Shown here: positions 1 through 64,000 of the stretch, one piece after another
Numbering within the stretch: position 1 is the first letter of the stretch
Layout: each line of letters starts with the position of its first letter
Assembly (NCBI GenBank): GCA_000934665.2
Contig: KZ538413.1
Coordinates: 1-64,000, forward strand
Source of the DNA: Catajapyx aquilonaris
Lineage: Eukaryota
Direction: 5' to 3'
Length of the DNA stretch: 64,000 bases
The notes under the pieces: generated by a model
Databases searched by the model: none
The model's input: only the letters and a program-made list of their open reading frames with translations
Told to the model about the DNA's origin: nothing
Program-made: the position numbers and the translations under genes

Positions 1-273
1 CTGATATCTTAAAACGGAATATGCCAAAAAAATCCAAAAAATATGGGCGAATTTATTATGTAGTTTCCAAAATGAAGGCTAGTTCCCCATTAGTGATTAA
101 AAGTAAGAATAACTTGCAATGACACCCGTCCATCATACACCCATCAAATTACTTTCATATCATCCTCGGAGGAACTTGATGTCGCTCGCACTCTGCCCAA
201 TGCACTTGAGAAGAATTATTACACTTTTGGGCTCGTGAACGAAGGAAATTCTGTCTCTATTTACTCATCAGAC

Positions 274-281
274 TATAAAAG
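274..281 (+). promoter_or_regulatory. Candidate TATA box for GR isoform A
   Basis: TATAAAAG about 35-40 nt upstream of ATG 313. Confidence 0.35.
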
Positions 282-312
282 GTGGAGGAGGAATTGCCGA
301 GAAGTGCAAACC

Positions 313-2262
313 ATGCTGTCTTGGAGACGAAACAAAGTTCTTGTCAAGTCTAGAGTTGAGACGAATAATTGGTTGCCTCTTCCAGTTTCATCTTCTTTTT
401 GGTTCGTTCTCAGACTAACCAAAATTGTTGGCTTCTTTCCTGCCAAGCATGTATTGAGAAGAGGGAGGCCTACACCACATGTGAGTAATACACGTAACTA
501 ATGCCAATAATACATATTTCAGAACGTATGTCCTCTTGATACCGATGCAAATCAATACGGAGACCACTCGACGTATGCCCCAGGGGGATCATTAGGGGTA
601 GTTTTTAACTGGGAAGGTTTTTAGCACATTGGACTTGACCTCCGAGGTCATCCTTGGCCGCAGATGCGAAAGGCAAGAAAGCAGGAACCCCGGATGTAGC
701 ATCGATCGAGGGAGAGATCGAGGATCGAGGGAGAAAAAGAGGGACTTCATGCACATGCAATATGCTCCATGTTACAGGTATTCCAACATAGGTTTCTCGA
801 GAGAACATAGGTATAAAAGGTAACTACTAAATCCTATGGAAAAGTATTTCATAACCCGAGCAACGCCGGGTATCCTGCTATTCTTACTAAAATGCCACAC
901 ACGCAGTGAAACCATTATGATAAACTTACTAACTTTATAGGTCGTTCTGCTGGGGTTGGGCATGATATTTTCAAGGTCGCCTCCAAATTTCATTATTGTG
1001 ATTCCTCACATTGACGCAAGTCTAATGGAGATAGAGTCCCGAGAGAGTAGATTCGGTTAGGTTGGATTGGGCAAGGTCAGTACAGTATAACTAGGTTAGG
1101 TTAACATAAAATTTATGTTACCTTAACCTAATATTAAGTTGGCATTCCGAGAATCGAAGGGACCAGAGGAAAACTGAATGGTATATAATTATCGATTATA
1201 TCAATGTACCGGTACCGTAGTTATTCTATTTTAAATCGTCGTGTATAACGTGTTGCATGGTGTCAGGATGACCAAAAAATCTGTACCATCCTTTGTTGAA
1301 AAAATAGCCGAAGAACCTTATCTGGATTTTAGCACATTTCCTCCTATTTTGTTCATAACGATGTCAGCGTATGGTTGACCGTCGGGTTCCATTTGAATAT
1401 TTGAATCATCCTTGTACAGTAGTGTTACTGTATAATCCCAATCTCGATTTTTTTGTTTTTTTTGTTTTTTTTTGGTCCTTAGCGCATTTGGATTTCCTGG
1501 GAAACCTTGTGGAACACCATAATGTCCTCGTTTGTGATCATCCTGTGGATTGCCAATGCGGTTAGAATACGCGGGGACGTCGGTAGCAGCACAGACACAT
1601 ACGTAAAGAAGGGGTTAAAAATGATCACCCTTCCTGCCTTCGTTATGGAGATAGCGTGGACCACGGCTTATTGCCCTCGTCTCTGTCGCCTGATCCACCG
1701 CTTTCACCTCCTCGACTGCCGCTATTCCTGGCTTCAGGTGACTGCTAATTCAAAGGCCTTGTCCGCTTACACCATTATCAGGACCGTAGTTCCTTTAATA
1801 GCTCTTCACACATGCAAAGCTATGAGCGCAGTGCTGAAGCTAGTTGAGCATTGGAACCAAATGAGCTCCATTCAATTGGCCTCAAAGATGTTCCTCTACC
1901 TGATGCTGAACGTGAAGAACTTACCCACCAGCCTGACAGTGCTGATGTGCGATGCCTTGTGTACCCGCATCAGGTCCTTGGCCCTGTCCTGGAAGCGCTC
2001 GCCTGCCATTGTCTACTGTCCCCGGTCAATGTCGCTCTGCCACAGGTGTCACCAGGACCTGCTCCAACTGGTGTCGGAAGTGAACCACTGCATGGGAGTA
2101 ATGCTTCTCCTGGATTACGTCACTGCTCTGGCTTATTTGGCGGCTTACCTCTACTACCTGGTGACTGGAGCGCACAATATGGCCTTCCAATTGATGTCCG
2201 CCTTGGAGTGGGGGCTAAGGCTTCTCGTCCTCACCCTTCTGTTGGACAGGACCTCCGCCGCC
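313..2262 (+). CDS. Gustatory receptor (7tm_7 family), N-terminal coding region A: exons 313-480 and 1483-2262; predicted to splice to shared exons 6272-6742 (410 aa)
   Basis: ATG 313; donor GTGAGT at 481; polypyrimidine acceptor TAG ending 1482; frame continuous; donor GTGAGT at 2263 (phase 0). Multiple hydrophobic helices and the GR-type motif CHQDLLQLVSEVNHCMG. N-terminus LRLTKIVGFFPAK resembles LRFTKAAGRFPAK of region B. Confidence 0.8.
855..881 (+). mobile_element. Degenerate Helitron 3' end in GR intron
   Basis: Hairpin CCCGAGCAACGCCGGG followed by a decayed CTAG; same hairpin as at the end of the intact element 16922-17295. Confidence 0.5.
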
Positions 2263-3744
2263 GTGAGTATACACTCATTCGCACTCTTGCTGATCTACTT
2301 GGAGTATAGGCTATACGTACCTTACCGTCCCTCTTTTCAAAGGTGTCGCTCGGTCATTCCGGTCAGACATCGTAGACATTTTCAGGTATTAAACGTTACA
2401 CCTTCTTGGCGCATAAACCAAAGTAATTACTCGAAATTTTTGTCAAGTTTTATATCTTTTCAAAACTTGGAACTGATTGTGTCCTGATTATCAGTCGTAT
2501 CTGTTTATTTATTTATTTGAGGGACCGCGCCGATTCCAAAAGCTTTTGATCGTCCGATTTTGCCATGTCAACTTAATGAGGCATGGGGCATACTATTAAG
2601 GAATGAGGTTGTGTCTCAGTGCAATGTTTGACCTTCATAATTATGAGGCTGGGAATATAAGTGGCAAGGTGAACCGTACGTTATTGTTGTATGTGAGCAT
2701 GATCCAAACAACAAATTAGTGCCAAAGCAATAAATGACCCAAAATGCCAAAAAGTTCTATAAGTATTTCGTTTCGGTTCATCTTTATTTCGAAAAGGCTG
2801 CTCAATTTTAGCAAGGTCCGCAAATAAAAGCATGCCTACATATTGTCCATTTTTGAGGGCGAAAAAACGATTGTCTCTGATTATCCCGTTTATTACGAGT
2901 ATTTCAGAAATAAAAATCCACGCGATCGCGATCGGTTTGAGACACACTTTATCCAAAACTACTGTATTAAATGTTGTTAAATTTTAGCCGTTTTGTTATG
3001 AGCTACCTTTGCTCTAAAGATCATGCGTCTGTATTATCTATTATGTCCAAGAATGCAATTAATTGCATTTAAAAATTACATTACAACGTGAAGTTTTTTT
3101 TGTCTCTCGGGAAGAGTAAAACATTATGCACTCAGCACAGCTTCTTGACCATGGGTCCCTCATTTGTTTTGTAGGGGGACATACGGTACCTTTCGGGAAC
3201 ATTGGGCAACTTCCTAGGGTTACATGTATTATACATTTTAATGTGGTATATCATTCGGTGATAATAAGCTCACCCTCACAGTGGTATGTGCCAATATCTC
3301 ACAGGAATATATTACAAACTCCCTATTTTAAAACTCAGATTAGTTTAATTCGTGCCGGAATTATCAATCAATCAATCAATTTATTTATTTACTGTATTTT
3401 ATTTTACCTCATTGCATCGGCGCAATGAGGGACTTACATCCCGTACATTTTAGAACACTAATAGACTAATAATAAGAGGGGTCCCTGCTCGGAAGTAAAT
3501 AGATCTTTGACATAATCACACCGGATGCCCAGTGTCCTGGGGGCGGAGCACTCAGAACCCCAGCACAGCCTATATACTGTATAAAGAAGAAACAATGTTG
3601 CAACCAGAAAGGTAATTTAACAACCAGCTGGGGAGGAGGGGAACATAATAGGTAGTTTGATATAATTTTACAGGTTGAGGTGCCATTTGGCCACATACAG
3701 AGCTTTGGTGATGTCTTTTAGTGGGGTAACAAACATAGATTACA

Positions 3745-4024
3745 CAGCATGCCCTATTTGCCTACCCCTCTGGCTGACTTGAGGCTGCGATTTAGCTCTG
3801 AAAACCGATCACTAATTGCGTCTATACCAACAAGAGTGTCAAGAAGACCATCCTAAATTGCATGATGCCGACCACAATTCCCACAAAACCTATAAACACT
3901 TTTATCGCAACCATCTGCCGGTGACACTGAAGATCCACCATTAGAAAGACCAACAAACCACCTCTGACACAGGCTGAAGCTAAGGTTCCACCCGGAAGGA
4001 GGTTTCTCCACGTGACTTTTGACA
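3745..4024 (-). repeat. Inverted, near-identical copy of GR exon B segment 5479-5756 with a 2-bp frameshift
   Basis: Reverse complement encodes SKVTWRNLLPGGTLASACVRGG...MVFLTLLLV, then a TA insertion; only scattered substitutions relative to 5479-5756. Confidence 0.95.
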
Positions 4025-5000
4025 ATTATATTTTATGAAGGGTAGGGGAAGGATAAGAAATTTAATAGTTGTTATCATTTACTTATACAACCGTAATAAT
4101 GCTGAGATTCGGCAAATTTGTTTAGCAAAATAATTTCGTCACATTAAAACCTGTAAAAGCGCTTTTACTTTAACTGAAACGTGTTTGTTGTAGACCTAAA
4201 TAACACGGCAGATTTTGTCTTCCCAAATCTGCAGTATTAATTCTTTCAGCTGTGAGTAATTCATGGTATGATAATATTTCAATAACTCACAATGCGTGTC
4301 ACATGTCTCTCACAGCTTTCTCGTGACGTATAATACAGATGGAATGCATATTTTATATTCAAATACCCGTGACTGACTGAAATACTCCTATCTTGCAGAA
4401 TATCGAGTGGAACTCATTCAACTCTTCATCATTATCTCCTTCCATTAGCCCACTTCCAAAAGGGACTGCCAACATTGTTAACGCGTCTATTAGTACTATT
4501 ACATAATCTTCTCTTATCCTGAGACAATCTGACATGCAAATCAATGCTCCTAAATCGTTAGGCAAAACAATGCCTGTCCAACTTCTTTAACAACCATTTG
4601 GTCATAATGCAGACTTCACTTTGGTATAGTGACATTTATTTCTGCTATAGTCTTGCAGGGCTCGGAAATACTCGGCTGCCCATCACTTATGTCACAGGGT
4701 TTTATTATTATGACACACTTCCAACAGCAATTCCATCAATCACCTTTCTATAGCGGGAGGGTCGAGCAAGTTGGTCCTAATGCGCTACTTTCAGTACTCA
4801 AGCTAAGTCGCATGGCATCATTATACTAAAAATTCCAATAATTAGGAGACGTGCCCTTGAATGCTGATTATAACTACCTGCATATTATTCAGTGTGTAGT
4901 TTCCAGTTGGGGTGGAATGCCTCTTACAGTCACATGTGAGTCAGGAGTATCAAAGGGTGCAAACTTCAAGGTTCATGAGAGTTGTATGACGGAGACAGGA

Positions 5001-6742
5001 ATGAAGAGAAGACACGTCCAAGTGGGCACGCGCTGGTCGACGGTCTCTAATAAGCCAAGATCTCTCAGAGGACCACCTACACCGCCAGAATCAGTGGTGC
5101 CTCCCCTTTTGCTGCTGACCCTCCGATTCACCAAGGCCGCAGGAAGGTTTCCGGCTAAGAATATCTTCCTGCACGCAGATCGAGGGCCCCAATTCCGATG
5201 GCTGTCCTTGGATGTGCTGTGGAGTTTTCTCTTCAACGTCTCAGTGATCTGCTACTTTTATGCACTCAGTTGCTGTCTGTGCCCACCACCGAAAGACAAC
5301 AACCCTCCTCCTGATCACACAATGGCTACTGATACTGACATAGCTGTGATCTTTGCATACATGGTTCTCGATGGGATTGAAACGACCATTGACATGGTGT
5401 CTGCATTTTTTTTCACGCCATCGCTGTGCAACCTTATAACACGCCTCATGGAGTCAGGCACCAAGTCAGGCTGCAGCATGTCTAAAGTCACGTGGAGAAA
5501 CCTCCTTCTGGGTGGAACCTTAGCTTCAGCATGTGTCAGAGGTGGTTTGTTGGTCTTTCTAATGGTGGATCTTCAGTGTCACCGGCAGATGGTTGCGATA
5601 AAAATGTTTATAGGTTTTGTGGGAATTGTAGTCGGCATCATGCAATTTAGGATGGTCTTCTTGACACTCTTGTTGGTAGACGCAATTAGTGATCGGTTTT
5701 CAGAGCTAAATCGCAGCCTCAAGTCAGCCAGAGGGGTAGGCAAAGAGGGCATGCTGCGGGAGGTCAAGTGTCATCCGTGGTACCCACATCACGACTACTT
5801 TTGGAAGCACCTGAGATATTTTTGTGAGCGACACCAGGGGCTAAGTGTGCTGACGAATGACGCCAGCCATAGCATTGGGTGGTACTCACTCATGTTCTAT
5901 CCGATCTGCATCTGTCGCATCGTCTTCTCTCTCTACTTGTGCCTGACTTCTCCTTTCTGGAATATGAAATATTTATTCGTCATTTCTGCAGCTGACAGCA
6001 TCCTTTTATTCTTTTGTAATGTCATCAGTTTGGCGCAGTTGCCTTCTCAGGTAGGCTATAGTATTCTACGAGTGAAGTACTCAAAAAATGAATATATTAT
6101 ACATGTTGCCCAATGGGTGAAATGCCCAATGTGTCTCTGTAATATTTATTAATTCATAGTAATAATGCCATACGTCTGGTAACATTTGAGTTTTACGTCT
6201 GAGATAATAAGATTATTATACTCGTATCACATTCCTTATTATACAATCTGTCCTATACTTTCATCACACAGGCCAACGCAGCATACGATGACCTGAGGCA
6301 GCTCAGCATGCTAGACCTTCCACCGGAATGTCAATTTCAGGTGATTCTGTTGTTATTGTTGGCTTTGTTTCCATTCGGTTGATAAAATAATATAAATCAA
6401 TTGATTGTTACGCAATATATTACAGCTGCAAATATTGCTGCAACGAATGTCCGGAACACCAGTGGAATTCACGGCTGCCAACTTCTTCTCCATCAACCGC
6501 CGCCTTTTGACTTCGGTTGGTAGCCTACACATGGCAAAACGTTCTGCACATACTGTGTAGAATATTTCGAAAATGTCAGAGAAAACGGCTATAATAATAC
6601 CTTCTATTATTCTCAGGTTGCAGGAGCAGTGACGACATACCTAGTGGTTCTCATGCAGTTCAAGGCGAGCGAATGTGGCCAATCAAGCTATGGTGCATCG
6701 GCAACGACAATCGCTTATAACTCGTCTTTTAATATCAATTAA
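5001..6742 (+). CDS. Gustatory receptor isoform B: exons 5001(or 4986)-6050, 6272-6340, 6426-6515, 6617-6742 (about 444 aa)
   Basis: Three phase-0 GT-AG introns near the C-terminus, the typical insect GR layout. Exons read ANAAYDDLRQ..., LQILLQRMSGTPVEFTAANFFSINRRLLTS and VAGAVTTYLVVLMQF (GR signature TYxxxxxQF); stop TAA 6740-6742. Confidence 0.93.
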
Positions 6743-7871
6743 GCATATATCCAATATTACAATAGTGTAAATGCCCATGGGCCATTGTGAATAATATTAA
6801 GACTTTTGACATCGGTACCGGTAGACCTACTCACGTATAAGATACAGTACACTACAGGGTGTTCAGAAAGACCCAACAAACTTTTAGGGTGACCCGAGCC
6901 ACCAAGAGCGACTTGCTGCAGTGGGTTGTCCAGAATGGTGCAAAGTAATAATGGCACATGTAAAATTAGCAAAAGTGGAAAAATGGTAAATAATTGCACA
7001 ACTAAAATAAAAAGTCCAGTTGTCGGAGAGGAAGGGCAGAAATGAATTTTTGCGCTTCCTGGTCGAATTAATGTCTGTAACCCAACATAACCATCCACAC
7101 GTAGAAATGCTGTAGATGCTTCTTCATTACAAGTGAGTTACCGTATTCGTTCTCCAGACAAAATTCATCTTAAGAGCAAGTCAGTGCATGTGCCAATAAT
7201 TAACGTTTCTGCCTATTTCTCATCATTTTAAACACTGTGGGGCAATACTACCCATGGATCCGAGTAATTACCCCAGGCCACAGCCATGCGTTTTAGAAAA
7301 TACATGTACAGCACTTCCATCTAAAAAGTTGCAAATGAAAACGTCAGAGGGGTCCAAACTGCACATACCTAGTATTTGTAAAATGTACGACACAATAATG
7401 TACGTAAAAGTCCCTTTCTAAAATGTAATTGCAACTTTCAACAACACGTAAGACACATAAGATGATGTGAATTGCAAAAGATAACTTTTGTCCACACCAT
7501 AGCTATGGTCCACACCATAATATTGTTTCTGATCACACTTTGACTGGCATTTCTCTCATGTGCTCGTAATAAACAAGGAGCCAGGGAGTAGCACTATAAT
7601 TTATTGGAATCATTCTTGAACTTTCAGAATAGGAGATACTGACGTGGGCGAGATTGCCTATCGCTCGTCATTACCCGACAGAAGTCCAACTATTGGAACG
7701 GTGTATAACGTGTATTACTAGTAATCCACTTTGTGTACTGTATAGTGCTACTGGGAACACGTGAGCAACACGACAATGCAATAGGGAGGCTGATAGGGGG
7801 GAAGGAAAGAAGAAATGTTAGTGAAGTATAAGTATAACGTATAGATAATACAGTAGTTATATGCTCTTCCT

Positions 7872-8145
7872 CTCACAAGGGACACTTTCCAATTGCCACT
7901 CGCGGATTTTCATGAAATGGTGGATTGGTAGCCCACTCCAAGGGATGAAAGACGCACGAAGAATGACCTGCCCAGAATGACCCTGTGGCCCCTTTTTTGG
8001 GGTGCAGAGGTCAACTCGTGAGATTCCAACAGAATTTCTTGAAAATTGTTGGATTGGTAGCCCACCTCAAGAATGAAAGATGAACGAAGAGTGACCCGCC
8101 CAGAATGACCCTGTGACCCCCCAAAAAGGGGTCACAGGGTCATTG
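7872..8145. mobile_element. Fragment of the foldback DNA element family seen at 29716-30798
   Basis: Shares CTCACAAGGGACACTT..., GGTAGCCCAC..AAGGGATGAAA and GACCC..TGACCCC subrepeats with 29849-29995. Confidence 0.65.
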
Positions 8146-8418
8146 CTCTGTTATTATTGGCTACATTTACACGAAGCACCCAGGTAGACCTACTTACTAT
8201 ATTATTAGTGTTAAGTACCCTAGACAATAGGTATTGTCTAAGTTAAGTACGATATTTGGTAATTTCTATACACTATTTAGGTTTTCATGAAGTAAAAAGT
8301 CATATTCGTTACACTGTGTGTAGGCCTACAGAGTATTGTACTACATAGAAGCTCTGTCTTTTTGGAGATTTGGAAATGCCCACCCTAGTTACCATACATG
8401 TTGCATTATACTCTTGTA

Positions 8419-8703
8419 CAGTAGACTCCACAAAACAGACTTAAAGGGACCGCCGAAGTCAGTCTGTTATAACCGAGGTCTGTTATATGTAGGCTACAGG
8501 GTGTTCCAAGTTCGGGGGCCACTTCTTGATAACTGGTAATATCGCCAGATAGCAGTTATCCAGAAATGACCCCCGAACTTGGATCACGCTGTATAGCCAA
8601 ATACACAGGCTGTATAATTATACGGAAGTGTGACGGGACCAGCCTTTCGAGTCTGCCGAGAATATGTTATAGCCGAGGCTGTTATAGTCAAATGTATTAC
8701 CTG
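8419..8703. mobile_element. pogo/Tc1-like MITE containing a nested MITE at 8497-8591
   Basis: TA|CAGTAGACTCC left end. Nested element has TIRs CAGGGTGTTCCAAGTTCGGGGG / CCCCCGAACTTGGATCACGCTG flanked by TA. Confidence 0.55.
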
Positions 8704-9151
8704 TCTAATAAGTCTGCCTTCAAATGAATTTTTCAGGTATAAAGTTGATCATCGTGTAAGTTTACTGCCATCAGTTAACATTTTGGGGCATAACAAAGAA
8801 ATCCAAATGCATAGTATTTACCTGAACTTCCAGAAACCCATGCTGAGTTGGTGCTGTTCGTTTGTAGAGTGGCTCCTAAATCAATGCAATGATGTGTAGC
8901 CATAGCAGGTTTTAAAACTTTGTAAGTAAAAAACTAAAAAACTTCAACACTTTATTAACTTGGAATAATATAGTGACCCTACAGAACAATGTAAGATATT
9001 CAAGGTACCTGGAATTTGCTTACTGTCATGATGATGGTCCTGTCAGGCTTGTGCTTAATGGGGAATATCAGGAACTTATTATTATTTTAATTCTCATACA
9101 AAAAAACTTGCACCCATCCCATTTTTATACCCTGCTGGACATTATTTTGCA

Positions 9152-12100
9152 TTACAGCATCTGTAGGACAGAAATAATGTATTGTCGCATGCCCATCAGG
9201 TTAGGCCCCACAACAACATCATGTGTCGCTTGGCCGTGCCCGTTCTTCAGCAAAAGATCAGAAACCAATTCTCCTTCCAAGTTGAACAAGTGGATGCGAG
9301 CTTTTCCTTCCCGCTGTAAAAAATTATATACAGAAATATCAGTCAAATTTCACCACAATAGTTAAAAGCAGACAGTAGGCCTACATTGTAGCGTAGACTG
9401 TGTAGACTTGTAGAGCAGCAAAAAATTATCAGATTGACCTGGGGTAGGTTTACACGACTAAAACCAAATCAATTTCATCTTACAACGTGCCCTATGCCCG
9501 ATTGCACCAACCGCAATTACCCATCCGATAGCTCCTACGTCCTAATGGATCGTTAGGAGCCCTTTTAACTTGCGCTAACGATCTGTTAGGAGCTATCGAA
9601 TCGGTAATTTCGTTAACTAGTGCAATCGGGCATAGAGGTATAATATTGGATTGCACATTGTGCATATTTCATTTAAAATACCTAGCACCAAATGTAGTTG
9701 GGCCACAAAGCACCATCAATATTATTACAAAACTCTAAACTTGTTACAGTCCAGTTAACAGCAAAAAGTTATGCACACATTCCAGCAGGTTCTCTCCTGT
9801 GTCTATACTGTAGGCTACGTATATTATAATGAATCATACGATTGCCACCTACTCGCGCATGAAGATTATTCGTAACCTTGTACCAGTAGGTCTAGTTCAT
9901 GGATTGTTATCAAAGTATGTGACAATTTGGATGTATTTGGATTTTTTTATGCTCGTGACCATAATATCACAAGGCTGTAGTGTAGTCTATTATTTTCTTA
10001 TTTCCATTTCAATCCAAACAGGCTCACAACATTTGCATTGCTTCTGAGGGCAAACACGTATATTAATTATTTATCACCAAAAATCATCTGGATACTACAT
10101 TATTTTTATCTCTGCAGTGCTGTGGGACAAAAAATAGTTCAAAACCTAATTCCAGTAATCAGGGAAGTTCTATTCGATGTACAGTAGCAGTGCTGGCCAA
10201 TAATCGAGGCAACCTCCAGCGACATTTTTCCGAAGCGGCAGAAGAAGGAATCGCAGATAAGCATTCTACAAGCCGGGCGAGCCAGATTCCTTCTTCTGCC
10301 GCTTCGGAAAAATGTCGCTGGCGGTTGCCTCGATTATTGGCCAGCGCTGTACAGTACCAATTCCTTTTCACTCTAACAAAACAAAATGGGTTCATCCTGT
10401 TACGTCTGGGCGATATTCCCTCAATTAATTCATTACTCAAATAGTGGGGACCAGAGTGAGCTCGGAAAAAGTAGCTGCTTAGTTGTCTCAAGTACCAAAC
10501 CTCAAGAATGACTCTGGTAGAAACATGACACTTCAGAACAATGATGAGCTGAATGATGAATGAAGTTGGGCAGAGCAGTATCACCACAATTTCGGCGATA
10601 AAAGTTCATATAGCTATACAAATGTACAAGTATTGGCAGAGCTACTGTGTGTCAAAAAAGAGCCAACACATACTGTGCCATTCGAGTTTCATAAGCCCGA
10701 GGTCATTGGGCACATCTTTTCAAAATGTGTGAAATTGTTCTTTTGACCTATATTGCTTCAAAATATTATTCACATATGAAAAATGAAGAATCACAATGGC
10801 ATGCTTTGTAATTTCTGGCATTCAGCATAATACACCTCCAAGAAGCTTCTCAGTCACTTATCTTGTAGAGATTACTTGACCTCCAAGAGAGAAAATATAG
10901 CCTAGGCTATCATAATAATCTGAACAATTTCAATGTGACCAACATTTTTAACCCTGATCCACTGGCAACGTGAACAAAATCTTCAGAAATAATTGAAGAA
11001 AAAAAGGAGTTGCGATTATTTTAGGGCAAAACTCACCATAGCAATGCATTCCACCTTCAGACCACCCTGCTTTGCAATGTTACCAAGCAGGGCACTTGCC
11101 TCTGTGGTCCATCCTCCTTCTTCAGCCTTTGGATTCACACCCGCAAGACGGCAGTGGGTGACAAGGGGTGGCACGTTCTCACAGTGCTGGGGAAGGTTGA
11201 CCATATCCTCCAGGTCTACTCCACCTTTGTTTCCAAAATCCATGTACTCTATGGTCAAAGGGTCCATGGAGATGACCTTAGCTCGGTACCACCCGCCTTC
11301 ACATCTGGCTGCAACCATACGCCCACAATGAAGACCAGCTGGGTCAATGGGTGATATAGAACTGCACTGCTGCTCCAACACAGCAGCCATGGCTTTGAGG
11401 ATTTCTGCATTGCTTGAGAGATGTAGCCATATACTAGAAGGGGAATCAAAATGAGCCACAGCGCAGCTCAATTTTTCACCCTTCCTTGGTGAAAGAGCAG
11501 CAGGTTCATCAAATGGTGTGGGCATAGGGTAATTATTTCTCGGCTCAGGCCCTGAAGTGGCAGATTCAGTCTGTCCTTTTGCATCTGTCTTGGAAGGCTC
11601 ATCCTCCAGCATCTCTGGATCCTTGCATCCATTCTTTGCAGAACTACTTTCTTGGAAATTGGATCCTCTCTTGCCTCCACCCCGTCCTCCATAATCTTCA
11701 TTTCGGTTGGGTCCCTGCTGCTCACATCCTTCAGTTGCAGCAATGTTGTAGTCTGTTTGATCAAGTCCTTGTGAGTTGCTAGGTCTGCCGCTGTCATGTT
11801 TGTTAGGCCCATTCCTATAACCCATAGACTTACCATTTAAGTTTTTGCGTTGTTCATTCCCATCCTGAAAGCCTTGGGTGTCATTCATCTCATTGCTTCC
11901 ATCCCTCTGGTCACTGTTGCCCTGAGGCCGACTCCCATCACATTGAAAGTGGCCTCTGCTACCACGCTGTCCTCGCCTTCTCTGCCTTCCTCGACTTGCC
12001 TGATCATTCTCTCCACCCCTCATCTTGTTAGATCTGCCACAACCTCTAGGGCCCTTTCCCACCTCATGCCATGGAAAACTGCAGTGAGGAAAGGACCACG

Positions 12101-13051
12101 GGTGACTCCTGGCAGCTTCAGCAGATGCTTGGGTTCCTCTCTCAAGTGCCCTGGTCAAAATAAGTACCATTACTACCCTGATGCAATTATTATTATGTGC
12201 ACAACTTTCTCTTTAACTCTGAGTCATTCATGCTCACCTGTCTTATGAGAAGGGCAGTATAGCATTTTATATTTTCTTTTAGAGGCAGTGCAAAGGAGCA
12301 TGAGATGGCACAGGCAACAACATAACACTGGCATAACAGTGTTTAGCAGACATCAGCACTAAAAGGTAGCCTACGAGGCATTTGAACCTTATGAAATTCT
12401 GATAAGGTACTGGCATAGCAATGGACCAAGGCTAAAGAGTCGTAGGAGGTCTACTCTTACATGCTTTTCCAGAAGGGACTTCTCACCAGGACACTTTTGG
12501 CCCAGGTGGCATAAAGGCATGTGACACTATATGCTTCCATAACAGATCTACTGCTGCTTTGTGATGGGCCCAACAATTTGTTCATTGACAATACATTTGA
12601 CTGGCTCATGCTCCCTTTACTCATCCTTGTATATCACATGATCAAAAAATATTTAAGAACTTGTTGAATCAACAATGCAGTAGGTCAGCCACAGCAACAA
12701 TTTCTTCATGTTTAGATCTAATGTAGGCCAGTAACCAAGCCTGTCTAAATAATATATCATAACTTTTTGGGACAAGCAAAAACAAAGAAGATTTACCGGT
12801 ACATTATTAGTAACAGTAAAAGGGTATCTTGATAGTTCAGGAGGAGTATTTGAATAAAAGGCACATGAGAAATTGGTGACAATAACAAATTATGTTATAC
12901 GGTATGATTTCACGAAAGATTTTGCACAATTTTCTGTCGTCATGATCACAAAGTGTGTGATGCTTTGTGCATGGACAGAACTGGAAAATCAGCCAATGCA
13001 ACTTCGGCGTCACCTGTTTTTATAAACTTTCCCTCTGTCCATTATTTTGGC

Positions 13052-13132
<81 letters not shown>

Positions 13133-14959
13133 GCGGACCCGTAGCCAAAATTTGGCAAAACCTGCAATGAGGACAATGGGAATGAAAAAAATGGGATGAG
13201 AGGCCTCTCGGAGTGACAACTAAGATATAGCGTATATCTGGTCGTAAGACGGGGTTGAAAAATTTAGTGGCATTGAATCAGTGGACAGTCATACTGTAGG
13301 CTATATTCTTGAGTCGGACATGAGAAAAGTCTTTTTCATAAAACCTCGCAATATACAACATTCTGTGTGAAGACTCTGTTGTTGGAGAGCAATGTTCCTT
13401 GTCGAGCAGTAGGAGTAGTGAATACTTTGACCTGACTTGGGTTGCGAGACCGGGACTGTGCCACATACAGCTGGCCGACAGGTTCATCCATCAGGTAAAT
13501 GCCCACGTGCTCAAAAGTCTGGCGCTGCGACTTGTTGATCGTCATGGCATAAGCTGGAATGATAGGAAACTGGCGGCGTTTGAGAACAAAAGGCATATTG
13601 ATGTCACTGGGAGCTAAGGTAATTCGGGGCAAGAAAACGACATGGCCGCGATTGCATTCCGACACTATTTCGGCAGCAATGAAATTAGCATGGAGCCCAG
13701 TGACCAATAGGCGACTGCCGTTGTAGAGGCCTTGTTTGGGATCGAGATTTCTTAGCAACATCACCACCACTCCTTGTTTCAGCAACAATTTATGCGGCGG
13801 CATGCCTGAGGGAGTGAGTTCATGCAAAAACTCTGGTGGAAAATTGAGGACGTCGTGTGGATCCTCGGAAACGACTGAATCGGAACTGTAATAGACAACA
13901 GACTGTGAAGGGAGTTTGTCAATAATGGATCGATTCATTTCAAGAGTTTTTTTGTTGGTAGGAGCTAGAATTACTCTCTTAGCAAGGTCTGCGACAGGAA
14001 TGTTGGATAAGTTGTCGCCGTAAATGGCTTCGATCAAATCGACTCTTGCAACCATTTGCGGAGGGATTTCAACGGAATCGCATGGCAATCCAGGTACATC
14101 TGGAAGACTCCCGGATCCGATGTTTAGTAGCCACGCGTTGTGTTCATTTTCCCCAGCGCTGCGCATGTTGGTGGTCAGAGCGAGGTGACTCGGGCCTCCA
14201 GAAAATGAATAGCTTCGTCGGGAATGGATTGGGTTAGAGGATGGCGTGCTAAGCGATGAGCTGCAGCGTCTGCCTGACGAATTCTGTCCAGGGACTCCTG
14301 ACTTTGCTTTGCTAGCCATCTAGCCTTGCGTGCCTTAGCCATCCGACGCTTTGTAGCAATGGGATCCTCCTCCTCCTCGTCAATTGTGCGGGTTAGAGGT
14401 TGGCGTGCTAAGCGATGAGCTGCAGCGTTTGCCTGACGAATTCTGTCCAGGGACTCCTGACTTTGCTTCGCTAGCCATCTAGCCTTGCGTGCCTTAGCCA
14501 TCCGACGCTTTCTAGAAATGGGATCCTCCTCCTCGTCCATTGTGCGGGTTGTGAGGATATGAGGCACTGAGCAGGTTGTGAGGACGTAAGGTACTGACCA
14601 CCGACAGAATAAAGCGACCATACTCTCCACTGCGCAGTGAGAAGTGAGTGTGTGGGCCACTGACCCACCCCACAACCCGCCGCCCCCTACCCCCGGCCTG
14701 ATGAGAAGGTGGCAGCCCTCACCCGGGGCCTGTATTGGCGGGAAAGGAAATAGGTGGCAGTTAGGACTTTTGGCGGGAAGGGGAAAAGGCGGCCAGATGA
14801 ATTCGTGCCGTGACTCACAGGTGGCAGCACTCCCTTGGCTGGCTTGGCTTGGCTGCCAAGGGAGTGCTGCCACCTTTGGGTCACGGCAATAATTTCTTCA
14901 GGCCGTGGTGGCGTTCCGGATGGTGGCGTGTTTCAGACAAGGCTATTATTATAGGGGGA

Positions 14960-15040
<81 letters not shown>

Positions 15041-17510
15041 TGGCTGACCATTGTAATAGCCTACACAGTATAATACACTGTTGTAACCAGCCATGCAAAA
15101 ACATAGATTCATTAAAAACTACTTGTAATCAAAAATGTGCAACCCCCAAATACAGTATGTATGACCAGTTATTAGCTCTTGGTATGACCTATACCTGTGA
15201 AGTAAAAATGATATTTTTAAAATGCTTGAATGTTCCCATCACCCCTGGAGTCAATTATTGAAATTCACATAAATTGCTAATGCAATATTTTGGTCTTTTC
15301 AGTTATAGCTTTCAGTTGCTGGTTAATGCTAATACCAACTATACTAACCATTCCCAAAATAAAGTAGAATGAACAAAATGGAAGGGAAAGTGCAGGCTTG
15401 TTGTATGATGTACAGTAGTAATAATTACTACTGTACATCATGCAACAAGCCTTTGGTGCTAAAGTTTTATAATTATTATAAAACTTTAGCACCAAAGTAA
15501 CGAACCTTTCCTGATTGACTATTTCAATTAGGCCTACTGGGAGGTTTGTAATTAATAGTAGCTACTTCAGAAAGTTAATCCTGTTGTCACAAGCCTTTCA
15601 AACGGCAGTTATAAAAATATTAGTTCAAATAATAACTTACTGGCCAGGGCACCTTTGCTGGTGTATCATCCAGTGTGCAATTTGGCACTGTTTATTGCAG
15701 TACCAGCCCTGGCACACTTTCCATGCAGAGCAAACCATTTGGGCATCTCGACCGCAATTCATGCATGGGAGGTGTGGAATCTGCAGAGGAGGCAATGGCC
15801 TCATCCAGTTGACTGGAGCTTGGTTGTTCAATGGCCTCTGACCATAGCTGACATTCTGATGCTTTGGAGTCTTGAACTGCACTATCAAAGGAACGGAAGA
15901 CTCATTCCTCTGGTAGCCATGCAACTTTTCAAGCGCCGCCTGTGCATCTTCACAGGTTGAGAACGTGGCAATAGCCCACGCTTTTTCGTAGTAATCAACA
16001 CAAACTCTTCGTGGTCGACTCAAGGTTACCTTCTGAATGAGGTTGGCTATACTTTTCTGTAAAAAAGCGAAAGTTGATCATTACTGCACTGCGGCAGCCT
16101 CTCAGACCTCACATCCACATAAAACATTTTACATACCCAGTATTCACATTAAGACTCACTGCAGTGCAATAATATTCTCATGGGTAGATTAGGATACATA
16201 ATATGCCCCTTACACGTCAACACAACTCCCACATTGACAATAGATTGCAGAGTATCATCCCATAGAACAGCAGGCAACCATCATTATCCATTGTGACAAC
16301 ACCAAATGATGAATAAAAATATTCAAATGCATGCTTGTGTCTTGTGACAAAGTGCAATGTTAGCTACTTGCTGAATCCACAGAACAATTCTGTACGACCA
16401 ACATGTAGCAAGTCCTGGTCAAACTGAGCTGTATCGCATTGGAGACGTTGCTTCCACCTAGATAAACAGAAGTGTTCATGCCCCTTCCCCCTCCCCCACC
16501 ACCACCACACCCCAGTCCGTGAGGGCGAATAGACCTTTTTAGAAATTTTACAGGAGAGACAAGATACGTTGAAAGTACGGTATGATGGCTAGTCAAAAGA
16601 AATTGAGACTGATGTTTTTTATGTGACAAATAGAATTAGTTCATGACTCGCGGTGAATGTCCTCGTGTCCAGAATGGATTGAAGTATTAGAACACCAATT
16701 CTTGTTCACATATTCCAAGATCCCAGGCGATGCGACGGTGACACTGGAAGTAGAGTTAGGTTCACATTTGCCTCTGCTGTGCAAGGAGGTCGGTGGTGAG
16801 GACCAAAATTCAGCGTTGAGGTATTGCTTCCGTTTGAATAAAACAGCGACGGAGGTGTACGACATGCTAAGATTGTGAACAGCAGATACTGGTCACCATG
16901 AATACCACAATAAATGAATAATCTATATAAATAAAGCCGTTTGTGAGTCTGTCTGTCTGTGTGTCTGTCTGTCCGCCTGCCAACCGTCATTTGCCTCCCA
17001 TCTGCGGTCCGGGTGGGAAGGACGGGAGGGGTTGCAGCTGAGGTGGGATTAGAGTACATCCAGTCTGTCAGCAGGTGGGGGGAGGCAGCGCCGGAGAGAT
17101 GCTATTGTTCTCCGGCGGCTTAATGAGGAGCAGATGGACAAGGTGGCACGTGCAAAAGTCGACTTTTTGCTAAGTCCAAAACGTCTGGGAAAACTGTCAC
17201 GGCGGCTCTCTGTGCGTGAAAATTTTGACGGGGCTACTGGCAGGTGTTTTCCCTTCCTTCATTTCTTCCCGGGCAACGCCGGGTGCCGCATCTAGTAAAT
17301 AATATTCAGACCGGACGTTAGTCTACGTGGCACATATTTACCAAGAACATTTACGTCATATTGGTCATACAGTAATGGGCATTCAGGTTCTCCACTTTCC
17401 AGTTCACAAAAGTCAAATCTTAAAATCAGTCTAGTAGGCCTACTTACTTTTTTCATCCATTTTGGTAGCCCTCTGATGTAAAGGGCAGTGTTTACGCCTA
17501 CTGATGACAT
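9152..17510 (-). CDS. vret: Vreteno/Veneno-like protein (RRM + MYND zinc finger + one extended Tudor domain); exons 17510-17448, 16056-15641, 12150-11037, 9313-9152; 584 aa
   Basis: Canonical splice sites with matching phases (0,2,0). RRM: LYIRGLP...WAIATF...DAQAALEKLHGY...PLIVQF. MYND: CMNC...YCNKQCQIAHWMIHQQRC. Tudor: WYRAKV...IEYMDFGN...CRLAGV...WT. The RRM-MYND-Tudor order is characteristic of the vreteno family. Confidence 0.8.
9495..9632. mobile_element. Short MITE (PIF/Harbinger-like TIRs)
   Basis: TGCCCGATTGCAC ... GTGCAATCGGGCA with an internal palindrome. Confidence 0.6.
10188..10349. mobile_element. 162-bp palindromic MITE, copy 1
   Basis: About 65-bp near-perfect inverted arms; same family and length as 18588-18749. 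Confidence 0.85.
13052..13131. repeat. (TTA)n microsatellite flanking the Helitron; a matching run is at 14961-15040
   Basis: Read directly from the sequence. Confidence 0.95.
13130..14959 (-). mobile_element. Internally deleted Helitron carrying the C-terminal half of a PIF1-type helicase
   Basis: 5' TCCCCCTATAATAATAG; 3' GCCAAATTTTGGC hairpin then CTAA. ORF motifs LTTNMR, ILAPTN, PSGMPPHKLLLK, VMLLRNLD, RRQFPIIPAYAMTINKSQ, GQLYVA. Rep nuclease region absent; N-terminal basic repeat duplicated. Confidence 0.92.
16790..16878 (+). mobile_element. Mariner transposase N-terminal HTH remnant
   Basis: Translation QNSALRYCFRLNKTATEVYDML resembles the mariner N-terminal QRxxIKFCxxLGKTATETYxML pattern. 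Confidence 0.55.
16922..17295 (+). mobile_element. Non-autonomous Helitron
   Basis: Inserted between A and T; 5' TCTATATAAATAAAG, internal (GTCT)n, 3' hairpin CCCGGGCAACGCCGGG and terminal CTAG. Confidence 0.9.
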
Positions 17511-17961
17511 CCTGAAAATATTTAAAAATTATTAGCATACCATTCTTCTGAATTTTGTGCAAAAATGAATACCGTACCAATTTAAAAACAACTTGAGTTC
17601 TCTGTCTTTCTCCTGAAAATGAAGCACATTCACAAAAGCGCATTCCCAGGGCTTTCGCTGCGTGAAGTGAAAATTCTCGCCGGTTACTTTGATCGAGGGT
17701 GTAACCACTTCGTGGAACCGGTGTACAGGGTCCCTCTGGAACCGACCTGGAACCAGGTGGAACCAGGTGGAACTGGCTTGGAACCAGGTGGCTGGTGTCC
17801 ACTTTTTGGGGGGAGTCGATTACCCCCTTGAGTTTGATTCCACCCTATATTCTGCGAGCCAAGGCCATGTCACAGCGTGCAGCTGTCAGAATTTCTGCTG
17901 CTGGGAAGGTACTGTACTGTACTGCCATAGCATGTGGTGATAACAATGAGTATAACCAGTA

Positions 17962-19053
17962 CAGTGAAATCTGTGAAGTTGGACACTCTAATGTTGAATA
18001 TTTTTTGGAACCGTCGATAAGCGCCTATCTCCTGTCATGTCTAAACTGGTTGCTAAGCTGGACACCCCTCTATCTTGGAAGTTGGACACATTTTCCACCT
18101 TAAGTTGGACAAGAGTAGGCCTACAGTACAATAGTTTCACTTTTGTTGTATGTGAATTCTCTTTTTTTCTCTAAAAATTGAACCATGCTGAGGTCTGCAT
18201 AGATTATTTTGTGCAGCATGCCTGAGACATGTCTTGCGTAATCACCATAAGTGAATCATCAGAAAATGAAGCCGTTGAAGCGTCTGGTTGCGATGATAAC
18301 ATCCACCCCGCCTTATCAGGACGCCCTTGAGAGAATCATTAAATAATTTGAACGTTGTGCTTTGGCATGGCAACCCACTCTTACCGTTGACGACATTTTT
18401 GCTATCCTAAAGAAAATTGATACTAATCTGATTTAAAAGAAGGTGGTAAGCTTAAAACAGTCACTTGTTACCGATTTTTTTAAACCAAAAAGTAGGCGAG
18501 TTTCAGAAATTGTGTACTGCACTACACTGCATACTGTACAATAGTATAGGACTACAGTATGTATACACTGTGATATAGCCTACTGTACAGTACTGGCCAA
18601 TAATCGAGGCAACGACTAGCGACATTTTCCCGAAGCGGCAGAAGAAGGAATCTTGCTCGCCCGGCTTGTAGCATGCTTATCTTCGATTCATTCTTCTGCC
18701 GCTTCGGGAAAATGTCGCTAGTCGTTGCCTCGATTATTGGCCAGTACTGTACCAAAAATAAATAAGCATTCATTGGAAGCTGGGTGAATATTGTACAGTT
18801 CTTAGGTCACGTTTACATGTGAGCGATTCGCTCAACGATTAATCCAATATTGTTTGTGGGCGAAAATCGATTGTTACTGTCGCCCCACACAATCGGATTC
18901 ATCGCTGAGCGAATCGCTCAGAATATGTAAACGCGACCTGTACTATACTGTATAGTACGTGAAGTAGGAAACACTAATGCCTAATATGTTGGGCAACTCC
19001 CTATGTTTGACATTTTTGGAACCTTCAGTGTCCAACATAGACAGGTTTCACTG
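17962..19053. mobile_element. pogo/Tigger-like non-autonomous element containing two nested MITEs (18588-18749, 18804-18939)
   Basis: TA|CAGTGAAATCTGT..GTTGGACACT and AGTGTCCAAC..ACAGGTTTCACTG|TA terminal inverted repeats. Confidence 0.7.
18588..18749. mobile_element. 162-bp palindromic MITE, copy 2 (opposite orientation to copy 1)
   Basis: TA on both sides; CAGTACTGGCC ends; spacer is approximately the reverse complement of the spacer of 10188-10349. Confidence 0.85.
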
Positions 19054-20040
19054 TAACTGTCCATTTGTAACACTGTAACTGTAGGCTACGGCCAAGATGG
19101 ATAAACACAGATTCGTTTGCTCTGTGTCACCAAAATGAAGCAGCTCCAGTTCAGGGTACATCGCTATAGTTACTATGATTACTGATTAGCATAGAGAAAG
19201 CCTTTCCTAACGATACCTTTTCTTTCCCCAACTGGCCTGTGACCTGTTCCAGACGAACCAGCCTTAGTAAGAATTGAAAAAAAAAAGAGAAACAGTCTGG
19301 GAGGCTCACAGAGGTTCACCAGAACTGGACACTGGAGTAATCACTGTCGCTTCAACGAGAAGAATGGCGTCGGAATAAAGGCAAACCATCGCGGAGTTTG
19401 TATTGGGGAGCACATGATGCGCGCACATTCAGGCGCTGCCCAATAGAAGATGGGATGGCAACGAGCGGGCCAACCAGCAGTCTAAACCTCGTCCTACCCT
19501 GTGCGGTTATTACAAAATGCCGTTAAAATCTTGAACTGATGGTGCATTTTATTTTAATAATAGTAAAATGGCAAAATTTAAAGTGGATGAGTAATTTGTT
19601 TCTGGTAGTGAAGCTATTTCATCAAGATCGCAAGGCTGGGCCAATCAGAACATGGGTTTTGTAGATTGTGATCAATCGCGGCGAGTTTAGCTTCGCGAAC
19701 AGTCGTCTTGTTTCGATTACGTCGGACTTGATGAAATCGTTTCCTATCGCGTTTCCTGAGACTGATGTTTATAGCAATGGTTTCTCATTCTTACAATCCC
19801 AAAGAGACATTTGCTATTTCCTAGTCGCCTTTGATATTCAGAGCGTACTGTTCTGCTGTAATCTTTATGGGTTTATTAATTACCACGATGTCTCGATAAT
19901 CTCGAACGTTCCTTCTCAGACGGTCTAGCACTTCCGCCTATATTACATGCGAACCTTAATAAAGTTTAACGTTTCTTGCATCTCATTATATTTTTGTTGA
20001 CTAGCTCGATCCTTTCTACGGACATTCTGTGTTTACTTAC

Positions 20041-20191
20041 CCGGCAATGTGGCTATAGGGGGTGACTCAACAAAATTGTATGAATCCTTTTCAAGCCGCC
20101 TGTTCTGTGCAAGTACTTGCGGGTGTACCATCATTCGAATTCGAACGTCTGGGAGAGGGAACGGCAGCTACTCAGTGACGTCACCGGAAGT
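20041..20191 (-). promoter_or_regulatory. Candidate promoter and non-coding first exon of the vreteno-like gene
   Basis: Strong donor GG|GTAAGT at 20040 (minus strand); abutting TGACGTCA (CRE, 20176-20183) and CCGGAAGT (ETS, 20184-20191) motifs. Confidence 0.5.
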
Positions 20192-20214
20192 CCCTTTCAT
20201 TTACTCGCAAATCC

Positions 20215-20566
20215 AAATATTTTTTTTTACGTTACCCCGTGCTAGGGCCATAGGTCCTTATAGGGGGGTGGGATACCGCCACCATTTCCTTCAATTTTCT
20301 ATTTTTTCTTCTTCACTCCGGTGCAAGGATGAAAGGACATGGGGAAGGGATAGGGGATTTTTGGGGAGGGAACATGGGTGCAAGGTGCACGTCTGAAAAC
20401 GGGTCATGTGCTGTTCCCCAGGAGGTTAGGTTGCCAGACACCTCCTTGGTGCAGGTCAGAGACCCTCCTGACGCAGGTGAAAGGAAAGTTCCCCAGGCGG
20501 GGATCGAACCTGGGGCCTTTCACACAGCAAGCCGTGACGTTACCATCACGGCCACCACACCTCCCC
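20215..20566 (-). mobile_element. tRNA-derived SINE, family A
   Basis: A box and B box (GGTTCGATCCC) on the minus strand; TSD CGCAAATCC; homologous to 40089-40406 and 52947-53275. Confidence 0.9.
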
Positions 20567-20575
20567 CGCAAATCC

Positions 20576-20662
<87 letters not shown>
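20576..20662. repeat. (TAA)n microsatellite
   Basis: Read directly from the sequence. Confidence 0.95.
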
Positions 20663-20663
<1 letters not shown>

Positions 20664-20989
20664 TATTACTTTAATAATTCTTTTTATCATAATATTATTT
20701 TGTAGGCTTTGATTATTATGTTGTTTTATTGTGAGTAGGCAATTGGCAGAACATCCGCTGCGCCATGGCGCCATCTCAGTGATGCGGCCGGTGTGCAAAG
20801 TAAAAGTAGGCAATAGAATGACGTGAGAGTTCAGGCTATTTAGTATGTAGGCTTTGCCCTGCAGCACGCCCTGCAGGAAGTACTGTCAGTCATACACTCA
20901 TATGTCATTTTATCACATTTTATAGCGAACATGCAATGGCACGGAGTCGCAGTTAGAGTTACGCGCTTCCCCCCCCCCCCCCCCCCCCC

Positions 20990-21093
20990 NNNNNNNNNNN
21001 NNNNNNNNNNNNNNNNNNNNNNNNNNNNNNNNNNNNNNNNNNNNNNNNNNNNNNNNNNNNNNNNNNNNNNNNNNNNNNNNNNNNNNNNNNNNN
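20990..21093. other. Assembly gap beside poly-C/poly-G; a second gap is at 22974-23078
   Basis: N runs. Confidence 1.
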
Positions 21094-21379
21094 GACTGGG
21101 GGGGGGGGGGGGGGCTGGCCGAGGGTATGGCGCTAAAAAAGTAAAATAATTGGTCACAAAAATTTAGGCCGCTTTGGGCGCAAAATGTGTGTCGGTGCGT
21201 GCGAATATGAGTCGCCTTGGGAGTGAACCATGAGGAGATGATATATTTTTTAAAAAGAGGGGACGAGAATCACTGCTACTTTTGCCGACTCCTGCAACAA
21301 CATGGTGACTGCTCCTTTTGAGCAGCAGTGACAAAATCACTGCTACGTGATTTATGGCACACACCTACTTTTCCTCTCT

Positions 21380-21471
21380 ACTTAGTCTACTACTCTCTTC
21401 TGCTTGAATCAGACCACCTGCTGCGGCTGAAGCGGAGCGAAGTTCTTCTTTGTTGGGTGACTCCAGTCAGG
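21380..21471 (+). other. Candidate non-coding first exon of the coiled-coil gene
   Basis: CpG-rich region ending in donor AGG|GTGAGT at 21472; 5' boundary uncertain. Confidence 0.4.
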
Positions 21472-22650
21472 GTGAGTGAGGCTACAGGGCCAGACCAGGA
21501 GCAGACCCATGGCCGAACGCACTGTCAGAGTGTCAGGGTCGGTGCCACACTATACGTACATGATATGTATACGAATAAATCTGCCTAAATTATACGGGTG
21601 GTAGCGGAGGGATCTGAAAGAATGACATGGGTTCGAAAGGCCGTCGACGCGACGATGTCTAACGGCAGTCTAACCTGACAATAATTATGGGTACCCCGGT
21701 GTATACGTGTATTGCTGGTTGCCGGAGTCAGGCGGTTGAGCAACAGTCTGGTAGTGCGAGCGCCTGACTCCGGCCACCAGCAATACAGACATGTATGGGG
21801 GTATCCACACTTGTCAGGATGGACATGGTAGACATCTCCAAAACGGATCGTCGCCGGCCTTTCGGACACATGCCATGCTTCTTCCATATGCATCCCCTGC
21901 CACCCATGCACCCATGTCATGTCATATTGTCATATTTATTCGTATACACCCTGTATACAGAGGTGAAACTGGACATGCGAAATTTTTCGTGGGAGTTCTG
22001 CCAGTAGTGCTTGTGAACCTGGTGAAACCTGCATTCAGCATTTACTCGTTATAGAAGTGCCATTTAAAAAAAACATCTGAAAAAGTTCAGATCGCCATTT
22101 TGGAGAACCCGGCTCATGAAGGGTTGCCATAGAGAATGCATTTATTGGGTTTGTGTGTGATACTGTACTCTTCTCTGGCCATTTTCTCACAATTAATCAA
22201 GTGTGTCACCTGTATTTGGTTCTGGAAACAGGGTGAAGGGAAGGTACGGAATTGCTATTGGCCAGTTTGGAACTAAGGCAGAAAGGGAATGATGTGGAAG
22301 GTTTTGCATCCTTTCCTTTGCTGCGGATAATCCCTTGTTGGTGCAAACAGATCCTATCCTATGCTACTTTCTAGTCACTGCACTAATGGCTTGAAGAGAT
22401 TTTTCGTTTGCTGTCTTACTTACTACGTGGGCAGTACTGTGTCACAGTTCATCCCACTCTGCCATGTACTCCGCTATTATTGCTTCAAGCAGAGAATGAT
22501 AAATGCAACCTCACAATCCCAACAGTGATTTTCAACAGTGTCAGAAAACAGAAATGAAACTAAAATTGACTGCATGAGTAAAGTAGGCTACAGTACATGG
22601 GACTAGAATAATATTGTCAGCTTTCTGTCATGTGGGTTGTGGGAAGGTGG

Positions 22651-22945
22651 CTTCAGTTTTAGGTTTATTAGGAATAAACCAAAGCAAATTATTAGCTCTT
22701 GACCAAAGCCACTATGGCTATCTGGTTATTAGAAGACACAAAGGTGAGACAGATGGAGAGAGAAACAAAGAGAAAATAGAAAAGAGAAAAGACTGGTATC
22801 TCTCTTCTATCTGTCTTCAGTCTGTCTCCTATCCCAAAGACCTGTAGTCTCACTTGGGTGGCTCTGCCAGTAGACGAAGCTACCTCTGGCATAGCTCTTG
22901 GGGTCACGAGAGAAATGCAAACCCCACCAACACGACAAGGTGGAG
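22651..22945 (-). mobile_element. Short non-autonomous retroelement with an RTE-like 5'UTR motif; 5'-truncated second copy at 26863-27045
   Basis: Minus strand reads CCTTGTCGTG..GGGGTTTGCAT..GAGCTATGCC..GCCACCCAAG..ACAGGTC; both copies end in TAATAAACC(AAACC). Confidence 0.6.
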
Positions 22946-23461
22946 ATACATCAATGGGGGGGGGGGGGGGGGGNNNNNNNNNNNNNNNNNNNNNNNNNNN
23001 NNNNNNNNNNNNNNNNNNNNNNNNNNNNNNNNNNNNNNNNNNNNNNNNNNNNNNNNNNNNNNNNNNNNNNNNNNNNNNACGCCAGCATGCACCCCCCCCC
23101 CCTCCCCCATCAGCTGCCATTCAAATACATGTAAACATGTTATTCACTCCTGATGAAAAGCAGTTTTTATACCAACAAAAAAAGCATCAAGCGCATGTAC
23201 TGTACATACTTACAGCATAATTTCTTTTGTTGAAAACTGTTGGATAAGCTGAGGTTGAATAATTCTGAGTAGACCTATAGCCATGTAATAACCGAAGGAG
23301 AATTCACTTGGTTATGTGGCTTACTTGTTATTTGCAATTTCCTCCCTCCCCTGGTCCATCAGTTAATTTGCTCTATGTTGGTACCTTTTTGACCATTCTG
23401 CAGCATGTAGGGAGTGAAAAAAAAGGCTCAATGTTCAGTGGCAAAAATTGCATGCACCATT

Positions 23462-23540
23462 GCTCCTGCCTGCAGCTCAGGAGTAGAGCAGCACTTGTAC
23501 AGTATAAGTGTGGTCCTAGGTTCGATTCCTAGTGGGAGCT
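23462..23540 (+). pseudogene. tRNA-like sequence (pseudogene or isolated SINE head)
   Basis: Acceptor stem GCTCCTG/TGGGAGC, D stem GCTC/GAGC, anticodon stem CACTT/AAGTG with an aberrant 9-nt loop, T arm CTAGG-TTCGATT-CCTAG. Confidence 0.55.
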
Positions 23541-23610
23541 GTGTTTATGTGCAACGGCCACCCTGGAGCAAGACTTCCTGCATTGGGATTTCTGAAGAGC
23601 AGGAACAATA

Positions 23611-25069
23611 GGGGGAAGCTCTTGTACCTTGGACCGCTTTGTGTCATACCTTGGGACATGGTCATTTTCTCGCCAACTGTTGGCGAGAAAAGCACTAACC
23701 TGAACTAATGTCATGCTCCTTAAATGGCCCTAACCCCATTGTGTTTTCAGCATCATGAGATGAAGTGTCTGCCTGCTGCATGAAAATATAAGTTTTTAAG
23801 TAGTAAAAGTAATTTCAGTCACCTTATTAGTGAAAGGTACCATCATAGCCCAGAAAGTTACAAAGATCTGAATTTGGCTCCTGCTCTTAATGCTAGGGCG
23901 TTTTGTGCACCACAATGTGGCCAACTGAATAGTGTAATAAAAGCAGCCATATTTTGAGTGGCACCACGTTTTGGAGTCTAGGCTTTATCTTGTACCTTGG
24001 GACACTGACCCATTTTGTACCTTGGGGCACATCCCTACCTAAGACAACCTACCTAAGAGTGATGTTCTGCTCAAAATTCCCTGCCAATGAAGTGTGGAGG
24101 TTCCCTGCTGCAACGTGAGCAGTTGACATTTGGTGTGGACTTGTCGGAGTACAATATTTAGTAGGATCTATCATTCCTAGGTCTGTGTAGGCCCTACTAT
24201 TTTTAAATTTGATTACTCCACACCAAATGTAAACTGTTCACAGATTATATGGAGCTACATGCATACAAAATGTACCTGGATTAAAATAAACATGGACATA
24301 TTTGGAAGTAGCCGATTCTCATGTTTCTTTTTGTTGTTGTCCCAAGATACACATCCTTATTGCCCAAGGTATACTACTACTCTTGTACCTTGGGACAGTT
24401 GCAGAGGTTCCGTATTTATTTTTAAAAGTGATCAATAAGTTGATGCTAGCCCACATGCTGCCATAGCCATGGCAGGTAGGTTGGCTACCCTGGGGCATAG
24501 TGTGGGGTGAAGGAGCTTGGGAGGAAGAGGTGTAAGAGGAATAAAGAAGGTTGGTGATTATTACCGGTATATTATAGAACCCCCTGTGAAGATGGATCAG
24601 GCCTTACCGTAAGGTAAGTGACTAGGGGCCTGACAATGGTATTGTGAGGAAGTAGTTGACAATGCAAATACAGTGGACCATGGATTATTATCCGAACACC
24701 GAACAACCAAACATTTTCGGGTCGGCAAAAATTGGCCTTTTTTCCCCCTAAACTGTAGGACTACTTCATGTAAGGACAGTAAGGTATATGTACAGTATTT
24801 TTAAGACGTGCCTGTGACAGAAAATATACCGGTACAGTTTTGTGGCTAATATCACTGTTTCTTAGTTTCATATTGCTCCACACTTGTACAATTTTTTTCC
24901 GTAAATGATCGGTTATCCGAACAATCAGTTATCCGAACTGCTCCACTCTATATGATTTATCCGTAATATGTGCTTTATCCACTGGCTCATAAATAAAAGA
25001 CTAGTAACAGATATTGACAAAGTTAAAAATGTTTATGTAAAATTGTCCCAAGGTATAAGAGCTTCCTTG
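23611..25069. mobile_element. Non-autonomous TIR element with internal TGTACCTTGGGAC subrepeats
   Basis: GGAAGCTCTTGTACCTTGG at the left end and CCAAGGTATAAGAGCTTCC at the right end. Confidence 0.55.
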
Positions 25070-25099
25070 TGTTTAATACTTCTGTTATTTACATCCAGC

Positions 25100-28000
25100 A
25101 TGGCTGAATTGGGGGAACTGCCCGAAAAGGGACAATCCATTGACGACAAGTGTGCAGGGATGTTTGGAGTTGGAGCAGGCACTGAGCCTTACTCAGAGGA
25201 GTCAATTCCAGAGGTAGAGGATGTGTCCCCAGGAGTAAGAGAAGGTGTTGGTGCGCAGGGCCAGAGCTGCCCTCCTGTTTTGAGGGATTTAAAGGAGGAT
25301 GTGTCGAAAATTATTAGGCATCTAGTTGAGCAAAATAAGGACCTTATGATCAGCGTCGCCAAGCTTAAGTTGAAAGAGGTAAGTTAAATTTACATGCTGA
25401 TAAGCAGCTATTGGTTTTATGCAGCTTGTGACGTGCTGTCTACTTTAAGGGTGCAGTGGAAGGATGGGCAGACATTCTTAGAGAACTAATCATGTAAATG
25501 GAGCTCAAAAAATATATTGTCCTGTTCAATGTAGTTGAGTCCCCCCAATCTTTCTCTCCCTGTTCACTCCATCCATAATTATCTGCTCCACCTTCCACAA
25601 ATTGCATTCAAACATTTTAATACTTCACATCATAATTATGATGGCATTGCAAGCATAGCAGGCTACTATGTCTGAATTATTTTTCATCAAACTTCTCTTT
25701 CTTGACAGGTTCCTCCGGTAGGTCTAATTCATAAAATCAGCCAGAAGACAGAACACATACTTCGTGTCATAGACTGTACACATGATTCCAAGAACCCACA
25801 CATATACGTTGTGATTGGAACACCCAAGGTGAGTATTGGCGTGCAACAGGAGCAAAACAATGTGTGTTAAACATTCTTGCTTAACTACAGGACTTGAGCC
25901 AGCAAGCTAAAATGGCCACTGCTGAGAAGTTCAAGGCACCTGAGAGCAACCCAGCTGCTGAACCTGGTGGAGTAGGTATTACAGTATGTACTGCATTTGT
26001 GTGTTGAATATACCTTGCTTTTGAGATAGGATTGATTTTCAATTGAAGGGTGGACAATGCAAAGGTCCTATAAGTGCCAAAACCTTGATTTTGAGTTATG
26101 CGTGTTTCTTTCTCCTCAACAAAACGAAACAACATAGGCAACTTCCCCATCTACTGGCCAAATGCAGAACCTACTGATTTTTCTGGCACTTGGGACTTCT
26201 ACCCAACATTGGTGATGACACATAGGATACCTTGACACTCATAACTCAAATCCGGATTTTTTGGCACTTAGGCCCTTTGCATTGTCTACCCTTCAATTAG
26301 TGAGGGGAGTCCTTGTACTCTTAATCCTCTTAATGCAAATATCTTTAGTGATAGTTCCTAATTTTATTACAATCTATGAGCACCTCAGTTTGTCACCTCA
26401 GTTTGATGACCCCAAAATTTAGGATGGAGAAAACTTGTCATATAACAATGTTTATGACCTTACTACGGTACTAAAGAACCAATAAGGACCGGGCTACCCA
26501 ATAATATAAGTGAATTTATTGCAACATTTGACTATACAAGTGCATCCAAATATTTTCTTGCTCTGTTTGCCCAAGTTTGCACTCTGGGTGTGCATCACAT
26601 ATGTGTTTGACCAGGCTTCATTATTTAATCATGTCACCTTTTTGTCGCAATGGCATCTTATTGACATGGAGTCAAATACACGCATTTGACTCCATGTGAG
26701 CCTGGTATATATGATACCAGGCTCATATACCAAAAGTATTCAACTTGTAATTGCACCACTGAAAATGGCTGCAGAGTGGATATGTAACAGCAATCTTGGG
26801 TTCAGGGACAAGGAGATGGTGACAAGTCCAAGGAAACCACTCCAGGAGTGATTTTCTCTCAGGTTTGGTTTGGTTTATTAGGAAGAAGCCAAAACAACTG
26901 TGGCTATCTGGCTATAAGAAGATGCAAAGGTGGGACAGATGGAGAGAGAAACGAAGAGGACAAAAAGATGGCATCTCTCTTTGTCTGTCTCCTATCCTAT
27001 CCCAAAGACCTGTCCAACTTGGGTGGCCCTGCCAGTTCAGGCAGTAGGTTATTTTTAGTAGAGTTGGCTCTTTCATAATAATACCAGGGTTGGATATTTA
27101 ATAGTGGCAACCCTGTTCCCCTTGTATACAGAAATGCGGTTGTGGCTTCTGCTCAAGAAGGGAGATCCAGACAGACATGGGGATTGTTTGTGTGAAGTTT
27201 GGACCCTATTGTGCTACTGGTGACAGTGACAAGATAGTTCAAAGGGGCCGGATCCTCGTGCACCACCCTAAGCCATGGCATCGAAGCTAGAACAGTACTC
27301 TTGGTCTAAGATCAAGAGGTCTAAGATTTCCCAAGGCCATGACTACATTGAAGAAATATAGATGAAAAATGTTAATTGAAGGTCTCTTTTGAAACTAGCC
27401 TATCCCGAGCCTATCGCAGTGTTGCCACTATTAAAAATCCAACCCGCGTAGTATAGGAATTGAAGTCCTATTTTTTCCTCTATTGTCTGAGTTCTGAAAC
27501 TCCCATGCACGATTTTGTATACAAATATTACATGGGTCACAAAGGTGCTAGGAACATTGACTAATTCCTCCTCCCCCCATGTTTTGGTAATAGTGATGGA
27601 TAATGCTCAATTTTTCTAGTTTGATATTGTTCATTCAATCTGAAATGAGGTCTCGGCTACTTCTAACTTGGCATGATGCAGTATGTAATGTTACTCCCAC
27701 AATGTAACTGAATATTAGCATTTCACTGAAGCAGTAGTGGTGTAGTGGTATGGTGTCCGACTGCTAATCGGGAGGTCCTGGGTTCGAATCCCGGAGGCCG
27801 GCGACCCTGATCATGGTTTTCTGTGGTTTCCCATGGTCATCGCAGGATAATTCCGGGGTCGTTACTGTAATTATAGGCCACAGCCGCTTCCTTCCTTACC
27901 TATCCTTGCCTCAATTCCGATGAAAAAGTATATAGTAAAAATGGAAAGAGTTCCAGACAAAAATTTTTTTTGGGAGAAATCCCCCCTTAATAAAGCCTAA

Positions 28001-28211
28001 AGGGCTGATAATGGGGTATCAATTATTATTATTATTATTAAATATTAGTATTTCGTAACATTGGATTGACATGTGATAGGCTCTGTTCACTAAATATTGT
28101 GAACAGGAGTCACAACAGCAGATGAATATTTTACTTTGCATTCCATTGCTGATCTGCATTGCAGCTATAATTCTGGATGTCAGCGCAGAACTTACCTGTG
28201 CACTATAAGAC

Positions 28212-28267
<56 letters not shown>

Positions 28268-31200
28268 TGGGTATAGGCGTACCCCTATTGGGGTCTTGCC
28301 GGACCTTTATTAATCATCAGAATACAATTGGATCCTATTTATACAGCGCCCGAGCCCACGGGCAGGAAGGGATGACAGGAGGGGATGTGCAAGTGCAGTG
28401 CCTTGTCCGCATGTGGTCATTTTGTGAGCTCCCCCGGGTGGATTAGTCTGTGGAAATTCCACCCGAGACGAAGTCAGAGACGACACTTTACTCTGCACGA
28501 GATGAAGGGGGTGTCCCCGGGTTGGGATCGAACCCGGGACCTTAACATCTGTGGGCGCAAACGTTACCGTTGCGCCACTTCGCCTCCCTACTTTAAGACA
28601 TAAGTTAATGGGGCAGAAGGGGTTAATAGCTATGAGTAGAAGTTCCCATTTTTATTCCAGATATTCCCCTACCTGTGGTGCCTACCTTAAACAATACCAA
28701 CAGTAAAGAAATATATCATGTGTACGTATAATTTAGAGTGGAAATGTACAGGATGTTCCAAGTTTGTGGAGCCTTTTAGCTATAGGCAATTTCGCTCGAA
28801 GGTGTTATTTTTTTGTAGCTTGTGCCCAGGGTTCGAAATTAGCAGTCGCCAGTCGTATTTCACGACTTAAAATTATTAATTGGCGATCGAAGTGATATAT
28901 CTGGTTGCCACTTTTGGCGACTCACATTTTTCTCCCAAAATTGCATTTCTGTCAGAAATAAAAATTATTGCTAAGATTCTGGTCACATATTTCCGATTTG
29001 TTTCCTTCTGAAGCTCTTGGTGACTCAGTGGTGTTTGTGGCGCCCAATTAACAATTAATATTTAAATTGTGACATAATGTTTAAACAAGAATGGTGACTA
29101 GACATTCAGTTTTGGCGACCACATATCGGTTTTCAGATGCCACTTGGCGACCTGCTTATATATATCACTTTCGAACACTGCTTGTGCCCCATCCAGGTGT
29201 CCTATTCTACATCCATTGGTCACCTACTGAGGCACAACAAGCTACAAAAAAATAACTAATTCAGGCAATATCAGTGATAACTAAAAATGACCCACCACAA
29301 ACTTGGAACACCCTGTATTTATATTGGGCAGTGAAATTACGAACATGAAACAGGAAGGCAACCAGGTGGGCATGGTTCTGCTAATCCGCTAACCGCTACC
29401 TTTTTGGTTAGCTAATTAGCATTTTTTATCACTTGATGCACCGTTAGCTGACCAATTAGCCTCCGCTAAGTTTAGTTCCTCTAAATGTAAGTCCGCTGAC
29501 AAACTTCTCTCATACATGTTCTTGTCTTGCTGTCTGTTATTTTCTGATCAGCATTGTGCAGGGTTATTGCCACATGTCCCACTTCTCACTTACCAGTGCA
29601 GGTGGGTGCAAGCAGGTGGAGCACCTTAGCCCAAGCTAATTTTGCATGCTGGACTGCCACTGCCACTCTGCCAGTGTGTAGTGTCACTGAACCAGCCGAG
29701 AGAGCCACCCTTTCACAAGGGAAGTGTAAGTGTTGTCCGTGGAGTTTCTGTATGAAACTTGGCACAATAATATAGGCAGGTAAGTTATTAAAGAAAATGC
29801 AAACAATTTAGGCCGATGCCCACGAGGTCAAAAGTTATGACCTCTCGAACTCACAAGGGACACTTCCCAAGGTCTCACCGATTTTCTTGAAATTCGGTAC
29901 ATTGGTAGCCCACACCAAGGGATGAAAAACGCACCTAAAGTGATCTGCTCAAAATGACCCGGTGACCCCTTTTTGGGGGGCAGAGGTCAACTCTTAAATG
30001 CTGAAAACTCACCCATTTTCTTGAAATTTGGTGCAATGGTATCCCACAGACACTGTCATATTATATGTAAGATGTGATCGTTGTACGGACATGATTGCGA
30101 CACATTGTTACAAACTGTTGTAGGTGCTAATGTACGATGCTTCATTTCATCTGCAGGTGGTTTATGCTTCCGGCTTACGACAAATGAGGGAACTTGATCT
30201 TCTGAATTTTCCAAGAGCTATAAGATGGATTTGACGCCAATCGGGCACATAATTTGAGAAAAAATCATTTCTGTATTTTTTTCACCCCGAACAAATTCAA
30301 AAGCGACTTTTTCAAATATGGCTGTGATCTATAGCAATATAGCTCTTTGTAATCAGAGTAATTATCCCTTTCCAGAGATGCAATAAAATGTCTGCGTTTT
30401 TGAGTGCGACATCTGAAACTTTGCTCGTAAGGGATGAAAAACGCACCTATGGTGACCTGCTCAAAATGACCTGGTGACCTCTTCTTGGGGGCTACCAATG
30501 CACCGAATTTGAAGAAAATGGGTGAGTTTTCGTCATCAAAAAGGGGTCACCAGGTCATTTTGAGCAGGTCACCATAGGTGCGTTTTTCATCTCTTGGGGT
30601 GGCCTACCAATGTACCGAATTTCAAGAAAATCGGGGAGACCTTGGAAAGTGTCCCTTGTGAGTTCGAGAGGTCATAACTTTTGACCTTGCGAGCATCCGC
30701 CTAAATTGTTTGCATTTTCTTTAATAACTTACCTGCCTATATTATTGTGCCAAGTTTCATTCAGAAACTCTACGGACAAAACACTTACACTTCCCTTGTC
30801 AGATGACAACTTTGAGAGGCTGATGTTTTTGAAGGCCAAACGCCATCACTCAGAAACGATGGAGTCAGAGATGGTCCAGCCAAATTACATTTTCCAATAA
30901 ATTGTTAAATGTAATACAGGAAGTCCCCGGTTTACGAACTACCCGACATATGGCAATCCGTACTTACGAACTGGTCCCCAAGGCTCACCAGTAGGATAAT
31001 TTATATTATTATCCATCCACTTTCAATCACTTCAGACACCAAGTTCAACATAAATACTGTATAATTAATAAATATATTATTGGGGAACTAACTGTAAGTT
31101 CTTTTGTGTGTGTAAACAAACACACACATGACGTAAGCGATTTGTTGGAGGAACATATTTACTACATAATTATATGCGCTGTTCCTCATGGATTCCAGTT

Positions 31201-34200
31201 ACATACAAATCCGACTTATGGATATTTTAAGGCACATAACCCCGTTCGTAGACCGGGGACTTCCTGTACTTTTGTTACAATTAAACTATTTTAGTTTTTG
31301 GATTTGTATATTACTTTTTGTATGGAACTAAATACGGTGTATGTGTGTAGCAGTGCTCTCTATTCTGCAGCACTCTAGGTCTTTTTTTATTTTTTAAAGG
31401 GCCATGGAGCCAAAAAATGCTAAATCGGGCTAAATCCATATTATAAAAGTTAGCATTAGCTATTTAGGAAAGTCAACATTTTTTCAGTTAGTGGATTAGT
31501 GGTTAGCGAAGCTAAACTTTCAGTTAGCTGTACCCACCACTGAAGGCAATCCAATGCCAATGGTAGGCCTACTGCTGAAGCCCATCTTTATATTCTTTGG
31601 TTTGACCCCATTTTGACTTCCATGTTGAAGCAAACAATTGATGTAACCAAGATCATCAGTATGACATCACATTTGCTTTCACCCTGCATATTTCTTAAGT
31701 GGTTCTGAGTAGGCAAAATATCAGCCTCACCTGCATCTTCCCCAGTGCTAACTACAGGTTCAGTGTAAGCCATGGTCTGTGTAAACAGAAAGCAGTATGT
31801 GAACAGGACTAGGTTGGATCCATAATGGTGGCTTGTGTAGCAATACCTGTTATTTTGCCTACTCCATGCTGAGCTTGCAACCATTGCTATACTTGTACAA
31901 CAGCCAAGGAGGGAGGGAGAGAGAGAATAAGTTAGTAAGTCAATAAAGAAAGGAAATACATGCAGTTTTTATGTTGTCATACTCATACATTATGTTGATC
32001 CAAACTTTTAAGCATCACTTCAATGAAGTGCCATCACATGCATACAGTGTGAATGAATTATGCCAGGGTAATAAAGGTTGTACAAGTACAGTACTCCTCA
32101 GACTTTGAACCAATTTCACAATTCACAATTTCACAATTCAAGAAGTACATATTTTTGCATCATCTGATATTGCTAGGAATAACAGCCTCCTCATAAATTA
32201 TTATTGGTTGCCACTACAAAAGCTCACAGTGCCCATTACAGTGTAATATTCTCATCTCAGTCAATTTCATGCATCCATGACACCAAGTGTGCAGGGTTGG
32301 GTTTTGTCATTAAATCACCAGAATTTTTCTCCGAAATCATTCATTTCTGATGTTGTTTTGATCATTTTGGGGTCATCTTTACCTTCAAAGGTCATGGGCT
32401 AGGTCATTTTGTCCATAGTGACTAAATTCTCAACATTAAGCCAACTTTGCCAACCTGAAAGTGAGTTTATTGTTGCTGCACTTCACTGTGACCATATACA
32501 CAAAAAATCAGTTTGCCTTTATTATATAACCTATCTCTAAAATGATTACTGTGATTAAATATGATGCTAATGATTAATTAAATTACTAATGAGTATAATA
32601 CTCTTTTCAGGTGTGCATAATGTGTTGGAGTTTCTGTCTTCATCACAGAGTGTAGAGATATTCTTCACCACGGAACATTTTGTAGTACCTGGCCTCTCAA
32701 GCATGAATTTAGTCACCTTTAATGGCAGAGAATGGCCTGTTCAATGGTCATTTTGTGCATTACCTGCCAAGTAACAAAATCACCTGTAACTAGTTAAAAA
32801 TCAAGATGTGCAAGCATGAAACTAATGTCCTGAAATCAGCAATGATGTTATTACGAAGTGCATCAAAAGTGTTTTGGAGGTTGACGAGGTGGATAATGAA
32901 AATGCTACGTTTGTTTGCCATAATGCAAACAAGTGCTGCAAATCTGACACATTCTCACAAACTGCAGTCCATTGTGGAGAAAAAATAGGTTTTTCACTAG
33001 TTACAGGTAATTTTGTTTCTTCTTGGCCAGTTCTTGGCAGATAATGCACAGATGATGATTGAACATCCATTTGAGGTGACTAAATTTATGCTTGCAGGGC
33101 CAGATATTGCAGAATGGTTCATGGTGTTGAATATCTCTTGTGTGTGATGCTCAACTCTGTTATGTCGACATAAACTCCAGACGTTACTCAAACACCTGAA
33201 AAGCATGACAACAGGCTCATTAGTAAATTAATTAATCATTTAATGATTAATCAAAGTAATCCTTTCAGTAAGAAGCTATTTAATGATGGGAAACTGAATT
33301 TTTGTGTACATGGTCACAGTGAGGTGCAGCAACAAAAAACACAGGTAGAGAGTTGGCTTGCTTTGTGTTGAGAATCTAGTCGTAATGGACAAAATGTATA
33401 TTTGTGTGACTACACTCCAAACGTCTGATTTTAGGTTGCGGCTGTAGTTGCTCCCTGGAGGTGCTTTGCAATGGAAGAAGAGGAGTTAGCAGCAAAGATA
33501 AATGTTATGCGCCAAGAGCTGGTGGAGGAGATGAAACAGTATGTAATGTTATGGCTGCTACTTTGTAACTTGTTTTTGAATGCACCTATCTTTCAGGAAG
33601 GAAGACCTTCAAAAAATAGTTGATACAATTGAAACCGATATATTAAATGCAGAAACCTTGTTAACTCCTCTACAGGCTGAGGTTGATTCCACTGGAAAGA
33701 ATTTAAGCATTGCCCAAGAGAAACTTCTGGGACTGCAAGATGTACGTACAGCAATTTAGTAAAAGTAATTTAAATTCATGCATTCAACAACTCTTGAAAA
33801 AAATATTACAGGGTGTTGTGCAAAGGAGAGGAGAGTTAGAGCAGCTGCTTGAGAAAGAAAATCTCTTGCTAATTCGTGCTAGCAACTTGACTGATGTAAC
33901 GAATGAACTTGACGATCTCCAACTGAGCATGCAGAGAATTGGTGAAGAGAACATGTCTTTCCTGGAAAAAGTGGAGTGGATGAGAGACATATATTCACAG
34001 TGTGAAGCCATGAAGTTAGATATTACAGGCCTGAAGGAAAAGGTTCTGGAAGCAGCGAATGCTCTTAAGGTTTGTGAGGAAGAGGGAACCAAAAAGCAAG
34101 CCTTGATAAATGCTGCACATGAACACTGCGAGAAGGCAACGGAGGAAAAGGGTAGGTATAATTTTAGCAGAAGTCACTGTATCTAATTTTAAGGATTCAA

Positions 34201-37200
34201 CCTTGCCAACTGCATTACATGAGCTGTAGCTGTCACAAATACTAACTGGCTGTTATAAGTAATTGCATGTTACCAGAAGTGAACCAACACATTATCCAGG
34301 CAGTATCGTCGCCACTCTGCAGGAACACCCACCATGCCAATTCTGACACACTCTTATCCCCTCAGAGCTGAAAAATAGATACTTCTGAAATGAATTCTCC
34401 TCAGACCTCAATGCATAGTGGCCGTGCAGTAACTGATGTGTGCCAGAATTTTTATGTACTCTACCAGGTTTATTTATGGCATGGTGTTAAAGTGACATGA
34501 GCTTTATCAGATCAGCAGATTAGCATGGATGGAAAAATGTTGAGCCTCACCATTTACAAAGGCCATTAGTGACTTGGTGATAGAATTACTTTGTACCACA
34601 AAAGTCCATTTGGTTTTCTTGCTATTATCTCAGGATTATGCTTATAGAAGCACCAAGTGTACTAAATGGAGCTCATGTTGTCAGATTATCCAGATTAGGC
34701 TGCAATGTAATTGACTGGTTTGAATCATTTACCGCGCCCTTCAATGGCCTTGTAATTGAGCATCGAAGTTGCTTACTTGTGCATTAAAAAGTAGGGACAG
34801 TTCAATCAGCATTAATCTTAACCCCTCCTCTTTGCCCATTCCTTCCCTCCTTCTCCAGTATTTATCAGCTTGTGATTGATGTAGAGGTAAATTGGACACA
34901 CAGAGATATGGTATAAATCTAACAATCATTAGATAGGTGAATTCAGACGTGTCCTGACAAAAGGCACTCCTCAATGATGAAGTAGCCAATGACCTGGGGC
35001 TGCTGGGCCAAGTCCAGTCACTACACATTTCTGCACACCTAACTGTCCCTACTTTTTTCTGTAATTCTCTGGCCTTAACTGCCGTTACACAAAGAAACAT
35101 TCTCCAAAACTCTGACTCTGAAGTTTTTGTGATAGGTTATATTGATACCTGCCTTATCTGACACTGATATCCAAGAGTTCCTTAAGAAAAACTTTGAACC
35201 CCCCTTTTAGTAATTTGCGTTGTCAGACATAATGATGAATGATCGTTGTACATTTTCAGGTAGACTCGAGGCAAAACTGCAGGAAAAGTTGGATGTAACA
35301 AGAAAAGGCATCCAGAGGTACGAAGAAAGTGTTGTCAGGATTAGAAAAGAAGTTGATTCCAAGAAAGAAAGAAATTTCAACCTGACAATCAAAAGAGACG
35401 ATATGAAGAGGCTCCTGGGCCAATTAAAGGAAAGTGCAGTTCAGGTTGAGCTGCGTCACAAGGAGGAGGACATGGAGTTGACTCAGGTGATGAAGTCATT
35501 CAAGGAAGAGTCTTTCGCCTTGGAAGAAATGGAGAAAGAAAAGACTGAGTTGGCGCTACTCCTGGTTAAAACGAAAGTGGGGTTGGCTCCAATGAGGAAT
35601 CAGATCAAAGAATTGGAGAAGGAGATTTCGAAGATGAAGAAAGCTTTGAGAGATGTTGATGGTCATAAAGCTGGATTGCTCTCATTGCTTGATGTGAGGC
35701 AGAAGTCCCGTGAAGAGGATGACAAGATTAATTCCTTGACTCTTAGATATGACCAGGTCAAAGTAGAGAGAGAGATGATAAAGAATAAGTTGGAAGTGGC
35801 TGTTGAGCAGTTGACACAGATCACCAAAGAAGCAGAGAGTAATAAATTAAAGGCAACAGAAGTTGTCAATGTCATAGAGGATTTTAACGGCAGGTTAAAT
35901 GAACATAAGAAAGCAGCGGGCAATATGAAGGCCAATTTTTATGAGATTACACGTCAAACAAGTGTGGACCAGGAAGAGGTACGAGCTACTGTTGCTGATA
36001 TACAGGTGAAGGAAGCCGAACTTGCAGTTGAAGTAAATGCTAATGAGCGGTGGACATGTGGGCTCAATGAATACATGGAAAAAATGACTGAAAGGACTGC
36101 AGAGATCTCTCAAAAATTATGTTACATGGATGGATTTGAGTCTGAGTTCGCAGCCATACAAGGGACAATAATAGATGACTTGACGGATCTTAGTAATTAC
36201 TGCACGTTAGAACACGAGAAGAGGATAAAGGAACTGGATGATTGCAGGGACAAGGAGAATGAGAGGGCTGACTACGTTGAGGTAATGTAGTTGGAAAAAT
36301 ATTTAGTTCATGAATAGTGTGATAGTTTTCAGGAAGAACGGCATGTTGCTGTAGTGGCTTAAGCCATACCATTCCAGTTCTAATGTCCCAAGATTGATCT
36401 TCAATTTAGGCCGAGGGAATAATTTTGATAGATTCTCATCACGTTTGCGTGGAGTTTCTTTTCCCTCCAAGTTTCAAAAACCATCAGAAGTGCGAAGATA
36501 ATTTAGTCTGATCAGTTTAAATAGAAATCCTTAAAAAACTACACATGCTTCTGTCTCGTAATACCCAAAATTACTAGAGTGATTATATAGAAAGGGAGTT
36601 CTAAACTCTGTAACATAAATCTTCAAACTACAGTATAATTTTTTGTCATTTGCAGCGTAAAACTGCAATTTGAAATTTATTTTTAAGAATAAGGAATAAC
36701 TTATATTGGTATTAATTGAGTATATCAAAAGTAATTTAGAGTTTATTCATTAACAAAATATGCTGACCCACCACAAAAAGGATTATTCACAACATCTACA
36801 TGTTATGAATAATCCTTTTAGTTAACAGGAATAAGCCATAAACTGATTTTCAGACATTTTTGATTACCATTTCACACCTAGAAGCTTCATTTGGAAATGT
36901 GCTATTGATTTTCATTTGCTCACCAATCCTTTTCCTCCCTGCAGTTCCTCAGACAGACAATTCTGGACCAGCAAGAGAAGTTCTTGGGGAGGATGAACGA
37001 GTATGAGGAAGAATGCAGGACTTTGAACGAGAAGATATCCACTCAGAAGAAAGAGGTACAGTTACAGGATGCAGCAATGACCAAGGACAGTGAGGAAAAC
37101 GAGGCCAGTTCTACACAGGTGAGAAAAGATTGGGTTAGTTGTCATTGCATTGCCTAAATTTTTACTGGCTGGCTGGCTTGCTGGTGTAGTGCAATTTGCT

Positions 37201-38249
37201 GTCGGAATATGTCTGAAGGTGTGAATGGTTGAGTAATTGTGTTCATATAGAGTGCTTAGTGAAACATGTATACAGGAAGTCCCCAGTTTAAGACTTACGG
37301 TGACTTGCACTTGCGAACAAGCTCGCAAGTTTATAATTATATTTCCACCCTTTATGACTTCATACCTACCATTTTTGTAGCTGATATTTGCACCATAATT
37401 TTTTTTCTTCTTCAGATTTGAAACCTGCGTTGAAATAAATAGCCTTACATTGCACATCATGCACTTTTAATCCTTTGATGGCTCCGTTTTTGGCAGGTTT
37501 TTGGGCCGTTTCTGCCTTCTTTTCTGCCCGAAATTCGAAGCAGGAGTGATATTAATGAATAACAACTTCGGGCCAAAAGTAATCATTTTAATTCGTGGTG
37601 GTCCTTTTGAATGTAAAATGCCAGGGGGAAAAAATTATGTACAAGGTGTCACAGAAATCAATTTTATAGGATCGTCTGGCTCTCAGAAAGTCAATAGGCC
37701 TAACAAGTTTACTCAGTCACTATATAGTGAATGGTGACTCAGCCATTGACTAGGAAGAACCAGAGGTATGATAAACAAGTATAGAGTAAGCTAAATGAAA
37801 TTTATTCTAAACTATTTAACTAAACCAGCATTTTTTTAGCATGAACATGGAATTTTCATGTTTTCTCACTATACCATAGTAAATATTTTATAGACTGTTA
37901 AAGTGGAATATTTATTTAATATTAGTTCCTTCCTCCTATAATTTTTTTCGCATGTGCTTTTACACTCAATACTAATGGCGAGGAGCATGGAATTTTGTTC
38001 AACAAAAACCGAGGATTTTTGATTGTTATTGTTGACAAAAATAAGTAGCACTAATAGGAAAGGAAAACCCATGATTTTATATAATATATTGTGAGTTCAG
38101 TGCTGTTGGCCCTAATGTGTAATTATGTGATGATACAAATGAGTGTTACTGCACTTATTTTGTAGGCACAAGAATCCTCACCAACAAATCCGATGTCAAG
38201 GCATGGAAAGGAGGAAGATGCAGGACCCCACACGAAGAAGAAGCGATAA
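25100..38249 (+). CDS. Uncharacterised long coiled-coil protein (about 782 aa minimal model): exons 25100-25378, 25709-25828, 25891-25971, 33435-33538, 33597-33741, 33812-34151, 35260-36281, 36945-37118, 38166-38249
   Basis: All listed junctions are GT-AG with compatible phases. About 550 aa of E/K/L-rich heptad sequence; ends PHTKKKR*. AATAAA near 38958. Extra small exons (26806-26862, 28661-28721) are possible, so the 25971-33435 join is the least certain. Confidence 0.8.
26041..26298. mobile_element. Foldback MITE
   Basis: AATTGAAGGGTGGACAATGCAAAGG... and ...CCTTTGCATTGTCTACCCTTCAATT inverted arms of about 65 bp. Confidence 0.7.
27084..27448. mobile_element. Tc1/mariner-like MITE
   Basis: TA flanks; TIRs GGGTTGGATATTTAATAGTGGCAAC / GTTGCCACTATTAAAAATCCAACCC. 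Confidence 0.75.
27725..28040 (+). mobile_element. tRNA-derived SINE
   Basis: A box TGGTGTAGTGG, B box GGTTCGAATCC, (ATT)n tail, TSD AATATTAG(C/T)ATTTC. Confidence 0.9.
28216..28593 (-). mobile_element. tRNA-derived SINE, family B
   Basis: B box GGTTCGATCCC on the minus strand; (TTA)n tail; TSD TAAGACATAA; homologous to 55003-55370. Confidence 0.9.
28749..29315. mobile_element. Tc1/mariner-like MITE interrupted by a hAT MITE (28827-29180)
   Basis: Outer TIRs CAGGATGTTCCAAGTTTGTGG / CCACAAACTTGGAACACCCTG with TA. Inner CAGGGTTCGAAA...TTTCGAACACTG with 8-bp TSD CTTGTGCC. An uninterrupted relative of the outer element is at 60832-61056. Confidence 0.85.
29716..30798. mobile_element. Foldback DNA element with long (about 250 bp) inverted arms and 3-bp TSD TCA
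   Basis: TCA|CAAGGGAAGTGTAAGTGTT ... AACACTTACACTTCCCTTG|TCA. Confidence 0.88.
30917..31266. mobile_element. pogo/Tigger-like MITE
   Basis: TA|CAGGAAGTCCCCGGTTTACGAAC ... GTTCGTAGACCGGGGACTTCCTG|TA. Confidence 0.85.
32405..33396. mobile_element. Old foldback element with diverged arms of about 400 bp
   Basis: e.g. TGTTGCTGCACTTCACTGTGACCAT at the left and ATGGTCACAGTGAGGTGCAGCAACA at the right. Confidence 0.7.
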
Positions 38250-40088
38250 GTCACAACCAGTGAGGATTGCATCCACATCATGTCTTCTTTTTTTTTCGTT
38301 CTTGATTTGGATGTGGATAATTTGCACTTGTATTTTGGCTTGATTGATGTTCCCTGTTGGTACTATTGTAGTTTTCCATTAATTGGTAACGGTTACCAGA
38401 TTTAATTGTCATATTTTATGGATTTGGTAGCAGCTAGGTGCACTCGAGATTTTGTTCCTGTTTTTCTACTTCTGTCAGTGGTGTGTCTGAATTTCATAAG
38501 CATTGACATCACACTGGTATCGTCAGGAATTGTTCCTTCAAAATCCTTATTTAACTTGTTACCAGAAATGGAGAGTTACCTAAGGAGTTACCACTCCCAC
38601 TTATTAGTTTTACTTACCAAGTGTGCCTTTTAAAGTACCACTTACGTTTCTATGTGTCTGCCATGGCCCATAGGCATTAAAAGTCAACTGTTGTAACCAC
38701 ATTGTCTTCATGATAATACGAGCACATTGAAACATACATATCAATTGGTTTGTATTAGCTGCAGTCAGGTACTGTATTAATTTGTTAATTGTTGTGATGA
38801 CTGTAAAAATGTATTTATTTAATGAGTAAAGTTACAAAAGCCGAAAAGCATATGCACACTTATGTCACTCCCCAGTCTCGTAGGCACTTACTTTGGATTT
38901 TTGTTTTTGTTTTTTATCATCATAATTATGTAGATTGCTGAGTCATTATATTGCATTAATAAATAGTAATATGGAATATTCACATCCCTGTTGAAGTAAG
39001 CTGTGACATAGCATATCTAACACTAATTAAGTTATGAAAGGATCCTACCAACGGGCGATGAGGGTAGTATCCTCACAGGATACGGATACGGATACGGTAA
39101 GGTATACGGTTTGCGTTGCCAGATCAATGCAACTGTATCTCTGTCGTAGGATAAAAAATGGCTGCCTCCATTGCCATACTCGTGGCCATACTAAACAACA
39201 AAACAGGGTGAGGAAAAGGCGTCTCACTTGAATGCTGTGCTGCTATAATGCATGCCTCATTCATGCAACCCAACCAACCCTATACACCCAGGTTATGGTT
39301 CACTTTCATTGTAAATACTGATGCAGCTAAAGTATTGAGTAAGTTGGGTACATAATTTGCCGATCATTAGTAAATGGATTGCATGAAGCATTAGTAGCAC
39401 AGTATCACATTAATTGCAAAGGTGTCACATTCATAAAAGAATGGCCTACTGAGACACATCCTGTTGGCATCAATGATTGTGGTGATAGTGGTACTAAAAA
39501 GTCATAACTTAGGTAACTTTAAAACTATAACCAGTTATTCTGGAGAAACTTCAATTACTTGGCAAATGTAGCATGCTGCCTAATATGCAAGCTTCTAGTA
39601 TGAAGCACTCTTGTCACTTTACTCACACCTATTATTAACAGTGTGTACTAGATTGCATGCTGCAGGTCATGTCCTAAAGACCTAAGCAAAAGAAACTTAT
39701 CGTCCATGGATCAAGGTGATTTATTGTCCTGCTTGGTCCTCTGAAATACTGGAGCTTGCAAAATAATAGTTGCAGCCAATGTCAGAACTCAGTTAAAAAT
39801 CCATATGGGCTATGACTTGGCCATTACTTTCCATAATGAACTTCTGCATGATGGCGAATTGGGTCTTCTGAAACACCTATGTGCTTGGTAATAGCAACAA
39901 AGGGAAATAAATAAGGAAAGCAATATCATCATTAAGCAAGATATTTATCTCTCCATTTAAGTACTAGGTACATTACCGATGTTAACAATGAGTTTTTACA
40001 AGTGGGTGAAAACAGGAAACCCATGCAAGCACCGTGGAGAACCCACTGCAACTCTGCCGACATAGAGACCTTTCTCTGAACCATGATT

Positions 40089-40406
40089 TTTTTAAATGTT
40101 ACCCCGTGATAGGGCCAGGCCCTCCCAGGGACGGGTGGAATACCACCATTTTCCATAAGTTTTTCTATAATTTTCTCCAACTCTGGTGGAAGGATGAAAG
40201 GATATGGGGTTAGGATGGGGAGGAGACACAGGTGCAAGTGCAAAGTCTCAACAAGGGTCCCTGGAGGTAAGGTTGCCAGACGCCTCCAAGGTGTGGGTCA
40301 GAGTACCTCCTGACGCAGGCAAAAAGGAACTCCCGGGCGGGGTTCGAACCCGGGACCTTCCGCACAGCAAGCAGAGGCGCTACCGTCTCGGCCACCATGT
40401 CTCTCC
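40089..40406 (-). mobile_element. tRNA-derived SINE, family A, inserted into an older tRNA-derived repeat
   Basis: B box GGTTCGAACCC; TSD CTGAACCA(T/G)GATT; the flank continues with a degenerate B box. Confidence 0.88.
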
Positions 40407-40737
40407 CTGAACCAGGATTCAAACTTGGGACCATAGAGGTGGGAGGCCAGGGTTTAAACCCCTAGAGCCTAGACCAACCATGCTGCCCAATAAGAAATTG
40501 CACATGGACCTGCAGGAAGGTGTTCATCCAAGGGGAAAATCACTCGTCAAGTATGTTGTAAGGGATAATTCCCCAAGTCCGGTTTTTAACAAGTCTTTTG
40601 TATGCTCAACTGCTGAGTGATTTACCCCTTCTGTTCATCCCATAATTGGCAAAGCGTTGACCATCTTCTTTTTGGCCCGCCTGCCTGGTTGAGAATAAAC
40701 TACTGTACATAGTGATTGGTGGAAGGGATTCTGACTT

Positions 40738-40981
40738 CAGCCAACACAGCAACTGGACCCTGCCAATCATTGTTGCCACAAACCTGAAAAGTAGATTAGC
40801 AGCAGTATAGCAGTGGCTACTGACACTGGGTGAATGCTACATACCCACTTGAAGGCTGACTCCAGCAGCCAACACAGCAATCAGACCTTGCCAATCTTTG
40901 TTGCCACAAGCCTGAAAGGTAGATTAGCAGCAGTAGCAGTGGTTACTGACACTGGGTGAATGCTACATACCTACTTGAAGG
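40738..40981. repeat. Two tandem copies of an approximately 125-bp unit
   Basis: CAGCCAACACAGCAA...GGGTGAATGCTACATACC.ACTTGAAGG occurs twice. Confidence 0.9.
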
Positions 40982-41208
40982 TCATCCCTTCTCGGCCGTT
41001 CATGAGTTCTCATGCCTTCGGTCAGCTGGCGTAACTGGATCAGCTGGCGGTCATGGAAGCAGAGCTGTCTCTCACTATCAGTGGCAGTCAGTGCATTCAC
41101 AGCACACACACACATACACACACACACCCATGCAAGAAACCTGTGGAAATGTTATAAAATAGTGATGTCACACAAAGAAAATGTTGCACCTCGAATCATA
41201 TTCAGGTA

Positions 41209-42070
41209 ATGATGCTTATTACCAGGGACAGCCAGTGCGTGGTCAATGAAAAGGTTAGAGGACGTTACGAAGAGGAGTGTGCAGTGCATGCGAACAGCAT
41301 ATGAGAATAGGTCAGCTCATGATGCTGTAGCCCCTTCTGGATGTGAAACTGATGGTGTCATGCATGTTGGCCCTCCTTCAGATGCTCAACCACACGCAGC
41401 AGGAGTCCAGTTTGTATCCACACAGTTGGTTAGGAATCCAGTTGGTATGTATCCACACATTCAAGGAACAGCCATAGCCCGTGACTGTGCATGTGTCATT
41501 TGCCAAGCTTCATATGTGCCTGGGGGAACATTCACCACGCTTTCAGACAGTGCACAGATTGATGCATATTGCAGGGCCAAACTCTGGTTGCCAAATGAGA
41601 GTCGTCTCTGCAGTGTGCATTTGTCTGGTGGTGTCTTCCATGATGATCAGACTTTTGGACAAGTGCTTTTTGGTGGTGATGACACTTGTTTGTCTCTGGA
41701 GGATGCCACGAGAGTATTGCGGGTGGGACTCCCCCTGCATACGCCAACGCACGAAGAAGTCCCCAACTACAACCCACCTCAACTTTGACGCTGACGACCA
41801 AACTGACCAGGACTATATGACCTTGACAGGTCTCAACAAGGACCAGTTTGAGACTGTCCTCTCTTGCCTTCATGGTCAGGTTGTTCATACACCAGCACGT
41901 TCTGCCCGCACAACCTTGGGGATATTCCTAATGAGGATGCGCATGGCTCTAACCCAAGAGGAACTGGCGACATTGTTTGGGCTGTCCCAGTCAACCATCA
42001 GCAACATCTGCACCATTGTCCAAACTGCTATGATGAATGTGTTTGTCCCGCTGCATTTGGGGCTGAAAGA
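41209..42070 (+). pseudogene. Frameshifted, truncated ISL2EU/PIF-Harbinger-like transposase (Cys/His finger + HTH)
   Basis: CVIC...RLCSVHL, then a frameshift near 41780 into YMTLTGLNKDQFE...LGIFLMRMRMALTQEELATLFGLSQSTISNI (HTH_Tnp_4-like). No DDE domain follows. Confidence 0.75.
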
Positions 42071-42750
42071 TAGCACATTCACTAACAGCTGGTGCATGTT
42101 ATTAGGCACACATCAAAAAATCTTTTGCCATGATATTGGACTGATTAATCTCGCATCCATTTTTTTGCAGAATGATGTAGTGGGTAGAAAGAAACATTTT
42201 TTGCCAATATAGTTACTGATGCCACAGGTGTTTAGTCATCAAATGAGAATTTGTCACGTGCCATACAGACATGCCATGTCCTTAATAACCATAATAATAC
42301 CATGGTTACCACATTACTGCAACAATGAACTCTTTTGTTGTGTGTCATGCAAACATGTGGTACCCATAGTGCCCATAGTAATGCCATAGATTGGAGGTTG
42401 AAAGGCAATGCTGGGCCAAACTCCCAATATCAATTATAAAGTAATGCCATAGTAACCATCACATAAACCATGGTGACCAATAGTTAGATGTGTGTGTATC
42501 TTGGTGTGTATGATGCATCACAAAATAGTTAAATGTTGTAATAATATGGTTCCATGGTATTACTATGGTTACTAAAGATTTTCCTACTTCACTGTGCATC
42601 TGCGGTACCAAGTGAAATAGCAAAAAAATGTTTATTTTGACTGAGGCTGTCGTTCTTCAAAAAAATGTGCACCTATTTGCCACTGTGTTCTGTGATTGCC
42701 ACAAGAATAGGAACATTAACATGGGGTAAATATGCTATGTGCTTTTCCTA

Positions 42751-43302
42751 CTGTTCCTTGAATGTATGGATACAAACCATTCTGGACTACTCCTGCAGCT
42801 TGTGGTTGAGGATCTGCAGGAGGGCCAACATGCATGACACCATCATTTTCCGCTCCTGAAGGGGCTACCATGTCATGCAGTCCACCATCAGCACTTGGGC
42901 CAGCAACATCAAGTTGGCTATGCTGAACAGCAACTAGAAGAGTAAACTATTATTGAAAAAAACACATTGACACTTCTGACGGCATAGTTACTGCCAAACG
43001 GTAGCTGACCTTTTTTCATGTGGTGGCGGTTGCATGCACTGCACACTCCTCTTCTTAACATCATCTCATCCTTCCACTTGCCGCACTGGCTGCACTTGCT
43101 ATTCCTATTCCGCATCATTATTACCTTAAAATGATTCAAGGTTCATTACAATTATATGTGTGACATCACTGTACTTATTAAAACAATGATACAAGTTTCT
43201 TGTATTCATATCTCTGTGTGCGTGTGGGCAGCCTGTGTGTGTGTGTGTGCTGTGAATGTACTTACTGCGAGACTTACTGCCACTGACAGTGAGAGATAAC
43301 TC
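42751..43302 (-). mobile_element. Diverged inverted copy of the 5' part of the same transposon
   Basis: Homologous to 41062-41471; encodes CSQC..RRGVCSAC and VAPSGAENDGVMHVGPP..YPYIQGT. Confidence 0.8.
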
Positions 43303-43515
43303 CGGTCCTCCTCTACGACACCAACACTCCGACAGGTGATCCGAACCGACCGAGTTCCGCCGCTGTTAGGGGTTGAGGTATGGCCTACTCATCCTTCCTA
43401 CGCCACGCGCCATTTTGAGTCTACTTATCTGGCCACCTGCACGGGCTAACGTGCTGGTTTGCATTTCGCAAGACTGAGGCTTCAAGGTGGCATTGTACGA
43501 CAGGCGAAGTTCTCA

Positions 43516-43705
43516 CTGCATTTTTACGGTGTAAAAACCACATGAATTGTCCTGTTCGCAACTTACCTTCGCGTTTTCCTTATGGCATGATGCACCATAT
43601 GGCAACGTTGCACAATGTGACGTTTGAAGACGGCGCTAGAAGGTAAGCGAGAATGCAAGTTGCTGACACGACAATTCCTGTGGTTTTTACACCGTAAAAA
43701 TGCAG
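43516..43705. mobile_element. MITE-like inverted repeat
   Basis: CTGCATTTTTACGGTGTAAAAACCACA / TGTGGTTTTTACACCGTAAAAATGCAG. Confidence 0.7.
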
Positions 43706-44181
43706 CAAGAATTTTAGTGCGAGCAATACCACCATAATATGACGTCTCCGACATGCGAAATACACTCGGAAATACAAAGCTAGTGATGGGCCGAAAATAG
43801 CTACGCTGCTATTAAATAGCTGCTAAGTCTAAAGTAGCTGGCTATTTGAACTAATATTTACAAACCAGCTCGTTGGCGCGCGCATGTTGCCAAATGATGA
43901 ATTCAATGCCGTAAGGGTTGCGGGCTATTCAGGATCACATTAATAAGATCCTTACTCAATCAAGCCAAGTTAAAGCGTATCCTGGCAAGAAGTACCAGGA
44001 AAGGTTTTGTACACGTTCAGCTTAATACATAGCTGAGGTCCACAAGTGCTCCTTGTTCATTTCCTTCAGACTCACTTTTTCTGCAATTTTCCTGAGAAGC
44101 TGCTGCCCAATTCAATATATGTGATGCATCTGAAAAGAACGATGAATGCTACAATAAAAGCTACAAAACAAAAGGTGCATT

Positions 44182-44598
44182 GGAATTACCTTTATTGGCT
44201 GCCAAAGTCCTCTCCATCAGACACAACACACTTTTGAAATCGTTTGTAAACCTTCTGAGAACAACTATCTTTGGACCCCCATCCAGATCTGTTGTCACAG
44301 GTCTGAACATGCACAAAGTGTGATCCATTCATTAAATGCTATTAAACCCCAAAAAATGTGCAGGCGTAAGGTCGGGGGAGTACAGTGGGTGATACAAAAC
44401 AGTGATACTACACTGAGCCTTAAAGGATTCATGAAGGGATCATGTTTTGTGGACGTCCTGGAGGTTCAGGCCCGGGTGACAACAGATCTGGTGAGGGGTC
44501 CAAAGATTGTTCTAACTCTTTTCAGAAGCTTTATGAATGGTTTCAAAAGTGTGTTGTGTCTGATGGAGAGCACCTTGAAGGCCAATAAAGGTAATTCC
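44182..44598. mobile_element. Foldback MITE (arms about 115 bp), directly followed by another MITE at 44602-44818
   Basis: GGAATTACCTTTATTGGC / GCCAATAAAGGTAATTCC; second element CCCGCGAGCAT.AAGATGGAGACGGCAG and its reverse complement. Confidence 0.75.
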
Positions 44599-44894
44599 TA
44601 TGTACCCCCGCGAGCATGAAGATGGAGACGGCAGACCCTTTTTTGACCTGTCTTTATCCAACTCAAATTAATGAACTCTTTTTGGACCGAGTTTGCCGCT
44701 TCAGGCGGGTGTTCGTGTATTTATGACAGTATATTTGATACCGTAATTGCTGAGATTGACAGAGCAGCCTGCCGAAGGTGAGGGCCTGCCGTCTCCATCT
44801 TTATGCTCGCGGGTGTACCTTCTGTTTTGTTGCTTTTATTGTAACATTCACTGAACTTTTTAGACACACCACTCTTCTTTAAATGCTAATTATA

Positions 44895-45212
44895 CAGGGT
44901 GGTTCCGGTAACTCTGGTGAAAATCACAGGGTCGGTAGAGGCCCCATAGCCAAGTATTTTGAGCTTAGGTACCCATGTCCGGAAATGCCCTCGTATGGGG
45001 GTACGGCCGTTTCCACCTTTAGTATGTTGCCCCTGGTGGGTAGGCAATCCATCGTACTCGAAGGTTGCGTTCATCAGGCGTTATCAGGTTTTGCACTTGA
45101 CACTCGCAATAATTGCAGTCATTTCCGGACATGGGTACCTAAGCTCAAAATACTTGCCTATGGGGCCTCTACCCACCCTGTGATTTTTGCCAGAGTTACC
45201 GGAACCACCCTG
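44895..45212. mobile_element. Tc1/mariner-like MITE with near-perfect arms of about 90 bp
   Basis: TA|CAGGGTGGTTCCGGTAACTCTGG ... CCAGAGTTACCGGAACCACCCTG|TA. Confidence 0.9.
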
Positions 45213-46557
45213 TATATCTCGGTAACTAGGCCACGGAGACCCACGATACCTAAACAGTAAGTACCCGTTTACGCCGGTAATTGGTTCCAGAACATAGCGG
45301 CGTAAAGTGAAATAGCGTAAAACGAGACATAGGCCTAATTATAATGGAAGTAAATGAGACTGGGTGTGGGTGTGGGAAAAGAACCATGTGGCCCATGCGA
45401 CAGACAACCAACGAATGGATTTCACCCACCGGGTCCACAAATTTTCCTCAGACAGTACTTAAATTGCTGGTTTTAATGCTGGATATTTGAAACATTTATT
45501 TTGCACATTTAATGGGAGGTTCAGGTTGACGGGTCATCGGGTTCTCCTTTCCCTTCTTTGGCAAGAACTGCAGTAGACGTAGGGTATTTAACAAACTTCG
45601 GGGAGTGCCGAGAACAACAATACGGTACTGTATTTATCGATAGACCCACTTCCTGATAGACCCCGCCACGAAAAACAAAACAAAAAAGAACATTGGCCTG
45701 TCGTGTCGTCATGTGTTTGGACTCAGAAGTGTTGCAGTGATGTGTTTATGTTTAGACTTTAGAGTGTGTTGTTATCTTCAAATTTGTCAAAAATGCGCAT
45801 TTTACTTTTGTTACTATAGGCCTACTAGGCCATTCGGTTCGGTACGTAATTGTGACAGTGATGACTTTAATATATTACTGGGCATCACATTTGGACATAT
45901 CACTGCTCATTTTAAAAATTCATCATTAATTGTGTGAGCAAACTTATTTGTACTAGTGGCATTTTGTTGATGATTATCAACAAAATGACAGTTTTTTCCC
46001 ATTCGGAATTATTGTGCTCTTTACATATGGTATCATGTTCGTATCATGATCCTGACTGTTATCATTACACCCTGTATGGGTTTTAAAATACAGTTTCAGT
46101 TGTAGCACAATGTAACCGCCTGGCTCCTAATTAGCTTACCTCGTTTGTGACACCACTGAAGTTATGACTGTGATGCAATTGTTATTAACGGTTGTTATAT
46201 TCACTGTTGATGACAACAATAGTACTAATAGCATACGTTAAATCTAGGATAGGTCACCTTATATTGAGTTATGTAACCGGTCTCTTACAGTGCATCTCCC
46301 TGAAATTGGCATGAGCACAAGGGACGTGTTGTCAGTTACAGCAATAGGGTTTTAATGACAAATACAGGGGTTGGACAAAATAATAGGAAAACCTGCGAAA
46401 AGCGGTTGAAACTTCCCGTCTGTTTTATTCTGAAACTGGAAAAGTTACGAAGATGGCTTTTACCAGGTTTTGAAGCACTGTTTATGTACTTTAATTTGGT
46501 AAAGGGGGTTGGCCCGGCTCCAGCTTCTCATGTTGCACTCACCGACCAACTCCCAGG

Positions 46558-46811
46558 CAGTGGCGCACCCGGGGGAGGGGGGGGGTCAACCCCCCCCCCC
46601 CCACGAAATGTTTGTAGCATATTAGAAATGACTAGTTGATGTTTTTTTAAAAGTGCTACCAATTTCATCAAATACACACCCATTCAAATCTCCCACATTC
46701 ACCTAAGAACGTGTGACCTTGAACCCCCAAAAAATGTCCTCCTGCGGCGGGCTTCCTCCCCGGCCATTTATGAAATGCCCCCCGAAAAAAAAAATCCTGA
46801 GTGCGCCATTG
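46558..46811. mobile_element. hAT MITE
   Basis: TIR CAGTGGCGCAC / GTGCGCCATTG; 8-bp TSD CTCCCAGG. Confidence 0.88.
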
Positions 46812-48502
46812 CTCCCAGGTACTTGTATAAGCAAGTATAAGTAATTTTCAGGTGATTTTGGGTGACCCCCTGAGGGCGGATTAACTCGCGGCCCCTCTCT
46901 TGACGTCAGTAACGCTGGTCAAGCGATTTGTCCAAAGGCAACAGGATAACTACTGATAAGATCGACTGCTGGGCCATGTGAGGACATGCCAGAAGAAATC
47001 ATTTTGAAAGGCAGAAACCAAGCTATCAATTCTCCATTCTCTTGTTGGCAATGGATTCAGAGGCTGACTGGTACGTGCTAATCCTTCTCATCCGAGGTAT
47101 CATGACCACTGTTCCAACGGACCCTTCAATAACATATCTGCATAATTTAGGAAATTACTGACTCCCGTGAAATGACTTCAGGCGTTGATCCAACTCCCAA
47201 GTACAATGGGGCACTCCACCAAGTGGTGTAATTGTTGCAATTGCATAATTATTTAAAATCATTTCTGAATTGGCAGACACTCACTGACTGGTCAATATTT
47301 GGCGACAGGACAACTTTGCTGGCGGCGACGAGGAAAAAAAAATACAAATATGCATCCTCCTCTGACTTTTCCAAAAAGATTGTCTATCTCCTTTACTTGC
47401 TGTTCGGAATTCCGCTACCAGAGGGCGGACATTGTCGAATGTTTACTACTCCAGATCTTATTTTGTCCTGCCTGGCACCTGTCCCACCGCGATCACACTA
47501 CAGACCACGATCTGCTACAGACGCATAGCATATCAACAGTTTTCGGAATTGTGATATGGAACGAACATGGTGCAAACCATTCACATAGCACGTACTCCGC
47601 CATCAAGATCATAAGGTGTAATGAGACACCTAATCGCAAGAAAGCATAAAATTGTCATGTGAAACTAAAGCTCGTGAAAGAAAATTCTCACCTGCACAGC
47701 ACAAACAATCAGAGCAAATTCCATTAAACCTTAGCGGGTGTCATTACTCCTTCGCCTCTCGACTAACAGTTTATCAGGCGGACCTTTTACATTTTGTTGT
47801 TGTTTTCAACACCCACAAGGATACAACCAAATGCCGGAGTTGGCAAATTGTCATGGTACACATTCCTGAGTCATTAGACTCGACTAATTTTACTACTACA
47901 CAATCATGAATCTCAGGCTTCCTGGTTGTACTTGTAGATATAATGTAGATGAAAAACAAAATAAGGGGAACTCTCCAATATATATGTACAAGTGGAGAAG
48001 TAGGCTATATGTATATTCACAATATATACATAATTAGAGATTTTCTCCTTAATTTGAGTCAATAAAAGCTGCCCTGAGTGCTGCAACACTATAAATGACA
48101 CTTTGACCATGTGCAATTATAACCTTATTTTTTAAAGGTTCATTAGCATTACACAGCGCGTGGTTAGGTAGCCTACATATTTTTGTAAGATTATTTCCGT
48201 TGGAGGCTAATTGCCGTGATCTCACAACGGCATATCATATTTTCATCACAGAGTGAAACCTGTGTGTAGCGGGCCCTGGATATAGGGGAAACTTGTCTGC
48301 TGTGGAAAAAATCTGCTGTCCCGATAGCGAGATAGGATTTCTCCGCATGCATTTTTGTCCGACATAGCAGAACCTGTCTGTTACGGAACATTTTCGCTGA
48401 ATGCAGCTGTTCCTCTATAGGTAGGACCTAGGTAGAGGTTTCACTGTATTCTGTCCCTATTTTATGATACGCTTAATTAATTAATAGGCTACATACAAAA
48501 TA

Positions 48503-48660
48503 GGGCGACACGGTGGCGTAGTGGTTATCGCGACTGCCTTCCACATCTGTGGTTCCGAGTTCGATCCCCGGGTCGGACAGAAGGATTTTTCATGAGGATA
48601 GAGTTTAGATGGGCTCTATCCAATAATAATAATAATAATGATAATGATAATAATAATAAT
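48503..48660 (+). mobile_element. Short tRNA-derived SINE
   Basis: A box TGGCGTAGTGG, B box AGTTCGATCCC, followed by (TAA)n. Confidence 0.75.
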
Positions 48661-50488
48661 CTCAGACCCGGGCTGAGACCAGAATGGAATATAATTATAT
48701 AGGAATGCGCGTGAATTCAACCACTAGTCCTGTCATCAAACCTCCCCCTCATGTTTCCCTCGGGGCTGAATGGACATGTCCGATGTTCTGAATTAGTGCT
48801 GCAACTCGATATTATCAGAGGCATTCTCTTCCTGGTCGACCACGCATACCGGTACCGTTACTAGCCAGGTGGTCAATGGATTGCGAAACAACAAAGAACC
48901 TTTGTTCTTCTCTTCTGGAACAGATGGAATATTAGCTAGGCTACTAAGAACACAAGGGAGGTGGAGAGGAGGAGCAAAGAAAAAGATTCCAATTTAAATT
49001 ATCACATACACATTCCATAATCGTCTCCATGCATACCCCTGATGATGTACCGGTACGCAAATTCCAGGCCATAGTAGCTGGCTACTGATAAAGGTTGAGC
49101 AGATCCAGCATGGATGAGTGGCATGGAAGAGAGGGTCCCGCTCGTCCTCACAACCAAGCAACCCTTCCTTCCTTCCTTTCTTCCTTTCTCCTTTGACAGG
49201 CGGCGGGCTGAATGGCAATCGATCATAGCAGTGGTCAGGATGACGGTAAGGCATCGGTGGGGGGTTTACAGCCGGAAAACTATTCCCCACCATTTCCGCC
49301 CTGAAAAGTGGGTCATCCCCCGCGTTAGGTATACCTTCTAAAACCCTCCTAACTTGTTTATCTGAGCGGTACCCGCATTGAGCAACTTACCTCCAGCCCG
49401 TTGCTGGATTTGGGTCGCACTCCCCCAATACTTTCTCAACCGTTTGGACACAAGGTGGGGGTGGGTGGGAGGTAGGGTGACGACTAATTTTGGAAATATA
49501 ATGGACCGACCGCAAGCACCGTTATATGTGGAGGGAGCATTGCTTTTCTCGGCACAAAGTGGACCAACGGGGGTGTCGGTCAAAGCGGAGCTGGGTCTCA
49601 CCACACTGTCGCTTATGCACTATTGGTCAAATGGTCAACTTGTGACACAATAGACTTATAGGATTATGGATAAGGTGGGCCCTTAAAGAAGGGGAGGGAA
49701 ACCTAGAGGGTTGGCTTATTTTGTAACTTCCTCGATATTTCACTTGACATACACTGGGATACGTGTTATCAAGAGCTCTTGGTGTTATCCAGGGCAATGC
49801 ACGTAGCATACCAGAGGGTTGCTTTTTACTAGGAATTTCATGATGCATGTTTCAGTTTCTGAAAATGAGCCTAACTCGCATAACAGGCATCACTCCTCTC
49901 TATGCTCCAGTTACATAGCTACATCGAAACATCAATAATTGATGTTTCGATGTAGGCTGAATCGATGAATGAAATTCGATGTAGGCAGGAATCGAAATAA
50001 ATTATTTATTTCGATTTCCTGGCACCCATCGTATCGATGTGTTGCGCTCGTTTGCGCCTTTCTTTTTACATGGCATGTAGGCGTAAATGCCACTCATGCG
50101 TCGACTACACTACCCGATGTGTGATTGGCCTCCTCATATGAGTTCGTATTGTATAGTCGGCTCAGGAAAAGACTGGACGGGATTTCGTGTGATTTTGGAG
50201 TAGAGTTGCCAGATGCAAATGGAACATGAAATACGCAAAACTTACGTTGCAAAAAAACAACAAAAAACCACCTGGCATTTATTCATTTCTTCAGTTGTGG
50301 TAGGTTGCTCCCTATCTCACGCTCACGGTCAGTCACTATTAGCAGTGTTTCTAAGGCCCGGAACCCCCTTTTTTATATACAAACCAGTGTTTCTCAAGCA
50401 AATGCCTCCAAGAAGAGTATCGAGCATATGAAATTCATATTATTTTCTTGCATCAGTACCGCTACCTCTACCACCACACCACAAAAGA

Positions 50489-50515
50489 CCCGGGCAACGC
50501 CGGGTTACCTGCTCG
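50489..50515 (+). mobile_element. Helitron 3' end
   Basis: CCCGGGCAACGCCGGG hairpin and degenerate CTAG (CTCG). Confidence 0.55.
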
Positions 50516-50781
50516 TTATTATTACAAGTTACCCAACTACAGTAATTGTGTGATTTGTGTCAACTATATTTCGAGGCATTTGAGTCAATCAACAATAGGC
50601 CCAAGGACCAATTATATCCATCATTATGCTGCATAGTCAATGCGTAGTCCTTTCTGCTACTGAAATTGAATAAAATAATATTTCTGACAGCAGTGTTCAG
50701 GTAAATACATGATTTTTATTTATTCGTGATTATGATATCGGTTGGTCACTACTTGCTACCTTCATTGCTAGTTGCAAGTAA

Positions 50782-50850
50782 GGGAAGCAAATCCTCCATT
50801 GCAAAGGACATTTAAATTTAATGTCCTTTGCAATGGAGGATTTGTTTCCC
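50782..50850. repeat. Near-perfect 69-nt palindrome
   Basis: GGGAAGCAAATCCTCCATTGCAAAGGACATT ... AATGTCCTTTGCAATGGAGGATTTGTTTCCC. Confidence 0.9.
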
Positions 50851-52946
50851 TCGACTATGGTATATGGCTCTATTCTATGGTATAAGAATACTTCTTGCAT
50901 TCGGCATCATTGATGGGAGTTATGGCTCCAGTTACGACCACTTTCTTCCTGGGAGCGATATCTGGCTTGGCAGCCATGGGGGACGTTCGTCTACGGGTGG
51001 AGGGTGTGGCTGGCGCTGGCGCCTGCTGGATACCATGGACGACGGAGGCTGTTGGTTACACCATGTCCTCTAGCTCATCGCTGTCCAGAGGTTCCTAATC
51101 GTGAAGGAAAGAACCTTAGTAAGTGCAGCGTTTGCATTTGACGAAACATTCCTCGTGCAACATATCTCTCTCTCCACCCGCCCACCACCCACTCCCGATT
51201 CCTGCACTCAACTGTTAAACTTGTTGCACATCTTGGCTGGAAGTCGTCTCACTGCCAACTAGCTCAAGCAAGTATTGTATGGCCCATTCATGGCGGGGAA
51301 CCAAGGTCACCTCTATTACCCAACACAAGGAGAGAAGTTCATTAAGACTATCTGATATACTGAACAAAGCACATACGTGTGCCTCAACCTTGAGATCCCA
51401 AACTTGCGAGTCGGAAGCTTATAGATAAGTGACAGATGGGAAAATCACCCCCGTTCCAGTGTAGGCTACAGTGTCCGAGAAGGTGACGCTGACGGCGTGT
51501 AATCGAAAGCAGCATATTTTCCCACCAATGCAAGGAGTCAATAACTGGTCTGCTATAGCCGAAGCTGTTATATCCGGAGTCTACTGTATTACTTTAAGTG
51601 AACAACCAGCAACTGAAAAATTGATGATTTTCTAACATTTCTAGAAAAAAATGATTCACAAATTATGCAATGCTCCCCTTTCTATGACCATATAAATATG
51701 GAAGAATGGCCAAATTGTAATTTTCAAGTTTGGTTTTATCGATTGTGGATCTAATAATTATGCAAGATTCGAATTTCATTATGTTATTTCATCTATATAA
51801 TATCACTTGCTTTACAATGTCTACAACATCAGATGGTGCAAATTGAACGACATATCGTTTTAGCATCAGCAGCTCAAAGATTACGTAGCCTAGAGGTGAA
51901 GAAATCATGCCAAATTCATGTGATTACCATACTTTTCACAGAATTTGCCCAATTCAAAGGCGGAAAATAAACTAGATAATGTTGTGTCACATTTTTTCCA
52001 AGTGACATACCGGTATTTATTTATATCCTTTCAAAACTAATTCAACTGTTTTATGTCAATATTTGCAAATATTTGAAATTGTACACTTTAATATTTTCAC
52101 AATGGACATCTAAATGCTTGGGATATGTCCTTGATACTTGCCTAACGCCAGAGTGGATTAACACAGGGTTTAGCATCTGCCGGTAGCGCGAATACTGAAT
52201 AATTATTTATAAATAATAATAATAAATGATGCTAGATCAAGAGGGTGGACACAGCAGGAGGATGGTGCGTTGCTGACATATCAAATTGTGTTTAGTTCCA
52301 TTGTGGAAATGTGGGGATAGCATGTCGGCATTCCAAAATATTTTTTTAGGAAAAACAAAAACTAGTTGTCCAAATGCGAAAATTCTAAAATCTTGATTCA
52401 AAATATAAGCTTTCAGTTATATTTTTGAAAGGCGCGTAAGAATAATTACGTCCATTGGAAAGTGTGATAAAATATTCGAAAATCACAAAACATATGTTTC
52501 GCCTTTGAGATCCAGGGGGTAGGGGAGCGGGCCAACAGCCTATCAAAAATTCATTCGAATTTTTTTTTAATGACATTTTATGCTAAAGCCACAAATTTTG
52601 TACTGATATTTGATGACTGTGGTGCTAAGGCTCAGCTCTATACCACTTTGATGTCATTCTTCAGGTGTACCCTCGTATTTATCTGTAACTACATGGATAA
52701 GGGTGTATTTAAATGAAAAGTAATTGATGGCGTTTACAAATTTTCAATGTGTCAACATTATTTTTATTTACAGCACATGTAATTTCACTGCTATAATCCA
52801 GTGATTATTAATTATTATTTTTTCAATGTGTTGGCCAACTGAGCAAGCTCTTTTATGTACGAAAATGATCAGCAATCCCATCTGGGCACTTATTTTCGCA
52901 AGCAAATTAAGGAGGAATTTTTATTTTTTCTCATCTCCTAGTTAAT

Positions 52947-53275
52947 ATTCTTTATATATTTCTATTACCCCGTGAGGGGAGTGGATTACCAACATTTTAG
53001 AAATAATTTTCCATTTTTACTTCAATCTCCGTGCAAGGACTTCGGGATATGGGGGTAGGGATAGGGATTGTTGGGGAGGGGACACTTATGCAGGTGCAAT
53101 GTCTTAACCTTTGGGTCATGTGCAGTCCCCCAGGAGGTTAGGTTGCCAGACACCTCCAAGGTGCAGTTCAGAGACCTTCCCGACGCAGGTGGAAGGGAAC
53201 TCCCAGGCGGGGATCGAACCTGGGACCTTCCACTCAGCAAGCCGAGACGTTACCATCTCGGCCACCACACCTCCC
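52947..53275 (-). mobile_element. tRNA-derived SINE, family A
   Basis: 15-bp TSD CATCTCCTAGTTAAT; A and B boxes on the minus strand. Confidence 0.92.
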
Positions 53276-53443
53276 CATCTCCTAGTTAATCTGCATTTTT
53301 TCAGGTCTTTATTGTAGAACTACTGTACATGCCACAGGTTCATATTACTTCAAATCTGCTCAAGATTATTTTCCAATGATTCAGCGTGATGGCACAATGG
53401 CTACTGCGTCAAAAACCTTGGATAAATCCACATGCATGGTTAA

Positions 53444-53603
53444 AGTCGGTTGCATCGCCTTCAGAAAAATTGTCAGTTGGAAAAGAGCCAGAAGTGTTTG
53501 TTTCTCAGTGTTGTCAACAATGCTATCAACAATGAATAACAAACTCAGTTGTCAGGCTATTTTCCAGCTGACAAAATTTTTCTGAAGGCGGTGCAACTGG
53601 ACC
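53444..53603. mobile_element. MITE (PIF/Harbinger-like)
   Basis: GTTGCATCGCCTTCAGAAAAA / TTTTTCTGAAGGCGGTGCAAC inverted arms. Confidence 0.65.
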
Positions 53604-55002
53604 TGAGAGTCGAGAGTTTTCCTCCCTGACCAATTGTGTATTGAAAAGACGGAGTAGGAAACGGTTCTTATTTACGACTAGCATCTGTTATAAAATTACA
53701 TTGTGGCATATTATTGTGTTTCCATAGGTTCTCACTCTGAAGCCTAAAGCTCGGGGATCTCTATGGAAGGAAAATTACCGTATTCATAAAATACTCTCAA
53801 CTGCTTCAACCAGGGGGGAGTCAAAATCACGAGGATGCCTGCACAGTGAGAGGTTATCTGGGAAACCCGATATTTCCATCCAGACTTGTTTTGGTTACCC
53901 CACCACGACTTCCCCCACTCCAAGAAGAAACCCCCCTGTTGCCGGACGTCCTAATCTCCTAAACCTAAACGAATATTATCATGATTGAAGTGAAGGGTTA
54001 TATCTTCAATTTTCATAAAAGCTATTCCGTTAAAATACTCTGATTTATATTCTACAAGTTACAGGGAAAAAGAACAGAGTACAAGATGTTTCAGATATCA
54101 CTTGAAAGTAATAATGCCCAAAAACAGTTTGCACTTCTGCTAGATACAAGTGAAGATTGCAGGCTTCCGAGTAAACACAAACCCATAACTAACACACATA
54201 CAAACAACCTAACAAAGAACCAATGCAATATTATAAAGTCGCTTATGGTGTGAAAATAAAAACGCATGTTTTTACTTACGTTCTTTAAAATATAAATGCA
54301 CTTGTTAAAATTTTGTGAGCATAATAAATGTACACGAGCGATAAAAATGCACTATACAGTATAACTATATACAGTTGCCCCATTCCGTGGAGAGGTGCAA
54401 AGGTGATGCGAACTGGACAGGTTGGAAGGTGGGGTAACCTCTAGAGACGCGGGGGTTTCTTTCTAGCCAGGCCACTGACCTTCTCAACTAGCCTTTGTCC
54501 TGTTCTATTTTCGGACTCTTGTGCGCTTTGCAGCTGTAATTTTAGAACCTGAACCGGATTCTTAGGTTTATCCCTTACAAGCTGATGACACATACCGCGT
54601 CGCTCCAGAACATTCCAGCTTGACTGACCTGGGGGCAGATCAAATTTTACTGCCATGTCCAGCTAACAGACCACCACGTTGAGAGAAAATTACTACAGCT
54701 TACATTATCCAAAAATAGGTACCGTAGTATTTCGAGGACAATAAGGCGTGTCGACGTTCAGTGATCTTTGGCAACATTTACTACTAATGATCTAGAAGTA
54801 ATTATCAAGTCACAAGCGAAGGATTAAATGAATTTCCTGGCCATCTGGGACATACGTGGGCACAAATATAATCCATGCAAAAAAAAAATTGCAATGTGGA
54901 ATGAGGCAATTGAGAGTACTTGCAGTGAGAGTTGCAGCGCTGGTCGGGCTATAAATTACCCAGGAATTGGCATAATTCATTTTGACACGAATTAATTCTA
55001 TT

Positions 55003-55370
55003 TAAAAATGAAAATAATTCAGAATTGGGGTTAGTGCTCCGCCCATTGATGGGCATCTGACAGGGTACCGTACCTTTTTGCTTTTAGGTGTACAGCCAAT
55101 ACATTTTTGGCCCTTTTCCGTAACGCCCGGGTACCGCGAGCGATAGGGGATGACAGGAGGGGATGTGCAAAGTGCAGGTGCAATGTCGAACGTGGTACAT
55201 TTTGTGAACTTCCCAGGGTGGATTTGTCTATCGGAGATTACACCCGAGACGAAGCCAGAGATGGACCAAACTTTGCACGAGAATGAATGGGGTGTCCCCG
55301 GGCTGGGATCGAACCCGGGACCTTAACATCCGTGGGTGCGTATGTTACCGCAGCGCCACTCCGCCTCCCT
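55003..55370 (-). mobile_element. tRNA-derived SINE, family B
   Basis: 14-bp TSD GAATTAATTCTATT; homologous to 28216-28593. Confidence 0.9.
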
Positions 55371-55592
55371 GAATTAATTCTATTCTGCTCCACCGAGAAC
55401 TTGGCAGGTTGTGGGGCCTTCAATCAAATTCCATTCGACTTCAATTCGTTGCTGTACAACTGAATTTAATTGTTCAATTCAATTTACAATATTCAGTTCA
55501 ATTGGGTTTTTAATGCTATTGGTTATTCAATATTCGCATTCGTCAAAATTTTCATTCCACATTTACTCTCCATTCGTTTGTTATCTGTTCAC

Positions 55593-55659
<67 letters not shown>

Positions 55660-55699
55660 GTTATTATCATCATTATCATCTATGTGCAGCCAATAACAG

Positions 55700-56497
55700 C
55701 AGTTTACTACGAGAGTCTAGTTGCAAAAAATATGCCTCCAGCTCTCAAGGCAGTGCTTGACGATGCCATCATTAATCGTGAATTTTTTGAAGGCGCGGTC
55801 TCTTAATTGTCGATTATTTTCTTTACTGTGCGAAAATGCGAAGCGAACATGTAACCTTGCTACTTGGCATCAAGGTCCAGTGGCTGTCAAGAGGGAAGGT
55901 GCTGAGTTGCGCAACGAACTGCAATATTATTTTTCTTGGACGTTGGACCACCCAATTCATTTGTCGTCGTGTTTTGAAAATAAACTCTGGCCGCAGACCT
56001 TGATCTACCTGACCGAAATTTTCGCGACTCAAAGGATTAAACTTAGGGCTTCAAGGCATCACCACCAATACCGGTATATTTAATGTGCAAGACAAAATCG
56101 GATGAATGATCAATAAGTTCCAGTTTTGGGAATGTTGGGTGCATGGAAGCTCCGGAGTACTTATTACCATTTGTTACAAACTGCACACATATTTATGTGA
56201 AGCTGGTTTTTTCGGCATTAACATCCAGGAAAATAAAGTACCGTCATCGACACTATGTTGAGAAAAACCCCAGGCTTAAATTGACGCCACTTGTTCCAAA
56301 ATTGACCATAATGATGTGTGAAAGAAAGCAGCAAGCACACCCATCACACTAAGTGATAAGTGCCCACAATTGCTATTATTAGGTAACAGGATCGGAATGG
56401 GGGTACTGTACAGTACAAACTGTCCTGACCACGGTGGTCTTGACATAAATTATGTAAAAATGGGTACGCTAAAAAAAACCAAGTTTGGGGACCACTG
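55700..56497 (+). pseudogene. Decayed Buster-type hAT transposase 3' part with right TIR
   Basis: Broken frames give ESLVAKNMPPALKAVLDDA, IVNFLKARSLNCRLFSLLC, LIYLTEIF and a C-terminal KQQAHPSH*; ends TTTGGGGACCACTG. Confidence 0.85.
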
Positions 56498-57327
56498 ACT
56501 TGGAGCATTATTAACATGAAGAAATATACATTCCAGATCAGTGTGTTTTTTATTTCTATAATATCCTATTTCCCAATTGGAAATGGAAAATTAAAATATG
56601 TAGAAAATATAACTCGCGCAATTATGATTCTTTCTGAAACACCCTGTACAGAATATGAGTTGGGGAGAAGGGTCCCTCATATATATTCAATCTTCGGCAA
56701 ACATGTTACACATGCGAATAAGTCAATCAGATAATAAGGTAATTAATATTGCACTTGTTTCATTCGAAGAACTCTGCTTTGTGAACTGAACATTTTTCGC
56801 AATATGTGATGTATTAGCCTAAGTGGTTACTCGCTTATTGTAATATACAATAACATGGCATGAACAGACCCGGACAGATACGTCGCCAAGGTGTCTAGTT
56901 TCCATCCGCCAGATATGAACCATGATAACAAACTTGGCCCAATAATCTATCCTCCCTGCAGGCAACAAAACGACAGTACCCGTCAAATTTCCCACCTTAT
57001 CTCAACGACGCCGAAATGTCCCCACCAACCCTTTCACTTTTGGGAGTCAAAGTTGATAATACTGACTAACGCATATGATGCAACATTTCCTGTCTTGCAA
57101 TCAGGACACTCAACCCCCCCCCCTCCCCACCCACAGCAAAGAGATATCTTTTACCTACCTTGTCCTTTTACCTCAAGCCATGAAAAGACGTAATATGATT
57201 GGTGAGGACAGTCCAGGTTTGGAGAAAACCCCGGGTAAAAGTAGCGTGAACCCTCTCCCCCCACCCCTTCCACTATCTCCCCCCTCTCCTTCCTAACATT
57301 CATGCCTACCTCCCGATACACAGCAGC

Positions 57328-57402
57328 CATTCGACCCGCAGTCTTCGAACTGTCCATAACGTGTCGTGCTGGTGGTTCTTTCTTGTACTTCGAAACTAAC
57401 TA
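57328..57402 (+). promoter_or_regulatory. Candidate core promoter and non-coding first exon upstream of giant
   Basis: CT-rich tract, Inr-like CATTC/GCAGTC, donor TA|GTGAGT at 57403. Confidence 0.35.
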
Positions 57403-58895
57403 GTGAGTATCGAATCAAAGTGTGCATTAAATTGCCCTGCGATATTTTTTTCAAGTTAAAAATAATTTAAAAAATATTTTGTGAGAATGTGTGACGAAAT
57501 AGTGACACTGTACATATTCCTCACTGGGTCCTATTTTTATATCGGATTGGGGATTTCAAATGCTTCTTGACGTGTTGTTAGGAATTAATTTGGGTGAGTG
57601 GAAAAAAAAGTGGTTTAATGGCTACAAACACAGCTATTTTAACATGTCGAATTTAACCATTTTCTAGCATTTAACTTACTGTTTGCATTACGACATATGG
57701 GAACGGAATGGAAGTGGATGCAATATTACCGTTAATTCATTTTTATTTTTGATGTAGGCGACTGCTCTAAGACATAGTGGCTGCTTGTCAGCATTACGAG
57801 TCAGCATTTAGGTAGCATCAAAGAGCAAGATTGAGCTTGCATTATTGGTTACGGGCTTCGGATTTTTACTAATCCTGATGGCCAGTTTCACAAGGCATCC
57901 ACAGATGCCAAAATGTCATTGGAAATAATTTGTACTTTGCTACATTCCCCAATATTCTGAGCAAGTTGTAGGCTTTAAGTTCATGACAATCAGTAAGCAT
58001 CTCATCAGACTTTCAAAAGTATACTACCTAGTATAACTTTCCATATTAATATCAGTGGCCCAATTATGGAAAGGGTCTGCATTTATGCAAGTGAAATAAT
58101 TTTTTCAAACATCATCCTTATATGCTACAGGTGGTTAGGTGATCGTTAAAAAAAACTGTGTGAGGATCAGTGTTATAGTTTTTGTGTTCCGCATACAGTT
58201 TTCAAGCGAGGCAGATATTTATTTATTTATTTATTTAATTCCGCATTTGATTGCTGCACACTTGTTATTTAAATTAAGTCTGTAGCATTCAATACTCATG
58301 ATATAGTGTATTTATGAAGTCCCAATAACGTAATATCAAATGACGCAGTTAATAATGTGTCATTATTTCGGTGCAACAGGCCTGGAAGAACAACCGAATA
58401 GTAGACATTATCCTAACGTTTTCATTTTAGTCTGAAAGTATAGACTGCAGCTTAATGCATTGACTTAATCGCGTTTTGGCGACATTGCACGCAAGGGCAG
58501 TAATAGGTGAACTGCTGATTGAAGACCGTAAAAATCTAATAAATGATAAAGACTCCCATTAACGTGTTATAATACTGCTTTTGTTATTATATTTTGGCAA
58601 TTTCTAATGTAATCAGGATATACGAAGGCTCTTCAATATTTACGACTTTTATTTTGCTTCCAGTATGCCTATGAAGTATATTAGAAAACTGATGTACAGG
58701 GTGCTGAAAAGTAACATGCACAAACGAGAGATGGAAGGGGAGGTCTAGGTATATATCGTGAGTCTCCGCAGCCTAGTTACCGAGAAAATTGGCGCAAGGT
58801 ATCAAATATCCTGGCGGGTATGTGTCCCTCGCGCGACCTAGCCTTTTCCATTTAAATTACAACGCAATTTAAATTTAAGATTCGACCACATTAGG

Positions 58896-59373
58896 CATTG
58901 CTGAATTTACCCCCCCCCCCCCCGGCCGCCCTTAGTTGAGATCCCCCCCCCCTCCCGTGCCGCTTAAAAATTCCATTTTTCTCTAGAGTTCTCTCCTTTT
59001 CATTTAATTTCATTTAATTTAAAAATATATATTGCAACATATGGCAGCAATTCGGTACTTTGCCTATAGTGGTAACTCCGGCGTTCAAAAATTTGAATTT
59101 AAAAAAATGCTTTCGCCTTTATTTTCTATTATTGTAGCTTCTTTGAAAAATATTTATTGCAACTCGCGGCCGCCCCTAGGCAATATTGTCTACTCTGCCT
59201 AATGGTAAATCCGGCGCTGCTTCCAATTTATTAATTATTAATAAATTATTAACTTATTAATTTATTCTTCGTTTACTTTTTTTTGTATGTCAAAATTTGC
59301 CGCCCCTTGAAATCTTCCGCCCTAGGCAAACTGCCTATATACAGTAGGTTGCCTTGGCGTAAATCCGGCGCTG
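58896..59373. mobile_element. hAT-like MITE with repeated right ends
   Basis: TSD ACATTAGG/ACATTAGA; right TIR GTAAATCCGGCGCTG occurs at 59205-59219 and 59359-59373. Confidence 0.6.
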
Positions 59374-60831
59374 ACATTAGATGTAGTAGGCAATGGCCTC
59401 GTCTGTGGAAGTGTCGTAAGCTGTAATCCGAGACATAAAAGATGTTACATTGTGATCCATATTTGTTGCGCTCCGCCAGTAGCCGCTAATGAATGCACAC
59501 CTATTCAATTTAATAAAGGCATTTAAAAAAGCCAGGGCTTTCATGTAGCCTACGTATATTTTTATTTTCTCACGTATGCAATAGACAGGAAGGAAGCATT
59601 AAAAATTGACTTCCCGTACTTATTGCAACGACGCCCTCATATCTCGAACAAAAAGGATAGCCGTCCAGTAAATACAGCAACCGTGTTGGGGGACTTTGCC
59701 ATTTTACAAATCAGCATTAAGATAAACTTATAGTTTAGTGCCAGTTATATCAACTCAAATTAAGGAGCAAATCACTGATTACGTATTGTAAATACCTATT
59801 CATAATCTGAGATTTTTTTCTCATTTGCGTAAGAAAACACCAGCTCTTGGCATCACATGACACAAAATCTGTCGTGTTATAAGCCCGCATTTCCGCGACA
59901 TATACAGTACAGTACGTACAAGTTTAGCCCGTTTCAGAAACTAAAGCACGACAATGTATAAGACGTGACCCCTATCAATTATTAATTAAGAAAAATGCCG
60001 CAGCCGTATCACGACACAAATCTCGAAACCAGAATTTTTTTATACAGTATTCTGTTTCTCTCGCAATTTTTTCGGTCCGTGAGATATTTAGTGTGTTGCC
60101 TGCCCAGCTACGTAAGCACGCCTGGCAATAAATTCCGAGTCTTATCCCTGGAAATGTACCGTCCTCAAAATAGTGGTACCAGGAAGACGTGATTAATTCC
60201 GTGCAGAAGTGTGGGAAGTGCATAGGACCTGGTGCTTTGAAGACATTCAAAACTAGCCCCTCCCCCACCCCAACGTCACTCACCTCCCCTGTAGATTATC
60301 AGAGTCCGATGCCACTGGGCGCTGGTACGGGCAGGGGTAATTAATTACAACGTTGGCTTCTCGCAAAACAATTCGGACCGCACAAAAACTATTCGAGACA
60401 CGATTTTTGCTAATGGCCAACCGCATTCCAAATATTTCGGCGGAATCGCTATCAGCCAGTGTTGTCTTAATAGTGGGTGGGTGGTCAGAGGGAGGTCAGC
60501 TAAGAAAATCACGATCAGGATAGCTTGGGAAAAATAATGGAATAAGCAACGAGAGACTGGTGCAGTAATGGATTGGGATCTTTCCGGGAAACGAATAGCG
60601 AAGGCAATTCCGCATGTCCCGATATAATGGAGTGATACACGCATTTGGTCGGGGTGGCAACCTCATTTAATGACTATTTGACAGCACCTGCACCTATTAG
60701 AAACTCACACTCACCACGCCATCACACTACCACACCTTTCATATGACCCCATCCCGCCATAGTCTTACTTATACTCGATTTTTAATGAATGACAACCTAA
60801 TAGAACGAGGATCACATCAGCATGTTTCATA

Positions 60832-61056
60832 CAGGGTGTTCCACATTCGTGGGTCGTTATTTATCACTGATATCGCCCAATAGTAGTTGTTTTTTGTAGC
60901 TTGTTGCGCCCCTAATTAGGTGCCCCATTCTCTAGCAACTGATATATTCGACCTCCTGGGAGCACATGGTTAGGGGCACAACAAGCTACAAAAAAATAAC
61001 TACAATTGGGCGATATCAGTTATAAAAAAAATGACCAACGAATTTGGAACACCCTG
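60832..61056. mobile_element. Tc1/mariner-like MITE (same family as 28749-29315)
   Basis: CAGGGTGTTCCA ... TGGAACACCCTG with long inverted arms. Confidence 0.8.
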
Positions 61057-63441
61057 TTACCATTGCCGAAACAATAGAATTTTCCAAAAAAATTCGATTA
61101 CCCTGGTAGAAAATGCCCACTTAGGTGCGTCAGGCCCAAAATGTGGCACCCTGGCCTTTTGGGGGGCTTGGAAAGTTAAGTCCAAATTGGTGGCAGAATG
61201 CGTAACAAGAAACGGTTCTTCCGGTAGCCCCCGCAGTGAGACTGACGGGCAATAAAAACAGGCTGCTGGACGTATGTTTCTGATTTACTCTTTTACGATC
61301 CCTTCCGCGACAAGTCCCTACCCTCCCCGCCTTCCCCTAGAAACCCTACACAAAAAAAGAGGGGACCATGTAGAAAAGGCGAAACAGGTCCAGAGTTTGT
61401 TAAAAACAGCGTCATTCATGGAAAAGGAGCGTCAACAGGTGCCTCCTGGTGCGTCCTCGTCTTCTATTGGATCGGGGGGGGGGGGGGGGGGNGGGGGGGG
61501 GCTCATTGATTCTGGCTGGACTTTTCGTTTTACGGTGGCCAGCAGTGTATGGTGAGCAGCAGACAGTATTAGGTTGTCGGATGAAGGCTCCTTCGGCGGA
61601 CACTCGGAATCTTGTTTGACGGTTAGTGTGTTGTCATTTTCTTGTGAAACGTGCAAACAATGGAAGAAAATCGGAATGCTTGGCTGACGCTTTTCTTATA
61701 TTCTTTTTGGTACCCTCGGGCTCTATTTTAAAAATGTGACTTATCCTGCGATAAAAACATTTTGAAAGTATGTTAAATTTGGGCTAAATAATGTAGGTCG
61801 ATAGAGACTCATGCCATTTTTTCAAAGCGTGATTTTTTTAAAAAAGTGTTCAAAAATTGGTTTCAACCTTTGCCTATACACTAGAACTGATATCGTTTAT
61901 GGTTAGCAATATAAGCAGTTTTTCGGGCTGATTTCATTAGACTGAAAAGGGCGGCAGGGTGACTAGTGATTTTGACCAGAACCACTTACGATTCAATCCC
62001 CGGACAGGACGAAGGGATTTGCTCATTATGAAAGAAACTTGATGGGTTTTCTCCATGTTCCCATGAATTTTCTTGAAATTTTCTTGTTTCGTGACACTAT
62101 CAAAATCCAGTAATATTGAACTACAATTTAATCCGGATGGGAATCGAAAATGTCACCAAAGAGGACACAGGCATACCATGGGTTATCATCATCATCACCT
62201 GTAAATATCAGGGCTTGAAATAATTTTTTAACTTAAGTGATTTTTACTTAATGTGATGCAGTGACCACAATCAATTCCAAAACTGCAAACTTTTTTTAAA
62301 TTACGTTTTATTCGTTACTAATGGGCTGTGAAAATGGCAAACTCGCGTATGCCATAATTTTAAAATTTCTTAATAAGGCTCATCCTGCTGACCAGATAAC
62401 CCATGCAGGATGCAGCTTGAATGTTTGGCGAAATCTCCAAAAAGTAAACAAGTATGAGAAATTCGTACGCAGTCTAAATCACAGGGCAGTGCGTATCTTT
62501 CTCACTATACCCTGCATATACGCACAAGGAATAACTGATCAATGGAATCGAAAATGGCACACGTTATACCTATTGCAAATGAGACGATTATACTGTGCTA
62601 CTGCGTCTGTATTCACGTATGAGGTCACACGTGGACGAAACTTGTGAAGTTAGTGTGACTGAAAATTCCAAGCACAATCCAGTTGTCACGAATTTGTTAG
62701 TACACTTCATATGGAGCACACGTTTGCTTCACTGCCTTCTCCTGGCCCTTTGTTAATGACGTACTCGGCATGTACTTTTTAATCTACTCTTTGGCTTAAT
62801 TATTTAAAAAAAACTCGTACCAAAACAATATAGCAAGTCTACTGATATGAATACTAGGCGGAAACTTTTACATTTGAAATATTTTAGCACAAAAAGTGTT
62901 ACGTCTTACATAGGGTGACAGTAATTGCCGAAGTCCTCACGATAAGGAGATTCTTTGGCATCTTATAAGATAAAAATACTCTTAATTGTAACTATCTGTC
63001 TGACAGGTAATTAAATTACGATTACAATGTAAGAATTGGCCGTAAGAAAATATCCTGCCGTGCATCTCGCCCGTCAAGCAAGCTTGCTAGACATATAGTG
63101 TGATATACAGGATGTTCCCCGTAAACAGTGGTAACTAATCAAAACTTAATTGCGTCACACGCAGTAATTAAGACTTGCCGCTAAAAATAATGGAGATGTT
63201 ATGGCATTAAAAAAATAGTTTCATTATAGGCCAAGGAGATCTCCCTAAGGTGACGTAGATTCGGAGTATATGAGTAGACTAATAATTAATTATTGTTCCG
63301 CTTCCATTCCACATTTCAGTGTATGGTAAAGATTAGGGCATGAAGCGGGTAGTGAAGCGTGACACCTATTTCAACATGTGGCATTCAGCCATTCTGATGT
63401 TCTTAATGTCCCTATTGTTCCAGGCGCCATTGTGTATCATT

Positions 63442-64000
63442 ATGGAAGTAGCCAACCTGAAGAATGAAGATGACACTAGAATTGTTCCTACATCCCCACT
63501 ACCTATCCGGTTCGGGATCCGAGGGGAGCTTCAAAGACGGCCACGCTCCTCGCCGATACCGATGGACACGCCGAGTCCCCCATCGCCTGTTCCTTGTGCA
63601 TCAACGTGGCCACGAGATCAAGCCCAACCATTAGACTTCTCCACCCGTAAGTGCTGGTCTCAAACAAATGGTTCTCCTCAACTTCCTACTAAGATGGAGG
63701 CACAAGATGACCACGACGAAGCCCTCGACTACTCGCAGTGGCTGCCAATGAACGGTTGTGCGCGCTCCAAAGCCAAGGTTCCCCCCCAGTCGCAAAATAT
63801 GATGAAGCTGTACGCCGGCATGATGGGCAGCCTCTCCCAGAATTACCTACCATACCAGTCCGTATCACCTTTGGCAAGCCCTGTGCCTCCGGCCCCAACA
63901 ACCCCTATTCTTCTGGGACAGCTATTACCAGAGATGAACTCGGAAACAACACCTGCGACGACGAGCGGTAAGGGAAAGGTAGTGCGTCCATTCAAAGCGT
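63442..64000 (+). CDS. gt: Probable gap-gene bZIP repressor Giant, 5' part (open to the window end)
   Basis: Acceptor CAG at 63421-63423; 186 open codons MEVANLKNEDD...; P/S-rich; CtBP-type motif QPLDFS; ends KVVRPFKA, matching the RPFKA(Y/F)P motif I recall from insect Giant. The bZIP domain would lie beyond the window. Confidence 0.72.
   Translation, partial: MEVANLKNEDDTRIVPTSPLPIRFGIRGELQRRPRSSPIPMDTPSPPSPVPCASTWPRDQAQPLDFSTRKCWSQTNGSPQLPTKMEAQDDHDEALDYSQWLPMNGCARSKAKVPPQSQNMMKLYAGMMGSLSQNYLPYQSVSPLASPVPPAPTTPILLGQLLPEMNSETTPATTSGKGKVVRPFKA

Follow-up and report, generated by a model that had tools for sequence, protein, structure and literature searches.

Organisation of the chemoreceptor locus

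The first 7 kb of the window (the whole 64-kb stretch of Catajapyx aquilonaris DNA analysed here) contain a gene that appears, from its sequence, to encode a highly divergent gustatory receptor (GR) of the arthropod type. Its coding sequence comprises two large 5' units, A and B, that are alternatives to each other, and one set of three short C-terminal exons, c1 to c3 (Table 1). Unit A is interrupted by an intron (481–1482), and the donors of exons A2 and B (2262 and 6050) lie in the same phase, 0. The C-terminal set is the only one in the window: for c1 and c3 the best non-self tblastn matches have E values of 3.4 and 0.68, respectively, and c2 finds only itself. Several same-phase large 5' exons together with a single shared set of small 3' exons make up the arrangement by which a Gr39a-type locus is recognised, and A and B may well be alternatively spliced onto c1–c3. 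Besides the Met at 4986, exon B has Met codons in frame at 4917 and 5001, and it is not preceded by a splice acceptor. Core-promoter motif matching in the region upstream of it (4025–4986) returned no match to TATA[AT]A and two Inr-like TCAGT motifs (4791 and 4889), to which we give no weight.

Table 1. Coordinates of the gene parts, the inverted copy and its surroundings in the 64-kb window.
Feature	Position	Strand	Basis or remark
Exon A1	313..480	+	Candidate Met to donor CAT/GTGAGT, phase 0; A-versus-B BLASTP alignment crosses the A1/A2 junction
Exon A2, 260 codons	1483..2262	+	Acceptor AG 1481–1482; donor GCC/GTGAGT (2262/2263), phase 0
Left flank with low-copy repeat	3277..3744		Summed contig depth 92–159 versus about 25–34 for single-copy; contigs break at 3428–3529
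Inverted pseudo-copy, 278 nt of exon B	3745..4024	-	Alignments; read-derived contigs across both junctions
Spacer (putative loop), single-copy	4025..5478	+	Presumed exon B upstream region and first 493 nt of its CDS
Exon B, 355 codons	4986..6050	+	Met at 4986 to donor CAG/GTAGGC (6050/6051), phase 0
Parental segment within exon B, ORF intact	5479..5756	+	Includes strongly hydrophobic segments, residues 173–191 and 212–230
Shared exon c1, 23 codons	6272..6340	+	Phase 0 at either end
Shared exon c2, 30 codons	6426..6515	+	Pfam 7tm_7 profile positions 325–351
Shared last exon c3	6617..6742	+	TYLVVLMQF and stop codon; Pfam 7tm_7 profile positions 353–368

Several kinds of evidence bear on an assignment to the GR family. 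The GR C-terminal TM7 motif is TYhhhhhQF, and it is present here, the translated last exon containing VAGAVTTYLVVLMQFKASE. Queried as single exons rather than as a spliced protein, c2 and c3 gave colinear matches of 15.1 and 16.6 bits to Pfam 7tm_7 (PF08395), for which the gathering score is 26.6 bits. Exon A2 alone matched 7tm_7 (11.7 bits, E 0.16, profile positions 40–278) and 7tm_6 (22.4 bits, E 7.3e-5), both below the curated cut-off, and exon B as a single-exon query had no Pfam match even at E<=10. Relatives of exon B were found neither by a word-seeded search of 5.8 billion proteins (0 matches) nor by phmmer against 1.84 billion representatives (0 at E<=0.001). Among the searches for relatives, only language-model features point to GRs: in the ESM Atlas the first match scored 0.96 for exon B and 0.95 for exon A2, with 23 and 22, respectively, of the 30 listed matches falling in 7tm_7 arthropod clusters. 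By a crude Kyte-Doolittle scan (19-residue window, threshold 1.5), exon B has five strong hydrophobic segments and the short exons have none. As judged by sequence, exon A2 is a chemoreceptor-like paralogue of exon B.

Elsewhere in the neighbourhood, Rfam (at the gathering threshold) and ARAGORN returned nothing in the window, and Pfam searches with the ORFs of the left flank gave nothing beyond a chance-level HIPIP match (E 0.21). For a neighbouring Tudor ORF one relative was found (P0001, E 1.5e-18).

A fragment of exon B is present as an inverted copy

Segment 3745–4024 is the reverse complement of 5479–5756, with 272 of 280 aligned columns identical (about 97%; MAFFT and BLASTN, E 7.7e-133), a match far above chance. 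The preliminary description had reported a near-identical inverted copy of a coding segment some 1.45 kb away, carrying a 2-bp frameshift and lacking terminal inverted repeats (TIRs), and all of these points were borne out: the arms are 1454 nt apart and the source lies in the intact long exon B. The inverted-repeat search of the window returned the arms as two adjoining matches, 3825–4024/5479–5678 (200 nt, 98%) and 3745–3824/5677–5756 (80 nt, 99%), offset from each other by 2 nt. Six substitutions (exon B positions 5483, 5509, 5531, 5604, 5630 and 5745) and one 2-bp indel, a TA at 3825–3826 in the copy alone, distinguish the arms. Relative to exon B, three of the substitutions are synonymous, two are missense and one is nonsense (GAG>TAG), a sample of three synonymous against three non-synonymous changes that is too small for any inference on selection. 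With its frameshift and stop, the copy has evidently not been kept as coding sequence.

Read on the minus strand, the copy aligns with exon B residues 165–257, and homology is lost abruptly at either end. We considered and rejected the idea that it is the remnant of a whole inverted exon B duplicate: the ends are sharp, and tblastn found no weaker exon-B similarity alongside. No third copy of the arm sequence is present in the 64-kb window. As read from the junction bases, the junctions are blunt, with microhomology of <=1 nt. No target-site duplication was found around the copy, and the scan of 2263–4990 placed neither a TIR nor a direct repeat at its junctions, the best pairs being 12–20 nt long, 78–93% identical and located elsewhere.

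The same 64 kb hold other long inverted repeats, for example one of 246 nt (93%, 29730/30537) and one of 97 nt (96%, 44891/45120); an inverted repeat is thus in itself a common feature of this stretch.

The copy is recovered from sequencing reads

Independently of the GenBank contig, we assembled public short reads from three runs (X1, X2 and X3) using de Bruijn graphs. The runs covering the region, four in number, are DNA from one sample of one study and may be the source data of the assembly itself, and they thus serve as a check on the assembler, not on the population. The left junction (3744/3745) is spanned by a contig covering 3668–3786 in X1, X2 and X3, and a contig covering 3942–5561 takes in the right junction (4024/4025) and the entire spacer and reaches 83 nt into the exon arm, in each case with 0 mismatches. 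In the latter contig (1620 nt) each arm is represented by 83 nt, the two arm ends being inverted relative to each other and distinguished by three mismatches. Both junction contigs have roughly single-copy depth (21–34). The middle of the arms is collapsed into one contig, 5532–5744 in X1 and X3 and its counterpart 3757–3971 in X2, so that both variant versions were recovered. Its depth of 40–50 is about 1.5 times that of the flanks (25–34), and therefore fits exactly two copies that share roughly half of their 31-mers. None of the contigs of the read assembly joins the sequence across the copy. The single-copy parts vary within the sample at two places, by a SNP at 1009 and a 9-nt deletion at 3015. 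A further run with the same species label, X5, covers only high-copy repeats (1–91 and 567–653).

The inverted copy is real, both of its junctions being bridged in the short-read assembly and the depth being that of two copies. An assembly artefact, be it a chimeric join or a misplaced haplotype, is scarcely credible: while the assembly has gaps elsewhere (Ns at 20990–21093 and 22974–23078) and the reads share a single, perhaps identical, source with it, both junctions are reproduced without mismatch, the two distinguishable arm ends sit within one contig, and the same reads used twice would not yield 2.2% divergence and an indel.

Transcripts of unit A could form a long hairpin

If A uses the sole set of C-terminal exons present, the copy sits in a putative intron of A, 2263–6271. 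That this intron encloses both arms was the structural premise of the preliminary description, and it holds, given the A2 donor, the matching phase and the single C-terminal set; with just one such set in the window, a full-length A product requires splicing over both arms. The required geometry is present, and a transcript extending from unit A into c1–c3 would hold a hairpin of about 273 bp, close to the stem of about 280 bp originally proposed. The arms are predicted to pair over 273 bp with a duplex energy of -540.6 kcal/mol, and 3745–5756 as a whole has a predicted minimum free energy (MFE) of -905.7 kcal/mol, in a fold that pairs the arms completely. The locus thereby has the long inverted repeat (about 280 nt, 97%) homologous to a protein-coding target that characterises hairpin RNA (hpRNA) loci. 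Perfect complementarity to exon B extends to 139 of the 260 21-mers of the copy, with perfect blocks of 72, 68 and 46 nt; none of its 21-mers matches elsewhere in the window, which leaves exon B as the only visible target. The duplex contains no splice site and stops 294 nt short of the exon B donor. Downstream of exon A2 but ahead of the copy there are three AATAAA hexamers, at 2729, 2823 and 2909.

A neutral local duplication is the most probable explanation

We consider it likely, with a probability of roughly 0.7, that the copy is a local inverted micro-duplication from break repair, selectively neutral or nearly so, and that the hairpin is a by-product. On this explanation a 278-nt internal piece of exon B, probably captured or copied during the repair of a double-strand break, would have been inserted backwards 1454 nt upstream of its source. 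After insertion the copy would have gained its frameshift and stop codon, the arms having by now diverged by 2.2%. An A pre-mRNA reaching c1–c3 would then carry the hairpin incidentally, and whatever editing or siRNAs resulted would be a side effect, not an evolved isoform switch. Counting against neutrality, the arm divergence far exceeds the variation seen within the sample in single-copy sequence, and the copy must therefore have persisted for long, though so can neutral DNA. We infer an age on the order of a million generations. The repair origin is likewise inferred, and neutrality is the default assumption rather than a result. The preliminary description had named a neutral recent duplication as its fallback, and this turns out to be the better-supported reading of a lone fragment in decay, frameshifted and bearing a stop codon.

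Capture by a Helitron or a Pack-type transposable element, in place of simple repair, would concern only the origin of the copy, and we hold it to be unlikely. It could draw on the low-copy repeat within 3277–3744, just to the left of the copy, and on an ORF for a Pif1-type helicase, an enzyme typical of Helitrons, at 13336–14319 on the minus strand (Pif1_2B, E 3.2e-17). However, TIRs, a target-site duplication and a repeated flank are all missing within the window, and the arm depth corresponds to exactly two copies, the exon and the copy, so the fragment has not been amplified. Moreover, the right flank is single-copy and runs through to exon B in one contig, and the contigs on the left junction side (3530–3696 and 3668–3786) are at single-copy depth (16–34). 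Thus TIRs, direct repeats, the flanks in the window and arm depth revealed neither element termini nor a multicopy carrier.

Another alternative is a nascent cis-acting hpRNA: A transcripts would cross both arms, the hairpin would be diced and siRNAs antisense to exon B, made from the copy, would lower isoform B in A-expressing cells. The position of both arms within the putative A intron, the 273 pairs and the many perfectly matching 21-mers all fit such a scheme, as does the precedent of hpRNAs that arose from partial duplications adjoining the parent gene (PMC10317233). The hpRNA networks described there, however, are systems of the testis and of genetic conflict, not of sensory neurons (PMC10317233). 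Taste neurons are described, in the part of the literature available, as co-expressing combinations of GRs (PMC5684318), and there is therefore no known need for A/B exclusion. The locus has no reciprocal element directed at A, and the AATAAA hexamers, although a weak, chance-level signal, make early termination ahead of the copy possible. Also counting against siRNA production are the low abundance of GR transcripts and the short lifetime of intron lariats. That the copy is one decaying fragment, frameshifted and with a stop, likewise argues against a functional switch. We thus regard siRNA-mediated control of isoform B as improbable, and mutual exclusion of A and B via the hairpin starts from weak priors. 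Masking of exon B, also suggested initially, fares no better: lacking an upstream acceptor, exon B needs no masking in A transcripts, and the hairpin ends well before its donor.

It is very unlikely that the hairpin acts at the pre-mRNA level instead of through RNAi, whether by serving as an ADAR substrate, with recoding of exon B, or by altering the use of splice sites or promoters through its structure. The intron–exon duplex does resemble the pairing of an exon with its editing complementary sequence, and it is predicted to be very stable. But if the B promoter lies within 4025–4986, B mRNA has one arm only, and editing would therefore be confined to discarded intronic RNA; the duplex is also devoid of splice sites and distant from the B donor. 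Furthermore, the docking/selector structures and editing complementary sequences known so far are short and conserved. Taken as a whole, the idea of an hpRNA locus caught at birth in a chemoreceptor gene, in which upstream promoter choice would direct siRNAs or edited dsRNA against the downstream isoform, strikes us as quite improbable.

Comparison with known systems

In its exon layout the locus resembles Drosophila Gr39a, with which Gr28b is grouped as a comparison locus. As in the available description of Gr39a, large alternative 5' exons have their own start codons and phase-0 donors, and three short shared C-terminal exons include the last transmembrane helix. Unlike in Gr39a, unit A is split by an intron (481–1482), and splicing is here deduced from sequence. 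The part of the Gr39a description available to us does not mention an inverted exon fragment, and among the papers listed by our searches none combined a GR with an inverted duplication, a hairpin or siRNAs.

Editing complementary sequences with a function are conserved, and most are short and imperfect. As in these, an intronic complement of an exon could here give rise to dsRNA in the pre-mRNA; the duplex formed by the copy, however, would be 273 bp long, near-perfect and young, and would favour promiscuous over site-specific editing. Exon–intron duplexes that guide ADAR editing and inverted Alu pairs in primate introns are described in the portions available of two earlier reports (PMC4053975, PMC4053966).

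The locus shares with the ant odorant receptors the question of how a single receptor is singled out for expression where several, in tandem or in an array, share a transcribed stretch, and receptor choice at tandem loci is still under study, in ants for instance (PMC12393541). The tandem odorant receptor genes of ants are subject to transcriptional interference, the mechanism being read-through and antisense transcription, with no duplicated-exon hairpin in the account available (PMC12393541). Odorant receptors also follow a one-receptor rule, whereas GRs are described as co-expressed (PMC5684318).

In our analysis the closest known system to the inverted copy appears to be the nascent hpRNA loci of Drosophila. 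In the available part of the source, de novo hpRNAs of Drosophila simulans lie beside their parent gene, as does hp58 by CG17385, with hp-tHMG-solo as a second example, and the ballchen hpRNA arose by partial 5' duplication (PMC10317233). An hpRNA is recognised there by both arms lying on one primary transcript, by Dicer-2-dependent siRNAs of 21–22 nt and by de-repression of the target without Dicer-2 (PMC10317233). Like these loci, the copy is young, duplicates a few hundred bp of coding exon in inverted orientation, lies near its parent and could give rise to antisense siRNAs. Unlike in D. simulans, where the arms usually belong to a separate transcription unit, one arm here is the functional exon itself; and whereas for D. 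simulans measurements in testis cover siRNAs, their dependence on Dcr-2 and de-repression of the target, the evidence on the chemoreceptor copy is DNA sequence. Were its hairpin processed, endogenous RNAi would extend from the conflict systems of the testis to sensory receptor choice, and alternatively spliced chemoreceptor loci would have a new, directly testable mechanism of isoform exclusion. A neutral copy, the most likely case, would provide a clean, datable example of a small inverted duplication that puts hairpin-forming sequence beside its parent gene, the presumed raw material for hpRNA loci.

An inverted, near-identical copy of an exon fragment

We confirmed that part of exon B, the alternative 5' coding unit of a putative receptor gene, has a near-identical reverse complement about 1.45 kb away: a repeat search of the window returned two adjoining inverted pairs (see table), a single BLASTN alignment spans both (280 columns, 97.1% identity, E 7.7e-133), and the arms are separated by a spacer of 1454 nt. 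No third copy of the arm was found by BLASTN of 3000-6400 against the whole window. Homology between the arms stops sharply at either end. Six substitutions (exon positions 5483, 5509, 5531, 5604, 5630 and 5745) separate the arms, as does a TA at 3825-3826, present in the copy and absent from the exon arm, which is the 2-bp frameshift described before. Translated from the minus strand, the copy matches exon B residues 165-257, two strongly hydrophobic segments included. Apart from the frameshift, it differs from the exon by three synonymous, two missense and one nonsense substitution (GAG to TAG). Given these differences, the copy is not maintained as coding sequence, and the exon is the parent.

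The window holds 49 inverted pairs of at least 60 nt lying up to 6 kb apart, many of them offsets of one simple-repeat pair. Besides the present pair, the longest of these could be either a transposon bounded by long terminal inverted repeats or a further locus able to form a hairpin.

Coordinates of the features in and around the receptor gene and elsewhere in the window
Feature	Position (strand)	Details
Exon A1	313-480	Second 5' unit, upstream; consensus splice sites
Exon A2	1483-2262	Second 5' unit, upstream; consensus splice sites; phase-0 end GCC/GTGAGT
Inverted copy	3745-4024 (-)
Long ORF	4842-6152	Contains exon B
Exon B	4986 (Met)-6050	Donor CAG/GTAGGC at 6050/6051, phase 0
Parental arm	5479-5756 (+)	Inside exon B
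Inverted pair 1	3825-4024/5479-5678	200 nt, 98%
Inverted pair 2	3745-3824/5677-5756	80 nt, 99%; offset of 2 nt relative to pair 1
Exon c1	6272-6340	Phase 0
Exon c2	6426-6515	Phase 0
Exon c3	6617-6742	Phase 0
Longest other inverted repeat	29730-29975/30537-30782	246 nt, 93%, spacer 561 nt
Hairpin-like repeat, MITE style	44891-44987/45120-45216	97 nt, 96%, spacer 132 nt
Hairpin-like repeat, MITE style	10188-10252/10285-10349	65 nt, 97%, spacer 32 nt
Simple-repeat pair	14945-15040/20583-20678	Source of many offset inverted matches
Long trinucleotide microsatellite	13040-13130	Poly-Leu, poly-Ile or poly-Asn frames
Very high-copy repeats	1-91; about 540-850
Tudor-domain open frame	11016-12212 (-)	398 codons; PF00567, E 9.9e-20
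Helicase fragment	13336-14319 (-)	Pif1 2B domain PF21530, E 3.2e-17; adjoining ORF 14175-14897 (-)
Scaffold gaps (N runs)	20990-21093; 22974-23078; 61492	104, 105 and 1 nt

Read-derived contigs bridge both junctions

Four public DNA runs of one sample and one study contain 91-94% of the sampled words of positions 1-7000, and Logan contigs of three of these runs (X1-X3) were placed on the window. The left junction is crossed in X1, X2 and X3 by a 119-nt contig (3668-3786) that extends 77 and 42 nt to its two sides, and the right junction, together with the entire spacer, by a 1620-nt contig (3942-5561) that includes 83 nt from either arm, the two oppositely oriented and distinguished by three mismatches; both contigs match with 0 mismatches. 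For the middle of the arms a single collapsed contig is recovered (exon version, 5532-5744, in X1 and X3; copy version, 3757-3971, in X2), at a depth of 40-50 as compared to 25-34 in adjacent single-copy contigs, the approximately 1.5-fold excess expected for two copies with about half of their 31-mers in common. Contigs end exactly 30 nt from arm-specific differences, as expected for a true inverted repeat in a k=31 graph, and none among those of X1-X3 bypasses the insert. With both junctions, both arm ends and two-copy depth recovered, an assembly artefact is barely credible; since the runs are possibly the assembly's own source data, what they exclude is an error of the assembler, and they say nothing of other individuals.

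The read contigs also contain a C>A variant at 1009 (X2, X3) and a 9-nt deletion at 3015 (X3), indicating heterozygosity or pooled individuals. The assembly is a gapped scaffold of short-read type, with no gap near the copy.

The host gene is best read as a divergent gustatory receptor

The gene model of the preliminary description, with alternative isoforms A and B, is adopted here as the interpretation that the sequence best supports; the 5' units A (exons A1 and A2) and B would share the short C-terminal exons c1-c3. The C-terminus in c3 reads ...TTYLVVLMQFKASE..., followed by a stop. Units A and B align weakly over the A1/A2 junction (34% across 47 residues, E 7e-6). The window contains no second set of C-terminal exons, c1-c3 being single, so a complete A receptor would need a splice from 2262 to 6272 spanning both arms.

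Three lines of evidence point to a divergent arthropod gustatory receptor (GR): the TM7 motif, colinear Pfam matches below threshold, and similarity by language model. Exons c2 and c3 match consecutive positions of Pfam 7tm_7 (325-351, E 0.015, and 353-368, E 0.005), each below the gathering score alone. Exon B has no Pfam match and no sequence relatives in either of two large protein searches; language-model features group it with arthropod 7tm_7 clusters (first match 0.96; 23 of 30 matches in the family set), and A2 matches the same clusters at 0.95. A2 also resembles 7tm_6 (E 7.3e-5, 22.4 bits, cut-off 25.8) and 7tm_7 (E 0.16, colinear along profile positions 40-278), in both cases weakly.

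The two very high-copy repeats reach summed depths of 1e4 to 7e4 as compared to about 30 for single-copy sequence, with many variant contigs and internal deletions, and gave no tRNA (ARAGORN) or Rfam matches; the second, SINE- or MITE-like in appearance, occupies about 300 nt of the A1-A2 intron (481-1482). The open frame on the opposite strand, downstream of the receptor gene, probably belongs to a Tudor-domain gene as one of its exons; a single distant relative was found (E 1.5e-18). Pif1-2B-type helicases, of which a fragment follows, are carried by Helitron transposons.

Origin and age of the copy

We consider a neutral local inverted micro-duplication the best account of the copy, with a probability of about 0.68 (each reading's probability was set on its own, and they do not add up to 1). 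Double-strand-break repair could have inserted a locally derived fragment, or replication could have switched templates over a short stretch; a 278-nt internal exon fragment, inverted, 1.45 kb away, with blunt junctions, without element termini and in exactly two copies, fits either better than transposon capture, and a transposon-mediated origin (a rival as to origin, not function) is unlikely. The flanks contain no terminal inverted repeats, as noted before, or direct repeats, and junction microhomology with template-adjacent sequence, read from sequence and alignment, is at most 1 nt. The right flank is single-copy and unbroken into exon B. The left flank contains a low-copy repeat (summed depth 92-159 in 3277-3744; contig breaks at 3428-3529). 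The two contigs adjoining the junction have single-copy depth, and no Pfam family was found in the ORFs of this flank.

The copy had been called young. Arm divergence is 2.2% (6/278), or roughly a few million generations if a few times 1e-9 mutations per generation are assumed, a rate typical of arthropods, and far exceeds the within-sample variation of single-copy parts (one SNP and one 9-nt deletion, although contigs under-report variants). The copy is thus young only in a relative sense, and is probably fixed.

Possible action at the RNA level

Of the proposal that the repeat acts as a dsRNA switch, the geometry stands: both arms lie inside the putative A intron, and they are predicted to pair over 273 bp (duplex energy -540.6 kcal/mol; MFE of 3745-5756, -905.7 kcal/mol). 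Among the 260 21-mers of the copy, 139 are fully complementary to exon B, with unbroken blocks of 72, 68 and 46 nt; elsewhere in the window none of the 260 is present. While the predicted fold provides the physical prerequisite for RNA action, the function proposed for it has a low prior probability. A nascent hpRNA-like function, favoured by this pairing, is improbable, and an editing or structural effect of the hairpin less likely still.

Several observations speak against an evolved isoform switch. Exon B is a first exon without an upstream acceptor and would be absent from A transcripts in any case; the duplex stops 294 nt short of the exon B donor; the hairpin would be intronic in a gene class, the GR type, of very low expression; the stretch from A2 to the copy holds three AATAAA hexamers, a weak signal; the copy has no reciprocal counterpart directed against A; and long inverted repeats are not rare in the window. 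Taste neurons are described as expressing GR combinations and not one receptor each (PMC5684318), which also argues against a switch. Searches of an open-access library turned up, among the papers listed, no GR associated with a hairpin, with siRNA, or with an inverted duplication or repeat. In favour of an hpRNA-like function, functional hpRNAs are documented in D. simulans that arose by partial duplication beside the parent gene: hp58, the ballchen hpRNA and hp-tHMG-solo (PMC10317233).
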